Assembly (NCBI GenBank): GCA_045632465.1
Contig: JAZQWS010000180.1
Coordinates: forward strand, 1-59,013
Direction: 5' to 3'
Source of the DNA: Eubacteriales bacterium
GTDB lineage: Bacteria > Bacillota > Clostridia > Oscillospirales > CAG-272
Length of the DNA: 59,013 nt
Made by a program: the position numbers and the translations under genes. This document shows, one piece after another, positions 1 to 59,013 of this stretch (positions within the stretch are counted from its first letter, which is position 1; each line of letters opens with the position of its first letter). The notes beneath the pieces were generated by a model. That model was not told where the DNA came from, did no database searches, and was given only the letters and a program-made list of their open reading frames with translations.

Positions 1-719
1 GGGCCGGCGTTACCCCCGTTGTTCCCGAGGATGCAACCATCACGCTGAACAACTCGGTTTTCGGCCAGCTGATCAAAATGAAGCCGGGCGAAAGCGCCTC
101 GCAATACGGCAAGGTGGACACCACGCCGGATATTTCGCAGGACATTGCGGAGGCCTCCCGCCTTTACGATCAGGCCAAGCGCATTCTCGGAATTTCGGAT
201 GCGCTCGTTGGCATTGACAATTCACGCAACGAATCCGGCTATGCAAGACAGCTTCAGATCGCACAGGCATCCGGCAGACTTGAATCCAAGCGAAAGATGA
301 AATACGCGGCTTACGCAGATCTCGATCGCTTGATTTTTGAATACCATCTCGCCTTTGCGGACGAGCCGCGGCAGATCTCCTATCGCGATGCCTTCGGCCG
401 CATGCACAACGCGACCTTCAACCGCTACGATTTCATTTCCTACGATGAAACCACGGGAAGCTTCTATTACGATGACGATTATCTCTTCTCCGTGGATCTG
501 AACGGCGGCGCGGAGGCACAGCGCGAAATGCTTTGGGAGAAGAATCTTCAGAATCTGCAGAGCGGCGCCCTCGGCGATCCCGCAAAAAACGTGACGCTTC
601 TTCGCTACTGGCAATGCCAGGAGCGCGCGCATTATCCTTACGCCCGCGAAAACGTGGAGTATTTCCAAAGCGCCGTGCGCGAGGAGCTTGAAGCACCGAT
701 GCAGGAGGTGATCGGATGA
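1..719 (+). CDS. phage portal protein, C-terminal fragment (5' end outside window)
   Basis: Frame 3 is open from nt 3 with no stop before the listed ATG at 78, so the gene enters from upstream. It lies directly upstream of scaffold-like and capsid-like genes. Its stop overlaps the next start (ATGA at 716). The family call is by eye and by position only. Confidence 0.55.
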   Translation, partial: AGVTPVVPEDATITLNNSVFGQLIKMKPGESASQYGKVDTTPDISQDIAEASRLYDQAKRILGISDALVGIDNSRNESGYARQLQIAQASGRLESKRKMKYAAYADLDRLIFEYHLAFADEPRQISYRDAFGRMHNATFNRYDFISYDETTGSFYYDDDYLFSVDLNGGAEAQREMLWEKNLQNLQSGALGDPAKNVTLLRYWQCQERAHYPYARENVEYFQSAVREELEAPMQEVIG

Positions 720-1372
720 CGACGTTTTTGAATAAAAAGAAGCGTGAAAACGATCCCAAGGGCTTCGCCGCTTGGATGCGACAAAGCGGAACGCAGATGC
801 AAAACAGCATAACGCCCGACGATGCCGCCGCTACAAGGGCAAGAAGCGCCCCCACACACGGCGTTCATGCGGAAAAGCTTTACGAAAAAGGGCTCTCATC
901 CAGCGGATATGCAAGCTTTCTGGCAGATGAGGCGGAACGCGCCTTCAAGAGTTCAAAGCAAAAATACGAGCAGGACAGCGCCTCCGCGCTTGAAAAGAAT
1001 CTTTCCGGCTATGCAAGGTATCTGACCTCACACGAGGAGGGGCAGGCTTCCCTGCGCAAGCAGATGATCGACCGCATCGGAAGCGGCGAAAGCTTTGACA
1101 CCGAGACCGCCTACCAAATCGCGCTTTCTGCGGGATTGACCGACGAAAACGCAAGAGTAGCCGCATCCCTCGGCGTTACCGCCGCAAAGGAAAGGGCTTC
1201 CTCACGCCTGCTGGAAATGATCCTGGATCAAAGGCTGAAGGAGAGCCGCGTTGTGGAATACGCACGCAGCATGGGCTTCACCGAAGAGGAGGTTGAAAAA
1301 TTCGGCGCTTACGCCAAGCAGATCAACTCCTCAAAGAACGCCTCCTCCTTCCCCGACAATTTCTTTAACTAA
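716..1372 (+). CDS. phage head-associated protein, function unknown
   Basis: 218-aa ORF with AGGAGG 8 nt upstream of the ATG. It is translationally coupled to the portal gene and sits in the slot where minor head proteins usually lie. No motif recognised. Confidence 0.5.
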   Translation: MTTFLNKKKRENDPKGFAAWMRQSGTQMQNSITPDDAAATRARSAPTHGVHAEKLYEKGLSSSGYASFLADEAERAFKSSKQKYEQDSASALEKNLSGYARYLTSHEEGQASLRKQMIDRIGSGESFDTETAYQIALSAGLTDENARVAASLGVTAAKERASSRLLEMILDQRLKESRVVEYARSMGFTEEEVEKFGAYAKQINSSKNASSFPDNFFN

Positions 1373-1394
1373 TATTTTAACGAAAGGAAAATCT

Positions 1395-1544
1395 ATGAAC
1401 AACGTAAAATTTTCTCCCTACGCCACCAATAAGGGCGGCAAGATCAGCGCTCCGAAAAACACGAGCGCAGGCGAGCCCCGCGCGACCAAGACCGTCGGAA
1501 ATGATCTGCGCGCCAAGGGCAATACCAAAGGAAAGAAGGGATGA
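1395..1544 (+). CDS. very basic 49-aa phage protein
   Basis: Internal ATG of the 1251..1544 ORF, preceded by AAAGGAAAA. It has 11 K/R against 2 D/E in 49 residues. Its stop overlaps the next start (ATGA at 1541). Confidence 0.45.
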   Translation: MNNVKFSPYATNKGGKISAPKNTSAGEPRATKTVGNDLRAKGNTKGKKG

Positions 1545-2035
1545 TGATGGAGGAGACGATGATGGAAAACGAAGCCACCACCGAGCCCGATCTCACCACA
1601 GAGGAGGCAGAAGCAAACGGCCCCGATGCAGATTCTGCCACCGTGGCGAATACACCCGCAGAGGATGCCTCCGAGGAAACCGAAAATGACGAGGATGCCG
1701 TGGATTACGCGGCGCTTGCTGCTGAGGATCTTGCCGATCTCAAGGCGCAGTTTCCTGCGCTGAAATCCCTGTCCTCTCTTGCCGCGCTCTCCAATCCCGT
1801 GCGCTACGCAGAGCTTCGCGAAATGGGGCTCTCCCCCAAGGAGGCCTATCTCGCCATTGGCGGAACTGCACGAAGAAAAAGCGACAACCGCGCGCATCTT
1901 TTAAGCGCAGTTCCCCGTGCGAGCGCGCTTGCAAACGGTCTTCCCTCAAACGCCGAAATGGCAGAGGCACGCCGTCTTTTTTCAAATCTGAGCGATGCGC
2001 AAATCCATCGCTTATACAAGAAAGTTACGAACTAA
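1541..2035 (+). CDS. phage scaffolding-like protein (acidic N-terminus)
   Basis: 164 aa. There is no Lys/Arg before the 'DLADLK' segment, and the N-terminus is Asp/Glu/Thr-rich. The C-terminal half looks helical. It lies immediately upstream of the capsid gene. Confidence 0.5.
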   Translation: MMMEETMMENEATTEPDLTTEEAEANGPDADSATVANTPAEDASEETENDEDAVDYAALAAEDLADLKAQFPALKSLSSLAALSNPVRYAELREMGLSPKEAYLAIGGTARRKSDNRAHLLSAVPRASALANGLPSNAEMAEARRLFSNLSDAQIHRLYKKVTN

Positions 2036-2055
2036 AGAAAGGAAAAGTCCAATAA

Positions 2056-3090
2056 ATGTCTACTATTATTTACTCCAAGTCGGCCGGCAATAACAATGCC
2101 GCCATCGGAAAGCTGGAAACGCCCATCAAGATGGTGATCGAGCATGAGAGCGACGTGCTCACCAAGAAGGGAGGCATCCGCGATTGGCTCTTCAACGTTG
2201 AGACCAGCGCGCGCTTTGGCGAAACCATTGTTGGCCAGAACGAATTCGACGTCTTTGCCGCTACGCCCGAGGGCAACGGCGCACCTCTCGATACCATTTC
2301 TGAAACCTACCGCAAGTTCATCGAGCACATTCAGTTCATGAAGGAGTTCGTGATCACCGCGGAAATGATGGAGGATGCGGGCTACGGTGTTGCCGCAGAC
2401 GCGAAGAGACGCGCAGAAAACTTCACGCGCGCCTACTACAAGACGATGCACAAGATCTGCGAATACGCGCTCGCCAACGGCACTTCCACGAGCGGCAGCT
2501 TTGCAGGCGCCTCTCTTGACCTCTCCGCGCCCGACAATCTTCCCCTCTTCTCCTCGAACCACACCTACGGCACGAACGCCGCCAAGCAGTCCAACTTCTA
2601 CTACGGCAACATTTTCAGCGGCGGCGCATCGAACTTTGAAGAGGCGCTTTCCGAGCTTGCCGTTAAGCTTCGCACGATGAAGGATGAAAACGGCGAGGCT
2701 CTCGGCTACACCGCCGACACGCTGATCCTTCCCGGCAACCGCCCTGCGGCAGAAATGATCGCCAAGAAGGTTTGCGGCTCGGAGGGCGCACTCGGCAACG
2801 GCTATAACGATATCAACCTCCAGTTCGGCAACTGGAGCATCGTGATCCTTCCCAACTGGCAGACTGCAGACGATCGCCTGATGATCATGTCGAGCGAGGC
2901 CAACAAGAACCTCTCCGGCAATATGTTTTTCAATCGCGTTCCTCTTTCGGTTTCCAACTGGGTGGATCACCACACCGGCAATTATCTCTGGGCAGGTCGC
3001 TGCCGCTTCGGCGTTGGCTTCGGCAACTATAAGCACATTCTGCTGGCTGTGGATTCTACCTCTGCGGTAGAGGGCGCAACGGCGCTCTGA
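2056..3090 (+). CDS. major capsid protein (HK97-fold type inferred)
   Basis: 344 aa in the canonical position after the scaffold gene. Size and composition are typical of tailed-phage major capsid proteins. Not verified by alignment. Confidence 0.6.
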   Translation: MSTIIYSKSAGNNNAAIGKLETPIKMVIEHESDVLTKKGGIRDWLFNVETSARFGETIVGQNEFDVFAATPEGNGAPLDTISETYRKFIEHIQFMKEFVITAEMMEDAGYGVAADAKRRAENFTRAYYKTMHKICEYALANGTSTSGSFAGASLDLSAPDNLPLFSSNHTYGTNAAKQSNFYYGNIFSGGASNFEEALSELAVKLRTMKDENGEALGYTADTLILPGNRPAAEMIAKKVCGSEGALGNGYNDINLQFGNWSIVILPNWQTADDRLMIMSSEANKNLSGNMFFNRVPLSVSNWVDHHTGNYLWAGRCRFGVGFGNYKHILLAVDSTSAVEGATAL

Positions 3091-3094
3091 TGCC

Positions 3095-3940
3095 ATGACC
3101 TACAGGGAACTGACCGAGGAGGTGGCGGCACTCGGCTTTGAGAGCGAGATTGAAAACCGATCTGCCCTTATCTTCTGTGCCAATCGCGCGCTCAGAAGCA
3201 TTGCCGCCCTCTCCCCCTCCTTCAAGCGGATCACGTTTTATCAGCGCGTGATCCGCCCCATCTCTGTGATCGGCGAGATCTGCTACACGCCTGCCGAAAA
3301 GGAGATCGCCGTTCCGCTGAAGGGCGCCGCCTTCAGCCTGAAATTCTCCGGCACGGGAACGCTGACGCTGAAGGAGCGCCACAGAGTTACCCCGTTTTCC
3401 CTGAACAGCTCCTACACACAGCTTCGCCGCTATCTGCCGTCCGGCGAGGGAGAGCTGATCCTATCGGGTCAAACCACGTTCAAGCTCATGGACGTTGCCT
3501 GCTTTGAATTCGCAAACGGACTTTCCGAGGCGGATATCCCGATGATCCAGCCCTTCCGCGCTTACACCATCCCCTCGATGGTGGAGGATTTCTACGGTTT
3601 TTCAGGCCTGCCGACGGATGAAAACGGCGCTCTGATCGCGGGCGCTTATTTCAGGGACGACACGCTTTATATCCCGGGCGATTACGAGGGCGAGATCCAT
3701 CTCACCTATCGGCGCGTACCGGGCGAGATTTTGGCCGATGCGCCAAACGCAAAAATTGATCTTTCACCCGCGCTTGTGCATCTTTTGCCGCTTCTGACCG
3801 CCGCCTATCTTTGGCTGGATGACGATGCCTCCAAAGCACAATTCTATATGCAGATGTACATGGAGGGAATGCGCGACGTGCGCATGAGCCGCCAATCCGG
3901 TGCGGAAGCGCAGATCACAGACACCCATAACTGGGCATAA
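3095..3940 (+). CDS. phage head-tail adaptor-like protein (hypothetical)
   Basis: 281 aa, only 4 nt after the capsid stop. Its position matches the adaptor / tubular-A slot of podovirus modules. There is no strong SD, so translational coupling is likely. Confidence 0.35.
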   Translation: MTYRELTEEVAALGFESEIENRSALIFCANRALRSIAALSPSFKRITFYQRVIRPISVIGEICYTPAEKEIAVPLKGAAFSLKFSGTGTLTLKERHRVTPFSLNSSYTQLRRYLPSGEGELILSGQTTFKLMDVACFEFANGLSEADIPMIQPFRAYTIPSMVEDFYGFSGLPTDENGALIAGAYFRDDTLYIPGDYEGEIHLTYRRVPGEILADAPNAKIDLSPALVHLLPLLTAAYLWLDDDASKAQFYMQMYMEGMRDVRMSRQSGAEAQITDTHNWA

Positions 3941-3948
3941 GGAGGAGC

Positions 3949-6663
3949 ATGAACAACCAAAAAAATCTCATACGAAGCGAAAGCCAATACAATCGCCATT
4001 ACAGCAATATGCGCGGCGTTGATTTCACGGGAGACGGCAGCAACATTCAAAGCGATCGCTTTGCCTACCTTGAAAACATGTATCGCGACTACGAAGGTGA
4101 GGGAGCGGGCATCACCGAGAGCATTCCCGGCTTTCGGAAGCTCTGCTCTCTCGGCGATCCGATCTACGGCATCTTTTCGCAGATCACGCCGAGCGGCCGC
4201 TACATCCTCGTGCACGCAGGCTACCACCTCTATCGCTTTGCATTAAATGCGAGAGATTCGCTCACCGAGCCGCTCACTCCGATCGGCACGCTTTTTCCCG
4301 GAGATACCGCATCCTTTTGCCATGGAAGCTCCATTTATTTTCTGGACGGACAAAGCTTGCATTTCGTGGATGCCGCGGGAAAAATGACCTCCATTACGGG
4401 ATATAAGCAAAAAGAAGTTTACATTCCGACCACATTTTACAACGGAGAGCCGATGGAGCAGCGAAACCTTCTCTCCATTGGATTCAAGGAAATATACAGC
4501 CTTGAGAACCCCTTACGCCTCGCCTACACCTCCGAGGGACTCTACTATGAGGTGGAGAGCGAAATGAATCTGACCTGCCGACTGGCAGGTCGAGGAAGCT
4601 GCCAAGATACGGCGATCTACGTGCCGCAAAAGGTTACCATCGGGCAGGCGACCTATACCGTATGCGCCATTGGCGCAAGAGCCTTCATGAACGATCCAAC
4701 GCTTCAGAAAATGATTCTCCCGAGCGGTGTGCAATGGATCGGAGCCTCCGCCTTTGCAGGATGCGACGCGCTGAAATCCGTCGCTCTTGCCCCCGGAATT
4801 GAAGAGATCGAGGGGAGCGCCTTTGCCTCGTGCGCGGCGCTTGAGACACTTTATCTTCACACCGGCGTTCAGTCCATCGAAGAATCTGCATTCAGCGGAT
4901 GCACGGCGCTGAAGAGCATCCATATTGACGGCGCGGAGGAGGATCTTTCCGCCGCCGTGCTCAACGCACTTCCCCAAGGCGCGACCATGCTCTACAAGTC
5001 GCAATTCAAGGAAAGCCTTTTGCACCTTCCTCTGCACGAGCCAACAGCCACGATAACAAAATTCCGCATTGGCGAAGACACCGCCTCCTACACAACTGTC
5101 CGAGACGGCGATCGCATCACGGCGCTTCGGCTTCCTCTTGCCGACTATACCTCTGTGATCGGCAAGGAGGCGGTGATCGAGGCGGAGATGATCGACAACG
5201 TTGGATACAAAAGCAACGTTGGCTCGGATTTTCTTTATGAAAACCCGAATCATCCCGGCGGCGGCGTTACCGCAATCTTCGGATGCAAGGTTTGCGAGGT
5301 ATTTGACGGGCGCGTTTTTCTCGCAGGAAATCCGGATTTTCCAAACACGGTTTTCTATTCCGCAAGAGATAACACGGGACAGATGAACCCCACGTATTTC
5401 GGAAGCCTGAACTATTTCAACGACGGCATTGCGGGCTTCACCGTTAAATCCCTTCTGGCGGCGGGCGATTCCCTTGCCGTTTTTAAGAGCGGAGACGATG
5501 GCGGCGGAAGTATTTATTACCACACCCCCGAGGCAACCGATTCCTCGCTTCTTCCCAAGATCTATCCCGTGAGCTACGTGCATTCGGGCATGTCTGCCAC
5601 GGCGGGATCTCTTTCCTTTTACGACGATCCCGTTTTTGTTTGCGAGGAGGGGCTCTGCGCGCTGGATAAGAAAAATCTTGCGCTGGAAAGAAGCGTGATC
5701 TGCCGCTCCCACACGGTGAATGCACGCCTGCTCACAGAGGATATGACGCGCGTGCGTTTGGCAAAATGGCGCAACTACCTCGTTTTGCTTGCAGGAGAGC
5801 ACGCCTATCTCGCAGATGCACATCAGACCTACGCGCATCACACGGGCGGCTTTGCCTACGAATGGTATTACCTCTGCGGACTCGGAACATACAAGGACGA
5901 TGCGCCCGTGTATCGCTACGGCTCCGTGCCGCGCGAGGGCTTTATGCTCTACGAGGGACATTACGACGAGCCTACCGCCGAGACCGTTTACAGCATGGCT
6001 TACGATGACGGCGAGACGGTTTACTACGTTATCAAGAACAATGCTATGTATCTCGTTTATCCCTCGGAGGAACGAATGGGCGGCATTTTCTCGCCTGCAC
6101 GATGCGTGATGGGGCTGGAGGAATATCTCTTTTTCGGCACGGAAAGCGGCGACCTCTGCCTTTTTAACAATGACAAGCGCGGCATCGCGCCCGCACAGCT
6201 CACGGAAAGCGACGATTTTGATCCCGAGGAATATCGCCTGCGAAATGGGCGCCGCATCCATTCGGACTATTACGATTTCGACCATCACGCCCCGCGCTAC
6301 GCCCTTGCTACCAAGCGGGACAACTGCGACATTCCGCATCTGACGAAAAACACCGTGAAGGGCTCGCTGGCACTCAAATGCCGCGGCTATACCGCCTCGG
6401 CTCTGCTCCTGGAGGTTGGAACCGATCGCTCGGGTTACCGAGAGGGTGTTTCGCTCCCCGGCTCCACCTTCGGCTTTGACTCGATGGACTTCACGGCCAT
6501 GACCTTGGATAACTCGCCTTATTTCACTCTCTCCTTCAAGGAAAAGGAGAAATGCTGGATCGAAAAGCAGGTTGCCATGTATAGCGAGACCTTCCGCGGT
6601 CCATTTGGTCTTTACAGCGTCAGCTACCGCTATACCGTGCAGGGCGGCATCAAAAATCGCTAA
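3949..6663 (+). CDS. large virion tail/nozzle-like protein with inserted BspA-type leucine-rich repeats
   Basis: 904 aa with TAAGGAGGAGC upstream of the ATG. Four or more ~23-aa repeats of the form 'I..AF..C..L..' occur (IGARAFMNDPTLQKM, IGASAFAGCDALKSV, IEGSAFASCAALETL, IEESAFSGCTALKSI). The flanks are rich in aromatic/Gly beta-strand-like segments. Confidence 0.55.
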   Translation: MNNQKNLIRSESQYNRHYSNMRGVDFTGDGSNIQSDRFAYLENMYRDYEGEGAGITESIPGFRKLCSLGDPIYGIFSQITPSGRYILVHAGYHLYRFALNARDSLTEPLTPIGTLFPGDTASFCHGSSIYFLDGQSLHFVDAAGKMTSITGYKQKEVYIPTTFYNGEPMEQRNLLSIGFKEIYSLENPLRLAYTSEGLYYEVESEMNLTCRLAGRGSCQDTAIYVPQKVTIGQATYTVCAIGARAFMNDPTLQKMILPSGVQWIGASAFAGCDALKSVALAPGIEEIEGSAFASCAALETLYLHTGVQSIEESAFSGCTALKSIHIDGAEEDLSAAVLNALPQGATMLYKSQFKESLLHLPLHEPTATITKFRIGEDTASYTTVRDGDRITALRLPLADYTSVIGKEAVIEAEMIDNVGYKSNVGSDFLYENPNHPGGGVTAIFGCKVCEVFDGRVFLAGNPDFPNTVFYSARDNTGQMNPTYFGSLNYFNDGIAGFTVKSLLAAGDSLAVFKSGDDGGGSIYYHTPEATDSSLLPKIYPVSYVHSGMSATAGSLSFYDDPVFVCEEGLCALDKKNLALERSVICRSHTVNARLLTEDMTRVRLAKWRNYLVLLAGEHAYLADAHQTYAHHTGGFAYEWYYLCGLGTYKDDAPVYRYGSVPREGFMLYEGHYDEPTAETVYSMAYDDGETVYYVIKNNAMYLVYPSEERMGGIFSPARCVMGLEEYLFFGTESGDLCLFNNDKRGIAPAQLTESDDFDPEEYRLRNGRRIHSDYYDFDHHAPRYALATKRDNCDIPHLTKNTVKGSLALKCRGYTASALLLEVGTDRSGYREGVSLPGSTFGFDSMDFTAMTLDNSPYFTLSFKEKEKCWIEKQVAMYSETFRGPFGLYSVSYRYTVQGGIKNR

Positions 6664-6684
6664 ATAACGAAACGGAGACACACA

Positions 6685-7119
6685 ATGAATACCAAACCCA
6701 TTCTGGAAAGCGAATACGCCTCCTTGCGCGTATCCGCGCTTCCCTCCCGCCCCACCGCCTCCTCTGCCTTTGGAGGCAAGGGCTACACCGCATCCCAGCT
6801 CAAGGAGGCCTTTGATCGCCTGCCCCTGCTTCTCGTTGCACGATTCAACTCTCTGATCGAGGACATCGGCGGCACAGGCGCGGGCTCTCTTGCCGATTCC
6901 CTGCCCACGGGAATTGAAAACGGACACACGCTGGCAAGATTTTTCGAGGACGTGGAAAGCGGAACGCTCGCCACCTATTTGCAGGTGGGAGAGCAATCGC
7001 TTTTTGCGCATCTCACCGAGATCCGCCGCGCGCTGGACGATCTTGCGGATCAGGGCGGCGCTTCCCCCGGCGCACCTTCCACCAATATGGACGGCGGCCA
7101 TCCGAGCGAACGCACCTAA
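6685..7119 (+). CDS. phage virion protein, function unknown
   Basis: 144-aa ORF with ACGGAGA as SD, in the same operon as the tail genes. Confidence 0.45.
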   Translation: MNTKPILESEYASLRVSALPSRPTASSAFGGKGYTASQLKEAFDRLPLLLVARFNSLIEDIGGTGAGSLADSLPTGIENGHTLARFFEDVESGTLATYLQVGEQSLFAHLTEIRRALDDLADQGGASPGAPSTNMDGGHPSERT

Positions 7120-7137
7120 CAAAAATCAGGAGGTTTT

Positions 7138-7623
7138 ATGCCAAACATTATCCAACATTTAAGAGCCGACCGAGAAGGCTGGGCTCAAAACGATATCATC
7201 CCAAAGGACGGCGAACTCGCACTTCTGAAAACCGAGGACGGCGGGATGCTGATCAAGATCGGCGATGGAGAACACTGCTTCTCCGAGCTTTCTTCTCTCA
7301 CGGGGGAGGTGAGCAACAAGAGCGGCGAGATCCTCATTCTTCGCCATGGCGAGGAGGCGCGCTACGGATTGCTCCCTCTGCTTTATATGACCTTTCCGCA
7401 AAGCATACGGGAGGATTTTTACGCTTCCGTCAGCTTCGATTCTCCGAGCGGCTTGGTTCCCACCTCGTTCGTTTATCCGGCAACGCCAAAGATCTATTTC
7501 AGCGGCGATGACGTAATTGACGGCGTTTTTGTTCCCGATGCTGCCAAGCATTACTCGCTCTTCTTCTGGTACGACGGAAGAATGCAGGGACTCGTCAGGA
7601 GGGTGGACCTTGAAACGATTTAA
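7138..7623 (+). CDS. tail-fibre protein with Mtd/hyaluronidase-type N-terminal domain
   Basis: AGGAGG SD. The N-terminus 'LRADREGWAQNDIIPKDGELALLKTEDGGMLIKIGDGEHCFSEL' fits the R..W...N.i...GE.......K.GDG....eL signature of phage fibre N-terminal domains. Confidence 0.5.
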   Translation: MPNIIQHLRADREGWAQNDIIPKDGELALLKTEDGGMLIKIGDGEHCFSELSSLTGEVSNKSGEILILRHGEEARYGLLPLLYMTFPQSIREDFYASVSFDSPSGLVPTSFVYPATPKIYFSGDDVIDGVFVPDAAKHYSLFFWYDGRMQGLVRRVDLETI

Positions 7624-8779
7624 GCTACGCACCATGCAGAGCAAAACGCCCGTTCTTTATACCAAAAGCCTGGATCGCGGCTACGGCATTGATCTTGCGG
7701 CCGCGGGAGGACTGAAAAAGATCGGAATCCACGGCGCTTCCTCCTCCGCCGCGCTCAGCAGCGGCCCTACGAAGCTTTCGCACCTCGGAGACTTAAACGC
7801 GGAAGGAAGCTACGAAATCCCCGTGCATTGCCATGGGGAAAACATTCTTGGAGGCGAAGAGCTTGCAGAATATGTTTTGAAGGCTGCCGAGGCAAGCGAT
7901 TACATAAACGCAAACGTGAACGTCAACAACATCCTGTCATTCACGTCAAGATCAAACAAAACGCTTCTTCCGACAGGACGGCTTCGCGGCGCAGAAAATG
8001 AAATTTTTACGATTATGTTTAAATTCTCCGCGCCCGAAAACGCGGGAGGAACCTTAACGACCACGGGCCTTGTATACCTTTATAATTCCGGAAACCAGGC
8101 AATCACATACAGCGGAAGCTACGACGGCAGTACCGCACAGGTTGTCCGCGCAAGCAACGCAACGCGCCAGCTCTTGAACCTGAACATATCCACAACGTCG
8201 CAAAAGCTCCGAACGATAGATCTTTCCACATTCGGAATTTTTCGCGGAACCGTTGGCGTGACGGATTTTGCGCCGTATTGGGGAGAAAAGATTTCCTTTT
8301 TTCTCACCGAGCCTCTGCGATGCTTTGGCGACACAGCGGACGTTGCTTACCCGATGCAGGGCTACGCCGTCCGCAAAATCCGCTCCATGGCATTCACGCC
8401 GACGAGCGCTGAGGCCGTTCAACTCGGTTCGGACTTTCCTACGTACAGAATCATGCTCCCCGAGGCGCTTTGGGAAAAGGAATTGCGCCCGGATCACTTC
8501 ACGCCCGCGGAAAGTGAGAACGCTCTGATCGCCGCCGCATTCGGCTATATGCGAGCATCCGATGGAAAATCCTTGCTCTTCACCGCAAGCGAAAGCTACA
8601 GCACGCCCGCATCCTTTTTGAATTTTTTCAATTCACTTGGGATACATCTCGAATACAAGGCCAAAGATCCCGTGACCGAGCGCTTTGCGCCGATCTCCCT
8701 TGCCACGAGAGCCGGGCGCAACTACATCGATCTGATGCCCGCTACCACCCCCGGCACCATTGAATTCACGTACACATAA
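7610..8779 (+). CDS. putative receptor-binding / tail-fibre distal protein
   Basis: The ORF track starts at 7517, inside the previous gene. AGGAGG (7598-7603) lies 6 nt before an in-frame TTG at 7610. ATG 7634 is an alternative start but has no SD. The start is therefore uncertain. Confidence 0.4.
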   Translation: MKRFKLRTMQSKTPVLYTKSLDRGYGIDLAAAGGLKKIGIHGASSSAALSSGPTKLSHLGDLNAEGSYEIPVHCHGENILGGEELAEYVLKAAEASDYINANVNVNNILSFTSRSNKTLLPTGRLRGAENEIFTIMFKFSAPENAGGTLTTTGLVYLYNSGNQAITYSGSYDGSTAQVVRASNATRQLLNLNISTTSQKLRTIDLSTFGIFRGTVGVTDFAPYWGEKISFFLTEPLRCFGDTADVAYPMQGYAVRKIRSMAFTPTSAEAVQLGSDFPTYRIMLPEALWEKELRPDHFTPAESENALIAAAFGYMRASDGKSLLFTASESYSTPASFLNFFNSLGIHLEYKAKDPVTERFAPISLATRAGRNYIDLMPATTPGTIEFTYT

Positions 8780-8788
8780 GGAGGTTTT

Positions 8789-9022
8789 ATGTACGCAAAA
8801 AGAATTGACGAGAGCAACATTCACTGCCTAAGCCGCCCCTATCTGATTATGGACGGAAAAATTTTCACCAACCCCTCCGAGGAGCAGCTTCGTCTCGCAG
8901 GCTATAAGCCCTTGGTGGAGCGCCCCTGCCCTCCCGAAATCGAGCGCGCTTACACGATCTACTACGAGGAGGACGAAAACTACGTTTATCTTTGCTATCG
9001 CGGAGAGGAGGAGATCGGATGA
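8789..9022 (+). CDS. small phage protein, function unknown
   Basis: 77 aa with TAAGGAGG as SD, located downstream of the fibre genes. Confidence 0.5.
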   Translation: MYAKRIDESNIHCLSRPYLIMDGKIFTNPSEEQLRLAGYKPLVERPCPPEIERAYTIYYEEDENYVYLCYRGEEEIG

Positions 9023-9414
9023 AGCGATTTATTTTTCGCATGATCGGCACACGCGCGATTTTGTTGGAGGGTGACAGCGTGCCGACCGACCGCGCATATC
9101 TTTCCCTTGAGGGGGGCGCAGAGGGCTCGCTCATCCTGGGCGGAAAGCATTTTTCGCTCGAAAAAGAGGGCGCACTTCTCTCTGCGGAGGCATTCACCTG
9201 CGGCATTTACACGCCCACCTTCTTCGTGGAGGGCAAGCGCTACGAAGGTCCGCCCATTTCCGTTGGCGGCGGCTATTTTTCCTTCCTCCCTCCAACCCAC
9301 GCGCAGGTCAGCCGCTTAGAGCAACGCCTGCAATTGCTGGAGGCTTCGCATGCGGAGCTCACAAAGCGCATTTGCAGGATCGAAAGCCACCTGCAGGACA
9401 CCAATATTTTTTAA
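9019..9414 (+). CDS. phage protein with C-terminal coiled coil
   Basis: Internal ATG preceded by GGAGGAG, overlapping the previous stop (ATGA). The C-terminus 'RLEQRLQLLEASHAELTKRICRIESHLQ' is heptad-like. Confidence 0.5.
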   Translation: MKRFIFRMIGTRAILLEGDSVPTDRAYLSLEGGAEGSLILGGKHFSLEKEGALLSAEAFTCGIYTPTFFVEGKRYEGPPISVGGGYFSFLPPTHAQVSRLEQRLQLLEASHAELTKRICRIESHLQDTNIF

Positions 9415-9427
9415 GAAAGGATCACGC

Positions 9428-10057
9428 ATGAAAAAGTTTTTAATCACCATGGGCCTTTGCCTCACCCTTTTGATTGCGGTCGCAATTCCCGCAGCCGCCA
9501 AGGAGGCATCTGCCGGAGCACCGCTTATCACAGAGGTTACAGAAGCGGAATCCGAAGGAGAGGATAATATCTTCCTCACGGTTTACGACGAGGTCACCTC
9601 GCACCTTCCCGAGCTCTTTTCCGCTCTTTCTCTGCTCGGTGCGGCCATCATCGCCTTCTGCTATAAAAGAGGTCTGCTTCCGCTTCTGAAAAACGGCATC
9701 GGGGCTATCGGATCTGCCGCCATGGATTGCGGCAAAAAGGCAGAATCTTATGCGGAAGAAAGCCGCAATCTTTGCGAAAAAGCAAATGATTCTATACATT
9801 TTATAACAACTTATATGAAAAAAATCGAAGAGGATCTCTATTCCTTGGATGAAAAGATCTCTGCCGTTTGCATGCAAAAGAAGGAAAAAGAAGTTATGCG
9901 CGAGCTGATGCACGGACAGATCGATATGCTGCTTGAGATCTTCCTCGCCTCCTCTCTGCCGCAATTTGAAAAGGATCGCGTTTGCAAGAAGGTGGAGGAA
10001 ATGAAGCGCTCGCTCAACGCGACAGACGAAACGGAGTGTGCTTATGCCAATGAATAA
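9428..10057 (+). CDS. secreted/membrane-anchored protein (signal peptide plus one TM helix, coiled-coil tail)
   Basis: Start chosen at 'MKKFLITMGLCLTLLIAVAIPAAA' with AAGAAAGGA upstream. A second hydrophobic helix is 'LFSALSLLGAAIIAFCY'. Confidence 0.5.
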   Translation: MKKFLITMGLCLTLLIAVAIPAAAKEASAGAPLITEVTEAESEGEDNIFLTVYDEVTSHLPELFSALSLLGAAIIAFCYKRGLLPLLKNGIGAIGSAAMDCGKKAESYAEESRNLCEKANDSIHFITTYMKKIEEDLYSLDEKISAVCMQKKEKEVMRELMHGQIDMLLEIFLASSLPQFEKDRVCKKVEEMKRSLNATDETECAYANE

Positions 10058-10424
10058 CGCGCCATCCGAAAGACCAAGACGCATCCCTCTTTTCCTCGGC
10101 TATCTTTTCTCGGTCGGCCTGCCGCTTGTGGCAACGCTCTCCTGCTTTCCGCTCTGGAGAGCGCGAGGCGCGGGCGCTGTGCTTTCGGGCGGAACGCTTC
10201 TTCTGATCGCGCTTTGCGCTCTTCCGCTCTTTCGGGCATTAAAGTCCTATTTGAAGAGCCCCTCCGTTTGGATGCTATGGCTTCTCGGGCTGATCTTCTT
10301 TTCGCTGATTTCCTGCATCATCACGGAGATGCGCGCAATCTGCCTTTTCGGATTGATCGGAAATCTGATCGGCGCGCTCTGCTTCCGCCTTGCGCGCAGA
10401 CGAGGTAACGCGCGTGATGAATGA
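10044..10424 (+). CDS. small polytopic membrane protein
   Basis: ACGGAG lies 7 nt before ATG 10044; the track uses GTG 10038. About four hydrophobic helices are visible. It overlaps the previous stop. Confidence 0.5.
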   Translation: MPMNNAPSERPRRIPLFLGYLFSVGLPLVATLSCFPLWRARGAGAVLSGGTLLLIALCALPLFRALKSYLKSPSVWMLWLLGLIFFSLISCIITEMRAICLFGLIGNLIGALCFRLARRRGNARDE

Positions 10425-11214
10425 GGCCGACAGCTTCTTGAACACCTCGCTTTCCTCCATTTCCAGAGGAAGGCAAAAGTTTTTCACGCATATCGGACTT
10501 TGGATCGCTCTGCTCGCGCTCCTGATTGCCGCCCTGGCCACCTTTACGAATATTTCCATTCTCTCGCTCTCAGCCGAGGCGCTGACGCTGACCGTTGCGA
10601 TCTACGCGGCAGTTACGGTGGTTATATTCTTTTCGTTGGCAGAGGAGGGGGAGCGCGCCGGGCGCGCCGAGGAGGCCTACAAGGAGGCCGAAAAAAGCTT
10701 GGATGCGGCCGTTTCGCAGATATCGCCCGCACAATACGAGAGGCTGGAGCGCTTCTGCCGCCGTTACACGGAGCAGGAGCTCAATGAGCGGCGGGCGCAC
10801 CTGCTTCTTGCCTACGGCATCGCAAGCGAGGAGAGCACGCGCCCTCAGGCCGCCGAGCGACAGCTGAAGCGGCTGAAGCCGATTCGGCTCAATGCCTTCA
10901 TGCTTCTCGGCAAAGCCCCCTGCAGTGCGGATTCCCCCTTGCACGATCCGCAAAGAAAAAGGAAGCATCGCCTTTTTCTGCGGCTCACGCCCTCGCTTCT
11001 TTGCACCTGCTTCGGCATCGGAATTGCCATCGGCGCGCGCGAGGCGCTGACCGCTTCCACCATTTTAGAGGGCGCTTTCAAGCTGACGGCGCTTCTCATC
11101 GTTGGTCTGCGAGGCTACGTGCAGGGGTATCTTTTCATCGGAGACTCGGAGATTCCCTTTATTCGCGCCAAGGCGCGGCTTCTGGAACGATTTCTTTCCG
11201 AAAAAAGCGAATAA
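10417..11214 (+). CDS. membrane protein with central charged/coiled-coil domain
   Basis: ATG 10417 overlaps the upstream stop (10422-10424). It has two N-terminal and two C-terminal hydrophobic helices flanking an Arg/Glu-rich segment. Confidence 0.5.
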   Translation: MNEADSFLNTSLSSISRGRQKFFTHIGLWIALLALLIAALATFTNISILSLSAEALTLTVAIYAAVTVVIFFSLAEEGERAGRAEEAYKEAEKSLDAAVSQISPAQYERLERFCRRYTEQELNERRAHLLLAYGIASEESTRPQAAERQLKRLKPIRLNAFMLLGKAPCSADSPLHDPQRKRKHRLFLRLTPSLLCTCFGIGIAIGAREALTASTILEGAFKLTALLIVGLRGYVQGYLFIGDSEIPFIRAKARLLERFLSEKSE

Positions 11215-11240
11215 AATTCAAAAAGGAAGAAACACTTCTA

Positions 11241-11269
11241 TTGACTTTACCCACACGTTATGGTAAAAT
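11241..11269 (+). promoter_or_regulatory. sigA-type promoter of cysK
   Basis: TTGACT (11241-11246), 17-nt spacer, TAAAAT (11264-11269) with TGg extended -10. Confidence 0.55.
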
Positions 11270-11301
11270 GCTTTCATAGAAATCACTCCATAGGAGGCCA
11301 T

Positions 11302-12234
11302 ATGAGAATTTTTGAAAATCTTGAGTCTGCCATCGGCGAAACGCCGCTCTTTTCGCTCTCCCGCTTGGAGAAGCGACTGGGACTTTCGGCAAGACTTTTT
11401 GCAAAAATGGAAGGCATGAATCCCGCAGGCTCTGCCAAAGACCGCGTGGCTCTGCAAATGATCCTCGGCGCGGAGGAACGCGGCGAGATCGCCCCCGGCG
11501 ACACCCTGATCGAGCCCACCTCCGGCAACACGGGCATCGGGCTTTGCGCCATCGGCGCGGCACGAGGCTATCGCGTTTGCATCGTTATGCCCGACTCCAT
11601 GTCGAAGGAAAGACGCCTTCTGATGGAGGCTTACGGCGCAGAGGTGGTTCTCACCCCCGGCGCACTCGGCATGAAGGGCGCGATCGAAAAAGCGGAAGAG
11701 CTGCGCGAAAAAACGCCCCGCGCCTTTATTCCCTCCCAGTTTGACAATCCCGACAACGCGAAGGCGCATTATCTGACCACCGGTCCGGAGATCTTTTCGG
11801 CCATGGAGGGAAAGGTGGATGCGCTCGTTTGCGGCATTGGTACGGGCGGAACGATCACGGGAACGGGCAGATATCTCAAGGAGCATTGCGAGAAGATCCA
11901 TATCGTTGCGGCTGAGCCTGCAGGCTCTCCCCTTCTCAGCGGCGGAACGGCAGGCGCACACGGCCTGCAGGGCATGGGCGCAAACTTTATTCCCGCCGTT
12001 CTGGATCGAACGGTTTACGACGAGGTGCTGACCGTGCGCGAGGAGGAGGCCTACGAAATGGCGCGCCTGCTTGCCACCTGCGAGGGGCTTCTTTGCGGAA
12101 TCTCCTCCGGCGCGGCACTCTCTGCCGCCGTTACTCTTGCGAAACGCGAGGAAATGAAGGGCAAGCAAATCGTTTTGGTGCTTCCCGACTCGGGCGAGCG
12201 CTATCTCTCCACACCCTTATATTGTAAAGAATAA
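11302..12234 (+). CDS. cysK: cysteine synthase A (O-acetylserine sulfhydrylase)
   Basis: PLP-enzyme motifs 'NPAGSAKDR', 'TSGNTGIGLC' and 'GIGTGGTITG'. TAGGAGG SD before 'MRIFENL'. Confidence 0.9.
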   Translation: MRIFENLESAIGETPLFSLSRLEKRLGLSARLFAKMEGMNPAGSAKDRVALQMILGAEERGEIAPGDTLIEPTSGNTGIGLCAIGAARGYRVCIVMPDSMSKERRLLMEAYGAEVVLTPGALGMKGAIEKAEELREKTPRAFIPSQFDNPDNAKAHYLTTGPEIFSAMEGKVDALVCGIGTGGTITGTGRYLKEHCEKIHIVAAEPAGSPLLSGGTAGAHGLQGMGANFIPAVLDRTVYDEVLTVREEEAYEMARLLATCEGLLCGISSGAALSAAVTLAKREEMKGKQIVLVLPDSGERYLSTPLYCKE

Positions 12235-12254
12235 ATAAATTTTTGAAAAAGGTC

Positions 12255-12283
12255 TTGCATTTTCAGAAAAAATATGATACAAT
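12255..12283 (+). promoter_or_regulatory. sigA-type promoter of secG
   Basis: TTGCAT, 17-nt spacer, TACAAT with TGa extended -10. Confidence 0.5.
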
Positions 12284-12335
12284 TTCTCTATAAGTATTTT
12301 TAAGGGCATCTATCGATGTTTAAGGTGATGAATTT

Positions 12336-12647
12336 ATGCTGAGTATTTTTAACTACATTCTTATGGCAATCCTTCTGGTTTGTGCAGTTTTCCTCGTTAT
12401 TGCAGTTCTTCTGCAGAAGACGAAGGAGGACGGTCTTTCCGGCGCGATCACCGGCGGTGCTGATACCTTCTACGGCAAGGACAGCGCAAATCACGGCGAC
12501 GTTGTTCTGAAGAAGTGGACCAGAATCGTTGGCATTATCTTCGCTGTTTGCGTTCTGGTTGTTTATATCATCCAGCCCGATTACGCGCAGACCGCGTCTG
12601 TTGGCTCCTGGAAGGAACTGACCGATTTCGCTGACATTTTTAAGTAA
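12336..12647 (+). CDS. secG: preprotein translocase subunit SecG
   Basis: Two TM helices with the 'LLQKTKEDGLSGAITGGADTFYG' loop typical of SecG. AAGGTGA SD. Confidence 0.8.
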   Translation: MLSIFNYILMAILLVCAVFLVIAVLLQKTKEDGLSGAITGGADTFYGKDSANHGDVVLKKWTRIVGIIFAVCVLVVYIIQPDYAQTASVGSWKELTDFADIFK

Positions 12648-12656
12648 AAAGAAAAC

Positions 12657-12705
12657 GAAAGCACTTATGGCGGCAGAAAGCAGCAGTAAGTGCTTTCTTT
12701 CATTT
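12657..12705 (+). terminator. intrinsic terminator after secG
   Basis: GAAAGCACTTA (12657-12667) pairs with TAAGTGCTTTC (12687-12697), followed by TTTCATTT. Confidence 0.6.
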
Positions 12706-12743
12706 CATAGAAAGCTTTCCATGGAAAACGATACGGAGGGAAC

Positions 12744-13220
12744 ATGGCAGAAAAGGAGATTCTTTTTTCGGCCGAGGACGAGCGCTTTATGCGGATGGCC
12801 ATCGACCTTGCAAAGCAGGCCGCGCTTGAGGACGAGGTGCCGATCGGTGCGGTGCTTGTTCACAAGGGCGAGGTGATCAGCCGCGCCTACAATCGCCGCG
12901 AACAAAACAAATGCGCCACCCATCACGCGGAGATCCTTGCCATCGAGGAGGGATGCCGCACGCTCGGCGGATGGCGGCTTCCGGAATGCACCCTTTACGT
13001 TACGATGGAGCCCTGTGCCATGTGCGCCGGCGCGATCGTGAACGCGCGCATCCCGCGCGTTGTTTTCGGCGTTCCCGACCTGCGCTTCGGCGCGTTCGGC
13101 TCGCTCTTCGATCTTTCTGCTCTTCCGACGAATCATAAGCCGCTCGTGGAGGGCGGGCTTCTGCGCGAGGAATGCCTTTCGCTCCTGCGCGCATATTTTA
13201 AGGAAAAACGCAAAAACTAA
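12744..13220 (+). CDS. tadA: tRNA adenosine(34) deaminase
   Basis: CDA zinc motifs 'HAEILAI' and 'PCAMCAGAI'. 158 aa. Confidence 0.9.
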   Translation: MAEKEILFSAEDERFMRMAIDLAKQAALEDEVPIGAVLVHKGEVISRAYNRREQNKCATHHAEILAIEEGCRTLGGWRLPECTLYVTMEPCAMCAGAIVNARIPRVVFGVPDLRFGAFGSLFDLSALPTNHKPLVEGGLLREECLSLLRAYFKEKRKN

Positions 13221-13242
13221 TCCCGATACATACGCAAAACGG

Positions 13243-13284
13243 CTCCTTACATATAAGCATTGGCTATATGTAAGGAGATTTTTT
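13243..13284 (+). terminator. terminator hairpin after tadA that also contains the SD of the next gene
   Basis: Perfect 13-bp stem: CTCCTTACATATA (13243-13255) with TATATGTAAGGAG (13265-13277), then ATTTTTT directly before ATG 13285. Confidence 0.7.
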
Positions 13285-14361
13285 ATGAAAATCACACAGG
13301 TGATCAGCGACGAAAACGTTGGCGGCGCGGGAATTCTCGTTTCCATGATTACGGAGGGACTCGCAGAGGAATTTGATTTTGAAATTATTCTGCCGCGCGG
13401 CTCGGCGCTGATTCCGCGCCTCCCGGCGGGGGTTAAAATCACGCCGTTTCCGATGCACGGCGGAAATGCGCCGCAGGACGTGCTTCGCTTTTACCGCTAT
13501 CTCAAGGAGAATCCCTGCGATATTCTGCATACGCACGCGGCCTTCAGCGCAAGGCTGGGCGGCGCTCTGGCGGGCACTCCGCGCCTTTATTCCACGCGCC
13601 ATTGTGCCATGAGCCGAAGAAACTTTCCTCCCTTCTACCAAAGCCTTTACAATCGGGTGACAACGCTGACCGTTGCCACCGCGGCGGCCGCCGCCGAGGA
13701 GCTGATGAAGGAAGGCGTTTGCAAGGAAAGCATACGGTTGATCTATAACGGAACAAAGGAACCGCCCAGGCTCTCCCCAAGCGAGAAAAAGGGGATCCTT
13801 TCCTCCATTGCGCTCACAGAGGAAAATATCATTCTCGGATGCGCAGGGCGGCTTGAGCGGGTGAAGGGGCAGGACGTGCTTCTTCGGGCGATGGCGATCC
13901 TTGCGCCGCGCTTTCCCTTGTTGCATCTTCTGCTCGTTGGCGATGGGAGCGAACGGGAGCGGCTTTCGGCGCTCTCCGCAAAACTCGGCATTTCCGACCG
14001 CGTGCATTTCACGGGCTACACGCCTGCGCCGCACGTTTACCAGAATCTTTTCACGCTGAATATCAATCCTTCGCGCGGGACGGAGACCTCCTGCCTTGCA
14101 ACCTCCGAATGCGCGGCGCTCGGAATTCCAACCGTTGCCTCGGATTTCGGCGGAAACCGCGAATGCGTGGCACACGAGGTCAGCGGTCTGCTTTTCCGAA
14201 GCGAGGATGCCGAGAGCCTTGCCGCCGCCATTGAAAAGGCCTTGACGGATGTGCGCCTTTTAAGGCTTTTGCGCAAAGGGGCGCGCAAGCGGTACGAAGC
14301 GATGTTCAGCCTTTCGCATATGCTGGAGGGCTATCGGAGGCTATATACAGAAAACAGTTGA
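13285..14361 (+). CDS. GT4-family glycosyltransferase
   Basis: Start 'MKITQVISDENVGGAGI'. The C-terminal half has a GT-B/GT4 signature ('GTETSCLATSECAALGIPTVASDFGGNRECV'). The track's extended N-terminus overlaps tadA and has no SD. Confidence 0.8.
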   Translation: MKITQVISDENVGGAGILVSMITEGLAEEFDFEIILPRGSALIPRLPAGVKITPFPMHGGNAPQDVLRFYRYLKENPCDILHTHAAFSARLGGALAGTPRLYSTRHCAMSRRNFPPFYQSLYNRVTTLTVATAAAAAEELMKEGVCKESIRLIYNGTKEPPRLSPSEKKGILSSIALTEENIILGCAGRLERVKGQDVLLRAMAILAPRFPLLHLLLVGDGSERERLSALSAKLGISDRVHFTGYTPAPHVYQNLFTLNINPSRGTETSCLATSECAALGIPTVASDFGGNRECVAHEVSGLLFRSEDAESLAAAIEKALTDVRLLRLLRKGARKRYEAMFSLSHMLEGYRRLYTENS

Positions 14362-14394
14362 CAAGCGACGCTCCTTTATGATAAAATAAAGGAT

Positions 14395-14913
14395 ATGAAA
14401 AAGGAATTTTTAGAGGGCGGCCGCGTTTGCAATGCACACGGCGTCCGTGGATTATTGAAGGCAGAGGCCTGGTGCGATTCACCGAAGGTGCTTGCGGCGC
14501 AAAAGCGCATTTTCTTCGCCGAAAAGGACGGCGCGATGAAGGAATGCAAGATCACTCGCGGCTCGGTTGCATCGGGATTCGTTCTGCTCGGCATCGAGGG
14601 CATCGAAACCCGCGAGGATGCCATTGCTCTCAAAAACAAGGTGTTTTACTTAAAGCGCGAGGATATTCCCGTGCCGGAGGGCGCATATCTGATCGCGGAT
14701 CTGATCGGTCTGCCCGTGATCGATATTGACAGCGGCCGCGTTTACGGCACGGTTTCCGACATCACGGATGTTCCGCGCGGACAAATGTATACGATTGAGA
14801 CCAAGACGGGCGAGGTGCTTTTCCCCGCCGTTAAGGAATTTCTGAAGGACATCCGCCCGGACGAGGGAATTTTTATCCGCCCGATCCCCGGCTTCTTTGA
14901 GGACGAAAAATGA
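14395..14913 (+). CDS. rimM: 16S rRNA processing protein RimM
   Basis: 'AHGVRGLLK' N-terminal motif and a PRC-barrel C-terminus. Overlaps the trmD start. Confidence 0.88.
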   Translation: MKKEFLEGGRVCNAHGVRGLLKAEAWCDSPKVLAAQKRIFFAEKDGAMKECKITRGSVASGFVLLGIEGIETREDAIALKNKVFYLKREDIPVPEGAYLIADLIGLPVIDIDSGRVYGTVSDITDVPRGQMYTIETKTGEVLFPAVKEFLKDIRPDEGIFIRPIPGFFEDEK

Positions 14914-15674
14914 AATTTGATATCATGACGCTGTTTCCGGATATGGTGAACACCGTGCTTTCCGAGAGCATTCTCGGGCGCGCGGCAGAGGCAGGGCACA
15001 TTCAGTTCCGCTGCCATAACATCCGCGATTTCAGCACGAACAAGCATCGCAACACGGACGACACGCCCTACGGCGGCGGCATGGGCATGGTTATGACCTG
15101 CCAGCCGATCTACGATTGCTTTCAGAGCATCCGCAAGGATTTTGCCGAGGGAGAGCGCGTGCGCGTGATCTATATGTCGCCGCGCGGCCGCGTTTTTCAT
15201 CATGAGGTGGCCAAGGAGCTTGCAACCTACGATCGCCTCGTTTTCCTCTGCGGGCATTACGAGGGCGTGGATCAAAGGATCATTGACGAGATCGTTGACG
15301 AGGAGCTTTCCATCGGCGACTACGTTGTTACCGGAGGAGAAATTCCCGCCTGCATCGTGACCGATGCGGTTTCCCGACTGCTGGACGGCGTTCTTTCGGA
15401 CGCGGAATGCTACGAGGATGAATCCATCGCAAGCGGAATCCTTGAATACCCGCAATACACCAAGCCCCGCGTTTTCATGGACAGAGCTGTTCCCGACGTG
15501 CTTCTCAGCGGCGACCATGCCAAGATCAAGCGATGGAGACTTGAACAATCCGTTGCCATCACGAGAGAAAGGCGCCCCGATCTTCTGGCGCTCCATCCGG
15601 AGGCAGAGGAGGCGCTCCTTCCTAAGAAGAAAAAGCGCGAGCGTCGCAAAACAGAGCCAAAAAGCGAAGAATAA
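14910..15674 (+). CDS. trmD: tRNA (guanine37-N1)-methyltransferase
   Basis: 'DIMTLFPDM', 'DDTPYGGGMGMVM', 'GHYEGVDQR' and 'SIGDYVVTGGE'. It carries a Lys/Arg-rich C-terminal tail. Confidence 0.93.
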   Translation: MKFDIMTLFPDMVNTVLSESILGRAAEAGHIQFRCHNIRDFSTNKHRNTDDTPYGGGMGMVMTCQPIYDCFQSIRKDFAEGERVRVIYMSPRGRVFHHEVAKELATYDRLVFLCGHYEGVDQRIIDEIVDEELSIGDYVVTGGEIPACIVTDAVSRLLDGVLSDAECYEDESIASGILEYPQYTKPRVFMDRAVPDVLLSGDHAKIKRWRLEQSVAITRERRPDLLALHPEAEEALLPKKKKRERRKTEPKSEE

Positions 15675-15711
15675 TTTACATATTGAATCATTTTAGAGAG
15701 AGGAGGGCCTT

Positions 15712-17553
15712 ATGGATCGCAAAATTCTCCATTCACTTTTAAATGGATACGAGCTCCCATCGCAGGATCTATCCGATGCTCGTATCAGCTACGGAAAAAC
15801 GTTTTACGCAAAGCAGATCAGCGGCACGCGTGCCACGCGCACCCCGCAGACCACGCGCCTGCGCCGCATCCTGCATCAGATCGGGCGCGCGATATATTTC
15901 ATTCCCTGCCGTGCCTTCGGCGCGTTCTTTCTTTCCTTCGGCCTCGTTACTCTTTTGTCTCACTTTGCCTACTACTATTTCTTTGAAGGCGGGCGCGACG
16001 TTTTCGTTCCCCTGGTGATCGGAATTCTTTCCACGATCCTATCCATTTTTCTTCTGGTTTCCGAAAAGCCGCTGGCGATCGCCCTGCAGGACGGAAGGCT
16101 CTCCGAATATCTTTTGTACGAGTTTTTCTGCTTCCGCCGCGTTTACCGCAATCGGCCGACGACCAAGGTTTCTCTCTTCGCCGCCGTGCTTCTCGGCTGT
16201 GTCTTTGCCGCGATCGGCTATTTTCTCACAACGCAGCTTCTCGTTACCGTGATGCTTGGCATCCTTTTCTTCATTCTTTCGATGTCATCGCCGGAATTTC
16301 CCTTTTACCTGACGCTCCTGCTCCTTCCCGTCATTCCGCTTTTTTCGCATCCGACGACGGTGCTTTGCACGCTGGTGCTGGTTTCCTTCTTCTCCTTTGC
16401 GCGAAAGGTTTACTCGGGAAACCGCGTTTTCTCCCTGGAGCAATACGATATTCTGATCTTTCTATTTGCCGCCTTCTATCTCCTGGCGGGAATTTTCCGA
16501 GGCGGAAGAGCCTCGCTTGAGACCGCGCTCGGCTTTGTGATCCTCGTTCTCGGCTACACGCTGGCAAGCAACCTGATCGCCAATAGCCGACACGCGCACC
16601 GCGCGATCGGCGCGCTCCTCTTCTCCGCCGTTCCCGTTTCGGCATACGGTATCTATCAATACGTGCTCGGCCTTGCGGAAAACAACTGGATGGACGAGGG
16701 CTTTGCGGGGCTGATCAGCGGGCGTATCGTTTCCACCTTTGATAACCCCAACATTTTAGCGGTTTATCTGCTTGCGATCTCGGTGATCTCCTTCGGCTTT
16801 CTTCTCGGAAGCGAGGGCGCCGCAAAAAAGACGCTTTACGGCATCTGCTTCTCTCTTGCCACTCTGGCCCTGATATTCACCTGGTGCAGAGGTGCATGGA
16901 TCGCGCTTCTGATCGCAATCCCCACTTATCTTTGCTTGCGCTTTTTCCGCCGCCCCGGATTTTTGATGACGCTCTTTATTCTTCTTCCTCTGGCGTTTCA
17001 TCTGATGCCCGAGGCTTTCCAAATGCGTCTGCTTTCGATCTTCGATCTCTCGGATTCCTCGATCGCATACAGGCTCTCGATCTTCCGCTCCTCCTTTGAG
17101 ATGCTCAAGGATCATCCGCTTCTCGGCATCGGCCTGGGGGCAGACACCTTCTACGAGCAATTTGCGATCTATGCGGAGGAGGGCGTTGTTGCGCCGCACA
17201 GCCATAACGTTCTTTTGCAGATCGGATGTCAGGCCGGCATTTTCCCGCTTCTGACCTTTGTTCTTCTCTTTCTCTCGCGCATGCGCCATCTTTCGATCTA
17301 CAGCCGATACATCCGCCGCGGATCGATGCGCACCGTTACCACATTCGGAACATTGGCGCTTTTTGCGCTCCTGATCTTCGGCATGACGGACTATATCTGG
17401 TTTGCGCCGCCGATGTATTATCTCTTCTTTGTTCTCTTTGGAATGGGAAGTGCTTCCCTGCGCATTGCGAAGGAGGAAGCGGATGACAGACTGAACTATC
17501 ACGGCGATGCAAGACGCGCGGATGCCTCGGTTATTGACATCACTTTGTCCTGA
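15712..17553 (+). CDS. O-antigen ligase/polymerase-like polytopic membrane protein
   Basis: 613 aa with more than 10 hydrophobic helices and a Wzy_C-like core ('TWCRGAWIALLIA', 'PHSHNVLLQIGCQAGI'). GGAGGG SD. Confidence 0.6.
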   Translation: MDRKILHSLLNGYELPSQDLSDARISYGKTFYAKQISGTRATRTPQTTRLRRILHQIGRAIYFIPCRAFGAFFLSFGLVTLLSHFAYYYFFEGGRDVFVPLVIGILSTILSIFLLVSEKPLAIALQDGRLSEYLLYEFFCFRRVYRNRPTTKVSLFAAVLLGCVFAAIGYFLTTQLLVTVMLGILFFILSMSSPEFPFYLTLLLLPVIPLFSHPTTVLCTLVLVSFFSFARKVYSGNRVFSLEQYDILIFLFAAFYLLAGIFRGGRASLETALGFVILVLGYTLASNLIANSRHAHRAIGALLFSAVPVSAYGIYQYVLGLAENNWMDEGFAGLISGRIVSTFDNPNILAVYLLAISVISFGFLLGSEGAAKKTLYGICFSLATLALIFTWCRGAWIALLIAIPTYLCLRFFRRPGFLMTLFILLPLAFHLMPEAFQMRLLSIFDLSDSSIAYRLSIFRSSFEMLKDHPLLGIGLGADTFYEQFAIYAEEGVVAPHSHNVLLQIGCQAGIFPLLTFVLLFLSRMRHLSIYSRYIRRGSMRTVTTFGTLALFALLIFGMTDYIWFAPPMYYLFFVLFGMGSASLRIAKEEADDRLNYHGDARRADASVIDITLS

Positions 17554-17598
17554 TAATGCAAATAATTCTTTTCAAAATCGCATATACTTCTATCAACA

Positions 17599-17645
17599 GG
17601 CAACGCGGATCAGACGATTTTCGCGTTGCCGTTTTCTTTTTCGAA
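17599..17645 (+). terminator. intrinsic terminator
   Basis: GGCAACGCG (17599-17607) pairs with CGCGTTGCC (17622-17630), followed by GTTTTCTTTTT. Confidence 0.75.
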
Positions 17646-17656
17646 GAGGTAAATTT

Positions 17657-18112
17657 ATGCGAATATACAAAAATGAGATCCGAATTTTTCGTCTGCTTTC
17701 CGTCCTTTTGGTCGCCGTGCTTTCGGCCGCTACTCTTCTTCCGAAGCAAGCCGCGCAAAGATCGGCAGAGGCGCAAGGCGGCTTTGTTTTGCGCCTTTCC
17801 GAGGTGGAGGAGGCATTTCTTTCGCACCTGCACGTTGGCGATCGGGTGGTGGATCGGCAGAGCCGATGCATTCTCGGCGACATTCTGGAGATACACACCG
17901 AGGAAAGCTATCGGGAAATCTTCTCGGAGGCAGACGGTGCTTTGGTTTCGGCACGCGTGCCGGAGCGCTTTGACCTGCTTTTAACGCTGAGTGCCAAGCG
18001 CGAGGACGGTACGCTTTTCACAGAGGACGGAATCCGACCGAAAATCGGGCAGATTTACTATTTCCGCACCTACGACTTCATCGGCACGGGGCGGGTTGTG
18101 GAGCTGATATGA
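17657..18112 (+). CDS. membrane-anchored protein, DUF4330-like
   Basis: Start 'MRIYKNEIRIFRLLSVLLVAVL' with AGAGGT as SD. N-terminal anchor plus a beta-rich domain. The family call is from memory and is tentative. Confidence 0.45.
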   Translation: MRIYKNEIRIFRLLSVLLVAVLSAATLLPKQAAQRSAEAQGGFVLRLSEVEEAFLSHLHVGDRVVDRQSRCILGDILEIHTEESYREIFSEADGALVSARVPERFDLLLTLSAKREDGTLFTEDGIRPKIGQIYYFRTYDFIGTGRVVELI

Positions 18113-18579
18113 GCAAAAAAAAAGACACGCATCTTGGGTTTTTCGCGCTGATGATCGGCGGACTTCTCTGCTCTTTGCTTCTCGTTTTGATCCTGGATGG
18201 CACGCGATGGCTTATGCCGAGGGCGGGCACGCGGATGATCGCGGAATTTCTTCTTTCGGGGCTGGACGAGGCCACGGCAGAGGCACTTTCGGAAGAGATT
18301 TTTCTTTCGCCGAAGGGAGCGGGCGATTGCCGCCTCATTCGCATCGATACGGCGGAGCCCGAGAAAAAGCAATGCATCACGGCAGACGGGCGCATTCTGC
18401 TCCTTCCATCGAAAAAGCACTTCTCGGTGCGCATCACCCTGGAGATTCCGGGAGAGGCAACGGAGGATGGATTTCTTGCCTTCGGAAGCCTTCCGCTCTA
18501 CCCCGGCACGCGCATTTCGCTCATCGGCGAGCGCATGGAAGGCGAGGGGCTCTTGATCTCGCTTTCCCCACTTTCATGA
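18109..18579 (+). CDS. membrane-anchored protein, similar architecture to the preceding gene
   Basis: Overlaps the upstream stop (ATGA). N-terminal TM helix 'LGFFALMIGGLLCSLLLVLIL'. Confidence 0.45.
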   Translation: MSKKKDTHLGFFALMIGGLLCSLLLVLILDGTRWLMPRAGTRMIAEFLLSGLDEATAEALSEEIFLSPKGAGDCRLIRIDTAEPEKKQCITADGRILLLPSKKHFSVRITLEIPGEATEDGFLAFGSLPLYPGTRISLIGERMEGEGLLISLSPLS

Positions 18580-18701
18580 AAAAAACGATAAGGCAGAAGA
18601 TTTTTTGCGGGTATTTTTGTCATTTTTATTGTCACTCTCACCAAAACGGAGGAAAAAACTTCGCTATAATAAAGTATTTTTCACAATCTTTCAAAAGACT
18701 A

Positions 18702-18730
18702 TTGATTTTTTTGTATAAATTTGATATACT
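18702..18730 (+). promoter_or_regulatory. sigA-type promoter of ptsH
   Basis: TTGATT (18702-18707), 17-nt spacer, TATACT (18725-18730) with TGa extended -10. Confidence 0.55.
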
Positions 18731-18761
18731 GTCATTACTGAAAAACCAAGGAGTCTATATC

Positions 18762-19025
18762 ATGATATCTTGCAATCTCCAGATCAAAAACAGCGTTGGT
18801 CTCCATGCCAGACCCGCTACCTTTTTTATTCAGAAGGCCAATTCCTTCAAGAGCTCCATTTGGGTGGAGAAGGAGAACTGCAGAGTCAATGCGAAAAGTT
18901 TGCTCGGCGTGCTTTCTCTCGGTATTACCAAGGGATGTACCATCACGCTGATTGCCGACGGAGCTGACGAGGCGGCTGCCGTTGAGGGCCTGACCGCATT
19001 GGTTGAGGGCGGTTTTGACGATTGA
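18762..19025 (+). CDS. ptsH: phosphocarrier protein HPr
   Basis: 'GLHARPA' (His15 site) and 'NAKSLLGVLSLG' (Ser46 site). 87 aa. AAGGAG SD. Confidence 0.9.
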   Translation: MISCNLQIKNSVGLHARPATFFIQKANSFKSSIWVEKENCRVNAKSLLGVLSLGITKGCTITLIADGADEAAAVEGLTALVEGGFDD

Positions 19026-19075
19026 TGATAAAGAGCGCCAGCTCTCTTATCCGTCTGACGAAAAAATTCCAAATT

Positions 19076-19177
19076 GAGAGCCGACTCGGGCGTGCGATCT
19101 CGGATGGCGAAGTCCTTAGGATTTCTGCCGCTTGATTCCGTTTTCATCGCATGGATGCAGAGTTGGCTCTCTTTTTT
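19076..19177 (+). other. long structured element / complex terminator between ptsH and uvrC
   Basis: GAGAGCCGACTC (19076-19087) pairs with GAGTTGGCTCTC (19160-19171, one G-U), followed by TTTTTT. It encloses 72 nt with an inner helix TGCGAT/ATCGCA. Confidence 0.45.
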
Positions 19178-19202
19178 CTACGCTTGTGAAAGGAGGTAAA
19201 AT

Positions 19203-21044
19203 ATGTCCACGATCGAGAGACTGCGCGAAAAGGCGCTTTCCCTGCCGCAAACCCCCGGCGTTTACATCATGAAAAACAAGGACGATCACGTGATCTACAT
19301 CGGAAAGGCAAAGAGGCTCAAAAACCGCGTGATCAGCTATTTTACCGACACCTACCACACGCCGAAGACCGAGCGCATGATCGCGCAGGTGCATAATTTT
19401 GACACCATTCTCTGCCAGACCGAGATCGAGGCGCTGACGCTTGAAAACGTGCTGATCAAAAAGCACACGCCTAAATACATCATCCGCTTAAAGGACGATA
19501 AATCTTACCCTTACATCAAGGTGACCAAGGAGCCCTTCCCGCATCTTTACGTAACGCGCATGCGCGAAAACGACAAGGCGCATTACTTCGGCCCTTATTC
19601 GGGCATGAGCGGGGCGTACGCCGCGCTGGAAACTGTTATGAAGATCTTTTCGCTTGCCTCCTGCAAGCGGCAATTTCCCAGAGATATCGGCAAGGAGCGC
19701 CCCTGCATCTACAAAGAGATGGGACGCTGTGTTGCCCCCTGTGCGGGCGCGGTGAGCGCGGAGGAATATACCGCACTCGTCCGATGCGCCACCGAGGTGC
19801 TGGACGGCCGCGTGAAGGACACGCGCGCCATGCTGGAGGAAAGAATGCTTGCGGCTGCCGAGGATATGCGATTCGAAGAGGCCGCGAAGCTGCGCGACAG
19901 CATCCGCGCCATTGACGCGCTGAATGAAAAGCAGAAGGTGGTTTCGGATGCATCGGTGCATCGCGACGTTTTCTCTCTTTACACGGATGAGACCGAATGC
20001 GTGATGGCCCTGCTCTCCGTCCGAGAGGGAGCGCTCGTGAACAAAAACGTTTTCCATCTCTCGGCTGAGGCGATCGCAGAGGAGGAAAGCATCATCTCTC
20101 TCGTTGCCGCCTATTACGAAACGGCAACCGCCATTCCGAAGCAAGTTCTTCTCGACTTTTCCGTCGAAGATGATAACTTAACTTTACTTTCCGACTATCT
20201 TTCGCTCTGCGCAGGGCGCAAGATCGAGGTTCGCATCCCCGAACGCGGAGATGGTCGTTCTCTCTGCAAAATGGCCGCAGAGAATGCCAAGGAGGCCGCA
20301 AGACAGCACAGACTTGACAGCGAACGAGAAGACAAGAATCTCGCAAGATTCGCATCCGTTCTCGGCATGCCTGAGCCGCCGCGCCGCATTGAGGCCTACG
20401 ATATTTCCAACGTTGGAAACGAGAGCATCACCGCATCCATGATCGTTTGGGAGGCGGGCAAGCTCAAAAAAAGCGATTACCGATCCTTTCACATCCGCAC
20501 AACGCAGGGCGCGGACGACTACGGCTCGATGCGCGAATGCCTGACGCGCCGTTTTTCCCATATTGGGGACGGAACGCCTTCCCTCTCCGAAACGCCGGAC
20601 CTGATCCTACTGGACGGCGGCGATGCGCACGTGCACGTTGGCCTGGAGGTGATGGCCTCGATGGGGCTTGAGATCCCGCTTTTCGGCATGGTGAAGGATG
20701 ACTTTCATAAAACGCGCGCGCTGACGGACGGAGAGCGAGAGCTTTCCATCGCGCTGGATCACGGCGTTTACAGTTTTATTTACAAGCTCCAAGAGGAAGC
20801 GCATCGCTTCGCCGTTAAGGGAACGATGGCAAGCAAGACGAAAACGCTCACGCATTCCTCGCTGGAAAAAATCGAGGGCATCGGCCCTGCCAAGGCGAAA
20901 AAGCTTCTCGCGGCCATGTCGCTTTCCGAGATCCGCGTGGCAAGCGAAGAAAAGCTCGCCGCCGTTTCGGGCATCAGCGCGGAAAACGCGCGCGCCATTG
21001 CGGCTTATTACAAGACTAAAAAAATGGGAGAAAAAAAGAAATGA
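19203..21044 (+). CDS. uvrC: excinuclease ABC subunit C
   Basis: GIY-YIG N-terminus 'PGVYIMKNKDDHVIYIGKAKRLKNRV', a UVR domain, and an Endo-V-like plus HhH2 C-terminus. Confidence 0.95.
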   Translation: MSTIERLREKALSLPQTPGVYIMKNKDDHVIYIGKAKRLKNRVISYFTDTYHTPKTERMIAQVHNFDTILCQTEIEALTLENVLIKKHTPKYIIRLKDDKSYPYIKVTKEPFPHLYVTRMRENDKAHYFGPYSGMSGAYAALETVMKIFSLASCKRQFPRDIGKERPCIYKEMGRCVAPCAGAVSAEEYTALVRCATEVLDGRVKDTRAMLEERMLAAAEDMRFEEAAKLRDSIRAIDALNEKQKVVSDASVHRDVFSLYTDETECVMALLSVREGALVNKNVFHLSAEAIAEEESIISLVAAYYETATAIPKQVLLDFSVEDDNLTLLSDYLSLCAGRKIEVRIPERGDGRSLCKMAAENAKEAARQHRLDSEREDKNLARFASVLGMPEPPRRIEAYDISNVGNESITASMIVWEAGKLKKSDYRSFHIRTTQGADDYGSMRECLTRRFSHIGDGTPSLSETPDLILLDGGDAHVHVGLEVMASMGLEIPLFGMVKDDFHKTRALTDGERELSIALDHGVYSFIYKLQEEAHRFAVKGTMASKTKTLTHSSLEKIEGIGPAKAKKLLAAMSLSEIRVASEEKLAAVSGISAENARAIAAYYKTKKMGEKKK

Positions 21045-21604
21045 TGCGCATTATCACCGGCTCCGCCAAGGGCAAAAAGCTCGTTACCTTAGAGGGCGAT
21101 GCAACCCGCCCGACCTCCGAAAGAATCAAGGAGGCAATCTTCTCCTCCTTACAGTTTGACATTGAAAACCGCGCAGTTCTCGATCTCTTTGCAGGCTCGG
21201 GACAGATGGGACTTGAGGCGCTCTCGCGCGGCGCGGCCTCCGCTATGTTTATCGACAGCGCGACCGAGGCGATCGCCGTTTGCAAGGAAAACGCCAAGCG
21301 CACGGAGCTTTTTGATAAATGCCGCTTTCTCGTTTCGGACTACCGCAACTTTATCCGCAAGGCGGCGGGCGATAGAAAATTCGATCTCGTTTTCATTGAT
21401 CCTCCCTACGCGATGGCCTGCTGTGCCGAGGCGCTCCGCCGCCTTGTGGACGCGGATCTTCTGCTGAAGGGCGCGCTCGTTGTGCTTGAAAGCGGCGAGG
21501 AGGAGATCGATACGGCAGCGCTTTCCGGCTTTGAGGTGCAGAAGGAAACACAGTACGGCAAGAAAACAGCGCTTCGCATCCTGCTCTATCGCGGAGAGGA
21601 CTGA
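21041..21604 (+). CDS. rsmD: 16S rRNA (guanine966-N2)-methyltransferase
   Basis: 'RPTSERIKEAIFS', 'DLFAGSGQMGLEALSRGA' and 'DPPY'. Confidence 0.88.
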   Translation: MMRIITGSAKGKKLVTLEGDATRPTSERIKEAIFSSLQFDIENRAVLDLFAGSGQMGLEALSRGAASAMFIDSATEAIAVCKENAKRTELFDKCRFLVSDYRNFIRKAAGDRKFDLVFIDPPYAMACCAEALRRLVDADLLLKGALVVLESGEEEIDTAALSGFEVQKETQYGKKTALRILLYRGED

Positions 21605-21605
21605 T

Positions 21606-22091
21606 ATGGAAAAGAAAAACATCGCGGTGCTTTTACCGGGAAGCTACGATCCGCCGACGAGGGGACATTTATCTCTCGTTATGCAGGCGGCGCACGAATA
21701 TGAACGCGTGCACGTGATAGCATTTGTGAACCCGCAGAAGACTTATACCTTTACCCCCGAGGAAAGAGAGGAGATGCTTCGTCTCATGACGGCGCAGATC
21801 CCGAACGTTACCGTTGGGTTTTCCGATGGGCTCGTGATCGATTACGCAAGGAAAAACGGCATTTCCCTTCTGATCAAGGGATACCGCAACGAGACCGATC
21901 TCGCCTACGAAAAAACGCAAGCAGACTGGAATCTCCAAAACGGCGGCATCGAAACCCGTCTGCTTCCCGCCATCGAGGGAGAGGAGAATATAAGCTCCAC
22001 GGCGGCGCGCGCGGCGCTCCTTTCCGGCAAAAACGAGGCGCTTCTTTGCGAAAGCGTTTTGGATTTTATTAAAAAGCGCAAAAAAACTTGA
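21606..22091 (+). CDS. coaD: phosphopantetheine adenylyltransferase
   Basis: Start 'MEKKNIAVLLPGSYDPPTRGHL' (nucleotidyltransferase H/T.GH motif) and 'ISSTAAR' near the C-terminus. The track's N-terminal extension overlaps rsmD. Confidence 0.9.
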   Translation: MEKKNIAVLLPGSYDPPTRGHLSLVMQAAHEYERVHVIAFVNPQKTYTFTPEEREEMLRLMTAQIPNVTVGFSDGLVIDYARKNGISLLIKGYRNETDLAYEKTQADWNLQNGGIETRLLPAIEGEENISSTAARAALLSGKNEALLCESVLDFIKKRKKT

Positions 22092-22116
22092 CAAACGTAT
22101 TTTTATGTTATATAAT
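22088..22116 (+). promoter_or_regulatory. consensus sigA promoter of pheST
   Basis: TTGACA (22088-22093, overlapping the coaD stop), 17-nt spacer, TATAAT (22111-22116). Confidence 0.65.
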
Positions 22117-22159
22117 AAACACTTGTAAATATCTAAAATTTTAAGGACGGATTCCGAAA

Positions 22160-23182
22160 ATGAAGGAAAGAATCGAACAACTGAAAATCGAATTCAACCA
22201 AGCGCTTGCGGCCGCCGCCACTGAGGACGCGCTGGAGGCTCTGCGCGTTGCATACCTTGGTAAAAAGGGCGCGATCGCCGATCTGATGAAGGATCTGCGC
22301 AACGTTGAGGACAAGAAGAGCGCCGGCCAATGGATCAACGATTTCAAAACGCTGGTTGAGGGCGAGATCAACGCCGCCGCCACCGCGCTGAAGGAGGCCG
22401 CTATCAAGGCGCAGATCCGCAGCGCAAAGAAGCTGAACCCCACGCTTCTTGCAGAGCGCGAGCTGGGCTCCTATCACCCCATCACCCTTTGCACCAAGGA
22501 TCTTGAGGAGATCTTTATGGGCATGGGCTTTACCATTGAGGATTACTCCGAGATCGTGACCGACTACGAGTGCTTCGAGGCTCTGAACATCCCCAAGCAC
22601 CACCCCGCAAGAGATATGCAGGATACCTACTATCTCGACAACGGTCAGCTTCTCAAGACGCATACCTCCGCGGCACAGAACGCCATCATGAAGAAGTACG
22701 GCGCACCCCTGCGCGCGATCTTCCCCGGCCGCTGCTTCCGCAACGAATCGACCGACGCATGCCACGAGAACACCTTCTTCCAGATGGAGGGCATGATGAT
22801 CGACGAAAACATTTCGATTTCCAACCTCATTTACTTCATGAAGACGATGCTCTCTCAGGTATTCAAGAGAGACATCAAGGTAAGACTTCGCCCCGGCTTC
22901 TTCCCCTTCGTTGAGCCCGGCTTTGAGCTGGATATCAACTGCCTGATCTGCGGCGGCGAGGGATGCCCCTCCTGCAAAAACTCCGGCTGGCTGGAGCTTT
23001 GCCCCTGCGGCATGATCCACCCGAACGTTCTGCGCGACGGCGGTATCGACACCGAGAAGTACACCGGCTTTGCCTTTGGTCTGGGACTGACACGTCTCGC
23101 CATGATGCGCTACGGCGTGAAGGACATCCGCGATTTCAACAGCGGAAGCCTCAAGGCACTCTCGCAGTTCAAATCGCTCTAA
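22160..23182 (+). CDS. pheS: phenylalanine--tRNA ligase alpha subunit
   Basis: Class II aaRS motifs ('HPARDMQDTYY', 'FRNESTDACHENTFFQMEG', 'GFAFGLGLTRLAM'). Confidence 0.95.
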   Translation: MKERIEQLKIEFNQALAAAATEDALEALRVAYLGKKGAIADLMKDLRNVEDKKSAGQWINDFKTLVEGEINAAATALKEAAIKAQIRSAKKLNPTLLAERELGSYHPITLCTKDLEEIFMGMGFTIEDYSEIVTDYECFEALNIPKHHPARDMQDTYYLDNGQLLKTHTSAAQNAIMKKYGAPLRAIFPGRCFRNESTDACHENTFFQMEGMMIDENISISNLIYFMKTMLSQVFKRDIKVRLRPGFFPFVEPGFELDINCLICGGEGCPSCKNSGWLELCPCGMIHPNVLRDGGIDTEKYTGFAFGLGLTRLAMMRYGVKDIRDFNSGSLKALSQFKSL

Positions 23183-23212
23183 GCGGCTAAGTTCTAAGGA
23201 GGTTATTACAGA

Positions 23213-25582
23213 ATGTTTCTTTCTATGAATTGGATCGGAGATTTCGTTGATTTCTCCGGACTGGATAAAAAATCCCTCATCCGCAACTTCACCCTTTCCA
23301 CCGCTGAGGTGGAGGACATCATCGTGAAGGGCGAGGATACCTACGGCGTTATCGTTGCCAAGATCGAGAGCATCGAAAACCACCCCAACTCCAAAAAGCT
23401 CCACCTTCTTAAGGTGAACACGGGCAAGGACGTGATCGACGTTGTTTGCGGCGCGCCCAACGTTCGCGTTGGCATGAAGGTTGCGCTTGCAACGGTTGGC
23501 GGCGCGGTTTGCGGCCATCCGATCGCAGAGGCCACCATCGCAGGCTTCCCCTCCTTCGGTATGTGTTGCCCCGAGGCTGAGCTCGGCATCAGCGATGACA
23601 ACAGCGGTATCTGGGATATTACCGACGACATCGCGCTCGGCACGGACATCAAGACCGTTTACCCCATTGACGATATTATCTTCGAGGTTGACAACAAGTC
23701 CCTCACCAACCGCCCCGACCTCTGGAGCCATTACGGTATGGCAAGAGAATTCGCAACGCTGACCGGCAGAGAGCTGAAGAAGCCCACGCTTGAGGACCTG
23801 AAGCAGTACGATGCGCTTCCCGGCGTTGACGTGCAGGTGAAGGACGGCGATCTCTGCCTTCGCTACACCGCGATCAAGGTTGAGAACGTGCAGAGAAAGG
23901 TGAGCCCCGTGGCCATGCGCATCCGCCTCTTCTATTGCGGAAGCCGCGCCATCAACTTCCTTGCAGACCTTACCAACTACGTTATGCTTGAGCTTGGCCA
24001 GCCGATGCACGCATTCGACTGCGCTAAGGTAAATAAGATCGAGGTTCAGACCTTTGCCGATCCCTTTGTTTTCCGCACGCTGGACGGCACCGATCGCAAC
24101 ATGGATGACAAGATGCTGATGATCACCAGCGGCAACGCTCCCGTTGCGATCGCAGGTATCATGGGCGGCGACGAATCCAAGATCGAGGACGGCACCTCCT
24201 CTCTGCTTCTTGAGAGCGCAACCTTCGACGGCGTTAGCATCCGCAAGACCAGCACCCGCCTCGGTCTGCGCACGGACGCTTCCATGCGCTACGAGAAGAT
24301 GCTCGACCCCGAGCTTTGCCCCATCGCAACCGAGAGACTTCTTGCGCTCCTTCTTTCGCTTGACGAGGGCGCGAAGGTTATCTCCTCCTTTACCGATTGC
24401 TACATGAAGCACTATCCCACGATCGAGCTTTCCTTCGATAAGAGATACGTGGACAGATACACCGGCATTGACATCACCATCGAAGAGATCACCAAGACGC
24501 TGACCGCGCTTGGCTTCGGCCTCACCGAAAAGGATGGCAACTTCACCGTTACCGTTCCCTCCTGGCGCGCAACCAAGGACGTTACCCTGAAGGCAGACAT
24601 CATCGAAGAGATCACCCGTATTTACGGCTATGATAACTTCGAGGTGAAGCCCTCCACCTCTCCCCTTGCCCCCAAGCTTCCCGAGAAGGCGAAGAGCGAG
24701 GAGAACCGCATCAAGGATCTGCTCGTTAAGAGCTACCGCATGCATGAGGTTCATTCCTACATCTGGTCGGATCTCGCGAAGAACAAGGCGCTCGGCATCG
24801 AAACGCCCGAGAACGTTCGCCTCATCAATGCGCAAACGCCGGATCATCAGTATCTGCGCGTTTCCATGATCCCCACGCTTCTTTCCTTCGTAAAGGAAAA
24901 CCGCGGCTATGCAGACACCTTCTCCATCTTCGAGATCGGCCACACCGTTGAGGGCTTGCGCGAGGACGGAAAGTGCAACGAGCAGAAGAAGCTCGGCGCC
25001 GTTCTCTTCAGCAGAAAGGACAGCGAAGAGGCGCTCTTCCTCCGTGCGCGCGATACCATCGTTGAGCTTTGCGAGGACATTCTTCACAAGAGCCCCGTAT
25101 TCACGCCCGCTGAGCCTGCTTTCGGCTTTGAGCATCCCGCGAACTGCTTTGCTATCACCGTTTGCGACACCGTGATCGGTTACCTCTCCGTTCCTTATCC
25201 CACCGTGAAGGAGAGCATTGATAAGAAGGCGCAGGTTGCCTTCTTCGAGATCAACACCGGTCTCTTCTCCGCCGTTTCCGCCGGCATGACCAAGTATGAA
25301 GAGCCCTCCAGATTCCCCGCAATCGAGATGGATATGACCTTTGTTTGCGAGATCGGAAACGTTAACTTCGACGCGCTGAAGGCTGCCGCCAAGAGCGCAA
25401 CCGATGCACCCCTGACCTCCGTGAAGGTGCAGGACGTTTACGAGGGCGAGGAGAGCGCAACGCTGACGCTCCGCTTCGCATTCTCCGCAAGCGACCGCAC
25501 GCTGACCAAGCAGGAGCTTGCTCCCGCAATGGAAGCCATTGCGAAGGCTTACGAGGCTTACGGCCTCAAGGCTCAGGTATAA
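23213..25582 (+). CDS. pheT: phenylalanine--tRNA ligase beta subunit
   Basis: 789 aa. N-terminal tRNA-binding (OB) domain 'VVAKIESIENHPNSKKLHLLKV', B3/4 and B5 domains, and an FDX-ACB C-terminus. AAGGAGG SD. Confidence 0.95.
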   Translation: MFLSMNWIGDFVDFSGLDKKSLIRNFTLSTAEVEDIIVKGEDTYGVIVAKIESIENHPNSKKLHLLKVNTGKDVIDVVCGAPNVRVGMKVALATVGGAVCGHPIAEATIAGFPSFGMCCPEAELGISDDNSGIWDITDDIALGTDIKTVYPIDDIIFEVDNKSLTNRPDLWSHYGMAREFATLTGRELKKPTLEDLKQYDALPGVDVQVKDGDLCLRYTAIKVENVQRKVSPVAMRIRLFYCGSRAINFLADLTNYVMLELGQPMHAFDCAKVNKIEVQTFADPFVFRTLDGTDRNMDDKMLMITSGNAPVAIAGIMGGDESKIEDGTSSLLLESATFDGVSIRKTSTRLGLRTDASMRYEKMLDPELCPIATERLLALLLSLDEGAKVISSFTDCYMKHYPTIELSFDKRYVDRYTGIDITIEEITKTLTALGFGLTEKDGNFTVTVPSWRATKDVTLKADIIEEITRIYGYDNFEVKPSTSPLAPKLPEKAKSEENRIKDLLVKSYRMHEVHSYIWSDLAKNKALGIETPENVRLINAQTPDHQYLRVSMIPTLLSFVKENRGYADTFSIFEIGHTVEGLREDGKCNEQKKLGAVLFSRKDSEEALFLRARDTIVELCEDILHKSPVFTPAEPAFGFEHPANCFAITVCDTVIGYLSVPYPTVKESIDKKAQVAFFEINTGLFSAVSAGMTKYEEPSRFPAIEMDMTFVCEIGNVNFDALKAAAKSATDAPLTSVKVQDVYEGEESATLTLRFAFSASDRTLTKQELAPAMEAIAKAYEAYGLKAQV

Positions 25583-25609
25583 TATCCGAGGCTTTCGTAT
25601 TTTGAACAC

Positions 25610-25647
25610 AAAAAAGAAGGATTGCAGAACGCAATCCTTCTTTTTCT
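25610..25647. terminator. bidirectional intrinsic terminator
   Basis: An A-run, GAAGGATTGC (25616-25625) pairing with GCAATCCTTC (25631-25640), then TTTTTCT. It sits between convergent genes. Confidence 0.85.
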
Positions 25648-25663
25648 ATTTTCTTTTATAGGT

Positions 25664-26191
25664 TTAATTTTCTGCCGTCTGTTCTTTTTCCTTGCGGTAA
25701 CGGAAGATACCGACAATGGAGGAAATGATGGCGAGCGCCTCGTTCATGATACCGCCGACGGAGAATACGCAAATGTTATATGCAAGAACAAGCGCTGACG
25801 TGAAGCAAACGCTTTGGCGCAAGCGTTGCGGCGTTCCGAACGCCATAAAGAGCGTATTGAGCGCGAGAGCAACAATGATCAGAAGCGAGATCCATCCCTG
25901 CCAGGAAAGCGCGCCAAGCACCACCATGCAGATGGCAAGCAGAACCGCCGCAATGCGATACGCCGTTCCTTTTTGGTTCTTATCAAAAAAGAAGAAAACG
26001 CCGTTTCGCACGAGGCAAACGATATTCAGGGCAAAGCCCGACATCGCGCCGAGAAAGAGATAGCTGAGGCAGGTTGAGAGCGTTGCCGCGCTCTGCACGG
26101 CAAGAAGCCCGCGCTTATGATTCACCTGATAAGAAATCGCCGTTATGACCGTTGCAACGATGCCGAGGATCTGGCCGATTATTTCATCCAT
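25664..26191 (-). CDS. YgjV-family inner membrane protein
   Basis: 175 aa with about 5 TM helices and an internal-duplication look. GAGGTG SD. The family call is from memory. Confidence 0.55.
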   Translation of the reverse strand: MDEIIGQILGIVATVITAISYQVNHKRGLLAVQSAATLSTCLSYLFLGAMSGFALNIVCLVRNGVFFFFDKNQKGTAYRIAAVLLAICMVVLGALSWQGWISLLIIVALALNTLFMAFGTPQRLRQSVCFTSALVLAYNICVFSVGGIMNEALAIISSIVGIFRYRKEKEQTAEN

Positions 26192-26242
26192 ATGTGTTCA
26201 CCTCAATGAAAAATCATATATATTGCAAATAATTATTTGCAT

Positions 26243-27616
26243 TTAATCATTTGGAATCAGGTTGATGACCTTTTTATTTATGCGGATGCGGCCGAAGATC
26301 GCAACGATCAGAACACCGAATTCCGCCATAGGAATCGCCCACCAAACCGCCTCGAGACCAAACGCAAAGGCAAAGAAGATCGCGAGAGGAACGAGGAAGC
26401 CGAGCTGGCGCGCAATGCTCATCACCATGGAGAGGACGCTTCTTCCCATAGCCTGGAAGAAGGAGCTGTTGATCAAGCTATACGCCGTGAAAAGATAACC
26501 AACGGCGATAATGCGAAGCGCAGGCTTGCCGAGCGCAAGCATCGCATCCGTGGGGTTAAAGAAGCCGATCAGAACGCCGGGGATGGCAAACATCATCGCA
26601 CTGCAAAGGAAGAGATAACCGAAGGAATAATAGAGCGTGTAGCGGTAGGCCGCGAGCATACGGCTCTTTTTCTCTGCGCCGAGGTTGAAGCTTACAATGG
26701 GCATCATGCCGTGCGTCATTCCGACAACGGGAAGGATAACGAAGCTTTGAAGCTTAAAATAAACGCCGAATACCGCCGTGGCAACGCCCTCAGGCTCAAG
26801 ATATCCGAGCAGAAGGTTCATCGAATAGGTCATGACCGAGCCGATCGCCATCATAATGATCGCCGGGAAGCCGATGACGAGGATACGGCGGATCTTTTCC
26901 CATTCCACCTTGAAGCCGCGGAAGCTTACCGCGATCTCCTTATTCAGGCGATGGTTCAGATAAATACCGAAGAACATGCTTGCGATCTGGCCGATTACCG
27001 TGGCAACTGCCGCACCCGCAACGCCCATGGCAGGAAGACCGAACCAGCCAAAGATAAACACGGGATCAAGGAGGATATTGATGATCGCACCAAGGCCCTG
27101 CGTGTACATCGAGAGAGCGGTTTTTCCCGTGCTTTGCATCAGCTTCTCAAAGATGATCTGCCCGAATGCGCCGAAGGAGAAGATACAGCAGATGGAGAGA
27201 TATTTCGTTCCGCCCTCAATGATCCCCTCCACAGCCGTTTGCGAGCGGAAGAAGGCCTCCGCCCCGAAGATGCCGACGAGGAGCATAATTCCGTAGCTGA
27301 TCGCCGAGAGGAAAATACCGAGCGCCGCATATCGGTTTGCCGCATCGCGCTTTCCCTCACCAAGGCTTCTGGAGATCAGGGCGTTTACGCCGACACCCAA
27401 GCCGGAGGCAATCGAAATAATGATATTCTGAATTGGGAAGGCCATGGAAACCGCGTTCAATTCATTCTGGCCGAGCATGGAAACGTAAATCGAATCCACC
27501 ACGTTATAAAGCGCCTGCACCAGCATGGAGGCAACCATAGGAAGTGCCATGCCGAGGAGCAAGCGATTCATGGGCATCACGCCCATTTTGTTTTCTTTTT
27601 CTATCGCTTTTGACAT
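26243..27616 (-). CDS. MATE-family efflux transporter
   Basis: 457 aa with 12 TM helices. The N-terminus 'LLLGMALPMVASMLVQALYNVVDSIYVSMLG' is typical of MATE/NorM. Confidence 0.88.
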   Translation of the reverse strand: MSKAIEKENKMGVMPMNRLLLGMALPMVASMLVQALYNVVDSIYVSMLGQNELNAVSMAFPIQNIIISIASGLGVGVNALISRSLGEGKRDAANRYAALGIFLSAISYGIMLLVGIFGAEAFFRSQTAVEGIIEGGTKYLSICCIFSFGAFGQIIFEKLMQSTGKTALSMYTQGLGAIINILLDPVFIFGWFGLPAMGVAGAAVATVIGQIASMFFGIYLNHRLNKEIAVSFRGFKVEWEKIRRILVIGFPAIIMMAIGSVMTYSMNLLLGYLEPEGVATAVFGVYFKLQSFVILPVVGMTHGMMPIVSFNLGAEKKSRMLAAYRYTLYYSFGYLFLCSAMMFAIPGVLIGFFNPTDAMLALGKPALRIIAVGYLFTAYSLINSSFFQAMGRSVLSMVMSIARQLGFLVPLAIFFAFAFGLEAVWWAIPMAEFGVLIVAIFGRIRINKKVINLIPND

Positions 27617-27742
27617 ATTTTTTCCTTTTATTTTAAAAAATCCTTTTTATTGTATCATTTTGGGGCGAATTTGTCAACCGCTCAAAAGTAAAAATATCAA
27701 AATAGGATATGAAAGTGATGAAAAAAAGATAGGCAAAACGTC

Positions 27743-27771
27743 TTGCATTCAAGAAAATCCTGTAGTATAAT
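27743..27771 (+). promoter_or_regulatory. sigA-type promoter of the MBL hydrolase gene
   Basis: TTGCAT, 17-nt spacer, TATAAT. Confidence 0.55.
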
Positions 27772-27803
27772 ATAGAAAAACAAACGAAACGGAGATTCCG
27801 ACG

Positions 27804-28634
27804 ATGAAAATAAAAATCATGGGAACGGCGGCATACGAGAGAGTGCCCGCCATGTTCTGCACCTGCGCCGCTTGCGAATACGCAAGAAAAAACAAGGGAA
27901 AAGCCGTGCGCACGCAGGCGCAGACCTTGATCAACGAGGATCTGCTCGTTGACTTCGGGCAGGACAACTATCTGCATTATCTGAACGGCAATTACGATTA
28001 CACGAAGATCCGCGGCCTGATCGTTACACACGCGCACTCGGATCACTTTATGACCAACGAGCTTCTGATGACCTCGGGCGCTTACGGCCACAACGAAATG
28101 GAGAACATCACCGTTGTCGGCGCCAAGGGCGTTAAGGCAAAGTTCGATGCGCTTGAGGGTGAGTGCAAGGTGGATTTTTCTCCCATTGCATACTATGAAA
28201 CCAAGACGGTTGCGGGCTACACGGTGACGGCGCTTCCCGCCTGCCACGGCACGGATGAGCCCACGCTTTACATTATCTCGGACGGAAAAAAGACCGTTCT
28301 TTACAACAACGACACGGGTAGCGTGAAGGAAGAGGTTTACGACTTTATCAAAAAAGGGGGCTATCACTTCGACCTCGTGATCGCGGATTGCACCTACGGC
28401 CTGCTCGGCTACTCCAGCGACGGACATATGTCCATCGAGGACAACGTGGCACACAAGGAGCGCCTCACCGAGATGGGCGCCCTTGATGAAAAGAGCATCT
28501 ACGTGATCACGCACTATTCGCACAACGCCCTCCTCTTCAAGGACGGATCGCCCGCCAGCCCCGAGGATCTCGAAAAAATCGCCGCCGAGCACGGCATGAT
28601 CTCCGCCTACGACGGAATTGCATTCGAAATCTAA
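27804..28634 (+). CDS. MBL-fold metallo-hydrolase (PhnP-like)
   Basis: 'VTHAHSDHF' metallo-beta-lactamase motif and an N-terminal Cys cluster 'CTCAACEYA'. Confidence 0.75.
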   Translation: MKIKIMGTAAYERVPAMFCTCAACEYARKNKGKAVRTQAQTLINEDLLVDFGQDNYLHYLNGNYDYTKIRGLIVTHAHSDHFMTNELLMTSGAYGHNEMENITVVGAKGVKAKFDALEGECKVDFSPIAYYETKTVAGYTVTALPACHGTDEPTLYIISDGKKTVLYNNDTGSVKEEVYDFIKKGGYHFDLVIADCTYGLLGYSSDGHMSIEDNVAHKERLTEMGALDEKSIYVITHYSHNALLFKDGSPASPEDLEKIAAEHGMISAYDGIAFEI

Positions 28635-28671
28635 AAAGGTACGATCATGGAATAAAACAAAGATAGACAAT

Positions 28672-28710
28672 ATAAAAACGCGGATATTTTTGTAATATCC
28701 GCGTTTTTTA
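28672..28710. terminator. bidirectional intrinsic terminator
   Basis: CGCGGATAT (28679-28687) pairs with ATATCCGCG (28695-28703), flanked by an A-run and a T-run. Confidence 0.85.
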
Positions 28711-28718
28711 TATTCAAA

Positions 28719-30038
28719 TTAAACCTCTTCGATAAGATACGTGCCGAAGAGCGGAAGCTTCAAGGTAAGATCGCTTGTGGTAGCAACGAGCTCGCCATTG
28801 TGCTTTTTATCCAAGGCATAAATATTGTATTTTCCTTCTCTGCCGAAATCGAGCTTCACGGTCTTTGCTCTCTTTCCCTCTTCCTCAAAGGAATAGTAAG
28901 TAACGATCGCGATCACCTTGCCATCGGGCTTCACGCCGCAGAGAGAATAGATTCCCTCGGGATCCTTTTCGGCACGGCTCTCGTACGCACAGTCATAGAG
29001 ATTACCGTAGAACTTAAAGGGATAATAGCCCTTCAGCACGTCCTGGAAGATATCGAAAAGTCCGTTGAAGGTTGTGCCGAAGCGCGCATCGTAATACATC
29101 AGCATATCGAGAACATCCGACTTCTGGCAGGCGATCATCGTTGCCATCGTGAAGGCGGCGCCCTTGATGCCCGCGATCATTTTCTTGGAGCGCTTGAAGG
29201 ACTCGCCAACCCAGCCCTCTACGTAGTTCCACTCGTTGAGGATGCTCTCGGCCTCGGTATAACCCGTTTCATCCATAATGGCTCTGGCGACCTTTGCTCT
29301 CTCCACAGCCTTCTCGGGCGTTACGCAATAGATATGCCAGGAGAAGAAGTCGATCGGCGTTCCGACCTTTGCCTGATATGCAAGGAATTCCTTCGACCAT
29401 TCCATATTACCCGCAACGGCAGGGCCACCGATCTTGAGATGCGGGAAGCACTTCTTCAGGTGCTTGGCGGTAATCTCGTAAAGACGGCAGAATTCCTCGG
29501 TTGTTCCTGCCCAGGTGCGCTTATAATCCTGATATACGTCAAGATCCGGCTCATTCCAAATCTCCCAATAGGGCATATCCAGCGTGTAACCATCTGCCCA
29601 GCCCTCGGTATAGTGGCGAATGATATGCTCGCAGATCTCTGCCCATTTCTGAAAATCCTTCGGCGGAAAGATATGGAACTTCTTGATATAGTGCTCGATC
29701 TTCTGGCCAAGGCGATAATAGGTCTTGGTGCCTGCCTCGAGGGTAGCGAGCGTGTATTCATCCGTGCAAGCAAAATCGTAGGAAGCGGGATCATTTACAT
29801 CCGCATCAAAATTCGGGAAGATCGCGGAAATATCCACGGTATGCTCGCCGCCGTAGGATGCGCAAAAGGCCGCATCGTGGTTTCTCGCATAAGGGATACG
29901 AGCCGCTTTATAGGGCAAAAACGTGCCGCCCGTATTCTGGTCGTTTGCGTGGCGCTTATGCACAGGGCCATTGTTCACGCAGCTCATCAGACGGATGGGC
30001 GCAGCATTTTTCGAAAGATCAAACTTTAAAGTTGCCAT
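28719..30038 (-). CDS. clan GH-A (GH39-like) glycoside hydrolase, GC-rich copy
   Basis: 'YWEIWNEPD' (acid/base region) and 'ESILNEWN' (nucleophile region). The track start at 30050 is TTG. ATG 30038 has GGAG 6 nt upstream. Confidence 0.6.
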   Translation of the reverse strand: MATLKFDLSKNAAPIRLMSCVNNGPVHKRHANDQNTGGTFLPYKAARIPYARNHDAAFCASYGGEHTVDISAIFPNFDADVNDPASYDFACTDEYTLATLEAGTKTYYRLGQKIEHYIKKFHIFPPKDFQKWAEICEHIIRHYTEGWADGYTLDMPYWEIWNEPDLDVYQDYKRTWAGTTEEFCRLYEITAKHLKKCFPHLKIGGPAVAGNMEWSKEFLAYQAKVGTPIDFFSWHIYCVTPEKAVERAKVARAIMDETGYTEAESILNEWNYVEGWVGESFKRSKKMIAGIKGAAFTMATMIACQKSDVLDMLMYYDARFGTTFNGLFDIFQDVLKGYYPFKFYGNLYDCAYESRAEKDPEGIYSLCGVKPDGKVIAIVTYYSFEEEGKRAKTVKLDFGREGKYNIYALDKKHNGELVATTSDLTLKLPLFGTYLIEEV

Positions 30039-30082
30039 CTGAATCTCCAATCTTTTTGCCTTTCGGCATAGTTTCTTTTTTG

Positions 30083-30111
30083 ATTATACCATAAGAAAAA
30101 CGAAAAAGCAA
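30083..30111 (-). promoter_or_regulatory. sigA-type promoter of the GC-rich GH gene
   Basis: On the minus strand: TTGCTT (30111-30106), 17-nt spacer, TATAAT (30088-30083) with TGg. Confidence 0.55.
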
Positions 30112-30221
30112 TAGAATTCAAAAAAGAACTGCAATTGGCACAGGGTTCATTCGGAACAAAAATCATACGTAGGCCAATGAAATCAACTTGCAGCTCCCGC
30201 AGAAATGCTTTCCCGGCATTT

Positions 30222-31085
30222 CTACATTCTATAATCATTATTGCGAAAAAACGAACGAAACTGTTTTGGAGATATTGATTTTGATTTTTTAAATAGCGAA
30301 TTGAAATACGTGGTCGACGGGAAACCGCAATCCAAGGCCACCGCGTAAATCGTTTTAGTCGTTTGTATCAATTCTTTTTCAGCGTAAGCCAAACGCACTT
30401 TGTTAATATAGGAAAACAACGTCATCCCGGTAGTCTTTTTGAAAAAGCGGCAAAAATGATATTTGCTCATATTAAAATAGGTGCTGATTTTGTCCAGCGT
30501 AATGTTGCTTGCATAATTCTCGTGAACAAATTTCAGAACGGGAATAATTGCGCCAAGATCATTTTCGGATGCTTTATGCAAAGGTGGAAGCAATCCGTTT
30601 CTTGTCATATAGACAATCGTGTTTAAAACATATGCCTGCAAATTCAGTTCATAAGAGGGTTTCTTGCTATTAAATTCTTCAAAAAAACTCGAAAACACGG
30701 TTGCAAACGCATCATCGCCATCAACCAAACGAAATTTATAAAGCTTTTTTGCTCTAAAAAGAGTATGTAGCATAAGCTCATCTTCGCTCAGATATGATTC
30801 CAAATATTGTTCAATATTGATTTGGATATATAAAAAAGTGCCGTTCTTTGATTTTGGAATGATTTTATGGGGAACGTCCTGACCGATAAAAAGAATTTGC
30901 CCTTTTTCAAGAATAATGGGAGTTTCCTCCACTTGGCAAAGGATCTCCCCCTCGTCCATCCGTATAATTTCAACCTCTGAATGAAAATGCGTATCCTTAT
31001 AAATTCTATCCGTTTCCATATTAACGGTTCTCAGTCGCATTGCCGCAGAAGGCACCATATAATCGACAATTTCTTTTTCCGCCAT
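30222..31085 (-). CDS. AraC-family transcriptional regulator (cupin sensor plus HTH)
   Basis: C-terminal dual HTH ('ISTYFNMSKYHFCRFFKKTTGMTLFSYINKVRLAYAEKEL', 'VALDCGFPSTTYFNSLFKK'). N-terminal cupin-like domain. GGAGG SD. Confidence 0.85.
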   Translation of the reverse strand: MAEKEIVDYMVPSAAMRLRTVNMETDRIYKDTHFHSEVEIIRMDEGEILCQVEETPIILEKGQILFIGQDVPHKIIPKSKNGTFLYIQINIEQYLESYLSEDELMLHTLFRAKKLYKFRLVDGDDAFATVFSSFFEEFNSKKPSYELNLQAYVLNTIVYMTRNGLLPPLHKASENDLGAIIPVLKFVHENYASNITLDKISTYFNMSKYHFCRFFKKTTGMTLFSYINKVRLAYAEKELIQTTKTIYAVALDCGFPSTTYFNSLFKKSKSISPKQFRSFFRNNDYRM

Positions 31086-31102
31086 TCATTCGCCTCCAAT
31101 AA

Positions 31103-31154
31103 AGCAATATAGATGAATAAAAAAGCAATATATATTCTGTTTTTGAGCAATATA
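31103..31154. repeat. three direct AGCAATATA repeats in the divergent araC / ceramidase-like promoter region
   Basis: Copies lie at 31103-31111, 31124-31132 and 31146-31154 (spacing 21 and 22 bp). The third overlaps a possible -35 (TTGAGC 31144-31149). Confidence 0.5.
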
Positions 31155-31235
31155 TTGTAGTATACTATTATTATAACAAAAGCCATTTATAATGTCAAGA
31201 ATCTTAAATACGGTTATGAAATAGGAGAAAATTAT

Positions 31236-32738
31236 ATGAGCCAAGCAAAAATCGGGTGGAGCGAAGTGGATATAACCCCTGCAAAAAGCGCATCGCTCAT
31301 AGGACAGTTTGCAGAAAGAATATCTGAATTCATCGAGAAACCAATTACCGCAACCGCTTTGGCTATCGTATCGGATAATCAACAAATGACTTTGGTTTCG
31401 GTAGATGTAAACGGAATTTCCTATAACCTGGTAAATGCAATTCGAGAAAAAATATCCCAAAACGATCTTGGAATAGACGCTTCAAAGGTTATTTTTTCTG
31501 CCACACATACACATACCGCTCCGACGTATCCAAGATATAATAAAACGGCAGAGTGCGGACTTTATTATACAAACAAGGAGCTTCTTATGCAGGAGCTCCC
31601 CAAAGGAAAGAAGTATGTGGAAAAAACAAATTTGTCTAATAATAAGGATATAATAACTTCAGAAGAATACTTTGATTTTTTAGTTGATAGATTAACAAAG
31701 GTTGCGATTACCGCCTGGGAAAATCTAAAAAACGGAACCTATGTGAATGAATTCGGCAGAGCCCCCGTCGGTATGTGCAGAAGGGTCGTTTATAATGACG
31801 ATTCCGCAAAAATGTGGGGCGATACAAACACAGTCACCTTCAAAGAGATCGAAGGCGGAAGTGACACCGGAATAGAGCTTTTATACTTTTTCAACGACAG
31901 CAAAGAGATAACGGGAATCGTTGTCAATCTTGCTTGTCCCGCGCAATCCGTGCAGCACAGATCGTTTATTTCCCCCGACTTTTGGGGAGAGGTTAAGACT
32001 TTGTTGCGCAATTATTTTGGAAAAGACCTGTTTGTTTTACCACTTTGCTCTATCGCGGGGGATCAGTGCCCTGTAGATTTAATTCGATGGGTCGAGCCGG
32101 AGAGCGAGTTAAATGACCCCAATATTATTAGGAACGCCCCACCAAAAAGAAAAGCAGACCCCTCGATGTTTGATATTTCCGGCATGAAAAAAATCGGAAG
32201 AAGAATTGCTCGCGAGATTATAGACGTGTATGAAAGCATGGCGAATGAGCCAAAAGAAATTTCCGATTTGGTTCATCAGGTGCAGTTTATGCGTCTTCCT
32301 ATAAGACGAGTTACTCCCAAAGACGTTGAAAATGCAAAGAATTCAATTGCCAATTATATTTCAAACAAGCTTGGCGACGTTGACTATAACGATGTTGGCA
32401 ATCTGACAGGGCCTCTCGGCGATTTGCTGAGAGCAAAAATCCAAGAGGTGATGGAAACCTTAGACACTGAGATACACGTGATTCGGATAGATAATATCGC
32501 GATTGCAACAAATCCATTCGAGCCTTTCATAAAATATGGCAACCAGATCAAGGCGCGGAGCAAAGCAGAGCAAACCTTTTTGGTTCAGCTTGCCAATGGT
32601 ATTGAGGGATATATTCCCACACAAAAGGCAGAAAAGGGCGGACATTACAGCGGATTCGCGGCCAGCGGCCTTATAGGTTATCAAGGCGGAGATTTGTTGG
32701 TTAGAGAAACGGTTCGGATCATAAATGAAATGCTTTAA
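31236..32738 (+). CDS. neutral/alkaline ceramidase-like N-terminal-domain hydrolase (substrate unknown)
   Basis: 'IGWSEVDITP' start, 'ATALAIVSD' and 'SATHTHTAPTYP' resemble the ceramidase-fold metal-site region. TAGGAGA SD. Tentative. Confidence 0.45.
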   Translation: MSQAKIGWSEVDITPAKSASLIGQFAERISEFIEKPITATALAIVSDNQQMTLVSVDVNGISYNLVNAIREKISQNDLGIDASKVIFSATHTHTAPTYPRYNKTAECGLYYTNKELLMQELPKGKKYVEKTNLSNNKDIITSEEYFDFLVDRLTKVAITAWENLKNGTYVNEFGRAPVGMCRRVVYNDDSAKMWGDTNTVTFKEIEGGSDTGIELLYFFNDSKEITGIVVNLACPAQSVQHRSFISPDFWGEVKTLLRNYFGKDLFVLPLCSIAGDQCPVDLIRWVEPESELNDPNIIRNAPPKRKADPSMFDISGMKKIGRRIAREIIDVYESMANEPKEISDLVHQVQFMRLPIRRVTPKDVENAKNSIANYISNKLGDVDYNDVGNLTGPLGDLLRAKIQEVMETLDTEIHVIRIDNIAIATNPFEPFIKYGNQIKARSKAEQTFLVQLANGIEGYIPTQKAEKGGHYSGFAASGLIGYQGGDLLVRETVRIINEML

Positions 32739-32836
32739 AGGGCATTTATATCACGAAACGAATCCACCCGCAGATGCGATAATATCGTGAATAAAAAATT
32801 CATATAACAATACATTAAAAAGGACGGTTAAAGCAA

Positions 32837-34129
32837 ATGAGCATTTTGCGCATCAATAGAGATACTAAACTCGAAAAAATCAAGCCGATGCACGCCGTAA
32901 ATAACGGCCCTTGCGGAGAAGGCGGTCGCTCGGGAAACTTTGATTCCTTTAAAAAACTGAAAATCCCCTATGTTCGCAATCACGATGCAAGCTTAACAGA
33001 GGAATACGGTTCTCAGCACTTGGTTGACGTTCATTGCATTTTTACCGATTTTTCAAAATCGTGTGACGATGCGTGCGCATATGATTTTTGCCTGACAGAT
33101 AAATACATATTAAACAATGTTAAAGCAAATTCCGACAATTTCTACCGTCTTGGTTCCAGTATTGAGCATTGGCCAAAAAAATACGGAACGATCGTGCCGA
33201 GCGACTTTTTGAAATGGGCAAAAATCTGTGAGCATATAATTATGCATTATAACGAAGGCTGGGCAAACGGATACCATTTGAATATCATATATTGGGAAAT
33301 TTGGAATGAACCGGATTCGGATCCCGATGATGCCATCAACAAACTAAACTGGAGCGGCACTCGGGCTCAATTCTTTGATTTTTATAATACGGTAGCTACT
33401 TATTTGAAAAACAGGTTTCCCCATCTCAAGTTTGGAGGGCCCGCACTTGCCTACGACCTGGATTGGGCAGACGCTTTCTTAAAACAGCTAAAAGCGCCTC
33501 TCGACTTTTTCTCTTGGCATCTTTACAGCACAAAGCCCGATGATTATGTGAAAAAAGCCGCCGTCATAAGAAATATGCTTGACAAATATGGATATAATGA
33601 TACGGAAAGCATATTGAACGAATATAACCATATCGCAGGATGGTCGGGCGCAGAATTCAAAAACAGCATCAGCGTAATTAAAGGGTTAAAGGGCGCCGCA
33701 TACACGGCGGCAATTATGTGTGCTTGCCAAAATAGCGGTAACGTTGATATGCTGATGTACTACGATGCCCGTATCAGAAAAGTTTATAACGGACTTTTTG
33801 ACAGCGATACACTCGAACCGCTAAAAACGTACTATGTGTTTATGGCATTTTCCGAAATCTACGAAAGTGATACCCAGGTAGAGTGTCAAGGTGACAATGA
33901 TAAAATATATTCGGTTTGTTCCGCGAAAGAGGAAAAGATTAAGCTTCTGATTTCAGCCTACGAAATTTCAGAGCCGAATGAAATCAACATAAAGCTTGGC
34001 AGAGACGGCAAATATGAAATTTTTATAATTGATAATGCGCGCGAGCTTGAAAAAATCCTCTCGTTTGGCGGCAATGAAATTTCTCTTACAATAGAACCAA
34101 ACGAAATATTATTCGTTAAAGAGGTATAA
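32837..34129 (+). CDS. clan GH-A (GH39-like) glycoside hydrolase, low-GC paralogue
   Basis: Shares RNHDA, YRLG, KWA.ICEHII, YWEIWNEPD, FPHLK.GGPA, DFFSWH.Y, ESILNE.N and DMLMYYDAR with the 28719..30038 product. Confidence 0.6.
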   Translation: MSILRINRDTKLEKIKPMHAVNNGPCGEGGRSGNFDSFKKLKIPYVRNHDASLTEEYGSQHLVDVHCIFTDFSKSCDDACAYDFCLTDKYILNNVKANSDNFYRLGSSIEHWPKKYGTIVPSDFLKWAKICEHIIMHYNEGWANGYHLNIIYWEIWNEPDSDPDDAINKLNWSGTRAQFFDFYNTVATYLKNRFPHLKFGGPALAYDLDWADAFLKQLKAPLDFFSWHLYSTKPDDYVKKAAVIRNMLDKYGYNDTESILNEYNHIAGWSGAEFKNSISVIKGLKGAAYTAAIMCACQNSGNVDMLMYYDARIRKVYNGLFDSDTLEPLKTYYVFMAFSEIYESDTQVECQGDNDKIYSVCSAKEEKIKLLISAYEISEPNEINIKLGRDGKYEIFIIDNARELEKILSFGGNEISLTIEPNEILFVKEV

Positions 34130-34193
34130 AGATTGTTTCATCTGTTGGTTTTCAGGGAATACGTTTATCCCCTATGATAAACGATGTTAAAAA

Positions 34194-34240
34194 ATCAGGC
34201 AGCTCAAGTTTTTTGCAACTTGAGCTGCCTGATTTTTATT
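34194..34240. terminator. bidirectional intrinsic terminator
   Basis: 17-bp stem: ATCAGGCAGCTCAAGTT (34194-34210) with AACTTGAGCTGCCTGAT (34217-34233), flanked by an A-run and a T-run. Confidence 0.85.
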
Positions 34241-34275
34241 GCTTTTTACCAAAAGAAACGGTTCTTATTTGTATC

Positions 34276-34995
34276 TCATTTCAAAATTATATCAGCCAGA
34301 TTTCCCTCTTCAAGCTCGCGAAGGAGTCTGTTTCCGCCAAAGCGCATCGAATAACGGTAAAGCGGGCTCTCGGCGGTTTCCTCAAGATAGATATCATAGA
34401 AGGCAACGTAGTTTTTCTCCTCGGGCGCAGGATTCTTTACGATATCCACGTACGGCTTTACGAGGCCGAAGCAAGGCAGAAGAATCATCACGCTGACGAG
34501 AACGCCATGCACAACGCCGATGAGAGCGCCGAAGGCACGCGTAAACTTATTGTTGTTTTTATACGAGAAACCGAGAATGCCGCAGATCAGCATGTGCGGA
34601 AGTCCGAAAATAAGGTTGAAGACCAAAAACAGGCCCATGAACAAGAACGGAAGCACAGCCTCTCTGAGCGTTGCATCCAGAACCGGACCAAGCGAAGCCT
34701 TTTCCAATGCGGCGGGAATCAACGTGCGCACGGCTCTATCGAAGAAGGGGGAACGACCGATCGCGCAGGCAACGAAGAAGGCGGCCAGCACAGCGGCACA
34801 GGCAGAGAACACACGCATCGTTGCTCTGCTGGCACCGCGCTGATAATCAGCAACCATAAAAATGATTACGAAAAGCGCAACGAAGCCGATGCAGGCAAGC
34901 GCAAGATACGCCCCGTTGGTTTTTTCACCCAACAAATTTTTATAAAACCGCAGAGCATCGATTCCGACGCTCGCATAATGCTTCAAAGCATCCAT
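34276..34995 (-). CDS. polytopic membrane protein, possibly CvpA-family
   Basis: About four TM helices. The 'RAFGALIGVVHGVLVSVMILLP' segment is CvpA-like. GGAGGA SD. Confidence 0.4.
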   Translation of the reverse strand: MDALKHYASVGIDALRFYKNLLGEKTNGAYLALACIGFVALFVIIFMVADYQRGASRATMRVFSACAAVLAAFFVACAIGRSPFFDRAVRTLIPAALEKASLGPVLDATLREAVLPFLFMGLFLVFNLIFGLPHMLICGILGFSYKNNNKFTRAFGALIGVVHGVLVSVMILLPCFGLVKPYVDIVKNPAPEEKNYVAFYDIYLEETAESPLYRYSMRFGGNRLLRELEEGNLADIILK

Positions 34996-35125
34996 TGAAT
35001 TCCTCCAAAAACATTGATATTATTTCAAAGAGTTTTCATCTTATTTATAATACATCATTTTTTTCCATTTGTCAAGAAGCAAGCGCGGATTCTATGCATT
35101 TTTTTGCTTTTTTCGCCTTTTTTTA

Positions 35126-35935
35126 TCAAGGAGCAAGAATTACCTCATCCTTATGCGCCTCGATCCAAGCGCGTGTGTACTCCACGCACTCGATGCCGAG
35201 ATCGGCAATGCAGTTGGAGCAGAGGATGATACCATCGATCTTTCCTGCGTGAAGCAAGCGATGATAGAGATCCAGCTGATAGCGCATCTGCTCCGGGGTG
35301 AGAGCGCAATGCTCACCGTAATTCCACATATAGCATCCCGCCATCACGCGCGCCTCGGGGGCCAAAGCGCGGATGCGCTCAATATTCTGCTCGGCGCGAT
35401 CCAAAGCGCTTCCCTTCCAGGTCCAGAAGGAAACCACGTCAAAGGCCTGAAGATATGCGGCTATGTTTTCGATGCTATCCAGCTTATCCTCGTAGCAAAC
35501 CACCCACATATCGAGCTTTCGCCCTGCCTCGGCCGCCATGCGCGCCTTGATCTCGCGAAGTTTTTCGGGCGTGTAATGCGCGATGCGGTGCGGAAGGAAG
35601 AAATCGTCAAAAACGCCGCCCGTAATATTCGGAAACATTTTTGCCTGGCGAATGACCTCCTCCGTGTCACCCCATTCGGTAACGGGCTCGCCGCCTGCGC
35701 CGAGGAGCGACCAGACAACCTCTTTTGCCGGGCGCATGGCAATGGATTCCTGATCATACGGAGGCTGAGGATGCCCCATCATGCGCACGCGGCATATGTT
35801 CGGAATATTGAAATACATCAGCCCCTCCACCGCCGTCATACGGGAATGATCCGGCAGATTATAGGTGTTATTAAACTCCCAATGCGCATCGGGCGACTGT
35901 CCCCAAAGCCAAAGCTTATCACGAAGCGTTGCCAT
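35126..35935 (-). CDS. conserved hypothetical cytoplasmic protein
   Basis: Start chosen at 'MATLRDKLWLWG' (AAGGAG 9 nt upstream) rather than the track's 36001. No motif recognised. Confidence 0.5.
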   Translation of the reverse strand: MATLRDKLWLWGQSPDAHWEFNNTYNLPDHSRMTAVEGLMYFNIPNICRVRMMGHPQPPYDQESIAMRPAKEVVWSLLGAGGEPVTEWGDTEEVIRQAKMFPNITGGVFDDFFLPHRIAHYTPEKLREIKARMAAEAGRKLDMWVVCYEDKLDSIENIAAYLQAFDVVSFWTWKGSALDRAEQNIERIRALAPEARVMAGCYMWNYGEHCALTPEQMRYQLDLYHRLLHAGKIDGIILCSNCIADLGIECVEYTRAWIEAHKDEVILAP

Positions 35936-36133
35936 ATAAAAAAACTCCTTTGAAAGCAAAATAAAATCAATGGGGAATGCTCTTTTTCTCATTTTTTGCA
36001 TTCCCCAACGTATTTATTTTATCATACTGAAAAGGGCTTGTCAATGTTTTTTTGCAATCTTGCGATCTTTTGCTTTCGTTTTTACGAATTATACACATTT
36101 ATCAATTTTTTTAAAGTTTTTTTACAAAAACTG

Positions 36134-36162
36134 TTTATTTTTCATAAAGTTTGTGCTATAAT
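36134..36162 (+). promoter_or_regulatory. extended -10 promoter of hpf
   Basis: TGCTATAAT (36154-36162) with a weak -35, TTTATT (36134-39). Confidence 0.45.
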
Positions 36163-36264
36163 ATAGATACAGAGGAAAACTCCTCTCGTTTTTCCCCGGA
36201 GAGGAGGCCCACTCTGAAACTTTGCGAAAGGGCTGCCGCCGAGGTGCGGCAAAAGGTGCTGATT

Positions 36265-36789
36265 ATGAAGATTACAGTTTACGGAAAGCAAATGACGGTG
36301 CGCGAAAGTCTCAAGACCGTGATCGAAAAGAAGCTTCTCAAATTTGACAAGTTTTTCGGCGCAGACACCGAGGCGATCGTTACCTGCAAGGCACGTAAGG
36401 GGGTTAAAATTCTTGAAATCACCATTCCTTACGGAGGGGCAACCTTCCGCAGCGAGGAAGAGAGCGACACCTTTATCACGGCATTGGATCGCGCCGTGGA
36501 GGGGCTGGAGCGCCAGATCCGAAAGAACAAGACACGCCTTGAAAAAATGATGAAGAAGGGCGCATTCGTGATTGAGGACGACGATGACGATGAATTCGAG
36601 GAGGAAGAGGAATTTAACATTCGCACGAAAACCTATCCGCAAAAGCCGATGTCTCCCAAGGAGGCCATTCTGCAGATGAACCTTCTCGGCCATGCGTTCT
36701 TCGTTTTCCTTGATGACGAAAGCAACGAGGCCTGCGTGGTTTACAAGAGAAAGGACGGCGGCTACGGCTTGATCGTTCCCGAAAAATAA
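36265..36789 (+). CDS. hpf: ribosome hibernation promoting factor (long form)
   Basis: 'MKITVYGKQMTVRESLK..', 'ALDRAVEGLERQIRKNK', an acidic linker, and a C-terminal dimerisation domain 'KPMSPKEAILQMNLLGHAFFVFLD'. Confidence 0.9.
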   Translation: MKITVYGKQMTVRESLKTVIEKKLLKFDKFFGADTEAIVTCKARKGVKILEITIPYGGATFRSEEESDTFITALDRAVEGLERQIRKNKTRLEKMMKKGAFVIEDDDDDEFEEEEEFNIRTKTYPQKPMSPKEAILQMNLLGHAFFVFLDDESNEACVVYKRKDGGYGLIVPEK

Positions 36790-36803
36790 AAGCTTTTTCA
36801 TAT

Positions 36804-36844
36804 ACAAAAGAAGCGGCAATCCATGCGGTTGCCGCTTCTTTTGT
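36804..36844. terminator. bidirectional intrinsic terminator
   Basis: ACAAAAGAAGCGGCAA (36804-36819) pairs with TTGCCGCTTCTTTTGT (36829-36844). It sits between convergent hpf and icd. Confidence 0.85.
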
Positions 36845-36854
36845 ATATATTTGT

Positions 36855-37994
36855 TTACAGCTTACTCAAAACGTACGCCGCATATTCCTTGCAGGTAGCG
36901 CCGTCACGGTCACCCGTTACGACAACCTTTCCTTCGCTTTCGCACTCTGCGATCGCCTTTGCAAGACGGTCGGCCGCCGCGCCTCTTCCGATATGGCGCA
37001 GAAGCATTTCGACAGCGCGAAGAATGCTCGAGGGATTTGCATACTCGGCAATGCCCTCCTCCACCATGCGGGGCGCAGAGCCGTGGATCGCCTCAAACAT
37101 CGCGTACTGATCGCCAATATTCGCGCTTCCCGCCGTGCCAACGCCACCCTGGATCTGCGCGGCCTCATCCGTGATGATATCGCCGTAAAGATTCGGAAGA
37201 ACGAACACTTCAAAGCGGGAGCGGATCTTCTCGTTCACCAGGTTGGCGCTCATGATATCGATATACCAATCCTCCGCCGTGATGCCGGGATATTCGGCGG
37301 CGATCTCGTTGCAGATGCGAGAGAAATTGCCGTCCGTTTTCTTCATGATATTCGCCTTGGTGACGATGGAAACGTTGGTTTTTCCGTTGTTTTTCGCGTA
37401 TTCAAAGGCGGCGCGCGCGATGCGGCGCGTTCCCGCCTCGGTGGTTACCTTGAAATCCATGGAAAGCAGGTCCGGGATCTCAATGCCCGAAGAGCCGAGC
37501 ACGTACTCGCCCTCGGTGTTCTCGCGGTAGAAGATCCAATCAATTCCAAGCTCGGGAACGCAGACGGGGCGCACGTTGGCATAAAGATCCAGCTCACGGC
37601 GAAGCGAAACGTTTGCGCTCTCCATCGTTCCGCCCTTGGGCGTTGTCGTCGGGCCCTTCAGAAGCACGTCGCAGGCACGGATCTCGGAAAGAACGTCCGA
37701 GGGAATGCTCTCGCCCTTGGCAAGGCGATTCTCGATCGTGAGCCCCTCGATATTTTTGAGAAGTACCTCTCCTGCGGCGATCTCCTTTTCAAGAAGCTTT
37801 GCCAGCACCGCGGCCGCCTCGCGCACGATGATCGGGCCAATGCCGTCTCCGCCAACGATACCGATCACCAGCGGTTTTTTCGAAAGAAGATCCTTGGGAG
37901 CGGGCGCATTTTCCATTGCCTCCGCTCTTTTCACCTGCGAAAGAAGCAGATTTCTGAAGGCTTCTGTTGCTTTATCTATATCCTTGATATTCAT
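36855..37994 (-). CDS. icd: isocitrate dehydrogenase (isocitrate/isopropylmalate dehydrogenase family)
   Basis: 'NLYGDIITDEAAQIQGGVGTAGSANIG', 'YRENTEGEY' and 'GSAP'. Its placement downstream of aconitase and citrate synthase favours IDH over IPMDH. Confidence 0.82.
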   Translation of the reverse strand: MNIKDIDKATEAFRNLLLSQVKRAEAMENAPAPKDLLSKKPLVIGIVGGDGIGPIIVREAAAVLAKLLEKEIAAGEVLLKNIEGLTIENRLAKGESIPSDVLSEIRACDVLLKGPTTTPKGGTMESANVSLRRELDLYANVRPVCVPELGIDWIFYRENTEGEYVLGSSGIEIPDLLSMDFKVTTEAGTRRIARAAFEYAKNNGKTNVSIVTKANIMKKTDGNFSRICNEIAAEYPGITAEDWYIDIMSANLVNEKIRSRFEVFVLPNLYGDIITDEAAQIQGGVGTAGSANIGDQYAMFEAIHGSAPRMVEEGIAEYANPSSILRAVEMLLRHIGRGAAADRLAKAIAECESEGKVVVTGDRDGATCKEYAAYVLSKL

Positions 37995-38040
37995 AGAATT
38001 TCACTTCCGTTTCTTCAATTATGAAAACAATTGTTTGCTT

Positions 38041-39960
38041 TTATCCCTTGGTGTAGGCAAGAAGGCCGCCCGCCTTGAGGATATCCTTCTGGCGCTTCGT
38101 GAAGGAGCAGGTGAGGGTGATCTTATGTCCCTTATCGTCCGCCATCACCATTTCGCCCTTATCCATGCCTTCAAACACGCCACCAATCGAAAGGATCGAA
38201 TCCTGAGAAAGAAGCTCGTAATCCTCGGGATTTTTGAAGGTCAAGGGCAGGATGCCTGCATTGATGAGGTTGGCCGCATGGATACGCGCGAAGCTCTTTG
38301 CCACCACGGCGCGAACGCCGAGATAGAGCGGAACGAGCGCAGCATGCTCACGGGAAGAGCCCTGACCGTAGTTCACACCGCCAACCACTATGCCGTCTCC
38401 CGCCTTGAGGGCACGCTCAGCAAAGCTCTCGTCGCAAACGGCGAAGCAGAACTTGGAAAGATAGGGGATATTGGAGCGGTAAGGCAGGATCTTTGCGCCG
38501 GCGGGCATGATATGGTCGGTCGTGATATCATCACCAACCTTAAGAACGAGGCTTGCCTCCAGACGGTCCCCCTGAGGCTTGGCCTTCGGGAATTCCTTGA
38601 TGTTCGGGCCGCGAAGAACCTCTAATGCCTTCGCCTCCTCTGCGGGTGCAGGCGCAATCACGGCACTATCGTCGATCTTGAACGCCGCGGGCATTTCGAT
38701 TGCAGGCATTTCGCCAAGCAGGCGCGGATCGGTGATCTCGCCCGTCAGCGCGGCGGCAACCGCACACTCGGGAGAAACGAGATATACCTTTGCATCCTTC
38801 GTTCCGCTTCTTCCCTCGAAGTTACGGTTGAAGGTTCGCAGGCTCACGCCTGCGGAATTGGGCGAAAAGCCCATGCCGATGCAAGGACCGCAAGCGCATT
38901 CAAGCACGCGCGCACCTGCGGCGAGCATATCCGAAAGCGCACCGCACTCAGCCAGCATTGAAAGCACCTGCTTCGATCCGGGGGAAATCGAGAGGCTGAC
39001 GCTGTCCTTGATGGTTTTTCCCTTCAGAAGTGCGGCAACCTTCAGCATATCCTGCAAGGAGGAGTTCGTGCAAGAGCCGATGCAGACCTGATCCACCTTG
39101 GTTCCCTTCAAAGTGGAAACCTTTACCACGTTATCGGGCATATGGGGCTTTGCGATCAGGGGCTCAAGAGAAGAAAGATCGATATCGATCACGCGATCGT
39201 ATACCGCATCGGGATCGGAAGAAAGCGGAACGTAATCCGCTTCTCTGCCCTCGGCGGCAAGGAAGGCTCTGGTGGTTTCATCCGAGGGGAAGATCGAGGT
39301 GGTGGCGCCAAGCTCGGTTCCCATATTGGTGATGGTGGCACGCTCGGGAACAGAAAGCGTTTTCACACCCTCGCCGCCCCATTCGATAATTGAGCCAACA
39401 CCGCCCTTCACGGAAAGAATGCGGAGAATTTCAAGGCTGACGTCCTTCGCGGTGACGAATGGATTCAGCTTACCCGTCAGATTCACGCGGATCATTTTCG
39501 GCATCGTGATGTAATACGCGCCGCCGCCCATGGCAACCGCAACGTCGAGTCCGCCCGCGCCGAAGGCAAGCATACCGATGCCGCCGCCCGTGGGGGTATG
39601 GCTATCCGATCCGATCAGCGTTTTGCCGGGAATGCCGAAGCGCTCCAGATGCACCTGATGGCAGATGCCGTTTCCGGGGCGGGAGAAATAGATGCCGTGC
39701 TTTTTCGCAACCGACTGTATGTATCTGTGGTCATCGGCGTTTTCAAAGCCGGACTGCAGAGTGTTGTGATCGATGTATGCAACACTCTTTTCGGTGCGCA
39801 CGCGATCGATGCCGATGGTTTCGAATTCAAGATACGCCATCGTTCCCGTGGCGTCCTGCGTTAACGTCTGGTCAATACGGAGCGCGATTTCCTCGCCAAC
39901 CTTCATTTCGCCGGAAACGAGATGCGCCTTGATAATCTTTTGTGCGATGGTAAGTCCCAT
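38041..39960 (-). CDS. acn: aconitate hydratase
   Basis: 'DQTLTQDATGTMA', 'GSDSHTPTGG', 'IGSCTNSS', 'CGPCIGMG' (Fe-S ligands) and a swivel domain 'GGVNYGQGSSREHAA'. Confidence 0.92.
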   Translation of the reverse strand: MGLTIAQKIIKAHLVSGEMKVGEEIALRIDQTLTQDATGTMAYLEFETIGIDRVRTEKSVAYIDHNTLQSGFENADDHRYIQSVAKKHGIYFSRPGNGICHQVHLERFGIPGKTLIGSDSHTPTGGGIGMLAFGAGGLDVAVAMGGGAYYITMPKMIRVNLTGKLNPFVTAKDVSLEILRILSVKGGVGSIIEWGGEGVKTLSVPERATITNMGTELGATTSIFPSDETTRAFLAAEGREADYVPLSSDPDAVYDRVIDIDLSSLEPLIAKPHMPDNVVKVSTLKGTKVDQVCIGSCTNSSLQDMLKVAALLKGKTIKDSVSLSISPGSKQVLSMLAECGALSDMLAAGARVLECACGPCIGMGFSPNSAGVSLRTFNRNFEGRSGTKDAKVYLVSPECAVAAALTGEITDPRLLGEMPAIEMPAAFKIDDSAVIAPAPAEEAKALEVLRGPNIKEFPKAKPQGDRLEASLVLKVGDDITTDHIMPAGAKILPYRSNIPYLSKFCFAVCDESFAERALKAGDGIVVGGVNYGQGSSREHAALVPLYLGVRAVVAKSFARIHAANLINAGILPLTFKNPEDYELLSQDSILSIGGVFEGMDKGEMVMADDKGHKITLTCSFTKRQKDILKAGGLLAYTKG

Positions 39961-39972
39961 TTTTTCTCTTCC

Positions 39973-40605
39973 TCACTTTACGATATGCTTCTTTGCGTTT
40001 TCCACGTGTGCGCGCATAGCGGCTGCGGCGGCTTCGGAATCTCTCTTTTCGATTGCGGAAAGAATCGCGTTATGCTCCGCCATGGATTTATCGGCGCGGC
40101 TCTCGTTTTCCACCGAGGCCTTTCTGAACTTCTGCACCTTCTTATGCAGAGGCAGAAGCGTATCGTAAAAAACGGTGCTGTGGCTGGCTTGATAAAGAAT
40201 TTCATGGAAGCGCGAATCCATATACTTGATACGGTCGGAATCGTGGCGGCCAACGTAATACTGCTGAAGCTCAACGGCCTCGCGAAGCTCCTTGATCTCA
40301 TCCTCCGTGGCAACGAGAGCGGCACGGGCGGCCACCATCGGCTCAACCTCCAGGCGCATTGCGTAGATATCCGCAAGGTCCTCTGCCGTGACGCCGAGAA
40401 CGAGGATGCCGCGCGAGGAAATCTCGATCACGTGCTCCTGCTCCAGGCGGCGAAGCGCCTCGCGAATGGGCGTTCTCGAAACGCCGAGATCCTCAACGAG
40501 GGCAAGCTCGGTCAGGTACTGTCCTCTTGTGTACTTTCCGAGAAGAATATCGCTTTCAAGTCTTTCAAAAACCTGGTCTGCCAGGGATACTGTTTTATGA
40601 TTCAT
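39973..40605 (-). CDS. GntR-family (FadR/FCD-type) transcriptional regulator
   Basis: wHTH 'ELALVEDLGVSRTPIREALRRLEQEHVI' plus a helical FCD-like C-terminus. It is embedded between the citrate synthase and aconitase genes. Confidence 0.88.
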   Translation of the reverse strand: MNHKTVSLADQVFERLESDILLGKYTRGQYLTELALVEDLGVSRTPIREALRRLEQEHVIEISSRGILVLGVTAEDLADIYAMRLEVEPMVAARAALVATEDEIKELREAVELQQYYVGRHDSDRIKYMDSRFHEILYQASHSTVFYDTLLPLHKKVQKFRKASVENESRADKSMAEHNAILSAIEKRDSEAAAAAMRAHVENAKKHIVK

Positions 40606-40623
40606 TTTTACATTCCCCTTTCA

Positions 40624-42000
40624 TTAAAGTCGACGCAGGCGGCCGCCCGAGAGAATTTCGATCTTCTCCTCAAGCTCGCCCGTGGAAAGGCTGGTTTGTC
40701 TGCCGTCCTCGTATTCCTTGTCGATCCACTCCTTGAGCGCGATCACGACGTCGCTCTTCTTCGTCAGCGCCTCGGATGCGGAAAGCTGATAGTTATTGTT
40801 GATCCAATACGCGATGCCCGCAAGGCCGGATGCCTTTCCGATCATAACGGAGGGCTTCTTGGCGAGGAGCTTCTCGGTATCAAAGATATTGTAGATCTCC
40901 TCGTCCTTCATAAGGCCGTCTGCATGGATACCCGCGCGGGTAACGTTGAAGTTTTTGCCAACGAAGGGCGTCATCACGGGGATCTCGTATCCCATCTCGT
41001 TTTTGAAGTAATCTGCGATCTCGGTGATGGCAGTGGTATCCATACCGTCGAGCGAGCCGCGAAGCGATGCATACTCGAATACCATGGCCTCAAGGGGCGT
41101 GTTACCCGTTCTCTCGCCGATGCCGAGCATCGAGCAGTTGACGGCAGATGCACCGTAGAGCCATGCGGTGGAGGCGTTTGCAACCGCCTTATAGAAATCG
41201 TTATGTCCGTGCCATTCCAGCATCTCGCTCGGAACGTCCGAATAATGCTGAAGACCGTAAATGATACCCGCAACGCTTCGGGGCAGAGCTACCTCTGTAT
41301 AAGGAACGCCGTATCCCATCGTGTCACAAACACGGATCTTCACGGGGATGCCCGCATCCTGCGACATTTTCATCAGCTCATTGACAAAGGGAACAACGAA
41401 GCCGTAGAAGTCTGCTCTGGTGATGTCCTCCAGATGGCATCGCGGCATAACGCCCGCCTCAAAGGCCTCGGCCACCGTTTGCAGATAATAATTCATGCAC
41501 TCGCTGCGCGTCATCTTCATTTTCTTAAAGATATGATAGTCGCTCGAGGAAACGAGAATACCCGTTTCGCGGATGCCGAGATCGCGCACAAGCTTGAAGT
41601 CCTCCTTGCTGGCGCGGATCCAGGTTGTGATCTCCGGGAAGCGAAGGCCAAGCTCCTGGCAACGGCGGATGGCCTCTCTGTCCTTCTCGCTGTAAACGAA
41701 AAACTCGGTCTGGCGGATGATGCCGTACGGGCCGCCGAGCTTGGAAAGAAGCTTATAAAGATGAACGATCTGATCCACCGTGTAAGGCTCAACGGACTGC
41801 TGACCGTCACGGAAGGAGGTATCGGTGATCCAGATATCCTCGGGCATTCCCATGGGAACACGGCGATGGTTGAAGGCTACCTTCGGCACGCCGCTATACG
41901 GATAGATCTCGCGGTAAAGATTGGGCTCGGCAACGTCCTGAAGCGAATATTTATAGGTTTTTTGCTCCAAGAGGTTGGTTTTGGATGAGATTTCAAGCAT
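40624..42000 (-). CDS. Re-face citrate synthase (homocitrate/isopropylmalate synthase family)
   Basis: HMGL-like barrel motifs 'ITDTSFRDGQQS', 'HGHNDFYKAVANA' and 'GIGERTGNTPLE'. About 458 aa. It is the first gene of an operon with aconitase and IDH. Confidence 0.72.
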   Translation of the reverse strand: MLEISSKTNLLEQKTYKYSLQDVAEPNLYREIYPYSGVPKVAFNHRRVPMGMPEDIWITDTSFRDGQQSVEPYTVDQIVHLYKLLSKLGGPYGIIRQTEFFVYSEKDREAIRRCQELGLRFPEITTWIRASKEDFKLVRDLGIRETGILVSSSDYHIFKKMKMTRSECMNYYLQTVAEAFEAGVMPRCHLEDITRADFYGFVVPFVNELMKMSQDAGIPVKIRVCDTMGYGVPYTEVALPRSVAGIIYGLQHYSDVPSEMLEWHGHNDFYKAVANASTAWLYGASAVNCSMLGIGERTGNTPLEAMVFEYASLRGSLDGMDTTAITEIADYFKNEMGYEIPVMTPFVGKNFNVTRAGIHADGLMKDEEIYNIFDTEKLLAKKPSVMIGKASGLAGIAYWINNNYQLSASEALTKKSDVVIALKEWIDKEYEDGRQTSLSTGELEEKIEILSGGRLRRL

Positions 42001-42023
42001 AGGAAAATCCTCTCTTTTGTATT

Positions 42024-42035
42024 ATTGTATACAAT
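42024..42035. promoter_or_regulatory. perfect 12-bp palindrome, candidate GntR operator
   Basis: ATTGTATACAAT. It overlaps the -10/TSS region of the operon promoter. Confidence 0.5.
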
Positions 42036-42062
42036 TATACACGAATACTTGCATTCTGTCAA
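42034..42062 (-). promoter_or_regulatory. consensus sigA promoter of the citrate synthase operon
   Basis: On the minus strand: TTGACA (42062-42057), 17-nt spacer, TATAAT (42039-42034). Confidence 0.65.
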
Positions 42063-42225
42063 GAGGGTGTAAAAATATTTTATTTCTTTTCGTCTCTGTG
42101 CGCGCCCAATTCGGCGTTTATTTCATAAAATATAAGTAGGGGCGCATTTTTTCGGCTTACAGGGCGCTCCCGAATACGCATTTTTCGGCGCGAGGCAAGA
42201 GTGCATCGCGCCACGGAGCATAATT

Positions 42226-42975
42226 ATGACGGTTTTTACCTATGACACGGATGCGCGGATCGCCGCCGCCAAGGCGGCCTTAGAGGGCGAAGGATGGGAG
42301 GCGCTTCGCATCCATCTTCTCCCGATCCCGACCAAAGGACTTTTAGGGAACAAGACAGCTTGCGAGGCCTTTCTTTCCAAAGCGAAGGCGGGGGATCTCG
42401 TTTTCGGCTACGGCTTCCCTCCGGCACTTACCGAGATCCTGCGCGCAAGAGGCGCGCTCGTTCTGGACGTGGAAAAGGACGAGGCCTTTATTGAAGAAAA
42501 CGCAGAGCTGACCGCAGAGGTGACGATGGGCTATCTGCTTTCCGACCCACGTGCCCCCCGCGATCTCAGAGTTGGGATCATCGGCTATGGGCGCATCGGG
42601 CGCGCGCTTTGCCGCATGCTTCTCTTTTTCGGCGCGAGGGTTCGCATTTTCACCGAGCGCGACTACGTTCGCACGGGACTGGGCGCGGCAGGCATTGAAA
42701 GCCGCGCTATCCGATACGAGGTCGGAGCGGCGGCGGATCTTTCCGGGCTGGATATTCTCATTCAGACCGCGCCCGCCAAAATTTTCATCAAGGAAAACGC
42801 GCCGCCCTGCCCGCTTTGGAATCTGGCGGCCGCCTCCTACATTGGCGAGGGCGTGGCGGTGCGCCAGCTTTCCGCTCTGCCCGCAAGGGTGGCTTACGAA
42901 AGCGGCGGCCGCGCGCTGGCGCGCGCTGTTTTGCGCGGCATCGAGAACGCAAAAACACAAGCAACGAAAGGATAA
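42226..42975 (+). CDS. dpaA: dipicolinate synthase subunit A
   Basis: Rossmann motif 'VGIIGYGRIGRAL'. About 250 aa. It lies immediately upstream of dpaB. Confidence 0.78.
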   Translation: MTVFTYDTDARIAAAKAALEGEGWEALRIHLLPIPTKGLLGNKTACEAFLSKAKAGDLVFGYGFPPALTEILRARGALVLDVEKDEAFIEENAELTAEVTMGYLLSDPRAPRDLRVGIIGYGRIGRALCRMLLFFGARVRIFTERDYVRTGLGAAGIESRAIRYEVGAAADLSGLDILIQTAPAKIFIKENAPPCPLWNLAAASYIGEGVAVRQLSALPARVAYESGGRALARAVLRGIENAKTQATKG

Positions 42976-42979
42976 ATCC

Positions 42980-43540
42980 ATGATAGGATATGCATTTTGC
43001 GGCTCCTTCTGCACCATGAGGCAATCAATGGAACAGATGTCCGCGCTCATCCGACAGGGCGCACAGGTGCAAGCGATCATGAGCGAGCACGTTTACTCGA
43101 TGGACACGCGCTTTGGAAGAGCGGCGGATTTTCGCGCCGAGGCCGAGCGCCTCACGGGACGCCCCGTGATCGCCTCCATCGTGGATGCCGAGCCGCTCGG
43201 ACCAAAAATACCGCTGGAGGCGCTGATCCTTGCCCCCTGCACAGGCAACACGCTCGCAAAGATCGCGCACGGAATTACAGACACCACCGTTACCATGGCG
43301 GCCAAGGCGCATCTGCGATGCGATCGCCCGACCGTGATCGCGCTTGCCTCCAACGATTCGCTCTCGCAAAACCTCTCCAACATTGCAACCCTACTCCTGC
43401 GCAAGCGCGTTTATTTCGTTCCCTTGAAGCAGGACGATCCGAAAAGCAAGCCGCACTCGCTCGTTGCGGATTTTTCGCGCATCCCCGAGGCGCTTGCCGC
43501 CGCGCTGGAGGAAAAGCAGCTTCGCCCGCTTTTTGAATAA
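42980..43540 (+). CDS. dpaB: dipicolinate synthase subunit B (flavoprotein)
   Basis: Start 'MIGYAFCGSFCT', then 'LAPCTGNTLAKIAHGITDT'. AAAGGA SD. The track's N-terminal extension overlaps dpaA. Confidence 0.88.
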   Translation: MIGYAFCGSFCTMRQSMEQMSALIRQGAQVQAIMSEHVYSMDTRFGRAADFRAEAERLTGRPVIASIVDAEPLGPKIPLEALILAPCTGNTLAKIAHGITDTTVTMAAKAHLRCDRPTVIALASNDSLSQNLSNIATLLLRKRVYFVPLKQDDPKSKPHSLVADFSRIPEALAAALEEKQLRPLFE

Positions 43541-43545
43541 AATCA

Positions 43546-43576
43546 GGCTCGCAAGGTGCAGATGACCTTGCGAGCC
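43546..43576. terminator. hairpin terminator between convergent dpaB and ABC permease genes
   Basis: GGCTCGCAAGGT pairs with ACCTTGCGAGCC (12 bp). The T-run is good only on the minus strand. Confidence 0.65.
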
Positions 43577-43604
43577 ATTGTGAATTTTCCGCACCGCATC
43601 GGCA

Positions 43605-44438
43605 TTATCCCTTGACGGCGCCGGCCGTGATCCCCTCTATCACGTAGCGCTGGGCAAACAAATAAAATGCAAGGATCGGAAGGATGGCAAGGATAAGCAT
43701 GGCCATGAGGCCGCCGAGATCCACCGCGCCGAACGCGCCCTGCATGGCAAGCTCGATGGCAACGGGAATGGTTTTCAAGCGGTTGCCGAGAACGAGATAC
43801 GGAAGAAGATAATCGTTCCATATCCACATGCCGTTCAGGATCGCAACAGTGATCGCCGTTGGCGCAAGGAGAGGGAGTACCACGCGGAAGAAGAGCGAAA
43901 AAACGCCGGCGCCGTCGATCTGCGCGGCCTCCTCCAGCTCGATCGGGAGGGATTTGATAAACGCCGTGTATAGAAAAATGGCAAGACCCGCGCCAAAGCC
44001 GAGATAGATGGGAATCATGCCAAGCACACTTGAAAGATGAACACGGTCAATCAGATAGGTCGCGGTGTACATAATCATAGGAAACGGAACGACCATGCTA
44101 AAAACGAAGGCGCCGTACAAAATGCGGCCGATGCGCCCCTCCACGCGCTGAAGAAACCAAGCGCACATGGCAGAGAAAAGCACAATGGCAAGCACCGAAA
44201 GCACCGTGATCACCACGGAGCGAAGGGCGGCCGAGAAAAATCCGACCGAGGAAAGCCCGCGGCGAAAATTTTCAAGCCCCACGAAATATTCTCCGAGCGG
44301 AAGCGCAAAGGGATCGGTAGAAATATAAAATTTCGACTTAAAGGCATTGATCACAACGAGGAAGATCGGAAACAAAAAGAGCGCAGAAAGAAGGACTAAA
44401 AGCGCATATACGCCAACATTTGTTTGCTTTTTTGTCAT
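43605..44438 (-). CDS. carbohydrate ABC transporter permease
   Basis: Six TM helices and an EAA loop 'ELEEAAQIDGAGVFSLFFRVVLP'. Confidence 0.88.
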   Translation of the reverse strand: MTKKQTNVGVYALLVLLSALFLFPIFLVVINAFKSKFYISTDPFALPLGEYFVGLENFRRGLSSVGFFSAALRSVVITVLSVLAIVLFSAMCAWFLQRVEGRIGRILYGAFVFSMVVPFPMIMYTATYLIDRVHLSSVLGMIPIYLGFGAGLAIFLYTAFIKSLPIELEEAAQIDGAGVFSLFFRVVLPLLAPTAITVAILNGMWIWNDYLLPYLVLGNRLKTIPVAIELAMQGAFGAVDLGGLMAMLILAILPILAFYLFAQRYVIEGITAGAVKG

Positions 44439-45283
44439 ATTTTTTCCTTTCGCTCGCGAGAGAAATAGAGTTGAAGCGCGCTGAGAGCCGCAACAACGAT
44501 AAAGAATAAAACGCCCTTCGCCTGCGCAACGCCTTGCCAGCCGATGCGCCCGTAAAAGGTTCGGAAGATATGCAGAGCCAGCATTTCCGTTTGCCGATTC
44601 GGCGCGCCCTGCGTTAAGGCAAGGTTCTGATCGAACATCTTAAAGGTATTCGTGAGGGTTAAAAACACGCAGACCGCGATGGAGGGGGCGATCTGCGGGA
44701 GCTTCACGAAGCGAAGGAGCTGAAACGGCGTTGCCCCATCGACGAGGGCGGCCTGCTCGGTTTCCTTAGGGATCGACATCAGGGCGGCGATATAGATCAC
44801 CATCATATAGCCCGAAAGCTGCCAGACAGACAAAAGCAGAAGCCCGAGAAATCCGAGAGAGGCAAAATAGGTGATATCCAGGCCGAAATAAGCAAGAATG
44901 CCGCCGAGCAAAAGATTCCATATATAGCCGAGAACGATGCCTCCGATCAGATTCGGAAGGAAGAAAACGCCGCGAAAAAGTGCCGTCATGCGAAGCTTTT
45001 TCGTTAAGAGGAGGGAAAGCGAGAGAGCCACGAAATTCACGGCAAGCACAACGCAAAGAGAGAGAAGCGCCGTGAAGCCAAGGGAGCGCAAAAATCCATC
45101 CCCCGGCGAGAAGGCGCGCAGATAATTCTCAAGACCAACAAAGGTGGCACTCTCCACGGTGGAAAACTCCGTGAAGGACAGAAAAATGCCCATCACGAAC
45201 GGAATGACGAATACGATGAGGAAGGATAAAAGCACGGGAAGAACGAAGATGGGAAAATACCGCTTCAGAGCGCCGCCTTTCAT
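44435..45283 (-). CDS. carbohydrate ABC transporter permease
   Basis: EAA loop 'EQAALVDGATPFQLLRFVKLP'. Overlaps the downstream permease start. Confidence 0.88.
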   Translation of the reverse strand: MKGGALKRYFPIFVLPVLLSFLIVFVIPFVMGIFLSFTEFSTVESATFVGLENYLRAFSPGDGFLRSLGFTALLSLCVVLAVNFVALSLSLLLTKKLRMTALFRGVFFLPNLIGGIVLGYIWNLLLGGILAYFGLDITYFASLGFLGLLLLSVWQLSGYMMVIYIAALMSIPKETEQAALVDGATPFQLLRFVKLPQIAPSIAVCVFLTLTNTFKMFDQNLALTQGAPNRQTEMLALHIFRTFYGRIGWQGVAQAKGVLFFIVVAALSALQLYFSRERKEKI

Positions 45284-45304
45284 TTTTTATCTCCTTATTT
45301 CGCT

Positions 45305-46636
45305 TTATTTATGCCCGCTCTCGCGCTTCCAGGCCTGCTTGGCATCCGAAACCACTTCGGCGAAGGTCTTTTTCCCCTGCGCATAGGCAAGAAGCGATGC
45401 ACCGAAATCCTCCTTGAAGCGCAAGGAAGGAATCACGCTGAAGCGCCAAGGGAGATTTTTCACGCTGTCCGACCGGATGAAGGCAAGCACCTCTCTGGCG
45501 AGAGGATCGTTTGGTACGTCGCCACTCGCAAAGGTATCGAAGGGCGCGATAAATCCAAGCTCCTCGGAAACAAATTTCTTTCCTTTTTCCGAAGAATAGA
45601 GCCAATAAAGGAAGGCCTCAGCCTCCGCCCTCTCCTCTGCCGAGGCCTTGGCATTGATGCAATAATAATTCTCCGTTCCGATACAGATGCCGGGCGCCTC
45701 TTCTCCCTCCGCTCCCGTATAAAGCGGGAGGAAAAAGACATCCTCGGCGCGCACCTTATTGCCTGCCTCGCCCGCGATCTGCGCATAGGCCCAGCTTCCG
45801 TTTTGCACCATGGCGCACTTTTCCAGCGCGAATTCCGCCATTGAATCGGCAACCGTTTTCGTTCCGAGCGCCGAGGGCGAAACGGTTGAATTTTCAAGAT
45901 AAAGATCAAAAAGCGCGCGGAATTTCTCGCTGTGCGTGAATTCAAAATCCGCAAAGCTTTCTGCCGCATCGATCTTTTTCTCTTCCATTTCATAAATCAG
46001 CGGGAGATTGAAAAGATGCGTTTGCCAGCGCCAATCCTCACCGCTTTTCAGGGATGTGGCGGCGAAAACGCCCTCAATGCCGAGCGCTTCCTTGTTTTTC
46101 TGCATATCCCGCACGATGGCGGCAAAGGATGCAAAATCCGCGATCTCATCGATCGAGGTATAAGAGGTTTCCTTGCTTGGCAGGGCGAAATATTTATCTA
46201 AAATGCGGCGGTTGCAGATGATGCCGTAGCCCTCCACAACGTAGGGAATGCCATACACCTTGCCATCCTTTTGGAGGGCGAGATCCTTATCCGAAAGGTG
46301 CGCATAAAGCCCGGTTTTGGAGAGATCCGAAAGATAATCCTTATAGGCCGCATAGCTCTGCGCGCCGTTGATCTGAAAGATCGTTGGCGCTTCGCGCGTT
46401 GGGAGCTTGGAAAGCAGGGTTTGCTCATAGGTGTTCGCGGCGGCGGTTTCCACGATCACGCGCACACCGGTTTCCTTCTCATATTCTTTTGCAATAGCTG
46501 TGTATTTTTCGGCCACCTCCGGCTTAAAATTCAGATATCGAACGGTAACGCCCTTCTCTCTGCCGCAGGAGGCAAGAGAAGAAAGCGAGCCGACGAAAAC
46601 AAGGGAGAGCAGAAAAAGCGAGACAATTCGTTTCAT
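45305..46636 (-). CDS. ABC transporter sugar-binding lipoprotein
   Basis: Signal peptide with lipobox 'LSSLASC'. Family-1 solute-binding size (443 aa). GAGGA SD. Confidence 0.82.
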   Translation of the reverse strand: MKRIVSLFLLSLVFVGSLSSLASCGREKGVTVRYLNFKPEVAEKYTAIAKEYEKETGVRVIVETAAANTYEQTLLSKLPTREAPTIFQINGAQSYAAYKDYLSDLSKTGLYAHLSDKDLALQKDGKVYGIPYVVEGYGIICNRRILDKYFALPSKETSYTSIDEIADFASFAAIVRDMQKNKEALGIEGVFAATSLKSGEDWRWQTHLFNLPLIYEMEEKKIDAAESFADFEFTHSEKFRALFDLYLENSTVSPSALGTKTVADSMAEFALEKCAMVQNGSWAYAQIAGEAGNKVRAEDVFFLPLYTGAEGEEAPGICIGTENYYCINAKASAEERAEAEAFLYWLYSSEKGKKFVSEELGFIAPFDTFASGDVPNDPLAREVLAFIRSDSVKNLPWRFSVIPSLRFKEDFGASLLAYAQGKKTFAEVVSDAKQAWKRESGHK

Positions 46637-46851
46637 AATTTATCCTCATATTTTTTTAAAGACGCGTTTTTTACAAAGAAACATTTTCATCTGTTTTAAA
46701 AAAGCACGCGCTTGATTTTTTTTGGACTTCGGCGGCTAAAGTATGCGCCGCCTCTGCCATTATTTTTTTCGCTTGCACAAAATTTATGCCTTCCCCTTTT
46801 TTCCATCCCGCGATTTTTGCGGTCACACTTTATTTAAAATATTTTCTTTAT

Positions 46852-46887
46852 AAATTCCTTTACAAATGAAGGAATTTGTGGTAAAAT
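46852..46887 (+). promoter_or_regulatory. promoter of the pseudouridine synthase gene with overlapping 9+9 inverted repeat
   Basis: TTTACA (46859-64), 17-nt spacer, TAAAAT (46882-87) with TGg. AAATTCCTT (46852-60) and AAGGAATTT (46869-77) form a perfect inverted repeat. Confidence 0.5.
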
Positions 46888-46959
46888 ACTACTGTGTAAA
46901 TTTATCCGCAAAAAAAGCGAAGGACTTTTGCGCTTCGGATTTTCAGAAGGGAGAAGGAT

Positions 46960-47670
46960 ATGCGCATCGATAAATTTCTTTCCGAGTGCGGTCTTGCCTC
47001 CCGAAAGGAATCAGCCAAGGCGGCAAAGAGCGGCGGCATCACCGTCAACGGCGCTGTTGTTAAGGACACGGCCAAGCACATCGATCCCGAAAAGGACAAG
47101 GTGACCTTTCTCGGCCGCGAGGTGGAATATCACCGCTTCGTTTATATCCTGCTCAACAAGCCCGAGGGCTACGTGAGCGCAACGGAGGATAAGCAGCACC
47201 CCTTCGTTACCGAGCTGCTCCCCGAGGAATACCGCAAGATGGGGCTCTTCCCCGTTGGGCGCCTCGATAAGGACACGCTCGGTCTGATGCTTTTAACCAA
47301 TGACGGAAAGAACGCGCACATGCTTCTCTCCCCGAAGCACCACGTGGAAAAGGAATACCGCTTCACCTGCAAGGTGCCGCTCGCTCCGGATGCGGAGGAG
47401 ATTTTCGAAAAGGGCATCACGCTCGGCGACGGATACGAATGCAAGAGCGCGCGCCTCGTTTCGGATGCAGATCGCCTCGGCGGATGCATCACCCTCACGG
47501 AGGGAAAATACCATCAGATCAAGCGCATGCTCGGCGCGATCGATAACCGCATCGTTACCCTGGAGCGCATTCGGTTTGCAAATCTCACGCTTTCTGAGGG
47601 GATGAAGCGCGGCAAGTGGCGCCATCTCACCGAAGAGGAGATCGATGCGCTTCTCGCCTCGCAACAATAA
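46960..47670 (+). CDS. rsuA: RsuA/RluB-family rRNA pseudouridine synthase
   Basis: S4 domain 'MRIDKFLSECGLASRKE' and catalytic 'GRLDKDTLGLMLLTNDG'. Confidence 0.85.
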   Translation: MRIDKFLSECGLASRKESAKAAKSGGITVNGAVVKDTAKHIDPEKDKVTFLGREVEYHRFVYILLNKPEGYVSATEDKQHPFVTELLPEEYRKMGLFPVGRLDKDTLGLMLLTNDGKNAHMLLSPKHHVEKEYRFTCKVPLAPDAEEIFEKGITLGDGYECKSARLVSDADRLGGCITLTEGKYHQIKRMLGAIDNRIVTLERIRFANLTLSEGMKRGKWRHLTEEEIDALLASQQ

Positions 47671-47722
47671 ATTTCAGTATGGATTTTTTTGCCCGCATTC
47701 GGGCTTACTATAAGGAGACACT

Positions 47723-49900
47723 ATGGACATTATCGCAACCTTAGCAAAAGAACTCGGACTCGATGCCGAGAAGGTGGAAAAGACCGTTGCCCTCATTGAC
47801 GAGGGAAACACCATCCCCTTCATTTCCCGTTACCGCAAGGAGGTTACGGGCAGCATGGATGACACCACCCTGCGCGCTCTGGACGATCGCCTGCAGTATC
47901 TGCGCAAGATGGACGAGCGCAGAGGCGAGATCGCCGCGCTGATCGCCGCACAGGAGAAGCTCACCCCCGAAATCGAGGCCGCATTGAATATGGCAAAAAC
48001 CCTCGTTGAACTCGAGGACATCTACCGCCCCTTCAAGCCCAAGAGAACCACCCGCGCCTCCATCGCAAGAGCGAAGGGACTCGAGCCCCTGGCGCAGTAC
48101 ATTCTCGAGCAAAAGGACGCATACGATCCCGCGATCGACGTTTACGCCGAAAGCTTCATTTCCGCTGAGGAAGGCAAGGAAGTGCCTGACGCGCAGGCCG
48201 CTTTGCAGGGCGCTTCGGATATCATCGCAGAGGATGTTTCCAACGATGCGGAGATCCGCAAAAATCTCCGTGCCTTCACGATGCAGCATGGCGCTTTGAC
48301 CACCAAGGCCGCAAAGGATGAGCCCTCCGTTTACGAAAACTATTACGATTTCTCCGAGCCGATCAAGAAGCTTCGCGGACACCGCGTTCTCGCGATCAAC
48401 CGCGGCGAGAAGGAGGAATTCCTTAAGGTAAGCGTTACCTTAGAGCAAGCGGATGCGCTTGCACAGCTGGAGGCAAAGGTGATCACCAACAAGAAGTCTC
48501 CCGCGCTTCCCTACCTGATGGCAACCCTGACCGACGCATACGAGCGCTTGCTCTTCCCCGCCATCGAGCGCGAGGTTCGCGCCTCCCTCTTTGACGATGC
48601 ATCCGAGGGCGCGCTGAAGGTGTTCAGCGAAAACCTGCGCAACCTTCTTCTTGTTGCACCCCTCAAGGGCAAGACCGTTCTCGGCTACGACCCCGGCTTC
48701 CGTACCGGTTGTAAGCTCGCCGTGGTTGACAAGACGGGCAAGGTGCTTGACACCGGCGTTATTTACCCCACCGAGCCTCGCAACGATATCGAGGGCTCAA
48801 AGAAGAAGGTTCTGGCTCTCATCAAGAAGTACGGCATCGACGTTATCTCCATCGGTAACGGAACGGCCTCCCGCGAGTCCGAAAGATTTATCGCAGACAC
48901 TCTGCGCGATCCCGCATGCCCCGCAGGCGTGAAATACACCATCGTTTCCGAGGCGGGCGCTTCGGTTTACTCCGCATCCAAACTTGGCGCGGAGGAATTC
49001 CCGGATTTTGACGTTACACAGAGAAGCGCGGTTTCCATCGCGAGAAGACTGCAGGATCCCCTTGCCGAGCTCGTTAAGATCGAGCCCAAGGCCATCGGCG
49101 TTGGCCAGTATCAGCACGACATGAAGCAAGCAAGACTCACCGAGGCGCTCGGCGGCGTGGTTGAGGACTGCGTTAACGGCGTTGGCGTTGACATCAACAC
49201 CGCCTCCTATTCCCTGCTTTCCTACGTTTCGGGCATCAATGCCACCGCGGCAAAGAACATCGTTGCTTACCGCGAGGAAAACGGCGAATTCAAGAACCGC
49301 CGCCAGATCCTGAAGGTTCCGAAGATTGGCGAAAAGGCCTTCGTTCAGTGCGCGGGCTTCCTCCGCATTCACGATGCCAAGGACGTTTTGGATTCCACCG
49401 GCGTTCACCCCGAGTCCTACGCGATCGCGCAGGATCTTCTCAGCCGCTTCGGCTATTCGACCGACGACGTTCGCTCCGGCGATCTTGGTTTGCTCCGCTT
49501 CAAGGCAGAGCAATACGGCAAGGCAAAGCTTGCAAAGGAGCTTGGCTGCGGTGAGCCCACCCTCGAGGATATCATCAAGGAGCTTGAAAAGCCCGGCAGA
49601 GACATCCGCGACGATGCACCCGCGCCCGTGCTTTCCTCCGAGGTTCTCGAGATCACCGACCTGAAGCCCGATATGCTTCTCAAGGGCACGGTGCGCAACG
49701 TGGTTGACTTCGGTGGCTTCGTTGACATCGGCGTTCACCACGACGGTCTGCTTCACATCTCCGAGATGAGCGATCGCTTCATCAAGCATCCCGCAGACCT
49801 CTTCTCCGTTGGCGACGTTATTGAGGTTCGCATCAAGGACGTTGATGTGAAGAAGCAGAGAATCTCCCTCTCCCGCAAGGGACTTAAGGATAAGGCATAA
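47723..49900 (+). CDS. tex: Tex transcription accessory protein (S1 domain)
   Basis: 'NTIPFISRYRKE', YqgF-like and HhH regions, and a C-terminal S1 domain 'GTVRNVVDFGGFVDIG'. Confidence 0.93.
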   Translation: MDIIATLAKELGLDAEKVEKTVALIDEGNTIPFISRYRKEVTGSMDDTTLRALDDRLQYLRKMDERRGEIAALIAAQEKLTPEIEAALNMAKTLVELEDIYRPFKPKRTTRASIARAKGLEPLAQYILEQKDAYDPAIDVYAESFISAEEGKEVPDAQAALQGASDIIAEDVSNDAEIRKNLRAFTMQHGALTTKAAKDEPSVYENYYDFSEPIKKLRGHRVLAINRGEKEEFLKVSVTLEQADALAQLEAKVITNKKSPALPYLMATLTDAYERLLFPAIEREVRASLFDDASEGALKVFSENLRNLLLVAPLKGKTVLGYDPGFRTGCKLAVVDKTGKVLDTGVIYPTEPRNDIEGSKKKVLALIKKYGIDVISIGNGTASRESERFIADTLRDPACPAGVKYTIVSEAGASVYSASKLGAEEFPDFDVTQRSAVSIARRLQDPLAELVKIEPKAIGVGQYQHDMKQARLTEALGGVVEDCVNGVGVDINTASYSLLSYVSGINATAAKNIVAYREENGEFKNRRQILKVPKIGEKAFVQCAGFLRIHDAKDVLDSTGVHPESYAIAQDLLSRFGYSTDDVRSGDLGLLRFKAEQYGKAKLAKELGCGEPTLEDIIKELEKPGRDIRDDAPAPVLSSEVLEITDLKPDMLLKGTVRNVVDFGGFVDIGVHHDGLLHISEMSDRFIKHPADLFSVGDVIEVRIKDVDVKKQRISLSRKGLKDKA

Positions 49901-50784
49901 TGTTCGGCTTCGTTAAGCCCGATCAGGGAACGCTCCTCGTGAAGGAATACGCCTTCTATAAGGCGACCTACTGCGGCATCTGCCGACAGATGAAGGCGCA
50001 TACGGGCGCACTTTCCCCCATATTCTTAACCTACGACAGCGTGTTTTTGGCGCTCCTTCGCATGGTGTTTGAGGACAAAAAGAACATCGGCGCAAAGCGC
50101 TCTCGCTGCCTTGCGCATCCCATCAAGAGCCGACCGATGCTTTTGCCCAACGGCGCGACCGAATATACGGCAAAGGTTTTTGCCCTTCTCTCTTATTATA
50201 AAATGAAGGACGATCTTTCGGACGAGGGCGCTTTCACGCGCATCGGACTTTTACCTGCCAAGCCCCTTCTCGGGCACGCAAGAAAAAAAGCGGCGGAATA
50301 CGGAACGCTTGAAGCGATCATTTCCGCAAAGCTTGCCGAGATCGGAAGACTTGAAAAAGAGGCGTGCGCAAGCGTTGATACCTGCGCGCATCCCTTCGGC
50401 GAGCTTCTCGGCGAAATTTTCTCCCACGGCCTTTCGGGCGAGGATGCGATCATCACGAGAGAGATCGGCTATCGGCTCGGAAAGTTTATTTACGCGGCCG
50501 ATGCGGCAAAGGATTATGAGGAGGATCTCAAAAAAGGACGATTCAATCCTTACGTTCTTTCTTATGATAAACAGCCCTTGACGGAGGAAAACAAGCAAAC
50601 GATGCGCACGGCGCTCGTTTTGGAATGCACGCGCATGGAGGCGGCCGTGAATCTTCTGGATTTCCGCGGAAGCCTGACGCTGGAGGCCCTGATCCGCAAC
50701 ATCATTTACAACGGGCTTTTGAAGCAGATCGATTTTTTGGATGAAGTGCCGACAGTTCCCGATCCCTTGGATATAGCAGACTAA
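49900..50784 (+). CDS. DUF5685-like protein
   Basis: N-terminus 'MFGFVKPDQGTLLVKEYAFYKATYCGICRQM'. The start overlaps the tex stop (TAATG). The family name is from memory. Confidence 0.55.
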   Translation: MFGFVKPDQGTLLVKEYAFYKATYCGICRQMKAHTGALSPIFLTYDSVFLALLRMVFEDKKNIGAKRSRCLAHPIKSRPMLLPNGATEYTAKVFALLSYYKMKDDLSDEGAFTRIGLLPAKPLLGHARKKAAEYGTLEAIISAKLAEIGRLEKEACASVDTCAHPFGELLGEIFSHGLSGEDAIITREIGYRLGKFIYAADAAKDYEEDLKKGRFNPYVLSYDKQPLTEENKQTMRTALVLECTRMEAAVNLLDFRGSLTLEALIRNIIYNGLLKQIDFLDEVPTVPDPLDIAD

Positions 50785-50833
50785 AGCATCATCATTTTTT
50801 GCACGCCGCCACGGGCGGCAGAATGGAGTTTTT

Positions 50834-51466
50834 ATGAAAGATCCATATTCTATCCTCGGCGTTAAATACGACGCAACGGATGACGAGATCAAGGAGGCAT
50901 ACCGCAACCTCGTCAGAAAATACCATCCCGACAATTATACCGACGATAACCCCCTGAAGGACCTCGCAAACGAGAAGATGCAGGAGGTTAACGAGGCCTA
51001 TGATGAGATTCAGAGAATGCGCGAGGAAAAGAGCGGCGCGGCCAATGGCCAAAGCTATCAGCAGAGCAGCTCCTATCAATCCGATCCCCGCTACGGCGAG
51101 ATCCGCCGCCTTCTCAACGCGCGCCGCTTTGCGGAAGCGGAAAAGAAGCTTTCGCAGTTTTCGGAATATGATTGCGGCGCAGAATGGCATTATCTCAAGA
51201 GCGTGGTTCTCATGCAAAGAGGCCGCGTGAACGATGCGATGCGCGAGCTGGAAACCGCCTGCATGATGGATCCCTCCAATATCGAATATCAGAAGGCAAA
51301 GCAAATGTTCAACGGCCAGGCAAGGGGCTACGGAAGCACCTACTACGGTGGCATGAATAACCGCCGCCGCTCCTCAACGGACGAGGCCTGCGATTGCTGT
51401 GCCAACCTGATCTGCATGGACTGCCTTTGCGAATGCCTTGGCGGCGACCTGATCCCCTGCTTATGA
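50834..51466 (+). CDS. J-domain protein with TPR-like middle and Cys-rich C-terminus
   Basis: 'DPYSILGV..', 'KYHPDN' (HPD motif), and a C-terminal 25 aa with 8 Cys ('CDCCANLICMDCLCECLGGDLIPCL'). Confidence 0.8.
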   Translation: MKDPYSILGVKYDATDDEIKEAYRNLVRKYHPDNYTDDNPLKDLANEKMQEVNEAYDEIQRMREEKSGAANGQSYQQSSSYQSDPRYGEIRRLLNARRFAEAEKKLSQFSEYDCGAEWHYLKSVVLMQRGRVNDAMRELETACMMDPSNIEYQKAKQMFNGQARGYGSTYYGGMNNRRRSSTDEACDCCANLICMDCLCECLGGDLIPCL

Positions 51467-52026
51467 GATCTACAAAAAAGGTTACGCTCAGCGCCATGAT
51501 GTGCGCGCTCTCGGTTGTCATCCTGGCACTCGGCGCGGTTTTTGAAGCGCTGGATCTGACGGCGGCGGCCATCGCCTCCATCTGCATCGCCTTCATTTAC
51601 ATCGAGGTGGGCGCACCCTATACCTTTATTGCTTGGCTTTGCACCACGCTCCTCTCCTTTCTCTTTTTTCCGCAAAGCCTGCTTTGGATCGAATATTTTC
51701 TTCTCTACGGAATATACCCCATCCTGAAGGGATATATCGAAAAACTGCCGCGCATGCTTTGGTGGCCGATCAAGCTCCCGCTCTATAACGCCTGCCTTTT
51801 TCTGATGGCAGAGGGGATGAGCCTGATCCTCGGCGTTGATTTCTTCGGCACGGGCAGCGACCTCAAAAACATTTTCAGCATGGGCGCTGAAATCTGGTAC
51901 GAAAGCCCGCTGATCCTTTGGATCGTTGCCAACGTTGCTTTCATTGCCTACGACCTTTTTTTAACCATGATAGTGCGCGTGTATTTTTTGAGATACAGAC
52001 CGCGCCTGCAAAAATACTTGAAATGA
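51463..52026 (+). CDS. polytopic membrane protein, function unknown
   Basis: ATG overlaps the J-protein stop (ATGA). About five TM helices. Confidence 0.55.
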   Translation: MRSTKKVTLSAMMCALSVVILALGAVFEALDLTAAAIASICIAFIYIEVGAPYTFIAWLCTTLLSFLFFPQSLLWIEYFLLYGIYPILKGYIEKLPRMLWWPIKLPLYNACLFLMAEGMSLILGVDFFGTGSDLKNIFSMGAEIWYESPLILWIVANVAFIAYDLFLTMIVRVYFLRYRPRLQKYLK

Positions 52027-52042
52027 GACGGAATTTGAAGCT

Positions 52043-53371
52043 ATGACGAAAGTTGGATTCATATCTCTCGGATGCGTGAAAAACCTGACAGACACCGAGG
52101 TGATGCTCAGAAAGCTCCACGATGCGGGCTTTGAAATCACCCCCGATGAAAGCGAGGCAGAGATCATTATCGTCAACACCTGCGGCTTTATTGAAAGCGC
52201 AAAACAGGAGTCGATCGACAACATTTTGGATATCGCCTGGCTTAAAAAGAACGGAAAATGTAAACATATCATTGCAACCGGATGCCTCGTTGAACGCTAT
52301 CGCGAGGAGGTTATGAAGGAAATGCCTGAGGTGGACGCGCTGATCGGCGTTGGTAGCCTCGTGGACATCGTGGAGGCCTGCAAGGCCGTGCAGAGAGGCG
52401 AGAAATACACCTCCTTCCGCGATAAGAACACCTCGTCCTTAAACGAGGAGCGCCTCCTGACCACCCCCGAGCATACCGCGTATCTGAAGATCGCGGAGGG
52501 ATGCGACAACCTTTGCACCTACTGCGCGATTCCTTCCATTCGCGGAAAATTCCGCAGCCGTAAAATTGAGGACATCGTGAAGGAGGCGAAGGAGCTGGAG
52601 GCCATCGGCGTTCAGGAGCTGAACCTCATTGCGCAGGATACCACACGCTACGGCCTTGATATCTACGGCGAATACAGCCTTGCGCGCCTGGTGCGCGCGC
52701 TGACCGAGGAAACGAAGATTCCCTGGATCCGCTTGCTTTACTGCTATCCCGATAAGATCACGGACGAGCTGATCTCGGAGCTTCGTGACAATCCCCGCCT
52801 TCTTAAATATATGGACATTCCGATCCAGCACATTTCGGACAAGATCCTCACGGGCATGAACCGCCACGGCGGACAGGCGCTGATCAAGGAAACCGTTAAA
52901 AAGCTTCGCCGCGAGGTTCCGGGCATCACCCTGCGCACCACCGCAATGGTTGGCTTTCCCGGCGAGGACGAGAGCGACTTTGAGGAGCTTTGCGTTTTCG
53001 TAAAGGAAGCGCGCTTCGATCGCTTCGGTGCATTCACCTTCTCCCCTGAGGAGGGAACGCCCGCCGCACTGATGGAGGATCAGATCGACGAGCAGGTGAA
53101 GCAGGATCGCTACGATATCCTGATGCAAACCCAGCTGACCATCACCGAGGAGCAAAACGAGGAGAAGATCGGCAAGACGATCGAGGTGCTCTGCGAGGGC
53201 TTCGACACTGTTGCCGAGATTCATTACGGCCGCAGTGCCGCCGATGCACCCGACGTGGACGGAAAGGTTTATTTCACCTCGCAGGGGCGCTTGAATGCGG
53301 GTTGCTTCGTGAAGGTGAAGATCACCGAGGCGCTGGATTACGATCTCGTTGGTACTGTTGTTAAAAAATAA
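52043..53371 (+). CDS. rimO: ribosomal protein S12 methylthiotransferase
   Basis: UPF0004 N-terminal domain 'GCVKN...NTCGFI', radical-SAM 'CDNLCTYCAIP', and a TRAM C-terminus. Confidence 0.9.
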   Translation: MTKVGFISLGCVKNLTDTEVMLRKLHDAGFEITPDESEAEIIIVNTCGFIESAKQESIDNILDIAWLKKNGKCKHIIATGCLVERYREEVMKEMPEVDALIGVGSLVDIVEACKAVQRGEKYTSFRDKNTSSLNEERLLTTPEHTAYLKIAEGCDNLCTYCAIPSIRGKFRSRKIEDIVKEAKELEAIGVQELNLIAQDTTRYGLDIYGEYSLARLVRALTEETKIPWIRLLYCYPDKITDELISELRDNPRLLKYMDIPIQHISDKILTGMNRHGGQALIKETVKKLRREVPGITLRTTAMVGFPGEDESDFEELCVFVKEARFDRFGAFTFSPEEGTPAALMEDQIDEQVKQDRYDILMQTQLTITEEQNEEKIGKTIEVLCEGFDTVAEIHYGRSAADAPDVDGKVYFTSQGRLNAGCFVKVKITEALDYDLVGTVVKK

Positions 53372-53392
53372 AATTTTAAGGAGATATAAAAA

Positions 53393-53995
53393 ATGAAAAA
53401 GGCTTCTATGAATCTGCCGAACACACTTTCTCTTTTGCGCTGTGCTTTGGTTCCCATTTTCGTTATCGCTCTGTTTTGGATGCGCGGCATTCCCGTTTGG
53501 GGGCGCGTGATTCCCGCGATCATTTACCTCATCACGGGACTGACGGATATGCTGGATGGCAAGATCGCCAGAAAATACAATCTTGTGACCGATTTCGGAA
53601 AGTTTATCGATCCGCTGGCGGATAAATTCATGGTGCTCGGCTCGCTGATCTCCATTCTCGCGCTCATCCTGATCGAAGGCGAGGTTACGATGGGCCTTGT
53701 TTTCACCGCCGTTGTTCTGATTCTCCTTCTGCGCGAGCTCGGCGTTACCAGCCTGCGCCTCGTGGTTGCGGGAAAGAGCGGCATCGTGGTTGCGGCAAGC
53801 ATGTTCGGCAAGCTCAAAACCGTTTCTCAGATGGTTGGAACGATCGTTATCCTTCTTGAGCCCGTGATCTTCCCCTTCTGCGCGGAAAATCATATCGCGG
53901 CTTACATCTGCATGGGAATTATGGTGATCACAACGGTTGCCTCCGGACTTGACTACATGAAGGCTTACATGCCCTACATTGATACGAATAGCTAA
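53393..53995 (+). CDS. pgsA: CDP-diacylglycerol--glycerol-3-phosphate 3-phosphatidyltransferase
   Basis: CDP-alcohol phosphatidyltransferase motif 'DMLDGKIARKYNLVTDFGKFIDPLADK'. Confidence 0.9.
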   Translation: MKKASMNLPNTLSLLRCALVPIFVIALFWMRGIPVWGRVIPAIIYLITGLTDMLDGKIARKYNLVTDFGKFIDPLADKFMVLGSLISILALILIEGEVTMGLVFTAVVLILLLRELGVTSLRLVVAGKSGIVVAASMFGKLKTVSQMVGTIVILLEPVIFPFCAENHIAAYICMGIMVITTVASGLDYMKAYMPYIDTNS

Positions 53996-54007
53996 AAAAG
54001 CAAAAAA

Positions 54008-54036
54008 GGAGAAGCACGGCGCTTCTCCTTTTTCTA
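54008..54036. terminator. bidirectional intrinsic terminator after pgsA
   Basis: GGAGAAGC (54008-15) pairs with GCTTCTCC (54021-28), flanked by an A-run and TTTTTCT. Confidence 0.8.
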
Positions 54037-54046
54037 TAAAACGGTA

Positions 54047-54075
54047 TTGACACAACAAAAAATATGTGCTATAAT
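54047..54075 (+). promoter_or_regulatory. consensus sigA promoter driving a small non-coding transcript
   Basis: TTGACA (54047-52), 17-nt spacer, TATAAT (54070-75) with TGc extended -10. Confidence 0.65.
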
Positions 54076-54081
54076 ATTAAC

Positions 54082-54172
54082 GGAGAGCACCGATGACGGT
54101 TGCTTCCCAAGCAAATAAGTTAAAGAATTAACCGCTTAGCTTTGGTCGGCAGAGGCGGTTAATTCTTTTTAT
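54082..54172 (+). ncRNA. putative ~90-nt sRNA (candidate type I antitoxin)
   Basis: Bounded by the consensus promoter and a 14-bp terminator (AAAGAATTAACCGC 54122-35 with GCGGTTAATTCTTT 54155-68, plus a T-run). It contains a UUGCUU-CCC-AAGCAA hairpin. The only ORF is 12 codons. It converges on, and overlaps, the 3' end of the minus-strand peptide gene. Confidence 0.45.
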
Positions 54173-54248
54173 TATGATTGTCTATGTAAGTCAGAAGTGC
54201 CATTATGAATCCTGCAAGCAGGAACAGCATTTCCCAAGTAACGAACAT
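54159..54248 (-). CDS. 29-aa hydrophobic peptide, candidate type I toxin (holin-like toxin architecture)
   Basis: MFVTWEMLFLLAGFIMALLTYIDNHNKKN. GGAGG (54261-54257) lies 8 nt upstream of ATG 54248. The product is a single TM helix with a polar, Lys-rich tail. The stop codon lies inside the shared terminator. Confidence 0.5.
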   Translation of the reverse strand: MFVTWEMLFLLAGFIMALLTYIDNHNKKN

Positions 54249-54406
54249 CGGCATCACCTCCCCTCTCGGGAAGGCAAAAAAAGAATCTGCGTTCCCGATC
54301 AAGGGAAGCAACCGCCATTTCGCCAACGTAATGGCACAGCAAGAGCGAAGCTCGTCTGTTTGCCACACGTATATGGTGCTCTACGGGCATCCGAGATGCC
54401 GAATAT

Positions 54407-54435
54407 ATTCTATCATACATTGTGAAAAAAGTCAA
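54407..54435 (-). promoter_or_regulatory. sigA-type promoter of the peptide mRNA (about 150-nt leader)
   Basis: On the minus strand: TTGACT (54435-30), 17-nt spacer, TAGAAT (54412-07) with TGa extended -10. Confidence 0.55.
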
Positions 54436-54613
54436 GAAAAACAGTATGTAAAAGCAACCAATCCTAATAGCGAAATATAAAATATGAATTTTTCCGCTAC
54501 TGTATAGATTTTTTCCATAAAAATAAAAAAATCCCTTGTTTTAGGGGACGGAATATGTTATTCTTAAAATACCGAGAAAAAGCCTCGGAAGTAATCTCTA
54601 AAGGAGAATTTCT

Positions 54614-56167
54614 ATGATCGATTTCAAAGCGGCCGCTCTGGCCGAATATAATAGCGGAGAGCTTACCGCGCATCACGGCGGCGCTTTCGGGCGTCCCTTC
54701 TGGAATGCGAACGCAACGCAGTTTACCTACGTGCCTGCTTTCGGCTTCCCCGTTTCGTCCTTGGCAAAGGAATATCTTTTCACCGCCACCGACTGCGAGG
54801 GAAAGAAGCATTCCTTCGTAGCAAAAAAGCCGACCGAGCTTCTGACGCCCATTTGGGGCGCGATCGCACCGGGTATGGTGACGCTGACGGTTGAGGCTCT
54901 GGATGCGGAGGGCAAGGTGCTTTTTCTGACCGGCGCGCGCACCTTCTATAAATGCACACCTTTTATGGGACGCGATGCCTATCCCGCGCAGAAGCAAAGC
55001 TTTTTGGATTGCGCAAAGAAAGGCTTCCGCTACGTGCTGGAGCAACCCTACGTGCGCCATTTTCTCACGCACGGCACTCCTGATCCGAATTACAGCTACT
55101 ACGTTTATCCCTCCAAGATGATCTCAGCGATCATCAAATCTATGGTGAATCTTTCGAAGATCGATGAGACGGCGGCAGACGAAGCTCTGCAGATCGCAGA
55201 AAAGGCGGCAGACTACCTGCTTTCCATCACCTTCAAAGCGCCGAGCGCCGCGGCAGGTCTGCCCCCGACGTATTATATTGATTTCCGCCCTGCGGGCATT
55301 GGCACCAACTATGTGGCCGATAAGAATCTCGGAAAAATTATGATGATCTACCCTGCGCAGGTGGGAGGCGCCTACCTTTCGCTTGCAAAGGCAAGCGGAA
55401 AGCAGCGCTATTTTGACGAGGCGATCCTGATCGCGGATTACTATGTGAACACGATCACGCCCGAGGGAAGCTGGCCGCTTCTGATCGATGCGGAAAGCGG
55501 AAAGCGCACCACCCAAAATCTCTGCATTCCCGACATGATCATCAGCTTTCTCTTTGACGTTGCAGAGAAAACCGGCGATGCGCGCTATAAGACGGCGGCC
55601 GAGCGGGGACTTGCTTACATCGAAGAAAAGTGTCTTGCGACCTACAACTGGGAAGGACAGTTTGAGGACGTTCACCCCACCGCCAATTACGAAAATCTCA
55701 CTCAATTTAACGCCAAAAACTATATGGGATTTATCACCGAGCATCGAGAGCATACGCCCGAGACGATCGAAACCGCGCTGGATCTCTGCCGCTATATCGA
55801 GGATCAGTTCGTTGTTTGGGGGCCGCACGCCCCCTCCGCAAAATGGGATACGAGCCAATGGCTCTACCCCGCAGGACTTGAGCAATACGGCTGGTATCAT
55901 CCGATCAACGGAAGTACGACGAGTGCAGTGCAGGCCTTTATCTACGCGCACAAGCTGACGAAAAATCCCCTCTTCCTCGAAAAAGCACGCGCCCTTGCCA
56001 CCACGGTTGCGAATCACCAAAACGAGCAGAGCGGCGCAATTCCGACCTATTTCCGAGAGGAAAAATGCGAAGAAACGCTCGAGGATTTTTGGCTGAACTG
56101 CCACACGGGCGCGGCAAGCCAGATGATGTTTATAGCGAAATACGAAGCATCGCTTGAGGAAAAATAA
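54614..56167 (+). CDS. hypothetical protein, possibly beta-sandwich plus alpha/alpha-toroid (glycan-active?) fold
   Basis: 517 aa with AAGGAG as SD. No catalytic motif recognised. The fold guess rests on composition only. Confidence 0.35.
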   Translation: MIDFKAAALAEYNSGELTAHHGGAFGRPFWNANATQFTYVPAFGFPVSSLAKEYLFTATDCEGKKHSFVAKKPTELLTPIWGAIAPGMVTLTVEALDAEGKVLFLTGARTFYKCTPFMGRDAYPAQKQSFLDCAKKGFRYVLEQPYVRHFLTHGTPDPNYSYYVYPSKMISAIIKSMVNLSKIDETAADEALQIAEKAADYLLSITFKAPSAAAGLPPTYYIDFRPAGIGTNYVADKNLGKIMMIYPAQVGGAYLSLAKASGKQRYFDEAILIADYYVNTITPEGSWPLLIDAESGKRTTQNLCIPDMIISFLFDVAEKTGDARYKTAAERGLAYIEEKCLATYNWEGQFEDVHPTANYENLTQFNAKNYMGFITEHREHTPETIETALDLCRYIEDQFVVWGPHAPSAKWDTSQWLYPAGLEQYGWYHPINGSTTSAVQAFIYAHKLTKNPLFLEKARALATTVANHQNEQSGAIPTYFREEKCEETLEDFWLNCHTGAASQMMFIAKYEASLEEK

Positions 56168-56263
56168 TCATTTTGCAAAGAATTCTTTCCATTTTATTCT
56201 CCGTATAGAAGAACGGTCTCCTTGAAAAGATAGAGATACCGTCTCTATGAAAGGAGATCAAAA

Positions 56264-56464
56264 ATGAAAGAACGCAAGAGAGAGGATGCGCCGATCGAGG
56301 AATTTCCCTCTATCAACTCGCCCCACATTGCACAGCCTGTCAGCGATCCGCCCGTTCCCAACCGCGCACACACGGATATGCGCGTAAACGGCGTTGAAGG
56401 TCTCGACGTGCTGACCGAGAACGAAAAAGCATCGCTTTATTTTAAAAAGGATCTGATGCTATAA
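56264..56464 (+). CDS. small hypothetical protein
   Basis: 66 aa, AAGGAG SD, followed directly by a strong terminator. Confidence 0.5.
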   Translation: MKERKREDAPIEEFPSINSPHIAQPVSDPPVPNRAHTDMRVNGVEGLDVLTENEKASLYFKKDLML

Positions 56465-56497
56465 AAAATGGGAGAGCTGAATGCTCTCCCATTTTTT
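56463..56497. terminator. bidirectional intrinsic terminator
   Basis: AAAAAATGGGAGAGC (56463-77) pairs with GCTCTCCCATTTTTT (56483-97). Confidence 0.85.
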
Positions 56498-58265
56498 ATA
56501 TAAGCGCGCCTTCCGCTCTTTTTGCATGGAACATTTTAAGAAGAACGGATTTATATGCGGCGCGGGAATCAACGAATCCCTTTTCTGCGGCGGCGCGATA
56601 GGTGGAATATGCGAGATCGCGATCGGCCTTGCCGCCGATACCGAATTCATGCAGGGCGCCCAGCGTATACAGGGCGCGCGCGTGACCAAGCTCAGCGGCG
56701 CGCTCCATTGCGGTGCGCGCGGCAGCATACTTGCCCTGATAAAGAAGGCGCATGCCCATGGAATAGAGGGACGAAAGAAGCTTTTGACCACGGCGCGCAA
56801 GAAGCGCAAAGAGCGCCTCTCTTGCCTCCTCAACACCTGCGGCGACGGCACGGCGCAGATACATATGCGCCGCTTTGAAATTGCGGTTAATGCCGATGCC
56901 GTGGAGATAACAGCGGCCAAGGCGATATTCCGCCATAGCTTCCTTTTCCTTCGCGGCGCTCTCATACCAAAGGAAGGCGCGGCGGCGATCCACAGAAACG
57001 CCAATTCCCTCCTCATAACAGAAGCCAAGCATCACGGAGGCGGGGGCATAGCCCATGGAGGCCGCGAGCGCAAAGCTCGAAAAGGCATCCTCGGGGGCAT
57101 CGGTATATTGCTTTTTGCCACGCGCAAAAAGCTCCTCGCGGCGCTCCTCGATGGCGCGCGCTTTATCCGCTCCCTCGCGAGAGCCAAGAGAGAGAGCCTC
57201 CCGATACAGCGCATAGGCATACGGAATATTTTGGCCGCGATCATTTTCCGAATAAAGATCTCCCAGGCGGATGCAAGCCTCTGCCGAGCCGAGCGCCTTG
57301 GCGGCATTATACCAGGCGATGGCATCCATGCGCGAAAGCGGCATCCCTGCCCCAAAGCGATAGGCATCCGCCAAAGCAAGATATGCGGCGGCGTTTCCTT
57401 TTTTTCCGTAATACAGAAGAACGTCCTTGCCCTTTTCGGCATCCGGCGCACCGAGATAGCCCTGTATATAGAGAAGACCGAGGCGGCATTGCGCCTGCGC
57501 ATCCCCTCGCGTTGCGAGCATCTGGCAAAGATTCAGATATGCTTTTTGATATCCGCACTTATCCGCGCGCTCCATCATCTCACGAATCAGGGCGGAAAGA
57601 TGCGGCACAGTGGGCGCGGGAGGCTCTTTTGCCTGCACGTTTCTCAAGCGGAATGCAAGCGGCCACACGTTCGGCGGCAAGGGCGCGGCATGCAAAAGAT
57701 ACCATTTAGCGATCCCCTCGTCCGAAGCAACGCCCGCGCCGCGATCATAGCGAACGGCAAGCGAAGCGGCGGCACGGCGACTGCCCGAAGCGGCCGCCAG
57801 GCCAAGATAGGCGATCGCATCTGCCTCCTGCCCTGCATCCTGAAAGATCGTGGCGGCGGCATCGTATGCCTCTCCATACCCCAAGAGGGCCGAATAAAGG
57901 AGAAAGAATTTCCCCTGCTCATTTCCTTGCTTTTTCAGCACCTTTCCATAGAAGAACGCGCCCTTCGCATCGCCCTCTCTCGCGGAAAGCGAGAGATATT
58001 CCATAGCGGCCGCCGCATCCTCGCGAACACCGCTTCCCTCATAGAGCATACGCCCATACATAGCGGCGGCGGCAGGATGCCCTGCATCGGCAAGAATATG
58101 CGTTAGCTCCGTGGCGGTTTCATGCGCGCCATCGCGGATGGCAATGCGGCGCTCATCCTCCAGCTGCAAAATTTCTTCTGCGGAAAGCGAGAATTCGGCA
58201 CCGCATTGCGCGCATTTGCGCCCCTCGTACACGCCCTCGTATCCACAGCTTTTACATAAAATCAT
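56496..58265 (-). CDS. zinc-ribbon plus Sel1-repeat (SLR/TPR-like) protein
   Basis: The track start at 58277 is TTG. ATG 58265 has GGAG 6 nt upstream. N-terminus 'CKSCGYEGVYEGRKCAQCG', then about ten Sel1-type repeats by eye (for example 'GDAQAQCRLGLLYIQG', 'AEYRLGRCYLHGIGINRN'). Confidence 0.8.
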   Translation of the reverse strand: MILCKSCGYEGVYEGRKCAQCGAEFSLSAEEILQLEDERRIAIRDGAHETATELTHILADAGHPAAAAMYGRMLYEGSGVREDAAAAMEYLSLSAREGDAKGAFFYGKVLKKQGNEQGKFFLLYSALLGYGEAYDAAATIFQDAGQEADAIAYLGLAAASGSRRAAASLAVRYDRGAGVASDEGIAKWYLLHAAPLPPNVWPLAFRLRNVQAKEPPAPTVPHLSALIREMMERADKCGYQKAYLNLCQMLATRGDAQAQCRLGLLYIQGYLGAPDAEKGKDVLLYYGKKGNAAAYLALADAYRFGAGMPLSRMDAIAWYNAAKALGSAEACIRLGDLYSENDRGQNIPYAYALYREALSLGSREGADKARAIEERREELFARGKKQYTDAPEDAFSSFALAASMGYAPASVMLGFCYEEGIGVSVDRRRAFLWYESAAKEKEAMAEYRLGRCYLHGIGINRNFKAAHMYLRRAVAAGVEEAREALFALLARRGQKLLSSLYSMGMRLLYQGKYAAARTAMERAAELGHARALYTLGALHEFGIGGKADRDLAYSTYRAAAEKGFVDSRAAYKSVLLKMFHAKRAEGALI

Positions 58266-58347
58266 AGGCTTCTCCAAAGACTTACATATTTTTGATCAAA
58301 GGCGGAAAACTAATCTCGGAACAAAATCAAAATGAAAGGATTTCGAT

Positions 58348-58545
58348 ATGCTGTTTTCCAAAAGAGAAAGAAGAAAGCGCCATCCTCTCTTTGCCTTAAC
58401 GGTTACGGCGTTGGCCGCCGTTGGTCTCTGCGGGATATTTTCCGCTTCCAAGAATATAATAACGGAAAAATGCGAAAAAATCAAGCATTTTTTCTGTAAA
58501 AAACAGAAAAATAATATCTGCGCCTGTGAGGAAGAGAAAAACTAA
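58348..58545 (+). CDS. small membrane-anchored, Cys/Lys-rich protein
   Basis: 65 aa with a basic N-terminus, one TM helix ('LFALTVTALAAVGLCGIF') and a Cys/Lys-rich tail. Confidence 0.45.
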   Translation: MLFSKRERRKRHPLFALTVTALAAVGLCGIFSASKNIITEKCEKIKHFFCKKQKNNICACEEEKN

Positions 58546-58572
58546 ACGTTTTTCTCAAATTTCTTCCTATTT

Positions 58573-58609
58573 AATAAAATGCGGCTTGAAATTCAAGCCG
58601 CATTTTATT
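58573..58609. terminator. bidirectional intrinsic terminator
   Basis: AATAAAATGCGGCTTGAA pairs with TTCAAGCCGCATTTTATT. Confidence 0.8.
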
Positions 58610-59013
58610 ATCCGTTGTGTCCCTTACCCTCATAGGTGATCTTCGTCAATGCAAGAAGCTTCGGGAAGGAATGGTTGTAGTACGCGCTTTCAAGGAAATA
58701 TTCCTCTCCCATCACCTCGAGAAGTCCCTCTTTGGTTTTGGCGATCTCAGCCATATACTCCGCGTAAGCCGCCTTTTTCTCTTCCTCGGTTTTCTGCTGA
58801 TCCACGTAGCTCTCATCCAAGAGGCAATTCTGCTTTGCGAATTCATTGAGGATCTCCTCATATGCCGTGGCAAGCTCGCTTTCACTCGGCGCAACGCCGA
58901 GAAGCTGGATCGCATAGAAGAAGATAACCTTCTCGCCTGCGGTTTGCTTCGAGAGGCGCTTGATATACGAGGTGTAATGCTCACCCTCTGCCAGAGATTT
59001 TGCGAAATATTCG
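58608..59013 (-). CDS. hypothetical protein, C-terminal fragment (5' end outside window)
   Basis: The minus-strand frame is open from the window edge through the track's TTG 'start' at 58820 (64 further sense codons, no stop). No motif recognised. Confidence 0.5.
   Translation of the reverse strand, partial: EYFAKSLAEGEHYTSYIKRLSKQTAGEKVIFFYAIQLLGVAPSESELATAYEEILNEFAKQNCLLDESYVDQQKTEEEKKAAYAEYMAEIAKTKEGLLEVMGEEYFLESAYYNHSFPKLLALTKITYEGKGHNG

Follow-up and report, generated by a model that had tools for sequence, protein, structure and literature searches.

The intergenic gap that follows pgsA in a 59,013-nucleotide stretch of DNA (the window) holds two convergent promoters and a very short reading frame, and it raises the question of whether these elements together form a toxin-antitoxin module. 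Firmicute type I systems such as txpA/RatA and bsrG/SR4 combine a hydrophobic peptide of about 30 aa, a leader that sequesters the Shine-Dalgarno sequence (SD) and a convergent small RNA (sRNA) that overlaps the 3' end of the message. The earlier note on this DNA had proposed a module of this kind, and all of the features it claimed are present where it had placed them (Table 1). At the level of sequence the proposal is supported by the conservation of the promoter-bounded unit, by purifying selection on the reading frame and by matches to the Pfam family Hol_Tox. We estimate a probability of about three in four that the cassette is a chromosomal type I toxin-antitoxin system of the TxpA/BsrG (Pfam Hol_Tox) kind with a bsrG/SR4-like build. 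It would appear to be an unannotated relative, from gut Clostridia, of the Bacillus systems bsrG/SR4 and txpA/RatA, in which the gene for a 29-residue membrane peptide is set against the gene for an antisense RNA of ~90 nt.

Table 1. Features of the cassette downstream of pgsA, in order of position in the window.
Feature	Position	Strand	Remarks
Predicted full-length toxin mRNA	53996..54400	minus	Start at G54400, 7 nt past the -10 box; 3' end predicted
Bidirectional terminator common with pgsA, just beyond the sRNA promoter	54002..54034	minus	Terminator scan
sRNA promoter TTGACA-17-TATAAT with TGn	54047..54075	plus	12/12 positions in scan; conserved in the family
3' arm of the long-distance helix (region 0), GGGAAGCAACCGUCAUCGGUGCUCUCCG	54081..54108	minus	Fully complementary to the sRNA 5' domain
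Predicted antisense sRNA (antitoxin), ~90 nt	54082..54172	plus	5' hairpin, variable linker, terminator hairpin; consensus folds
Hairpin common to both RNAs	54122..54168	both	sRNA terminator on plus; stop-codon stem-loop on minus
29-codon ORF, MFVTWEMLFLLAGFIMALLTYIDNHNKKN	54159..54248 (codons 54248-54162, stop codon 54161-54159)	minus	Coding selection and Hol_Tox similarity
Region 4, GGGGAGGUGAUGCC, with SD GGAGG at 54261-54257	54250..54263	minus	Invariant
Region 3, UUUGCCUUCCCGA, local anti-SD arm	54266..54278	minus	RNAalifold partner is the SD; single-sequence minimum-energy partner is region 2
Region 2, UCGGGAACGCAGA	54286..54298	minus	Pairs with region 3 or region 1 in minimum-energy and constrained folds
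Region 1, UGGCGGUUGCUUCCC, anti-SD and 5' arm part b of the long-distance helix	54303..54317	minus
50-nt leader insertion	54318..54367	minus	Lineage-specific; absent from 36/37 aligned mRNAs
5' arm part a of the long-distance helix, CGUAGAGCACC	54375..54385	minus	Partner is the complement of 54081-54091
5'-terminal hairpin GGCAUC-UCG-GAUGCC	54386..54400	minus	In every copy, with compensatory changes
Peptide mRNA promoter TTGACT-17-TAGAAT with TGn	54407..54435	minus	10/12 positions in promoter scan

A discrete cassette at unrelated chromosomal sites

In a comparative search of genomes and metagenomes, the stretch between the two convergent promoters recurs as a discrete unit in 44 distinct copies, which are carried by gut Clostridia, Oscillospiraceae, 'Ruminococcus' MAGs and metagenomes; chance matches, four in the genomes and one in the metagenomes, were excluded. 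The unit measures ~390 bp in the window copy against ~340 bp in most relatives, and homology among the copies stops at the -35 boxes on both sides. The 29-codon frame is intact across relatives and both promoters are conserved, that of the peptide mRNA as TTGAC(T/A)-17-TATAAT at the equivalent site in nearly all 44 copies. Promoter-like sites are expected about twice per 2 kb at the scan threshold, and promoters, hairpins and a short ORF might in principle have been assembled by chance in an AT-rich intergenic gap. However, the arrangement is unlikely to be accidental because it is kept in 44 distinct copies elsewhere, with coding selection and covariation, and we regard the chance explanation, to which we give a negligible probability, as already refuted by these comparative data.

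The copies occupy unrelated chromosomal sites flanked by housekeeping genes, and several of them form tandem arrays (L030, L021 and L020/L044). Synteny with pgsA is not a trait of the family, as it is found only in the close orthologues L053/L054, with the other copies lying elsewhere. For protein-level homologues, the query was a 40-aa sequence that included the translated leader, the peptide alone being too short. An origin from phages or plasmids was rejected because the searches for it were all empty: two specific patterns gave no cassette match in viral contigs, and neither blastn nor tblastn gave a match in phage and plasmid collections, where the low-complexity filter may hide the peptide. 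The SD-hairpin pattern used alone gave chance matches only, in GC-rich viral contigs. Within the window the copy is the only one, with an sRNA covariance model score of 94 bits at the locus; a second covariance-model match at 34155-34240 proved to be an ordinary terminator.

The cassette represents a family that is widespread among uncultured Oscillospiraceae-like bacteria of gut and rumen; it is missing from Rfam, and its peptide is either skipped by gene callers or wrongly extended through the leader.

The 29-codon frame and its protein family

The reading frame encodes one transmembrane helix followed by a Lys-rich tail, and it bears the marks of coding selection. The ratio pN/pS is 0.22 in the 29-codon frame compared with 0.65 and 3.7 in the other two frames, and entropy summed for each codon position amounts to 16.7, 4.9 and 24.9. 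The frame is also intact in copies retrieved with a pattern built on the leader only, from which the peptide was absent, and at the orthologous locus (L053/L054) the ORF differs by two synonymous and no non-synonymous changes. Translation would start 7-9 nt past GGAGG in all copies (8 nt in the window copy, with ATG at 54248), a placement that is fixed by GTG starts and by frameshifts relative to an upstream ATG; the latter, within GGAGGUGAUG, was rejected as the start because it is out of frame in L021 and L048. A 69-aa GTG ORF, an 87-aa minus-strand ORF and the plus-strand ORFs were likewise set aside, since coding selection is confined to the 29-codon frame.

The earlier note had likened the peptide to the 'holin-like toxin' class, the annotation given to members of the txpA family (PMC2887945), and the profile searches bear this out for the family. 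Hol_Tox (PF16935), with a gathering score of 23.3 bits, is matched by 19 of the 21 peptide variants, and four reach that score; the window peptide itself stays below it at 16.1 bits. The family consensus scores 23.3 bits, individual variants 24.0, 28.4 and 29.1 bits, and bridging relatives 45.8 and 49.6 bits, while the TxpA and BsrG query sequences score 31.3 and 34.5 bits. Judged by these scores, the putative toxin belongs to a divergent branch of Pfam Hol_Tox, that is, of the TxpA/BsrG family.

A small membrane regulator comparable to the 30-residue competence inhibitor ComI, with its dosage set by the antisense RNA, would also give a two-gene cassette. The NCBIfam ComI model is weakly matched by 18 of the 21 variants, the relative P0043 scores 44 bits where the cut-off is 55, and some candidates of this type, for example YhzE-2, are non-toxic according to Fozo et al. 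(PMC2887945). However, the Hol_Tox matches are stronger, with some members at the cut-off, and the BsrG query itself matches the ComI model weakly at 20.0 bits (E=0.00043). Heavy sequestration of the SD, tandem multiplication and scattered chromosomal sites are, moreover, typical of type I toxins. A ComI-like regulator therefore seems to us distinctly improbable, and a Hol_Tox-type toxin is the reading we retain.

A predicted convergent antisense RNA

Opposite the end of the peptide gene lies a candidate antisense RNA gene with its own promoter and a covarying terminator, the predicted product of which is complementary to the toxin mRNA. Its 5' hairpin, GGAGAGCACCG-AUGA-CGGUUGCUUCC, is conserved across the family. 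The UUGCUU-CCC-AAGCAA stem-loop described in the earlier note can be drawn in the window copy, but it is specific to that copy, and the fold held in common by the family is the 5' hairpin. The description of the sRNA as lacking a credible ORF holds for the family, in which no conserved ORF was found; a peptide beginning MTVAS was rejected because it ranges in length from 5 to >25 residues and shows conservation only where the RNA is constrained.

The terminator is formed by a 14-bp inverted repeat, AAAGAATTAACCGC / GCGGTTAATTCTTT, followed by T5 on the plus strand. It spans the toxin stop codon and the last 3-4 codons, keeps a UUGG motif in its loop and contains a covarying stem pair (U-A in 27 sequences, A-U in 6). 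On the toxin strand the same hairpin is directly followed by UUUAAC, at which some toxin transcripts may end; mRNAs as short as this would be unable to form the long helix described below.

The earlier note had treated a match of the plus-strand RNA to an unrelated RNA family as evidence against its proposal. An Rfam scan of the region and of the whole window returned nothing at gathering score and no RatA- or SR4-like family match. The best match, ctRNA_pT181, scored 31 bits against a cut-off of 56 and was rejected as an identity, as it reflects the terminator and its UUGG loop.

A long-distance helix between the leader and the 3' UTR

The predicted toxin mRNA opens with a hairpin in which one compensatory pair is A-U in 17 sequences and G-C in 16. 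We infer that the full-length mRNA would cross the sRNA gene and run to the terminator common with pgsA; among the relatives, 22 of 39 carry a terminator-like site on that strand no more than 90 nt beyond the start of the sRNA. A long form of the mRNA is required because its 5' and 3' parts form a helix that covaries.

The core of this helix is the 12-mer CGGTTGCTTCCC, which is found on both strands (plus, 54097-54108; minus, 54303-54314) and which the earlier note had suspected of mediating a 5'-3' fold-back. This suspicion proved well founded: the 12-mer is part of a covariation-supported 27-bp helix that joins the 5' leader to the 3' UTR through the segments GAGCACC/GGUGCUC and GGUUGCUUCC/GGAAGCAACC. 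RNAalifold predicts 17 bp of it, and across the full 27 pairs 95% are paired, compared with 36-58% in slid controls. Cells changed on both sides number 19, against 8.0 +/- 2.3 in shuffles, and part a of the helix alone (the 54375..54385 arm) has three pairs with changes on both sides. The mean duplex energy is -18.9 kcal/mol for cognate arms and -15.7 kcal/mol for non-cognate ones (permutation p ~5e-5). One-sided changes are frequent and lead to G-U pairs in the mRNA sense. A mismatch in the helix is found in one clade (L016, L017, L020, L032, L039 and L044) and also in L043.

The match between the leader and the 5' end of the sRNA gene could also be maintained at the DNA level, by gene conversion between inverted copies instead of selection on an RNA helix. 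The inverted copies lie ~200-250 bp apart and often share the same variant dinucleotide. Against such conversion, fixed differences persist between them (two G/A positions and an indel of at least 6 nt), and the window's 50-nt insertion has not been copied to the other arm. In the mRNA sense, both these fixed differences and the common polymorphisms read as G-U pairs, present in ~12% of cells; on the opposite strand they would be C-A mismatches. Gene conversion is thus a very improbable source of the pattern, and selection on the RNA helix is preferred.

Competing pairings at the Shine-Dalgarno sequence

The hairpin by which the earlier note explained sequestration of the SD is present on the minus strand (CCUUCCC at 54274-54268, GAGA, and GGGGAGG at 54263-54257), but it is only one of several competing pairings that could bury the SD. 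Region 1 is invariant in the family, and in the folds it pairs with the SD when the mRNA is short and with the 3' UTR when it is long. The competing SD helices, including the pairing of region 2, cannot be separated by covariation because regions 1-4 are nearly invariant.

In thermodynamic folding of 37 sequences, on which the predicted direction of the switch is based, the SD is predicted to be sequestered in the leader or short mRNA (unpaired probability 0.002-0.008). The median goes from 0.008 for the short mRNA to 0.28 for the long one, and down to 0.004 once the sRNA lies over the 3' UTR. The rise from short to long mRNA is 35-fold, in all 37 sequences, since the arm taken by the 3' UTR is itself an anti-SD; even so, the SD is still paired ~70% of the time in the long form. 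The long helix is thus predicted to free the SD in part, and an antisense RNA bound to the 3' arm is predicted to lock it again.

These folds suggest the following sequence of events. The strong minus-strand promoter would give rise to an mRNA for the 29-residue peptide, and during synthesis of the leader the upstream anti-SD GGUUGCUUCCC and the local CCUUCCC would bury the SD, so that the nascent mRNA would go untranslated. With read-through past the stop-codon hairpin, the 3' UTR would appear and pair with the 5' leader over ~27 bp, a counterpart of helix P1 of bsrG; this pairing would draw the upstream anti-SD off and leave the SD partly open. The convergent promoter, which looks constitutive, would meanwhile supply an sRNA of ~90 nt that is a perfect complement of the 3' UTR and the last codons, and its first contact with the mRNA would probably be made through two complementary hairpin loops. 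Once the duplex covers the 3' arm of the long helix, the leader would snap back on the SD, and the long sRNA-mRNA duplex would also suit RNase III.

The long helix might, alternatively, be inert and merely stabilising, like the fbi of hok, with the sRNA acting only to trigger decay through the 3' overlap, as RatA does, or pairing with the SD in trans through its C-rich 5' domain in the manner of SprA1AS. In type I toxin mRNAs the long-distance interactions known so far hide the SD (PMC8594479), RNAalifold leaves the local CCUUCCC/GGGGAGG hairpin closed even with the long helix, and the largely paired state of the SD in the long form noted above points the same way. A C-rich motif complementary to the SD is found in the sRNA of all copies, and its variants CUCCCC and CCUCCC could pair without mismatch with GGGGAG and GGGAGG, respectively. 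However, when the 5' domain of the sRNA is paired with the SD region, the duplex (-17.5 kcal/mol) is barely stronger than with shuffled sRNA (-15.3 kcal/mol), which lends weak support to direct masking of the SD by the sRNA in trans. The earlier note had considered extra SD masking by the 12-mer, whose leader copy does act as an anti-SD in the short-mRNA folds. The uniform rise in SD accessibility and the anti-SD character of the captured arm further argue against an inert helix, and in bsrG/SR4 there is an experimental example of an SD that is controlled by way of the 3' arm of P1. We therefore consider the inert helix unlikely and favour the switch.

A bolder version of the switch, which we offer as a tentative possibility, is that the 3' UTR is an obligatory translational activator, an anti-anti-SD, with peptide made only from read-through transcripts and the antitoxin acting mainly as a mimic of the leader that out-competes it for the 3' UTR. 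If so, the toxin level would be set by read-through at the antitoxin's terminator hairpin and by the competition between cis and trans partners, and cleavage of the duplex would leave the mRNA permanently locked. Such logic would be opposite to that of hok and more extreme than that of bsrG/SR4.

Relation to characterised type I systems

The closest parallel is bsrG/SR4, in which helix P1, a first loop-loop contact and a longer SD pairing on binding of SR4 have been described (Jahn and Brantl 2013, PMC3834814). Both systems have a small single-helix peptide of Hol_Tox type, a convergent sRNA complementary to the 3' part of the mRNA, and a long 5'-3' helix whose 3' arm is targeted by the antitoxin. 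In both, the first stem-loop has a basal helix that contains the SD, and the stop codon falls on the 5' side of a stem-loop (SL3 of bsrG) whose loop meets, here by prediction, the loop of the antitoxin terminator. Antitoxin binding far downstream tightens SD sequestration in bsrG and is predicted to do so here. The RNAs, however, have no detectable sequence homology, and there is no Rfam match here; the sRNA is ~90 nt rather than 183 nt, and the peptide has 29 residues rather than 38, with the window copy scoring under the Pfam cut-off. A larger switch is predicted here, from a partly open SD to ~20 bp of pairing, where bsrG goes from 4 to 8 bp. Our cassette lies outside any prophage in an uncultured gut Clostridia lineage and is known from sequence alone.

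With txpA/RatA of Bacillus subtilis and Enterococcus faecalis, the cassette has in common the toxin family and a convergent layout whose 3' overlap takes in the end of the ORF, the duplex being an expected RNase III substrate; this layout fits the description of TxpA/BsrG systems in PMC8594479. RatA leaves the txpA SD helix unchanged (PMC3834814), whereas the sRNA target here is part of the helix that controls the anti-SD. TxpA is also longer, with 59 residues against 29.

As in hok/Sok and AapA/IsoA, the full-length toxin mRNA is predicted to close by pairing of its 5' and 3' ends, and to this extent the hok-like fold-back envisaged in the earlier note is supported. Its effect, however, appears to be the reverse and its form closer to P1 of bsrG: in hok and AapA the fold-back keeps the mRNA inert until 3' trimming activates it, whereas here the pairing captures the anti-SD in silico, raises SD accessibility and is predicted to be activating. 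The antisense RNAs of those systems bind the 5' part of the mRNA, while here the sRNA complements the 3' UTR, including the 3' arm. The fst/RNAII system (par of pAD1) resembles the cassette in its single bidirectional hairpin for two convergent RNAs and in a loop with a U-turn-like motif as the likely site of first contact. The par repeats, however, make the 5' ends complementary, whereas the two 5' ends here are alike in sequence, and the peptide is not Fst-like, with no Fst family match in the family profile searches.

Type I systems have been characterised among Clostridia only in C. difficile, according to a 2019 review (PMC6563280). Covariation in so distant a lineage gives evolutionary support to an antitoxin-targeted 5'-3' helix of the bsrG design. 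TxpA/BsrG-type systems may therefore generally regulate the SD from the 3' end, and the arrangement would not be a quirk of one Bacillus prophage gene. The cassette is small and self-contained and has many natural variants, which makes it convenient for testing long-range RNA switches.

A lineage-specific insertion in the leader

The leader length of about 150 nt given in the earlier note is right for the window copy (152 nt) but atypical of the family, as the leaders of relatives measure ~100 nt. The difference is a 50-nt insertion, also carried by the orthologues L053/L054, which in the predicted fold pairs with itself in an internal loop of the long-distance helix and leaves that helix intact.

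Layout of the locus

The earlier note had proposed a type I toxin-antitoxin module downstream of pgsA, and every feature that it listed was found in the gap between pgsA and a 517-aa ORF (Table), including the repetition of the 12-mer CGGTTGCTTCCC. The 517-aa ORF has no clear family; its sole match, to pectate lyase TIGR02474, is weak and partial (E=0.0014). Across the whole 59-kb window, scans returned zero tRNA genes and zero Rfam families at gathering score, and a search with a covariance model for the predicted sRNA yielded one copy of the cassette (94 bits), that is, of the peptide gene and the facing sRNA gene with their promoters. A weak match of this model at 34155-34240 was rejected as a second cassette; it is an ordinary terminator, strong, bidirectional and perfectly palindromic (AAAAAATCAGGCAGCTCAAGT ... 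ACTTGAGCTGCCTGATTTTT). Beyond the cassette, the gap continues upstream of the putative toxin promoter (54440-54613); this part is AT-rich, carries a terminator-like minus-strand hairpin (54588-54572) and changes faster than the cassette between the window and its orthologous locus (L053/L054).

Features of the gap and its borders
Feature	Position	Strand	Remark
pgsA	53393-53995		TIGR00560; borders gap on one side
517-aa ORF	54614-56167	plus	borders gap on other side
sRNA promoter TTGACA-17-TATAAT with TGn	54047-54075	plus	promoter scan, 12/12
Toxin promoter TTGACT-17-TAGAAT with TGn	54435-54407	minus	promoter scan, 10/12
Hairpin GGCAUC-UCG-GAUGCC	54400-54386	minus	starts directly at predicted transcript start
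Hairpin CCUUCCC-GAGA-GGGGAGG	54274-54257	minus	read from sequence
Start codon ATG	54248	minus	8 nt past GGAGG
29-codon ORF MFVTWEMLFLLAGFIMALLTYIDNHNKKN	from ATG 54248	minus	
Stop codon	54161-54159	minus	inside 14-bp inverted repeat 54122-54168
Terminator	54034-54002	minus	found by scan

Conservation of the cassette

Eight close relatives came from a protein query of 40 aa that spanned the peptide; on their contigs homology spans from -35 box to -35 box within unrelated surroundings. A pattern for the leader only, blind to the peptide, was run on bacterial contigs with one genome per species and gave 30 stretches, 26 of them real, all of these being ruminant and human gut MAGs labelled Clostridia, Oscillospiraceae, 'Ruminococcus' or Eubacteriales; an SD-hairpin pattern added seven loci from metagenomes. 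The final set holds 44 distinct copies. The earlier note had asked whether the 29 codons and both promoters co-vary in relatives: the promoters occur in nearly all copies, and in those from the leader-only pattern the frame stays open for 27-30 codons. Leaders in the family measure about 100 nt, and the sRNA starts 73-76 nt past the stop codon. The copies sit beside housekeeping genes (tyrosyl-tRNA synthetase, glutamine synthetase III, an EF-Tu/EF-G-type translational GTPase, a PLP enzyme), and a search of viral contigs, phages and plasmids found zero copies. The orthologous locus L053/L054, from another sample, is 96% identical to the window copy and lies at the same position after pgsA.

The peptide and its family

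Judged by its pattern of substitution, the 29-codon ORF is a gene. Summed entropy at the three codon positions is 16.7, 4.9 and 24.9 (32 distinct 29-codon sequences), and mean pS of 0.58 and mean pN of 0.13 give a pN/pS of 0.22 in the ORF frame, against 0.65 and 3.7 in the other two; between the window and L053/L054 there are two synonymous and no non-synonymous changes. GTG is the start codon in three copies; two of these have the ATG that lies upstream, within GGAGGUGAUG, in another reading frame, so the start is fixed at the place first proposed. Automatic gene calling overlooks the 29-residue ORF or, in the related protein records (P0001-P0061), prolongs it on the upstream side, across the leader, to a length of 52-154 residues. 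TVAVAS and FAFPRGEV were rejected as protein motifs, being translated conserved RNA elements.

Comparison with Pfam Hol_Tox, which the earlier note had recommended, gave a positive result for the family and a borderline one for the window copy: of 21 family variants, 19 match and four reach the cut-off of 23.3 bits (23.3, 24.0, 28.4 and 29.1), whereas the window peptide scores 16.1. Sequences that we take to be TxpA and BsrG score 31.3 and 34.5 bits, a lead only. A profile search over 1.84 billion representative proteins yielded 54 clusters, among them bridging clusters that tie the cassette family to canonical Hol_Tox members (MSVHDTISLMILFGSFLLALLTYIDNHNKK, 49.6 bits; METYETLSVLFLGGTFLIALLTYIDRNNKRK, 45.8 bits). 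Weak matches to ComI and PepG1, two NCBIfam models, are in keeping with this neighbourhood. According to Fozo et al. (PMC2887945), 'holin-like toxins' is the annotation carried by the TxpA family.

A long-distance helix in the predicted toxin mRNA

For 37 full-length mRNAs, RNAalifold predicts a helix between GGUGGCGGUUGCUUCC in the leader and GGAAGCAACCGUCAUC in the 3' UTR, with the repeated 12-mer at its core. Next to it, a variable segment adds pairing of GAG-NN-CC to GG-NN-CUC; cognate segments pair at -18.9 kcal/mol and swapped ones at -15.7 (permutation p about 5e-5), and compensatory changes arise independently at five loci (L001, L002, L005, L048, L049). Counting all 27 pairs, the paired share of cells is 95%, falling to 36-58% with the partner slid, and 19 cells are changed on both sides, compared with 8.0 +/- 2.3 in shuffles, of which 0/500 reach 19. 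Positions at which the arms differ, whether always or often, form G-U pairs when read as mRNA, which argues against both simple gene conversion and a structure on the other strand. The window copy carries a 50-nt leader insertion (54318-54367, minus), absent from relatives, that forms its own hairpin within the helix's internal loop; it also occurs, with three substitutions, in L053/L054 from other samples and is thus not an assembly artefact.

Such a helix requires the toxin mRNA to extend through the sRNA gene. On the toxin strand, only UUUAAC or similar follows the shared hairpin (54122-54168), and in 22 of 39 copies, the window included, a terminator-like site lies no more than 90 nt beyond the sRNA start. 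The 3' end is accordingly predicted past the sRNA gene.

The sRNA and predicted control of the SD

Folding predictions suggest a switch. The predicted probability that GGAGG is unpaired is 0.002-0.008 for the leader alone or for a short mRNA that stops behind the shared hairpin, 0.28 (median of 37) for the full-length mRNA, and 0.004 when the sRNA-complementary stretch is blocked. In the short forms GGUUGCUUCCC would pair with the SD region around an inner helix; in the full-length mRNA the 3' UTR would capture this anti-SD, leaving the SD more open. Since the SD is predicted to open in the full-length mRNA and to close on blocking, the sRNA may remove the 3' arm and so shut off translation from a distance, and RNase III, too, would be attracted by the perfect duplex, which is about 90 bp long. 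This direction is a prediction of the models; the helices competing for the SD are invariant and hence outside the reach of covariation. As to the roles first suggested for the 12-mer, a 5'-3' fold-back is supported by covariation. Extra SD masking through direct pairing with the 5' domain of the sRNA is possible, but the duplex is hardly better than that of a shuffled sRNA.

From 5' to 3', the sRNA consists of a hairpin, a linker that varies and a terminator, a three-part plan kept in the family. UUGG (columns 61-64 of alignment A4) is present in the terminator loop (54132-54150 in the window) of at least 90% of copies, the remainder of the loop being variable, and fits the YUNR U-turn motif with which antisense RNAs make first contact. 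The 5'-terminal hairpin of the toxin mRNA covaries (one pair A-U in 17 and G-C in 16 sequences), as does the shared hairpin (U-A in 27, A-U in 6). The recommended Rfam search matched the sRNA to no family, a weak match to ctRNA_pT181 being due to the UUGG loop. An sRNA-encoded peptide was rejected, the short ORF not being conserved.

Relation to known systems

In bsrG mRNA, nt 1-35 and nt 232-262 pair as helix P1, while a short helix contains the SD and SL3 the stop codon; SR4 pairs with the 3' arm of P1, and the SD helix grows from 4 to 8 bp (PMC3834814). The design is the same, experimental in bsrG/SR4, whereas for the cassette we infer it. For Gram-positive families T1TAdb describes antisense RNAs on the 3' side, and it also describes long-distance interactions by which the SD is occluded (PMC8594479); a review of Clostridia lists characterised systems for C. 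difficile alone and TxpA-like matches in silico for C. bolteae alone (PMC6563280). On these grounds, the cassette is by sequence of the TxpA/BsrG type in a new lineage, its RNAs without a described family; Hol_Tox matches and the bsrG-like RNA design support the txpA/RatA- and bsrG/SR4-like assignment made at first reading.

Arrays and divergent copies

One 11-kb contig (L030, 3059-6760) carries five cassettes, four of which repeat head to tail about every 385-405 bp, with nearly identical peptides and varying hairpin loops and linkers. With the sRNA covariance model, more divergent cassettes were found adjoining canonical ones in L021 (3450-3790), L020 (2737-2823), L044 (235-321) and L030 (3433-3500). 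The L021 partner encodes (M)DNVTWNDLIQIAFLVFAILSCFYNKKR, and its anti-SD and SD arms are altered in step (GCUUCC/GGAAG, CCUUCC/GGGAGG). In the L015 copy (5232-5420), which may be decaying, the stop codon has changed from TAA to TAC, a change that lengthens the peptide to 45 residues and also mismatches the shared hairpin.
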